From UHGV virus genome UHGV-0190047: a DNA stretch of 8,162 bases; one strand, 5' to 3'. Every line of letters begins with the position of its first letter. Within the stretch, counting starts at the first letter, position 1. The stretch comes from a virus. Made by a program: the position numbers and the translations under genes. The notes below the pieces were generated by a model. It saw nothing but the letters and a program-made list of their open reading frames with translations. It ran no database searches and was not told the origin of the DNA. This document shows, one piece after another, positions 1-8,162 of the stretch.

Positions 1-45
1 ATATATTTAGGCGACTTTTATAAATTGATAAGGAGGTGTTTGTTT

Positions 46-330
46 ATGTTGAAGATTAAGAATGCGGTTAAGAAGTATCGTTCCATCCCTGTCGCCACTG
101 GTGTTGCGTCTGTTGCTATGGCTTTCCCGGCTTTTGCTGAGGGCGGTACTCCGGCCACGGGCCTTGACAGTCTGTTAGCCACGTTTTCTGTGGTTACGGC
201 CTGGCTTTGGAAGGAGTGTGGGCTTCTGCTCACCTGGATTTTAAGCCAGCCTATCCTTTTGGCCGCCATGTGTCTGTTCTTCGCTGGCGCCGTGGTTGCG
301 TTCTTCATGCGCATTTACCATCAGGTATGA
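46..330 (+). CDS. Inovirus major coat protein (g8p)-like precursor: signal peptide plus hydrophobic mature peptide
   Basis: SD AAGGAGG at 30-36 sits 9 nt upstream of ATG 46. The track ORF starting at 25 is probably 7 codons too long. Predicted signal peptide MLKIKNAVKKYRSIPVATGVASVAMAFPAFA, then mature EGGTPATGLDSLLATF. This junction closely parallels M13 g8p (...PMLSFA-AEGDDPAKAAFDSLQASAT), sharing the AEG / P-A / DSL-A pattern. Two hydrophobic helices follow. The C-terminus is not strongly basic, which is atypical for a coat protein. Confidence 0.55.
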   Translation: MLKIKNAVKKYRSIPVATGVASVAMAFPAFAEGGTPATGLDSLLATFSVVTAWLWKECGLLLTWILSQPILLAAMCLFFAGAVVAFFMRIYHQV

Positions 331-334
331 TTCA

Positions 335-356
335 GAAGGGGACCCCGGTCCCCTTC
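335..356 (+). terminator. perfect GC-rich palindrome (GAAGGGGACC CC GGTCCCCTTC) directly after the coat-like gene
   Basis: 10-nt arms, seen directly. No U-tract follows, so it may act as an attenuator or RNA-stability hairpin rather than a full terminator. Its position is analogous to the strong terminator after gVIII in Ff phages. Confidence 0.35.
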
Positions 357-374
357 CCCCATTGAGGTGATTTT

Positions 375-536
375 ATGATTGATTTATTCAACCTTTTTAT
401 AGATGTGATTCTGTTCCCCATGTCCCCGGATGCCTTTACCCTTGATACGAATATTATGTGGCAGTTCATGCTTTTAATCCTTCTTCCGGTGGGTCTTATC
501 CGCATTGTGAAACAGCTTGTTAAGGGGGTGTTTTAA
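375..536 (+). CDS. small (53 aa) single-pass membrane protein; candidate minor virion or assembly protein
   Basis: Not in the ORF track because it is under 60 aa. ATG at 375 with GAGGTG 6 nt upstream. Hydrophobic core WQFMLLILLPVGLIRIV. Its TAA stop (534-536) overlaps the ATG (536-538) of the downstream Zot-like gene by one nucleotide, suggesting translational coupling. Confidence 0.45.
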   Translation: MIDLFNLFIDVILFPMSPDAFTLDTNIMWQFMLLILLPVGLIRIVKQLVKGVF

Positions 537-1336
537 TGTATGCGTTTTCTGTTCTACTCTTTGGCTTTGGTATGTTTTGGATTGTCTTTTTTGCTTATCA
601 TTTCTTTAAGTATCGCAATCCATATAAGCTCTTTATGGTCTTTGGCAAGAAAGGTAGTGGCAAGACTACGCTCATGTGTAAGATGGCACTTAAATACCGT
701 AAGAAGGGGTGGCACGTCTATAGCAACGTGCATATACCTGGAACTTATCACTTCGATACCGTTGATATTGGTGTTGCCCATTTTCCTGAAAATTCTATCC
801 TGCTTATAGATGAGGTTGGAATGGTTTGGGATAACCGTGATTTTAAGAATTTTAAGACACATACACGTGATTATTTTAAGCTTCAGCGTCATTACCGTAA
901 CATTGTGTATTTGTTTTCCCAGTCGTTTGACGTGGATAAAAAAATCAGGGACTTGACAGACCGGATGTATTTGACTAAAAATTTCTTCAACTGTTTTTCC
1001 CTTGCCCGCAGTATTGATAAAAGGATTACCATTGTACATGCAAATGAAGGCCAGGGTGTTTCCACTTTGGCGGATGATATGGATTTTACTCCCCTTTGGC
1101 TTTTCTGGTGCGGTGCTGTTAAGGTTACATATATTCCTAAGTATGTTAAGTACTTTAATTCTTATGATGTTCCCGCACTGGTTCCTGCTAATTATGATTA
1201 CACCCCCATTCCCTCTGTTCCATCTTTCAGGGAACGTTTTGTTTCCTTCCTCCAGGCGGCTGGCCCGCGCTTGCACCGCAGCGCGGGTGCCGTCAGGAGG
1301 AAGCTTCCCCGGCTCACGATTCGTCGTAAGAAATAA
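536..1336 (+). CDS. Zot / inovirus pI family P-loop NTPase (phage assembly ATPase)
   Basis: Walker A GKKGSGKT (aa 37-44), a SNVH segment, and Walker B ILLIDEVGMVWDNR. This matches the Zot architecture seen in CTXphi Zot (GAPGSYKT ... ITNVRG ... FLFIDECGRIW). A hydrophobic segment FTPLWLFWCGAV after the ATPase domain matches the Zot/pI membrane anchor. GGGGGTG lies 6 nt upstream and the start is coupled to the preceding ORF. An alternative internal start at 635 would remove the N-terminal hydrophobic 33 aa. Confidence 0.8.
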   Translation: MYAFSVLLFGFGMFWIVFFAYHFFKYRNPYKLFMVFGKKGSGKTTLMCKMALKYRKKGWHVYSNVHIPGTYHFDTVDIGVAHFPENSILLIDEVGMVWDNRDFKNFKTHTRDYFKLQRHYRNIVYLFSQSFDVDKKIRDLTDRMYLTKNFFNCFSLARSIDKRITIVHANEGQGVSTLADDMDFTPLWLFWCGAVKVTYIPKYVKYFNSYDVPALVPANYDYTPIPSVPSFRERFVSFLQAAGPRLHRSAGAVRRKLPRLTIRRKK

Positions 1337-1340
1337 TGAT

Positions 1341-1373
1341 GACTTCGGACCCCCGTCTAATTAGGTCCGAAGT
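1341..1373 (+). terminator. 11-bp stem hairpin (GACTTCGGACC ... GGTCCGAAGTC) after the Zot-like gene
   Basis: Perfect inverted repeat with an 11-nt loop, 5 nt after the TAA stop. The downstream sequence is moderately T-rich (TTCTTTCACTTTGTTTCATTC) but there is no immediate U-run. Confidence 0.4.
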
Positions 1374-1430
1374 CCTGAAAAATTCTTTCACTTTGTTTCA
1401 TTCTTAACAATCTTTTTGGAGGTCTTGCTC

Positions 1431-2351
1431 ATGCTTTACTACTTCAACCCACTCCTTGAGGATGGTATTTTTTACTCCTGTGATTCCCTTCGTTACTCGT
1501 TTGAATTCCCGGATATAGATACAGTGGAATCCTTTCTTACTCTCCTCTCCCATCTGCCCGGCTCCACGTCCTATACATCTTATAAAGATTTTGACTATCG
1601 GTATTTATATGTGTTTGGAATGAAGGGAATGTCATTCAGTATTGGCTGTTGCATGAATGGTGTAAAGAAAGAAACTGTCTTACAGGGTTTCCTGGATTTC
1701 AACCCTAATAAGTTACTTGGAGAGGTTGCTTATGGTGATGGCTTTCTTCGTACCATAGTATCTCCCTTTACCCAGGAGGAAACCTCCTTCTGTGATTTAC
1801 GGGACCAGATAGGCGACATTCTGAGGGATGTATTAGACCAGCTTTTTGTAAGTGTGGAATCTATAAGAATCAAAAGATGGGATTTAGCAGTTGATGTGCC
1901 GTATGGTCGTGATTGTGTACAGTTGATTAAGGATAACCGGAAATACAGCCAGTTTTACAAATCGTCTCAGGATTTCACTGAGTACTTAGGTTCCATGTCC
2001 AGTCCAGGCCGTGTCAAAATTTACAATAAGCAGTTGGAGGCGGAACTTGATTATCCCCTTACTCGGATTGAGGTCACGTTGGATAGTCTGGATTATATAG
2101 ATTGCTGCCGATGCTGGCCCAATGTCTATACTCGTAAAGTGATTGACTTAGCGGAGACAAAGGTCATTGTGCAGTTGCTTGCAGAACAACCTGTTGACAA
2201 AATGGACTATTATCTCCGCCAGATGTCGGCCCCTACGAAACGTAGATACAAGGCCCTGCTTCTGGAACGTCCCTTTGAGGTTGCAGGTCCTGTTTTTAAC
2301 AAGTTGCGGAATCAGTTATTGAGATATCAGGAGGGAAATTTTTATGAGTAA
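1431..2351 (+). CDS. Rep_trans-family rolling-circle replication initiator (gII/RstA analogue)
   Basis: The motif TEYLGSMSSPGRVKIYNKQLEAE......TRIEVTL fits the Rep_trans signature (T.Y.GSR.S...RIYdK..E ... R.E..L) found in pT181 RepC/RepD and CTXphi RstA. WDLAVDV resembles the upstream conserved R.D.A.D block. GGAGGT at 1418-1423 sits 7 nt before ATG 1431. The track's TTG start at 1416 is less likely. Confidence 0.7.
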   Translation: MLYYFNPLLEDGIFYSCDSLRYSFEFPDIDTVESFLTLLSHLPGSTSYTSYKDFDYRYLYVFGMKGMSFSIGCCMNGVKKETVLQGFLDFNPNKLLGEVAYGDGFLRTIVSPFTQEETSFCDLRDQIGDILRDVLDQLFVSVESIRIKRWDLAVDVPYGRDCVQLIKDNRKYSQFYKSSQDFTEYLGSMSSPGRVKIYNKQLEAELDYPLTRIEVTLDSLDYIDCCRCWPNVYTRKVIDLAETKVIVQLLAEQPVDKMDYYLRQMSAPTKRRYKALLLERPFEVAGPVFNKLRNQLLRYQEGNFYE

Positions 2352-2523
2352 ACCAGTTGGAAAAATCAAGGTCAATGTATATCTTACAAAGATACAATAC
2401 AATCAGCTCTGCCGTTATATGGAATTTTGTGAATGCTATTCCACCCCGGCTGAAATGGCAACAAGACTTGTCCAGGTTGGTCTGGCCGAAGCAATCAAAC
2501 GTGGGGCAATTAAAGAGGATTAA
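2344..2523 (+). CDS. small (59 aa) ribbon-helix-helix-like DNA-binding protein
   Basis: Not in the track (59 aa). ATG 2344 overlaps the Rep stop (ATGAGTAA). Strong SD AGGAGGG at 2329-2335 with 8 nt spacing. N-terminus KIKVNVYLTKIQYNQL has an RHH-type beta-strand (V.VYL) followed by two predicted helices. The RHH loop lacks the usual Gly, so the fold call is tentative. Confidence 0.45.
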   Translation: MSKPVGKIKVNVYLTKIQYNQLCRYMEFCECYSTPAEMATRLVQVGLAEAIKRGAIKED

Positions 2524-2527
2524 AAGT

Positions 2528-2617
2528 ATGATATTAAATCTCAAAGTTTTTCTTGTTTTGTTTTTTATTATGATTATACTTCTTATCTATTTTTACTGGC
2601 CACGTGATTATCCGTAA
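2528..2617 (+). CDS. 29-aa hydrophobic peptide (possible small membrane or virion protein)
   Basis: ATG 2528 with GAGGA 7 nt upstream. Sequence MILNLKVFLVLFFIMIILLIYFYWPRDYP. It is the C-terminal part of track ORF 2357..2617, whose N-terminal part overlaps the better-supported 2344 gene in another frame. The size class resembles inovirus g7p/g9p. Its TAA stop lies inside the left inverted repeat of 63-bp element A. Confidence 0.3.
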   Translation: MILNLKVFLVLFFIMIILLIYFYWPRDYP

Positions 2618-2676
2618 CACATAGTCGCGCCGGCTCCGGCCTGGCCAGGAATCACCTGCAGGTGAAAATGTGTTAC
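2614..2676. repeat. 63-bp element A: GTAACACAT ... ATGTGTTAC terminal IRs enclosing three palindromes
   Basis: 9-bp terminal inverted repeats. Internal GCCGG-CT-CCGGC (2629-2640), CCTGGCCAGG (2640-2649) and CACCTGCAGGTG (2653-2664). Lies between the stop of the 2528..2617 gene and the start of 2692. Confidence 0.7.
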
Positions 2677-2691
2677 AGAATGGGGGTAAAT

Positions 2692-3024
2692 ATGAAAGAC
2701 ACAAAGAATAATATCCGTTCCTTCCGCTACTCTGACCGGGTAGCTCAGATATTGGAATCCATGGAAGGCGACAGCTTAAACGCAAAGTTTGAGAATCTGG
2801 TACTCTTCTGTCATGATCGTCTCCCGGAAGTCCAGAAAAAGTATGATATGTATAAGTCCATGGCTGATAGGCAATGGAATGAATTTATGGAATTGTCGGA
2901 TTTGCGGGATGGCATTAAGCGTGATTTAAGGAATGTAGAAAACAAGCTTTGCTCTTTGGATGAGTTGTTGGAATTTACGGAAAGTCGTTGCAAGGCTGTC
3001 ATGGAACATAAAGAGGAATTGTAA
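2692..3024 (+). CDS. RHH-like N-terminal domain plus C-terminal coiled coil; putative transcriptional regulator
   Basis: ATG 2692 preceded by GGGGGT. The track's GTG start at 2662 lies inside repeat element A. IRSFRYS (beta) - DRVAQILESME (helix) - GDS - LNAKFENLVLF (helix) matches the RHH fold pattern, including the G-x-S loop. The C-terminal 60 aa are charged and helical. The gene is bracketed exactly by 63-bp elements A and B, and its TAA stop lies in B's left inverted repeat. Confidence 0.5.
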   Translation: MKDTKNNIRSFRYSDRVAQILESMEGDSLNAKFENLVLFCHDRLPEVQKKYDMYKSMADRQWNEFMELSDLRDGIKRDLRNVENKLCSLDELLEFTESRCKAVMEHKEEL

Positions 3025-3083
3025 CACATGATTGTCCAGGCTCCAGCTGTGATGAGGAACTACCTGGAGGAAATTTGTGTTAC
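3021..3083. repeat. 63-bp element B (GTAACACA ... TGTGTTAC)
   Basis: Same length and termini as A. Shares GGCTCC at positions 19-24 and an ACCTGGAGG internal inverted repeat. Begins at the TAA stop of the 2692..3024 gene. Confidence 0.7.
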
Positions 3084-3095
3084 ATAGATAAAGAT

Positions 3096-3125
3096 ATCCC
3101 CGGCATAGCGCCGGGGATTTTATTG
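3096..3125. terminator. bidirectional rho-independent terminator between convergent genes
   Basis: Stem ATCCCCGGC / GCCGGGGAT (9 bp, 5-nt loop) followed by TTTTATTG on the + strand and TCTTTATCTA on the - strand. Located between the 2692..3024 (+) and 3126..3359 (-) genes. Confidence 0.6.
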
Positions 3126-3359
3126 TTAGAGTGCTTTTGGCAATATGCCTTTTGCTTCCAGGACTTCCACTATTGTTTCGATATCTTGTCTAGTTTCCCG
3201 GAATCCTTTTCTCATTTCGTATTCTAAATTTGTGATACGATTATCTAGGTTGCTTATGCGGTTGTCCATATTACTGAGACGATTGTCCAGGTTCGTAAGT
3301 TTTAAATTAATCGGTTCCAGCATTTGTCTCATTGCTTCTAAAATCTCTGTGTCTGTCAT
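3126..3359 (-). CDS. coiled-coil protein with tandem 7-aa repeats (LTNLDNR/LSNMDNR/ISNLDNR/ITNLEYE)
   Basis: Strong SD AAGGAGGA 8 nt upstream of the ATG on the - strand (revcomp of 3360-3375). Heptad repeats are encoded by three imperfect 21-bp DNA repeats at about 3222-3300. Convergent with the 2692..3024 gene across a bidirectional terminator. Function unknown. Confidence 0.6.
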   Translation of the reverse strand: MTDTEILEAMRQMLEPINLKLTNLDNRLSNMDNRISNLDNRITNLEYEMRKGFRETRQDIETIVEVLEAKGILPKAL

Positions 3360-3435
3360 TTTACTGTCCTCCTTGATATTCTTCTTACATCATATCATTA
3401 AAATTCGTTCTCGTCCATCCTGGTGCGTTGTAGAC

Positions 3436-3684
3436 CTATTTCATGCTGATATCTCCATGTATGGTCCCGGCTACTATGCCTTTGTTGGTTTTCACTTGGA
3501 TTCCTGGTGTGCCATTCATGTCTTTTTCTATTAATGCTATCATGTAGGCTGCAAAGGATTTATAGCCACTTTGTTTCCAATGGTTTTCTATGATTTCTTT
3601 TTGACCTTTTGCTACTCTGAACCTTAATTCTTCATATTTTTCTTTGTTATATTCGTTGTTGTATTTTACTTTATCATATGCCAT
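3436..3684 (-). CDS. ribbon-helix-helix family DNA-binding protein; candidate phage repressor
   Basis: LRFRVAKGQKEIIENHWKQSGYKSFAAYMIALIEKDM matches the beta-alpha-(G.S)-alpha RHH pattern typical of CopG/Arc/MobC-like proteins. Start MAYDK at 3684 has AAAGGAAA 10 nt upstream. The longer track ORF (to 3840) reads through the operator repeats and is probably not coding. It sits upstream of, and is likely co-transcribed with, the coiled-coil gene. Confidence 0.65.
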   Translation of the reverse strand: MAYDKVKYNNEYNKEKYEELRFRVAKGQKEIIENHWKQSGYKSFAAYMIALIEKDMNGTPGIQVKTNKGIVAGTIHGDISMK

Positions 3685-3707
3685 TTTGATTAGTTTCCTT
3701 TCGCTAG

Positions 3708-3785
3708 ACATGTGCGCATGTGAAAAATAACTAATAACATGTGCGCATGTTTGTATGTTTTGTATATGTACACATGCGCACATGT
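3708..3785. promoter_or_regulatory. operator array: three copies of ACATGTGCGCATGT (two direct, one inverted) in the divergent control region
   Basis: Copies at 3708-3721, 3738-3751 and, inverted as ACATGCGCACATGT, 3772-3785. Centre-to-centre spacing is 30 and 34 bp, roughly three helical turns. Immediately upstream of the - strand RHH gene, overlapping the + strand promoter region. Confidence 0.5.
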
Positions 3786-3786
3786 T

Positions 3787-3795
3787 TGATATAAT
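3787..3795 (+). promoter_or_regulatory. extended -10 promoter element TGATATAAT for the rightward operon
   Basis: TGnTATAAT match abutting operator copy 3. A roughly 100-nt leader follows before the SD at 3889. Confidence 0.35.
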
Positions 3796-3826
3796 ATTAG
3801 TGTAAGGATAAGTCATGATTAAGCGC

Positions 3827-3883
3827 TTAGTTAGTATCATTTTAACACAAATTTAGTTAGTCTACAAGGATGATTTAGTTAGT
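3827..3883 (+). repeat. three direct copies of TTAGTTAGT in the 5' leader of the 3904 operon (a fourth copy at 4554-4562 upstream of the g5p-like gene)
   Basis: Exact 9-mers at 3827-3835, 3853-3861, 3875-3883 and 4554-4562. The last copy in each location lies 6-12 nt 5' of the SD. Confidence 0.5.
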
Positions 3884-3903
3884 TGGTTAAGGAGGGTTTT
3901 GTT

Positions 3904-4107
3904 ATGACAGTTGAACAGATTTTAGCATTGCCGATTATTAAAGATGATACACATATTTTTATTCGTACCGAAGCGTTTGAGCTTCGCGCTTGCTTAACCC
4001 GTTTACATCCACAAATATTGCGTTGGTATCCTTATGATGTAATGGCATTTTCCTGGGATGATGATAACCAGGTTTATATTACCATATATTCGGGGGTGCA
4101 ACTATGA
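3904..4107 (+). CDS. hypothetical 67-aa protein, first gene of rightward operon
   Basis: SD AAGGAGGG at 3889-3896, 7 nt before ATG 3904. The track start at 3883 is probably too long. No recognisable motif. Confidence 0.55.
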   Translation: MTVEQILALPIIKDDTHIFIRTEAFELRACLTRLHPQILRWYPYDVMAFSWDDDNQVYITIYSGVQL

Positions 4108-4343
4108 TGGATAAAAAGCGTATCCGTGAAACACTTAATGATGCTGTAGAACGGTATCTTCTTGGTGATGTTGATGGTGATTTCCGTTTTAACTATATTT
4201 GGCTTACTGCCCAACTGAGTTTTGCATGTACCATTGATGCAATTACTTTTGAAGAGCGTGATACTTTGCGCAGGGTTGTCACTCACGCTTATAAAACTAA
4301 CAGGAGGGGTCCAGAATGCGTAGACTTTCCAAGGCTCTCTTAG
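4104..4343 (+). CDS. hypothetical 79-aa protein
   Basis: ATGA start/stop overlap with the previous gene. GGGGGTG 5 nt upstream. No recognisable motif. Confidence 0.55.
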   Translation: MMDKKRIRETLNDAVERYLLGDVDGDFRFNYIWLTAQLSFACTIDAITFEERDTLRRVVTHAYKTNRRGPECVDFPRLS

Positions 4344-4495
4344 AGCAGGAACAAAATGAAACCAGCGTGGCAATCTGTCGTGCCATGGCTATGCATGACC
4401 AGTGCAGGGTGGATGTATTACAGTATCATTTTTCCCGCCTGGAGCTTATCTTGGCCTATATCAATGAAAAGGCCGATGATATTCCGTCAATTTAG
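4316..4495 (+). CDS. hypothetical 59-aa protein
   Basis: Not in the track. ATG 4316 with strong SD AGGAGGGG at 4302-4309. Overlaps the 3' end of the 4104..4343 gene by 28 nt in another frame. Stop TAG at 4493-4495. Confidence 0.4.
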   Translation: MRRLSKALLEQEQNETSVAICRAMAMHDQCRVDVLQYHFSRLELILAYINEKADDIPSI

Positions 4496-4582
4496 TGTGT
4501 TTCTCTAGGGTATCCCCTGCGGCTCTGCCCTGGGTTGCAATATAACAATCAAATTAGTTAGTTAAGAAAGAGAGGATTTATT

Positions 4583-4843
4583 ATGGTATATCAGATTTTA
4601 GGAATTGAGAGATTTGAAGGCATTTCAAAGAAAACAGGAAAACCCTATGATTTCACCCGCTTTTATGCGGTTCCTTCCCGGCACTCTGATAAAGTTCGCG
4701 GCATCCGTGTTGAAAATGTAGATATCTGGAATGGTGAATATGCCCCGGATATTTCCGGTATTCATCCAGATGATTTTGTGGATATTTCCTATGGCCGTGG
4801 CGGTTTTGTCGAAGAATGCCGGGTAGTGGACTCTCCGAAGTAG
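4583..4843 (+). CDS. g5p-like ssDNA-binding protein (inovirus gene V analogue)
   Basis: 86 aa, against 87 aa for M13 g5p. KKTGKPYDFTRFYAV parallels M13 g5p SRQGKPYSLNEQLCYV. The C-terminal DISYGRGGFVEECRVV loosely parallels SFKVGQFGSLMIDRLRLV. SD AGAGGA 6 nt upstream. Followed by a structured GC-rich intergenic region. Confidence 0.55.
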   Translation: MVYQILGIERFEGISKKTGKPYDFTRFYAVPSRHSDKVRGIRVENVDIWNGEYAPDISGIHPDDFVDISYGRGGFVEECRVVDSPK

Positions 4844-4854
4844 TGGATGCACAA

Positions 4855-4890
4855 ACTCCCGGCCCCCGGTATTACCTAGGGGCCGGGAGT
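4855..4890. promoter_or_regulatory. 12-bp GC-rich stem hairpin (ACTCCCGGCCCC / GGGGCCGGGAGT) downstream of the g5p-like gene
   Basis: Perfect stem with a 12-nt loop. The local GC content is much higher than the surrounding sequence. A second weaker hairpin (CTGCTCC / GGAGCAG) lies at 4919-4969. Confidence 0.4.
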
Positions 4891-4983
4891 ACTCCTTTAC
4901 CTTGACTGCAAGAAGCGCCTGCTCCCTAACGGTCGCGAACCATCATGCCTGGATGAGCCTGCGGAGCAGCGAACATAAGAAAT

Positions 4984-5046
4984 GTAACACCTAGAGGTTG
5001 CAGCTCCGTCCGGGCCAGGGATTTACTGAAGCTAAAAATGTGTTAC
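4984..5046. repeat. 63-bp element C (GTAACACC ... ATGTGTTAC)
   Basis: Same length and termini. Shares GCTCC and GCCAGG blocks and the A-run before the right inverted repeat. Lies 23 bp upstream of the 5070 gene. A lone TGTAACA half-site occurs at 5277-5283 at the 3' end of that gene. Confidence 0.7.
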
Positions 5047-5069
5047 AAACTTTAAAGGTTGGTGACAAG

Positions 5070-5288
5070 ATGCATATAGAACTTACAGAACGAGAATTGC
5101 GGTATCTTAACCGGGTGGTAAATGTCCGCTTGGATGAATTGCTTGAGCGTTGTGCCCGGATTCGCCGGATTCGCTCTCTTGAGGATATTGACACCAGTGA
5201 GCGTTTTAGTCTGGCTGAGTCTGAAATCAAGGTTATGAAAGAGGTCCATGATAAAATCGCGGATGCCCTGTCCGATTGTAACATATAA
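5070..5288 (+). CDS. small (72 aa) helical protein, possibly RHH-like regulator
   Basis: ATG 5070 preceded by AAAGGTTGGTGA. The track start at 4998 lies inside 63-bp element C. The N-terminus MHIELTERELRYLNRVVN has the alternating-hydrophobic strand then helix pattern of RHH proteins but lacks the Gly loop, so the assignment is weak. The C-terminal codons overlap a TGTAACA half-site. Confidence 0.4.
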   Translation: MHIELTERELRYLNRVVNVRLDELLERCARIRRIRSLEDIDTSERFSLAESEIKVMKEVHDKIADALSDCNI

Positions 5289-5293
5289 CAAGC

Positions 5294-5386
5294 TGTATCC
5301 TTATATACTTAATAAAATAAAGCAACTATTCCTGATAAGTCTAGTTTAACGAATAGTTAAGGCTGATTTAAGTATATAAGGATACA
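5294..5386. promoter_or_regulatory. 93-nt nested stem-loop: 19-bp outer stem plus 8-bp inner stem; candidate ssDNA origin, packaging signal or promoter
   Basis: Outer arms TGTATCCTTATATACTTAA (5294-5312) and TTAAGTATATAAGGATACA (5368-5386) are perfectly complementary. Inner arms AACTATTC (5324-5331) and GAATAGTT (5351-5358) are perfect. The right arm contains a TATATAAG -10-like sequence 37 nt upstream of the pIII-like gene. Confidence 0.5.
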
Positions 5387-5422
5387 TCTTTTAACACTTT
5401 TGTTAGGGGGTGTATTTTTTTT

Positions 5423-6619
5423 ATGGTTAAGAAGTTTTTAAGTGCCCTGTTGGCGCTTTTTATCCTTTCGTTATTTCCCCTGACTGTTTTGGCCGGGGAC
5501 CTTCCTACATCTACCAATACGATTAACTGGTCAACGGTTGAAGTTTTTGCTTATGGTTCTGGAACCTATAAGAAATCCCTTGGTAAGGTTCAGGAGGCTG
5601 GCGGGCAAGGTGCTTTTGGTAAGGAATTTACTCCTTCTGACGGTATGGGCATTCAAGGTTTTGTTTTGGTTCTTCCCCGCTCCTCTTTTCCGACAACTGG
5701 CAAGTGGAAGGCTCAGGTTTCCATCCAGACAAGTAGCACTTCATTATTACTTGATAGGATGTATGCCCGTGGCCGTGTTAAAAGACCTAACGCTTCGGAT
5801 TTATCCGGCCAGCTTCCGAAGATTGCTTCGGATACCATCCCCCCTGACTTCTATACGGTTACATATAACGTGAATAGCCAGTCCCTCACCTCGGTTGAGT
5901 TCTTTTTCCCTTATGCGTTTCCTCTTTATGGTACGCAGAAACTTAATTTTTCCTCGGTCATTTCCTTCCGGGATTATGAATCCGGTAACATTAACAATCC
6001 GGTTGCCCCTCTTCCGGATGCATCGGAACAAAATCAGGCAATTGCCAATTCGGTCCAGGATACGGCTAACAATACGGCGGCTTTGGTGCAGAAACAGGAT
6101 ACCATCATTGACCAGATTGTGGATACCACTCAGACTATCAGTAACCAGCTCCATTCCTTTTGGGACCAACTGGCGGGTGAGTTCACGAACATGTATAACA
6201 AAATGAATCAACATCATTCTGAGGATTTGGCCGCAAACCGGCGCAATACAGAGGATATCATTGATTCCCAGGAATCCAATACCACGAATATCATTAACAA
6301 TAATAATGCAAATACGGATAAACTTGCAAATGGTTATGATAAATCCCGTCTGGATAACAGCAATGCTCAGTTGAATGATTCGATTCACAATATGCAGGAA
6401 AATGAAAAACAGTTAATGGAGGATGTAAGCAATAACATTAATTCGTTCCGTTATGATGATTATTTTACCCGTATTAGGGGGCCTTTATCGGATATATCCT
6501 ATTTCCTGAATCATATTTACAATAACATGAAGGGCTTGAATATCCCTATTGGCTTTTCCCTTACTCTCACGATTGCCATGCTCTGCATTGGCTATTATCG
6601 GTTCAAAGGGGGGACATAA
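5423..6619 (+). CDS. pIII-like minor coat / adsorption protein candidate
   Basis: 398 aa. N-terminal signal peptide MVKKFLSALLALFILSLFPLTVLA with G-D cleavage context. Central N/Q/T-rich low-complexity, coiled-coil-like region. C-terminal membrane anchor IPIGFSLTLTIAMLCIGYY plus RFKGG. This signal peptide / variable N-domain / C-terminal anchor architecture is that of inovirus g3p. GGGGGTG upstream. Confidence 0.5.
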   Translation: MVKKFLSALLALFILSLFPLTVLAGDLPTSTNTINWSTVEVFAYGSGTYKKSLGKVQEAGGQGAFGKEFTPSDGMGIQGFVLVLPRSSFPTTGKWKAQVSIQTSSTSLLLDRMYARGRVKRPNASDLSGQLPKIASDTIPPDFYTVTYNVNSQSLTSVEFFFPYAFPLYGTQKLNFSSVISFRDYESGNINNPVAPLPDASEQNQAIANSVQDTANNTAALVQKQDTIIDQIVDTTQTISNQLHSFWDQLAGEFTNMYNKMNQHHSEDLAANRRNTEDIIDSQESNTTNIINNNNANTDKLANGYDKSRLDNSNAQLNDSIHNMQENEKQLMEDVSNNINSFRYDDYFTRIRGPLSDISYFLNHIYNNMKGLNIPIGFSLTLTIAMLCIGYYRFKGGT

Positions 6620-6838
6620 ATGTTTCAATTTTTTGATGCGGTTGCCGGGTTTGTTGAAACTGTGGTTGGCTTCATTGTCAACATGATTGCAACGCTTATC
6701 CTTGTGATTGTTAACATTGTCCGTTCCGTTGGCTGGCTGGTGATGTGCCTTTCCTATCTCCCGCCCTGGATGGTTGGTTTTGTGGTCGTCCCTATCAGCC
6801 TTGCGGTTGTGTTCCAGATTCTTAATAAGGGGTCGTGA
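6620..6838 (+). CDS. pVI-like small integral membrane protein (two predicted TM helices)
   Basis: TAAATG junction with the upstream gene. GGGGGG SD. 72 aa, almost entirely hydrophobic. Its position immediately after the pIII-like gene mirrors the gIII-gVI order of Ff phages. Confidence 0.5.
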   Translation: MFQFFDAVAGFVETVVGFIVNMIATLILVIVNIVRSVGWLVMCLSYLPPWMVGFVVVPISLAVVFQILNKGS

Positions 6839-7071
6839 TGATTATGATGCGTGATTTAATTGATTTTTGTATCTTTATTGTTTCAAAGATTGCTGTCCTT
6901 TTGTTTGGCAGTGATTTGGGAGGATATTCATATGGTGATTTTTTGGTTGCTGTCCTTGTTGTTTCTGTGTTTGTTACTACGCTTGTCATTTCCTTCCGTG
7001 GTGCGGGAGGTAGTCCATCTTCCGTGGTTCGTCCGCCCAGGGCATCTAAACGTAGTGGTGGCTCTAAGTAG
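6838..7071 (+). CDS. second coat-like protein: hydrophobic leader, amphipathic segment, hydrophobic core, basic C-terminal tail
   Basis: ATG 6838 overlaps the TGA of the previous gene (TGATG). AAGGGG upstream. The C-terminus RPPRASKRSGGSK is basic, as in the DNA-contacting tails of inovirus major coat proteins. It is preceded by the hydrophobic core LVAVLVVSVFVTTLVISF and a YSYGDF amphipathic N-segment. Confidence 0.45.
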   Translation: MIMMRDLIDFCIFIVSKIAVLLFGSDLGGYSYGDFLVAVLVVSVFVTTLVISFRGAGGSPSSVVRPPRASKRSGGSK

Positions 7072-7906
7072 TTTTTTCCTGCTCTCCTGCCCTCTCCTGG
7101 CCTATGCAGATACAGCTACACCTTCCAATGCGTCCAGGGTGGATGCAGATACGGATTGGGATATGGATATGGATGATATATGGGTTGCTTCTCCTTCGGA
7201 TGCAGCCTACACGGATGTGGATTTATTGATTGATGATAGAACCTTGATGGATATTGATGATTTTGAGGATTTAAAACGTGATGATTTACTCCGATACATT
7301 TTATGCGAACTTATTACCATTCGTGATTCTTTTGGCGGTCCCGGTCTTGCTTCCTCCTCGGATGCTGCGCTTTCTTCCCTGGAGGATGCGCAGGATGTTT
7401 CTGACCTGGAGGAAGGCCCTACAGATATTATTCCTATGGACGCCCCTGTCCGTTCGGCGCGTTCGGTTTCTGCTTCTGACGATTATGTTAATGTACTTCG
7501 TTATGATGTTTCTATCTCGGGCCAGGAATATACCCTTCTCTTTCCTCCTGAGTATGCGGATTCCCTTTATGTAGACAGTCAGGGCCGTCTGTTCAATGTT
7601 TCGGCTAATACCATTCAAGGCCGTCTGGTGGATGGGAATTTTAATCCGTATGCGCGGACAGGTAAGCTTGTGTATCTTACTCCCTGCCTTGGCAATAACT
7701 TTTACACTATCAGCGAGTATGGCTCCCCCAATTATGTCAGGGAGTATTATTGGAGTTCCGGTAGTTTGCGCTATCGTGATACATACGTTAATATTCAGGT
7801 GAATCAATATCATCATATATTCAAGGTTTCTGACACGCTTACATATATCGTTGTCGTTCTGATGGGAGGTTGTTTGATATGTTTATGGAGAAAATCCTCG
7901 CGTTGA
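7001..7906 (+). CDS. secreted, highly acidic protein with C-terminal membrane anchor (second pIII-like or receptor-binding candidate)
   Basis: Long ORF in the +1 frame relative to 6838..7071. The start is uncertain. GTG 7001 would give a signal peptide MREVVHLPWFVRPGHLNVVVALSSFFLLSCPLLAYA-DTATP. GTG 7055/7058 and ATG 7163 are alternatives. None has a good SD. The mature N-terminus is D-rich (DADTDWDMDMDDIW, DVDLLIDD, DIDDFEDLKRDD). C-terminal TM TLTYIVVVLMGGCLICLW plus RKSSR. Confidence 0.45.
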   Translation: MREVVHLPWFVRPGHLNVVVALSSFFLLSCPLLAYADTATPSNASRVDADTDWDMDMDDIWVASPSDAAYTDVDLLIDDRTLMDIDDFEDLKRDDLLRYILCELITIRDSFGGPGLASSSDAALSSLEDAQDVSDLEEGPTDIIPMDAPVRSARSVSASDDYVNVLRYDVSISGQEYTLLFPPEYADSLYVDSQGRLFNVSANTIQGRLVDGNFNPYARTGKLVYLTPCLGNNFYTISEYGSPNYVREYYWSSGSLRYRDTYVNIQVNQYHHIFKVSDTLTYIVVVLMGGCLICLWRKSSR

Positions 7907-8022
7907 TGGGGGATGTCCCTGTCCAGTTCTATCCGGTTTGTTATGCCTTTGGCTTCATTGCTTTTTTATGGATTGTGGATAAGTTCTTCCATATCTTTGT
8001 GTCGCTGATAGATAGGCGGTGA
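7879..8022 (+). CDS. small (47 aa) single-pass membrane protein
   Basis: Not in the track. GGGAGG at 7864-7869, 9 nt before ATG 7879. Overlaps the end of the previous gene by 28 nt. Hydrophobic core YAFGFIAFLWIV. Confidence 0.35.
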   Translation: MFMEKILALMGDVPVQFYPVCYAFGFIAFLWIVDKFFHIFVSLIDRR

Positions 8023-8026
8023 TTAT

Positions 8027-8162
8027 ATGAACCTTGGTATTGTTATGAAGGTTGTTGAATGGATGTTTCATGAGTTATCACTTCTGTTTGATATCCTTTG
8101 GAGGCATTCCTACTGGGTGGGGATGTTTGTGATTGGTCTGCCCCTTCTTAAGAAGGTTGTAG
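8027..8162 (+). CDS. partial (5' end only) hydrophobic protein, continues beyond the window
   Basis: ATG 8027, 45 codons with no stop before the window end. Hydrophobic (WVGMFVIGLPLL). Weak SD. Confidence 0.3.
   Translation, partial: MNLGIVMKVVEWMFHELSLLFDILWRHSYWVGMFVIGLPLLKKVV

Follow-up and report, generated by a model that had tools for sequence, protein, structure and literature searches.

Inverted-repeat elements of whole-turn length in filamentous phages of gut Firmicutes: candidate duplex binding sites for an adjoining RHH-like protein

The window, the whole 8,162-nucleotide stretch of virus genome UHGV-0190047 analyzed here, contains three matches to the pattern GTAACAC-N{40,60}-GTGTTAC, each of 63 bp and designated elements A, B, and C (Table 1). 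This agrees with the original prediction of three 63-bp elements with these ends. None of 200 dinucleotide-preserving shuffles of the window contained any such match, and the heptamer GTAACAC occurs six times on the two strands (0.65 expected), always within A, B, or C. In gapless alignment A and C are identical at 47 of 63 positions, A and B at 36, and B and C at 35, so that the predicted identity of 60–70% is slightly high for B. The internal blocks described earlier were all found, with GCTCC at positions 20–24 and GCCGGCTCCGGC, CCTGGCCAGG, and CACCTGCAGGTG in A, the interior of which also carries GGCC at its center (31.5) and CTGCAG. In C, position 8 is a C in place of A.

Table 1. Coordinates of elements A, B, and C and of the features around them
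Feature	Position	Strand	Description and basis
Small hydrophobic ORF, 29 aa	2528..2617	+	TAA stop inside left arm of A
Element A	2614..2676	.	63 bp; arms GTAACACA / TGTGTTAC; exact pattern match
Gene for 110-aa protein	2692..3024	+	RHH-like N-terminal domain and coiled coil; proposed arm-binding partner
Element B	3021..3083	.	63 bp; begins one base 5′ of the 2692 stop codon (TAA)
Intrinsic terminator, bidirectional	3096..3118	.	12 nt past B; terminator scan
Element C	4984..5046	.	63 bp; followed after 23 nt by the 5070 gene; pattern match
72-aa gene	5070..5288	+	Directly downstream of C; tblastn and ORF map
Half-site TGTAACA	5277..5283	.	Alone, at end of the 5070 gene; pattern search

The elements are fitted closely to the ends of genes, with spacings that agree with those first described. 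The TAA at 2615–2617 in A is the stop of ORF 2357/2528–2617; 15 nt separate the end of A from the ATG at 2692, the gene begun there stops on a TAA (3022–3024) that forms positions 2–4 of B, and the end of C is separated from the ATG at 5070 as listed. B lies between the 2692 stop and the intrinsic terminator and is consequently transcribed as 3′ UTR, not being the terminator itself; its placement, gene followed by element, is the conserved position family-wide. A promoter scan of the window found no promoter at any of the three elements and did not flag the extended −10 sequence suggested in the right arm of C, which gives no sign of a classical operator role. The lone half-site at 5277–5283 was found as predicted, but its membership of the family is doubtful because neither the pattern search nor a degenerate-element scan located a partner arm at 42, 52, 53, or 63 bp.

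Orthologues of A that retain both arms and length are present in relatives L004, L068, and L159–L166, and orthologues of C in L004, L159, L161, L162, L165, and L166. The L004 counterpart of B has an 11-bp deletion that shortens it to 52 bp between identical flanks, and the homologue of the 5070 gene in L001 likewise has an element 25 nt upstream. At least 223 distinct copies were collected from ∼100 inovirus or prophage loci, mostly of Oscillospiraceae and Lachnospiraceae, and they constitute a large and apparently undescribed family, DNA elements with sharp boundaries carried by the filamentous phages of gut Firmicutes. The arms read (T)GTAACACA...TGTGTTAC(A) without variation around variable interiors, the invariance being partly by construction because the arms served as search patterns; conservation stops sharply at T0/G1, and asymmetric arms (GTAACAC...GTGTGAC) are tolerated. 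A second family has arms GTATCTCA...TGAGATAC and lengths of 62 and 51/52 bp. Each genome holds 2 to 8 copies, in either orientation and highly diverged from one another; Dulem virus 51, whose genome is complete, has only two, in tandem directly 3′ of its 2692-type gene. A genome scan of host chromosomes revealed no copies elsewhere, just one or two loci per genome, and a search of the elements against Rfam gave no match.

The elements fall into length classes of 42, 52/53, and 63/64 bp, corresponding to 4, 5, and 6 × 10.5 bp. In loci found through the protein described below, perfect-arm lengths were 39 (one copy), 42 (2), 52 (13), 53 (32), 63 (29), and 64 bp (2), with none between. Further copies, in loci fetched for another copy, were of 52 (58) and 53 bp (18), together with single elements of 40, 42, 49, 66, and 121 bp; L014, which holds the 40- and 66-bp pairs, is probably a chance hit. 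Boxes within the interior are also spaced by ∼10.5 bp, in the order GCWGC, GATC or GGCC, GCWGC. In the 63-bp class the first GCWGC is centered at 21 in 48 of 93 copies, GATC at 31.5 in 64, and the second GCWGC at 43 in 33. Length steps of 10–11 bp combined with a free interior are predicted by a constraint on B-DNA rotational phase.

The product of the 2692 gene has a conserved N-terminal domain, KNNIRSFRYSD-VAxILE-EGDSLN-AKFENLVL, with the pattern strand, helix, GxS loop, helix in an alignment of 31 homologues, followed by a helix of ∼80 residues predicted to form a coiled coil. The AlphaFold2 monomer model (mean pLDDT 89) comprises helices at residues 15–23 and 29–109 and no strand. The domain gave no sequence match in Pfam, PHROG, or the PDB, and E was 0.065 when the protein was compared with an Arc/Mnt/CopG/omega profile; the domain is likely RHH-like, as judged only from its sequence pattern and predicted helices. 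Of 55 loci located with the protein as the only query, 53 have an element no more than 150 bp from the gene, the TAA stop coincides with the left-arm TAA in 33 of these protein-first loci, and an element lies 8–33 bp upstream of the ATG in 35. Moreover, the type of predicted strand follows the type of arm: NIRS[FIV]R[YFL]S is paired with GTAACACA arms in more than 40 loci, [AML]KS[VI]R.. with GTATCTC(A/G) arms in ∼12, and HQKSLRMS with GTAACCCA arms in one. This pairing has no exceptions, but it amounts to two or three independent switches only, and lineage alone could explain it. No homologue was found on the element-bearing contigs L009, L011, L012, L018, and L019, which are possibly incomplete. 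The suggestion that the elements are operators for RHH proteins is thus upheld for the 2692 protein as regards gene-element adjacency and protein-arm co-variation, but not as regards promoters within the elements. It fails for the product of the 3436 gene, which has a separate triple operator of its own, ACATGTGCGCATGT, at 3708–3788 beside the best promoter match.

Given arms that are perfect inverted repeats and are switched together between arm families, the elements could instead work as folded single strands with a 9-bp terminal stem, either as complementary-strand priming or packaging-type hairpins in the phage (+) ssDNA or as mRNA 3′-end or intercistronic stem-loops in the manner of REP elements. 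We consider this unlikely, although the carrier replicon is an ssDNA phage, the elements are transcribed, as REP elements are, and they sit at gene ends, with a stop codon inside 43% of arms as compared with 20–24% in the other two frames. Relative to shuffled sequence A (z = −3.75) and B (z = −2.8) fold well, and z is below −1.64 in 20% of all copies, but C has little beyond its terminal stem, the mean interior z over all copies (−0.8) marks folding only marginally stronger than that of shuffled sequence, and the 52/53-bp classes are no better than shuffled (mean z of −0.38 for the 52-bp class). A loop needs no strict 10–11-bp length classes around a free interior. No pairing register is prominent among 100 copies, 0 of 19 predicted pairs are compensated among the A orthologues, the asymmetric arm variants are uncompensated, orientation relative to the coding strand is random (32 versus 22), and Rfam offers no counterpart; the proposed check of structure and covariance in the ssDNA form accordingly gave weak interior folding without compensatory covariation. 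REP/BIME sequences and the other palindromic repeats of bacterial intergenic regions are also short, transcribed palindromic units at gene 3′ ends, inside operons, and between convergent genes, but they are spread over the host chromosome and linked to a RAYT transposase, whereas the elements described here occur only in phage genomes, accompany an RHH-like gene, are conserved at their ends only, and keep to strict length classes. GC-rich interiors with many short palindromes and a modest fold excess in the 63-bp class (mean interior z = −1.13) are compatible with some hairpin component.

Recombination offers a further reading, in which the elements would be integron-attC-like or Xer-like sites bounding exchangeable cassettes, with a possible accessory role for the RHH-like protein. 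Insertions and deletions among close relatives coincide exactly with element edges, which partly bears out the suggestion that the bracketed genes are variable: in a three-way alignment ORF 2528–2617, bounded by TAA...TAA at the left edge of A, proves to be inserted in comparison with L068, in which that TAA ends the 2344 gene; A is missing from L056; and L162 and L163 have extra small membrane-protein genes between B and the terminator. An element 86% identical to A adjoins a different gene in L001. However, none of the inserted segments has an element at each of its two ends, and the window and L004 are mosaic relative to each other with major breakpoints (∼809, ∼3899–4103, and ∼5359) that lie away from the elements. 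Like attC (∼57–141 bp), the elements are imperfect inverted repeats of comparable size with TAAC...GTTA cores and a variable center, directly 3′ of an ORF and often with its stop codon in the left repeat. They differ in that the arms violate RYYYAAC/GTTRRRY at one position each, a mismatch already pointed out in the original prediction, the interior is not consistently self-complementary, lengths are quantized, orientation relative to ORFs is not fixed, and neither an integron integrase nor any other integrase is present in the window. Elements are often near attP (Dulem virus 51, Marasmitruncus prophage), and this phage resembles CTXφ in being filamentous, with a Rep_trans-type Rep, an RstB-like ssDNA-binding protein, a divergent repressor, and a hairpin-embedded attP. 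Comparison of the circular window with integrated relatives places that attP at 5324–5358, in the loop of a large hairpin (5290–5390) separate from all the 63-bp elements, and the proposal that these are attC- or CTX-like sites folded from ssDNA finds no support in view of this location, the mismatched arms, weak interior self-complementarity, missing covariation, and variable orientation. Cassette boundaries are therefore improbable. Selfish MITE-like transposable elements, perhaps moved by the IS30-like transposases of relatives, would account for terminal inverted repeats in several copies per genome and for element-flanked IS30-like transposase genes in L019, L018, and L009, but are very improbable: target-site duplications occur at chance frequency, the window has no transposase, copies within a genome are highly diverged, host chromosomes contain none beyond the one or two loci, and element length is under selection. 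Rolling-circle origins or termination signals for Rep, with a possible A–B mini-circle, have the least to recommend them and are scarcely credible. The repeats are hairpin-capable, reside on a rolling-circle replicon, and include A downstream of the rep operon, but the same arms are common to Rep_trans phages (M. massiliensis prophage, Dulem virus 51) and to L001, with its unrelated HUH Rep (REP_ORF2-G2P family), which speaks against the proposed Rep_trans origin or terminator and 409-nt mini-circle. Each genome has 2 to 8 copies, in both orientations, and conserved arms around variable centers are the opposite of a nick-site hairpin with a conserved loop.

Because their lengths are whole turns and a gene of DNA-binding type adjoins them, the elements are most likely protein binding sites and not recombination or replication hairpins; on balance we judge the 63-bp units to be double-stranded sites for the 2692–3024 protein. 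One close parallel may be the omega (ω) repressor of inc18 plasmids (pSM19035), a small RHH-type protein that reads 7-bp heptads, direct or inverted, acts as a global regulator, and also binds centromeres. By analogy, the phage system would also combine a small RHH-type protein, 7-bp units, and several site clusters on a small replicon, with the regulator gene adjoining one cluster. It differs in that its arms are non-contiguous and paired at 4, 5, or 6 turns, its sites lie at gene ends and not at promoters, its protein has the long coiled coil, and no ParA-type partner is encoded; the profile comparison detected no sequence similarity between omega and the 2692 protein. CopG of pMV158 and ParR on parC bind as RHH dimers cooperatively on one helix face over several turns, and their sites consequently follow the helical repeat, a periodicity that element length and box lattice also show here. 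In these systems each replicon has one such locus, located at a promoter or a centromere, whereas the phages carry multiple sharply bounded units whose outer arms are invariant and whose interiors are free.

Our proposal is that each inverted 8–9-bp arm is read, in duplex DNA, by one dimer of the RHH-like N-terminal domain. With the arms fixed 4, 5, or 6 helical turns apart, the bound heads would share a fixed rotational register, extra dimers might occupy the interior boxes in that same register, and the heads could be bridged or polymerized through the C-terminal coiled coil into a nucleoprotein complex clamped where genes meet on the replicative form of the phage or on the prophage. The role of the bound sites would be regulatory or architectural. 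Most likely the complex would gate transcription between adjacent gene blocks, including autoregulation of the 2692 gene between A and B; alternatively, it may organize or segregate the small replicon, as the plasmid RHH proteins omega, ParR, and CopG coat phased sites.

The window is the genome of an inovirus. It is 99.8% identical to two human-gut metagenome contigs (L159 and L160), and the named homologues of its proteins come from Enterocloster; a megablast search of GenBank phages with the whole window as query gave no match. The arm pattern GTAACAC-N(40–60)-GTGTTAC matches the window exactly three times, always over 63 bp, in agreement with the original prediction of three such elements (A, B and C), and gave no match in 200 dinucleotide-preserving shuffles of the window. 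The heptamer GTAACAC occurs six times against an expected 0.65 and is confined to the elements. The three copies align without gaps (identity 47/63 for A–C, 36/63 for A–B and 35/63 for B–C). The ORF map bears out their positions relative to the genes as originally described, and the reading frame of the 2692 gene (2692–3024, plus strand), like that of the ORF ending at 2617, stops on the TAA of a left arm (G-TAA-CAC).

Elements, genes and the attachment site discussed in the text (window positions)
Feature	Position	Strand	Details
Zot-type ATPase gene	536–1336		
Rep gene	1431–2351		weak Rep_trans match
Element A	2614–2676		63 bp; arm-pattern match
Element B	3021–3083		63 bp; arm-pattern match
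Repressor-like gene, divergent	3436–3687	minus	three ACATGTGCGCATGT operators and best promoter match beside the gene
RstB-like ssDNA-binding protein gene	4583–4843		
Element C	4984–5046		63 bp; arm-pattern match
attP hairpin	5290–5390		arms 5290–5312 and 5368–5390, 96% complementary; loop holds the core 5324–5358

The arm pattern was run against IMG/VR and one genome per species, and the recovered loci were searched for more copies; together this yielded 223 distinct perfect-arm copies in 102 loci, nearly all on small viral contigs or in prophages of Oscillospiraceae and Lachnospiraceae. Because just one or two loci are found per host genome, the elements are phage-borne and not host-chromosomal. 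Conservation of the arms has an abrupt edge, with T at position 0 in 72% of arms, A at position 8 in 95% and none beyond; positions 1–7 (GTAACAC) were set by the search pattern, so that the invariance of the arms stems partly from how the copies were found. The interiors have a G+C content of 59%, compared with 46% outside the elements, and a small motif vocabulary (GCWGC, AGCT, GATC, CCGG and CTGCAG). Six elements are scattered between the modules of the Marasmitruncus massiliensis prophage (L038), whereas the complete genome of Dulem virus 51 (L214, PP511381) has only two, of 52 and 62 bp, arranged in tandem directly 3' of its homologue of the 2692 gene. In one metagenome locus, the gene is followed by four arrayed units, one of 63 bp and three of 52 bp.

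The elements sit at gene boundaries. In 43% of arms, the reading frame that ends on the arm TAA runs back without a stop for 40 codons or more, compared with 20–24% in the other two frames, and crude ORF calls at the element flanks gave no clear depletion of elements between divergent genes. Indels between close relatives, too, fall at element edges: the small ORF 2528–2617 is an insertion relative to L068, placed between one TAA and the TAA at the left edge of A; element A is entirely missing from the relative L056; and in L162 and L163 additional genes for small membrane proteins separate B from the terminator. Away from the elements, a 67-aa gene (3904–4107) is missing, with a clean junction, from the related locus L004, which is elsewhere 92–96% identical. 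Element-flanked IS30-type transposase genes (HTH_38 + rve) were observed in three loci (L019 5923–6921, L018 5085–6083 and L009 23–1051), where a homologue of the 2692 protein was not detected; more generally, it is missing from some element-bearing contigs, which may be incomplete.

As the first scans had fixed the length at 63 bp, two length-independent samples were taken. Copies obtained as by-catch, in loci fetched for another copy, comprised 58 of 52 bp and 18 of 53 bp, with singletons of 40, 42, 49, 66 and 121 bp; of these, the pairs of 40 and 66 bp come from L014, which is a probable chance hit. The protein-first sample of 55 metagenome loci gave lengths of 39 (n = 1), 42 (n = 2), 52 (n = 13), 53 (n = 32), 63 (n = 29) and 64 bp (n = 2), and a sister family with arms GTATCTCA...TGAGATAC has lengths of 62 and 51/52 bp. 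Element B of L004 has lost exactly 11 bp, passing from 63 to 52 bp, with 40–48 bp identical on either side. Lengths of 42, 52.5 and 63 bp correspond to 4, 5 and 6 times 10.5 bp, and the internal boxes of the 63-bp class follow this lattice, with GCWGC centered at 21 (48/93), GATC at 31.5 (64/93) and GCWGC at 43 (33/93); element A has GCTCC, GGCC and CTGCAG in the corresponding places. Fourier analysis of AT content revealed a weak 10.5-bp periodicity, the lattice being visible instead in the positions of the motif centers. Strict length combined with free sequence and one-turn B-DNA steps is what a constraint on rotational phase in duplex DNA would predict, and both the lengths and the box centers show the spacing of subsites at the helical repeat that characterizes RHH-type operators and centromeres, where it places the dimers on one face. 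The exact center of the 63-bp class (positions 30–33) is GGCC in the lineage of the window (2644–2647 in A and 5014–5017 in C); GATC and GGCC are both common methylation or restriction motifs.

In tblastn searches with the window proteins, the 2692 gene was the one that travels with the elements. An element lies within 150 bp of the gene in 53 of the 55 protein-first loci and 8–33 bp upstream of its ATG in 35, and the TAA stop of the gene is the TAA of the arm in 33. The N-terminal 45 residues of the homologues are nearly invariant (KNNIRSFRYSD-VAxILE-EGDSLN-AKFENLVL) and are followed by a helical, variable tail; AlphaFold2 (mean pLDDT 89) predicts a helix at residues 15–23, a G-x-S loop and a single helix from 29 to 109 in the 110-aa protein. 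The hallmark of RHH proteins is an N-terminal β-strand, helix A, a G-x-S/T/N loop and helix B, assembled as an intertwined dimer. The near-invariant order in the 2692 protein is IRSFRYS, helix 15–23, G26-D-S28 and the helix from residue 29, the monomer model being without a predicted strand, and the protein appears to follow the pattern of strand, helix, G-x-S/T/N loop and helix, fused to a predicted coiled coil. Searches of Pfam, PHROG and PDB sequences gave no match, and hhalign against a small profile of four sequences (Arc, Mnt, CopG and omega) placed the protein in the expected register at E = 0.065 and a probability below 1%; because there is no library match and the profile comparison is non-significant, the protein is called RHH-like here. 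No match was found on plasmids, and the only annotated relative, from Dulem virus 51, is labeled "hypothetical".

The putative N-terminal strand varies together with the arm. NIRS[FIV]R[YFL]S pairs with the arm GTAACACA in more than 40 loci, [AML]KS[VI]R.. with GTATCTC(A/G) in about 12, and HQKSLRMS with GTAACCCA in one, with no exceptions and few independent switches.

The elements were originally likened to integron attC sites recognized in single-stranded form, with the reservation, borne out here, that the arms depart from the attC core: the outer repeats of attC are R'' = RYYYAAC and R' = GTTRRRY, and across the 223 copies the left arm, (N)TGTAAC, has G for the required Y and the right arm, GTTACA(N), has C for the required R. 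An attC site also folds as a whole into a single imperfect hairpin with R and L boxes and extrahelical bases, whereas the elements fold weakly. When the arms were retained and the interiors shuffled, native interiors folded slightly better than the controls (mean z −0.8 over all copies; 63-bp class, −1.13; 52-bp class, −0.38), which is weak evidence for a folded single strand. No outstanding pairing register emerged across 100 copies, none of 19 predicted pairs showed compensatory changes among nine A-type orthologues, and the terminal stem is essentially the only pairing of element C. Both gene-flanking elements of one phage have the mismatched arms GTAACAC...GTGTGAC. Rfam (E ≤ 10) returned no match over A or C and, over B, only a sub-threshold chance match to 5.8S rRNA (3017–3136; 20.7 bits against a gathering score of 42). 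In addition, attC sites keep a fixed orientation 3' of the cassette ORF with IntI nearby, whereas the interiors of the elements point either way relative to the gene upstream (32 versus 22 in the 63-bp class and 18 versus 14 in the 52-bp class), and no integrase domain was found among the window ORFs. The further proposal of hairpins serving as origins for the Rep_trans protein fails because the same arms accompany Rep_trans in the Marasmitruncus prophage and Dulem virus 51 and an HUH REP_ORF2-G2P Rep in L001.

Several more conventional identities were also rejected. A MITE or IS-derived repeat would account for dispersed copies with inverted ends, but flanking direct repeats are no commoner than in partner-shuffled controls (k = 2 to 8) and near-identical copies are absent, those within one genome sharing about 56–75% identity. 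As a promoter, the 63-bp class offers a fitting 17-bp spacing between a central TTGATC (−35) and the A-rich stretch beside the arm (−10); the hexamers are weak, the window copies lack the −35 and a promoter scan finds nothing in them. A terminator scan flags 3096–3118, after B, and none of the elements; because this strong bidirectional terminator lies 12 nt after B, B would be transcribed as a 3' UTR. A, B and C are each open for 21 codons in frame 1, as coding sequence would be, but the 52/53-bp classes do not keep to that frame, and the upstream genes terminate in the arm. Interiors rich in GATC, GCWGC and CTGCAG could suggest restriction decoys, yet GATC is not depleted outside the elements. 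An attP or Xer/dif-type site is located elsewhere: two integrated relatives (L215 and L216) are opened between the gene at 5070 and the first structural gene, and both prophage junctions carry AACTATTC-N19-GAATAGTT, the core in the loop of the attP hairpin, and not the elements.

An attP lodged in a hairpin, in a phage that has no integrase, is reminiscent of CTXφ-type integration, in which a host recombinase acts on ssDNA. In two unrelated hosts, the integrated inovirus is bordered on its right, just beyond its end, by a tyrosine recombinase gene (L216 8498–9550; L038 from about 7306), and the 70-bp direct repeat flanking the Marasmitruncus prophage is the region directly upstream of this gene. 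Two different inovirus prophages lie in tandem at one chromosomal site in L215 (4697–12724 and 13224–19295), like CTX/RS1-type arrays. In Dulem virus 51, an apparent tRNA-gene 3' end (T-arm, ...CACCA; 5173–5229, minus strand) directly follows the tandem elements and presumably serves the adjacent tyrosine integrase as its attP. Elsewhere in the window, ACATG(T/C)GC(G/A)CATGT occurs three times at 3708–3788, between the repressor-like gene and the rightward operon and overlapping the best sigma-70-like promoter (3767–3795); this region is probably the lysogeny switch, distinct from the 63-bp elements. GC-rich hairpins after the ssDNA-binding protein gene (CTCCCGGCCCC...GGGGCCGGGAG, 4857–4893) and before rep (GACTTCGGACC...GGTCCGAAGTC, 1328–1387) are candidate terminator or origin structures.

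The simplest interpretation makes each element a putative duplex binding site for the 2692 protein. The RHH-like heads of the protein would read the two arms, which are kept in a fixed rotational register, and bound dimers would be bridged or polymerized through the coiled coil. The resulting complex may gate read-through between gene blocks, in which case A would gate the gene of the protein itself and C the passage from the early operon to the gene at 5070 and the structural genes; alternatively, its role may be architectural or in segregation, by analogy with omega or ParR on plasmids. The Zot proteins are only 27–50% identical, and conservation of the recognition pair across such divergent phages is more in keeping with a core function than with an immunity specificity that evolves rapidly.

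A bolder proposal, which we regard as improbable, is that the arms are synapsis points for integrase-free cassette exchange. Inovirus genomes do reside together, as tandem prophages, and the RHH-coiled-coil protein would link the arms of such genomes; host recombination or replication template switching at the invariant 9-bp arms would then exchange, add or remove the genes lying in between. This would explain why indels lie at element edges and why unrelated genes can have nearly identical elements beside them and, if true, would put these phages on a par with integrons as modular shufflers of genes.

Returning to duplex binding, the family probably represents phased arrays of sites bound by an RHH-type protein, and its architecture is both unusual and well defined; a full-text literature search with the arm sequences and inovirus, RHH and palindromic repeat terms found no description of it. 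To our knowledge, hardly any work has been done on the filamentous phages of Gram-positive gut anaerobes, and we know of none on how their genomes are controlled or organized. The family provides a concrete, testable candidate for a protein-DNA module, conserved in phages that range from those of Lachnospiraceae to those of Oscillospiraceae. Its natural spacing series (4, 5 and 6 helical turns), together with protein variants and arm sequences that match in at least three pairs, comes near to a ready-made test of phase-dependent DNA bridging and of the evolution of RHH-type specificity, and the arms offer a simple sequence marker for inoviruses that are otherwise hard to detect in gut metagenomes. 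If the elements do gate read-through, they would constitute a compact punctuation of a small genome.

Follow-up and report, generated by a model that had tools for sequence, protein, structure and literature searches.

A probable dif-like attachment site enclosed by a conserved stem in an integrase-less filamentous phage of Enterocloster and other Lachnospiraceae

Introduction

Phages that exploit the Xer recombination machinery of their hosts have been described chiefly in Gram-negative pathogens, in which they mobilise toxin genes. Virus genome UHGV-0190047, the 8,162-nucleotide stretch of DNA analysed here in full (hereafter the window), is a small inovirus-type genome with a 93-nt nested palindrome at positions 5294–5386, between a gene for a 72-amino-acid protein and a pIII-like gene. 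What does such a structure do at this position? We conclude that it is very probably the attP, or attachment site, of a filamentous phage from Enterocloster and other Lachnospiraceae that lacks an integrase and is predicted to hijack the Xer-type recombination machinery of its host, and that the outer arms of the palindrome form a stem whose role has to be considered separately.

Secretion of inoviruses in vitro and in mice has been described for Enterocloster bolteae, E. clostridioformis, E. citroniae, E. aldenensis and Hungatella hathewayi (PMC10061712). Their prophages were described as “flanked with direct repeats” in the same study, which mentions neither Xer, dif nor a hairpin (PMC10061712); dif is likewise unmentioned in a large inovirus survey (PMC6813254). 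A putative attP with an enclosing stem, of the kind predicted here from sequence, appears not yet to have been described for these phages or their hosts in the literature searched.

The phage genome and the genes flanking the palindrome

The window encodes a Zot-type ATPase (positions 536–1336; Pfam and PHROGs), an RstB/SSB-like protein (4583–4843) and a run of small membrane proteins. The open reading frame at 1416–2351 contains Rep_trans-like motifs on reading of its translation; it had no database match, and none was found among PDB sequences. No tyrosine or serine recombinase domain and no transposase domain was detected in the 19 ORFs of the window (Pfam and PHROGs), the largest unassigned of which encode structural-type membrane proteins. 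In relatives, position 8162 is directly followed by position 1, so the window represents a circular genome or else a single, exact period of a tandem array. A near-match search of the GenBank phage collection with the window returned no match.

The gene to the left of the palindrome (5070–5288, plus strand) adjoins the left outer arm and starts at the ATG at 5070 rather than the TTG at 4998. It is found next to attP in both A-type and B-type phages. Its 72-aa product is 100% identical to a hypothetical protein of E. bolteae (P0004) present on 600 contigs. The gene had been annotated as a small regulator, for which Pfam, PHROGs and Foldseek gave no regulatory or DNA-binding indication: the AlphaFold2 model is a two-helix hairpin (pLDDT 87.5) with no significant Foldseek match in the PDB, and the sequence has no credible Pfam or PHROGs family. 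The predicted fold would be a generic helical hairpin, uninformative on function. To the right, the structural block begins with the pIII-like gene (5423–6619, plus strand), whose product has a signal peptide and a hydrophobic segment at its C terminus. The gene has no family match in Pfam or PHROGs and is syntenic and 99–100% identical in Enterocloster prophages.

Geometry and folding of the palindrome

The outer arms at 5294–5312 (TGTATCCTTATATACTTAA) and 5368–5386 (TTAAGTATATAAGGATACA) form a perfect 19-bp inverted repeat. Within it lie the inner arms at 5324–5331 (AACTATTC) and 5351–5358 (GAATAGTT), 8 bp and also perfect, separated by a 19-nt loop. These are the stems and coordinates that the first-pass annotation had given. 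Its phrase “perfect nested hairpin” is right for the stems and too strong for the whole, since an internal loop of 11 and 9 nt separates the outer from the inner stem. The unpaired left spacer (TAAAATAAAGC, 5313–5323) is 11 nt long and measures 11–13 nt in relatives; the unpaired right spacer (AAGGCTGAT, 5359–5367) is 9 nt long, as it is in the 7 aligned A-type lineages, among which its sequence varies. A repeat finder extended the outer arms, both on the plus strand, to 23 nt at 96% complementarity (5290–5312 and 5368–5390), with AAG at 5290–5292 pairing with CTT at 5388–5390. Directly 3′ of the perfect stem is a block, TCTTTTAAC (5387–5395, plus strand), that is invariant or nearly so among all right-arm variants and reads TTCTTTAAC in L110 and L079. 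Both outer arms are conserved at their ends and contain a GTAT-N6-ATAC dyad internally, and the dyad axis of the two arms falls at about 5340, inside the central region of the core (5339–5344) described below. We considered GTAT-N6-ATAC as a recurring operator and rejected it; the motif is present in the two arms only.

With loops of up to 100 nt allowed, the outer repeat is the longest perfect inverted repeat of the window, and 40 dinucleotide shuffles of the window gave 8–12 bp as the chance expectation for the longest such repeat, in agreement with the earlier remark that arms of this length and perfection are rare by chance. The suggested calculation of single-stranded folding energy likewise came out in favour of a structure: the ssDNA fold has −20.3 kcal/mol (z = −6.1) on the plus strand and −22.3 kcal/mol (z = −7.1) on the minus strand, the RNA fold has −38 kcal/mol (z = −4.85), and none of these values was matched by any shuffle. 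The hairpin structure is thus real and well beyond chance. Four further 110-nt segments of the window (1211–1320, 4831–4940, 3681–3790 and 3021–3130) have an ssDNA fold that is equal or better. A search of the hairpin against Rfam returned no family and only sub-threshold, miRNA-like noise.

A copy of a host chromosomal site at the core

Positions 5324–5358 are a near-copy of a 34-bp host site, AACTATTCGCGAAA|GTCTAG|TTTAACGAATAGTT. The left half-site of the phage (AACTATTCCTGATAA, 5324–5338) differs from the host sequence AACTATTCGCGAAA by a 1-nt insertion and two substitutions, whereas the right half-site (TTTAACGAATAGTT, 5345–5358) is identical to that of the host. Between them is the central, or crossover, region GTCTAG (5339–5344), the 14+6+14 layout being taken from 64 host genomes. 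Judged from this correspondence, what had been described as an inner stem is a pair of putative recombinase half-sites.

The same segment is found at the ends of integrated phages. In a BLAST comparison with IMG/VR loci, window positions 5323–5359 occur at both prophage ends in L005, a 17-kb contig of an isolate genome, in which window positions 5323–8162 followed by 1–5359 are collinear. Complete prophages bounded at the host site were also found in L094, L110, L111, L118–L121 and L124, and in L086 the site is unoccupied and lies between the two host flanks seen in L005. Several prophage-derived contigs begin or end within the hairpin and carry one arm copy apiece. At the left junction the order is host flank, AACTATTCGCGAAAGTCTAGTTTAACGAATA(A/G)TT, right arm and pIII; at the right junction it is the 72-aa gene, left arm, AACTATTCGCGATAAGTCTAGTTTAACGAATAGTT and host flank. 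The left outer arm of the window is therefore at the right end of the prophage, just inside attR (L005, L094, L121, L110, L118 and L124), and the right outer arm is at the left end, where it closely follows attL and precedes the pIII-like gene.

Comparison of attL, attR and empty attB (L005, L086, L094, L121, L110 and L118) locates the exchange. The phage-type left half-site is retained at attR and attL acquires a host-type left half (L005, L094, L121, L007 and L118), so that attL is restored to a canonical host site and attR keeps the phage-type site with its 1-nt insertion. In L005, phage-specific differences bound the crossover interval to AA-GTCTAG-TTTAACGAAT, which narrows to approximately AA-GTCTAG-T if the co-resident phage B shares the exchange point, giving an interval of about 9–18 bp around GTCTAG. 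Integration exactly at the host site, crossover within a few bases of GTCTAG and the lack of a recognisable integrase together identify the region as the probable attP of a Xer-exploiting inovirus. The earlier assignment of the inner stem and loop to a packaging or origin hairpin has to be given up on these grounds, as this part is a copy of the dif-like host site that serves as attP and is split on integration.

Published primers agree with these junctions. The “circularization region” qPCR primers of the Enterocloster study match the 3′-end of the 72-aa gene and the reverse complement of 5388–5412 (PMC10061712). These positions flank the hairpin, so the amplicon of that assay is the hairpin. 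The host-junction primers of the same study match the right flanks of L005 and of L094 and L121 (PMC10061712).

A probable dif site in Lachnospiraceae and its recombinase

An invariant 19-mer of the core is present in exactly one copy per genome in 64 species-representative genomes, nearly all of them Lachnospiraceae (Lacrimispora, Hungatella, Enterocloster, Acetatifactor, Agathobacter and Roseburia). Conservation among these genomes is confined to 34 bp, and the flanks are unrelated. The site consists of imperfect inverted half-sites of 14 bp around GTCTAG, the layout of a tyrosine recombinase target. In 48 of the 64 loci, the stretch of sequence fetched also contains a gene for a tyrosine recombinase of about 351 aa, which lies a median of 764 bp from the site and is always transcribed away from it; the larger distances coincide with inserted elements. 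The best NCBIfam match of the recombinase is XerS (NF003462), with 216 and 192 bits against a cut-off of 267, and models for XerC, XerA and XerD also match below their own cut-offs. Given the score below the XerS cut-off, we refer to the enzyme as XerS-like rather than XerS.

The position of the site differs between large records. It lies at 50.1% of the Lacrimispora sinapis chromosome and at 49.8% of a 6.37-Mb E. aldenensis contig; in two other large records, the origins of which were not located, it lies at 10.9% and 24.2%. GC skew drops across the site in 30 of 35 loci (mean +0.076 to −0.035), with the local switch absent or weak at some. On this sequence evidence, the 34-bp site is the probable dif of a large part of the Lachnospiraceae. 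No description of the site was found in the literature searched. The XerS-like recombinase is predicted to be the likely integration enzyme.

The closest described counterpart of the host system is XerS/difSL of streptococci and lactococci, in which a single tyrosine recombinase gene of about 350 aa likewise lies beside its own single-copy imperfect palindrome (PMC1914069; PMC2965235). The streptococcal site is 31 bp long and adjoins a gene for a 356-aa recombinase (PMC1914069; PMC2965235). The site described here differs in being 34 bp long and in its enzyme scoring below the XerS cut-off, the two sites being compared by their descriptions rather than by sequence. Xer-exploiting phages at difSL are not described in the literature that we found.

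Relationship to other Xer-exploiting elements

Among integrative elements, the phage most resembles the VGJphi-type IMEX of Vibrio cholerae, which are filamentous, lack an integrase, carry a single dif-like attP, presumably used in double-stranded form, and target the host dif (PMC4246890). There, too, a functional dif is regenerated at one junction, on which further elements stack in arrays (PMC4246890). By analogy, the host XerS-like enzyme would act on the double-stranded replicative form of the phage, and the altered left half-site may bias the reaction against re-excision. The likeness has limits. The hosts here are Gram-positive Lachnospiraceae, and the site is one of 34 bp (14+6+14) with a single XerS-like recombinase instead of a 28-bp XerC/XerD dif. 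Moreover, the attP of the window is distinguished by a 1-nt insertion in one half-site and not by a non-homologous central region, and it lies inside a conserved 19-bp stem.

A second design appears in neighbouring phages. B-type inoviruses at the same host site (L005, L083, L109 and L119) have a canonical left half-site and centre and a degenerate right half-site, TAATCAGTAAGCAC, which recalls the attP of TLCphi with its degenerate XerD arm. This comparison applies to the co-resident B-type lineage and not to the phage of the window, and no XafT-like factor was identified. Two further lineages (L114–117 and L127–129) have a different central hexamer, CAACAC.

Because the canonical site is regenerated on integration, arrays can form. 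We observed a head-to-head array of a B-type and an A-type phage (L005), tandem arrays of A-type phages (L091 and L123) and mixed arrays (L109, L119 and L124). The two arms of the palindrome travel with different genome modules, and the window itself is a mosaic with a breakpoint at attP. The attP reading would explain the prophage “direct repeats”, the stacks of two or three prophages, which are sometimes head-to-head, and the mosaics that break at attP. It would also place the secreted inoviruses of gut-commensal Enterocloster and Hungatella in the Xer-exploiting class, and the 34-bp site could offer a single-copy integration target for engineering gut bacteria that are hard to manipulate.

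Conservation of the outer stem

The outer arms are unrelated in sequence to the recombinase half-sites and constitute the terminal inverted repeats of the prophage. Since they lie at opposite ends of the integrated phage, the outer stem is possible only where prophage ends are joined, either in the circular genome or at a tandem junction. We aligned seven attP reconstructions, with covariation coming from two independent divergent lineages (L110 and L118); one row was padded with N at a bulge and one was edited in the unpaired spacers to keep the register. Among the 19 pairs of the outer helix, two-sided changes occur at 6 and one-sided changes at 4 (always to G.T), 7 are invariant and 2 depart only through unpaired cells. 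Altogether, 93.8% of cells in the outer helix are paired. Values of pairing and covariation as high as those observed were reached by at most 1 in 500 shuffles, slid registers of the arms gave 27–40% pairing, and the RNAalifold consensus structure is the same stem.

The replacements are readily seen in individual phages. In phages of the Clostridium porci type (L110 and L111) the arms are GGTGTTCGTGTATACTTAA and TTACGTATACGCGAATACA, with three pairs replaced on both sides, and in L118–L120 both arms are changed (TGTACTAATCA-CTTAA and TTAAGCATTGATTAGTACA). Near its centre, the stem of several natural phages, each of a single lineage, has two or three mismatched or non-Watson-Crick positions or is interrupted by a 3-nt bulge, and the perfect stem of the window joins the left arm most frequent in the population to the most frequent right arm. 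G.T wobble cells number six on the plus strand against two, a strand bias that is not significant. On this comparative sequence evidence, the outer arms form a long-range stem that is held complementary by compensatory changes in divergent lineages.

Compensatory change had been proposed as a check of the palindrome, and the answer differs between its parts. The outer stem passes, with two-sided changes at 6 of 19 pairs, in the lineages that have it; B-type and C-type inoviruses lack such a stem. The eight inner pairs are invariant across the alignment. Their pairing is fixed by the need to match the host site and not by helix formation, so it carries no structural signal.

Several candidates for additional arms were discarded. 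Arm-only matches in L013, L016 and L017 are due to chance and lie in coding sequence of a phage that is not related. We considered the left flank of L095, L105, L107 and L109 as a sister phage without the left arm; it has no adjoining phage genes and occupies the host-left position in L109, and complete prophages of these lineages carry the left arm. No arm of the C. porci type was found in viral contigs, a search of viral contigs with a general left-arm and spacer pattern gave 39 loci, 37 of them new and without a dif-like core, and thus added no further phage contig, and short contigs with divergent reg homologues contributed attR junctions and no new arm pairs.

Possible functions of the outer stem

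That the outer stem is without function seems improbable. We tentatively read it as a morphogenetic or priming signal that acts in the circular plus-strand ssDNA, a reading to which we give somewhat less than an even chance; packaging is favoured over complementary-strand priming within it. The constraint on pairing, the mild excess of G.T on the plus strand and the restriction of the stem to the joined form are all consistent with a plus-strand signal, and an RNA element would fit them equally. Splitting of the stem on integration would mean that only correctly circularised genomes carry the signal. The stem shares with the packaging hairpin of Ff phages (M13 and f1) its form, an imperfect hairpin of about 80–100 nt in an intergenic region of the packaged strand, and the conservation of pairing rather than sequence at the stem centre. 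These features of a long imperfect hairpin with conserved pairing on the packaged strand were found in the A-type lineage only. The hairpin differs from that of Ff in enclosing an attachment site, in being destroyed by integration and in being absent from sister lineages; it is known here from sequence, and its proposed role is drawn by comparison. B-type and C-type inoviruses integrate at the same host site with no stem enclosing attP, which counts against an essential, family-wide signal.

Priming from the stem in the manner of a minus-strand origin finds little in its sequence. Conserved −35-like and −10-like elements were not found in the stem. The −10-like TATATAAG that had been noticed in the right arm lies in the variable arm centre, where relatives have TATACGCG, CATTGATT or GTGTAAGG; it is replaced in L110, L118 and L007 and has no −35 partner. 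A promoter in the right arm was rejected for the same reasons, there being no acceptable −35 element and no conservation of the −10-like part. The wider suggestion of a promoter or terminator role was not borne out by the scan, which gave neither a promoter nor a canonical terminator at the stem.

An RNA function is the next alternative and, in our view, somewhat unlikely. The stem would form in a long plus-strand transcript, where it would attenuate or terminate transcription before pIII or serve as an RNase III-type processing site, and integration would remove it. The flanking genes are all on the plus strand, the RNA fold is strong (−38 kcal/mol, z = −4.85), one-sided changes keep G.U on the plus strand in six cells and a conserved U-rich block (UCUUUUAAC) follows the stem. 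A C-type relative, in addition, has a local 17-bp hairpin with a T-run at the equivalent position between the site and pIII. Termination proper fits poorly, however: the stem is AU-rich with arms 55 nt apart, unlike intrinsic terminators, the terminator scan made no call, and the trailing UCUUUU is the one feature that agrees. Efficient termination would moreover silence the structural genes, as the 24 nt that separate the stem from the ribosome-binding site show no evident promoter, and the G.T pairs suit ssDNA equally well.

Alternatively, the outer arms could be accessory to recombination of double-stranded DNA, either as symmetric protein sites or as a cruciform-prone extension of dif that tunes the synapsis or directionality of Xer recombination or conceals the site. 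The near-fixed spacing between arms and attP (9 nt on the right and 11–13 nt on the left) despite differing arm sequences, the position of the dyad axis (~5340) within 5339–5344, the conserved arm ends with the GTAT-N6-ATAC dyad in each arm and the small conserved gene that always adjoins attP would all suit such a role. We nevertheless regard it as unlikely. The compensatory changes in the variable arm centres fit base pairing better than sequence-specific recognition by a protein, the adjoining 72-aa protein has no DNA-binding fold in its predicted structure, and B-type and C-type phages, which have no such arms, share the integration site. Nor are flanking repeats needed by any known Xer-exploiting element (PMC4246890).

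A filamentous phage with a hairpin at attP and a dif-like target also calls to mind CTXphi (PMC4246890), in which the folded single strand is the recombination substrate and its stem recreates a duplex dif-like site. The attP(+) of CTXphi likewise exists in the unintegrated form only, with arms that are split to opposite ends of the prophage. It pairs two inverted dif-like sites, whereas the hairpin described here has one complete site in its loop region and an outer stem that is unlike the half-sites in sequence. With the site at the hairpin tip and its half-sites paired with each other, folding would yield no duplex of half-site, centre and half-site, which makes a CTXphi-type mechanism very improbable. 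Weakest of all, and scarcely credible, is the view that the palindrome as a unit, with its inner stem, serves as packaging signal or minus-strand origin and takes no part in integration: its size and form do resemble the Ff packaging hairpin and its outer stem is conserved, but its inner stem and loop match a host chromosomal site and are duplicated at the prophage ends, its inner pairs are invariant with no structural signal, its −10-like element is not conserved, and its inner part is contradicted by the comparison of attL, attR and attB.

Returning to a signal in the joined genome, a bolder form of the argument would make the dif-like attP within a conserved hairpin a fourth design of Xer-exploiting attachment site. 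The stem would gate the life cycle as an essential signal in ssDNA or in a transcript, taken apart when the phage integrates and restored when it excises or inserts in tandem. We consider this rather doubtful. Were it true, integration would also interrupt the long plus-strand transcription unit where regulatory genes give way to structural ones, lysogeny would be imposed by the layout of the attachment site and not by a repressor alone, and the analysis would also have identified an undescribed dimer-resolution site of Lachnospiraceae with a single-recombinase Xer system. In either form, a conserved stem around attP would be a well-defined and readily mutated target in the search for what marks a filamentous phage genome for packaging or priming in Gram-positive hosts, and the readings of both attP and stem are directly testable in the published Enterocloster system.

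The window has other candidates for packaging or origin hairpins. These are a 12-bp GC stem at 4855–4890 and an 11-bp GC stem at 1341–1374, the latter with TCTAAT in its loop and located just upstream of rep. The hairpin at 1341–1374 looks like a plus-strand origin.

Host site and linked recombinase gene

The probable dif-like site of the hosts, whose consensus across the host loci (L018-L081) is AACTATTCGC[G/A]AAAGTCTAGTTTAACGAATAGTT, is present in one copy per genome in the 64 species genomes, and is linked to a single XerS-like recombinase gene that is always transcribed away from it. This pairing across Lachnospiraceae has apparently gone undescribed. Some Acetatifactor and other genomes (L038, L043, L044, L047, and L055) carry, approximately 60 nt downstream, to the right of the host site, a second right half-site that is partial and inverted (CCAACTAxTTCGTTAAACTAG). 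This extra half-site may be the remnant of a past element or a small insert.

Prophage arrays and attachment-site variants

A single host site can hold stacks of up to three inovirus prophages (L005 1651-15582; L091, L109, L119, L123, and L124). The layouts include a head-to-head arrangement of a reversed B-type phage, from another inovirus lineage that uses this site, and an A-type phage of the window's kind, tandem A-A arrays, and mixtures with other Zot/Rep_trans elements. Every array keeps one canonical site, either inside or alongside.

The attP of B-type phages (L005 1637-1670; L083 2360-2393; L109; L119) has a canonical left half-site and centre and a degenerate right half-site, TAATCAGTAAGCAC, which is reminiscent of TLCphi, a phage that requires an activation factor. 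Two further phage lineages (L114-L117, where the site lies downstream of the 72-aa gene, and L127-L129) have CAACAC in place of GTCTAG as the central hexamer of the right prophage junction (attR), which implies a non-homologous centre. By analogy with VGJphi and CTXphi, these lineages would perhaps integrate by single-strand exchange.

Mosaicism and the gene beside attP

Judged by its closest relatives in DNA identity, the window is a mosaic of two blocks. The block from the Zot gene to the 72-aa gene (536-5288) is closest to the relative L007 (92-96% identity), and the structural block from pIII to the coat gene (5423-8162 plus 1-535) has its nearest match in L002/L104 (95-98%). The two blocks meet at attP and again close to where the Zot gene begins, and the mosaic suggests that modules are exchanged via the attachment site or via tandem arrays.

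The gene at 5070-5288, termed a small regulator in the first-pass annotation, encodes 72 amino acids from an ATG at 5070; a TTG-extended version of the ORF, starting further upstream, overlaps a GTAACAC element. The protein is confidently predicted to form a two-helix hairpin. Its gene keeps its place adjoining attP in both A-type and B-type phages, and a putative role in Xer recombination is conceivable.

Transcription layout and other intergenic elements

Almost all of the genes are encoded on the + strand and form a single circular series that extends from a promoter-like site at 3767 to a bidirectional terminator-like hairpin (3096-3118; ATCCCCGGC...GCCGGGGAT) that has T-runs on both strands and separates convergent gene blocks. 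Given this layout, integration at attP would sever the structural, assembly, and rep genes from the 3767 promoter. Three copies of the palindrome ACATGTGCGCATGT (3708-3785) lie between the divergent ORF 3436-3840 (-) and the rightward genes, overlapping the window's best sigma-70-like promoter (3767-3795), and are probably the operators of a lysogeny switch.

A perfect GC-rich hairpin of 11 bp (1341-1374; arms GACTTCGGACC/GGTCCGAAGTC) occupies the 80-nt gap between the Zot-like and Rep_trans-like genes, and resembles a plus-strand origin of the rolling-circle type, whose nick site would lie in the 12-nt loop, CCCGTCTAATTA. Just 3′ of the SSB-like gene, a 12-bp GC-rich hairpin (4855-4890; CTCCCGGCCCC.../...GGGGCCGGGAG) may alternatively act as a terminator, as the packaging signal, or as the minus-strand origin. 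An intergenic element of approximately 64 nt occurs three times (2614-2677, 3021-3084, and 4984-5047), with ends formed by 9-bp inverted repeats (GTAACACAT...ATGTGTTAC) and a variable, GC-rich interior; a copy is also found in phage B of the L005 array.
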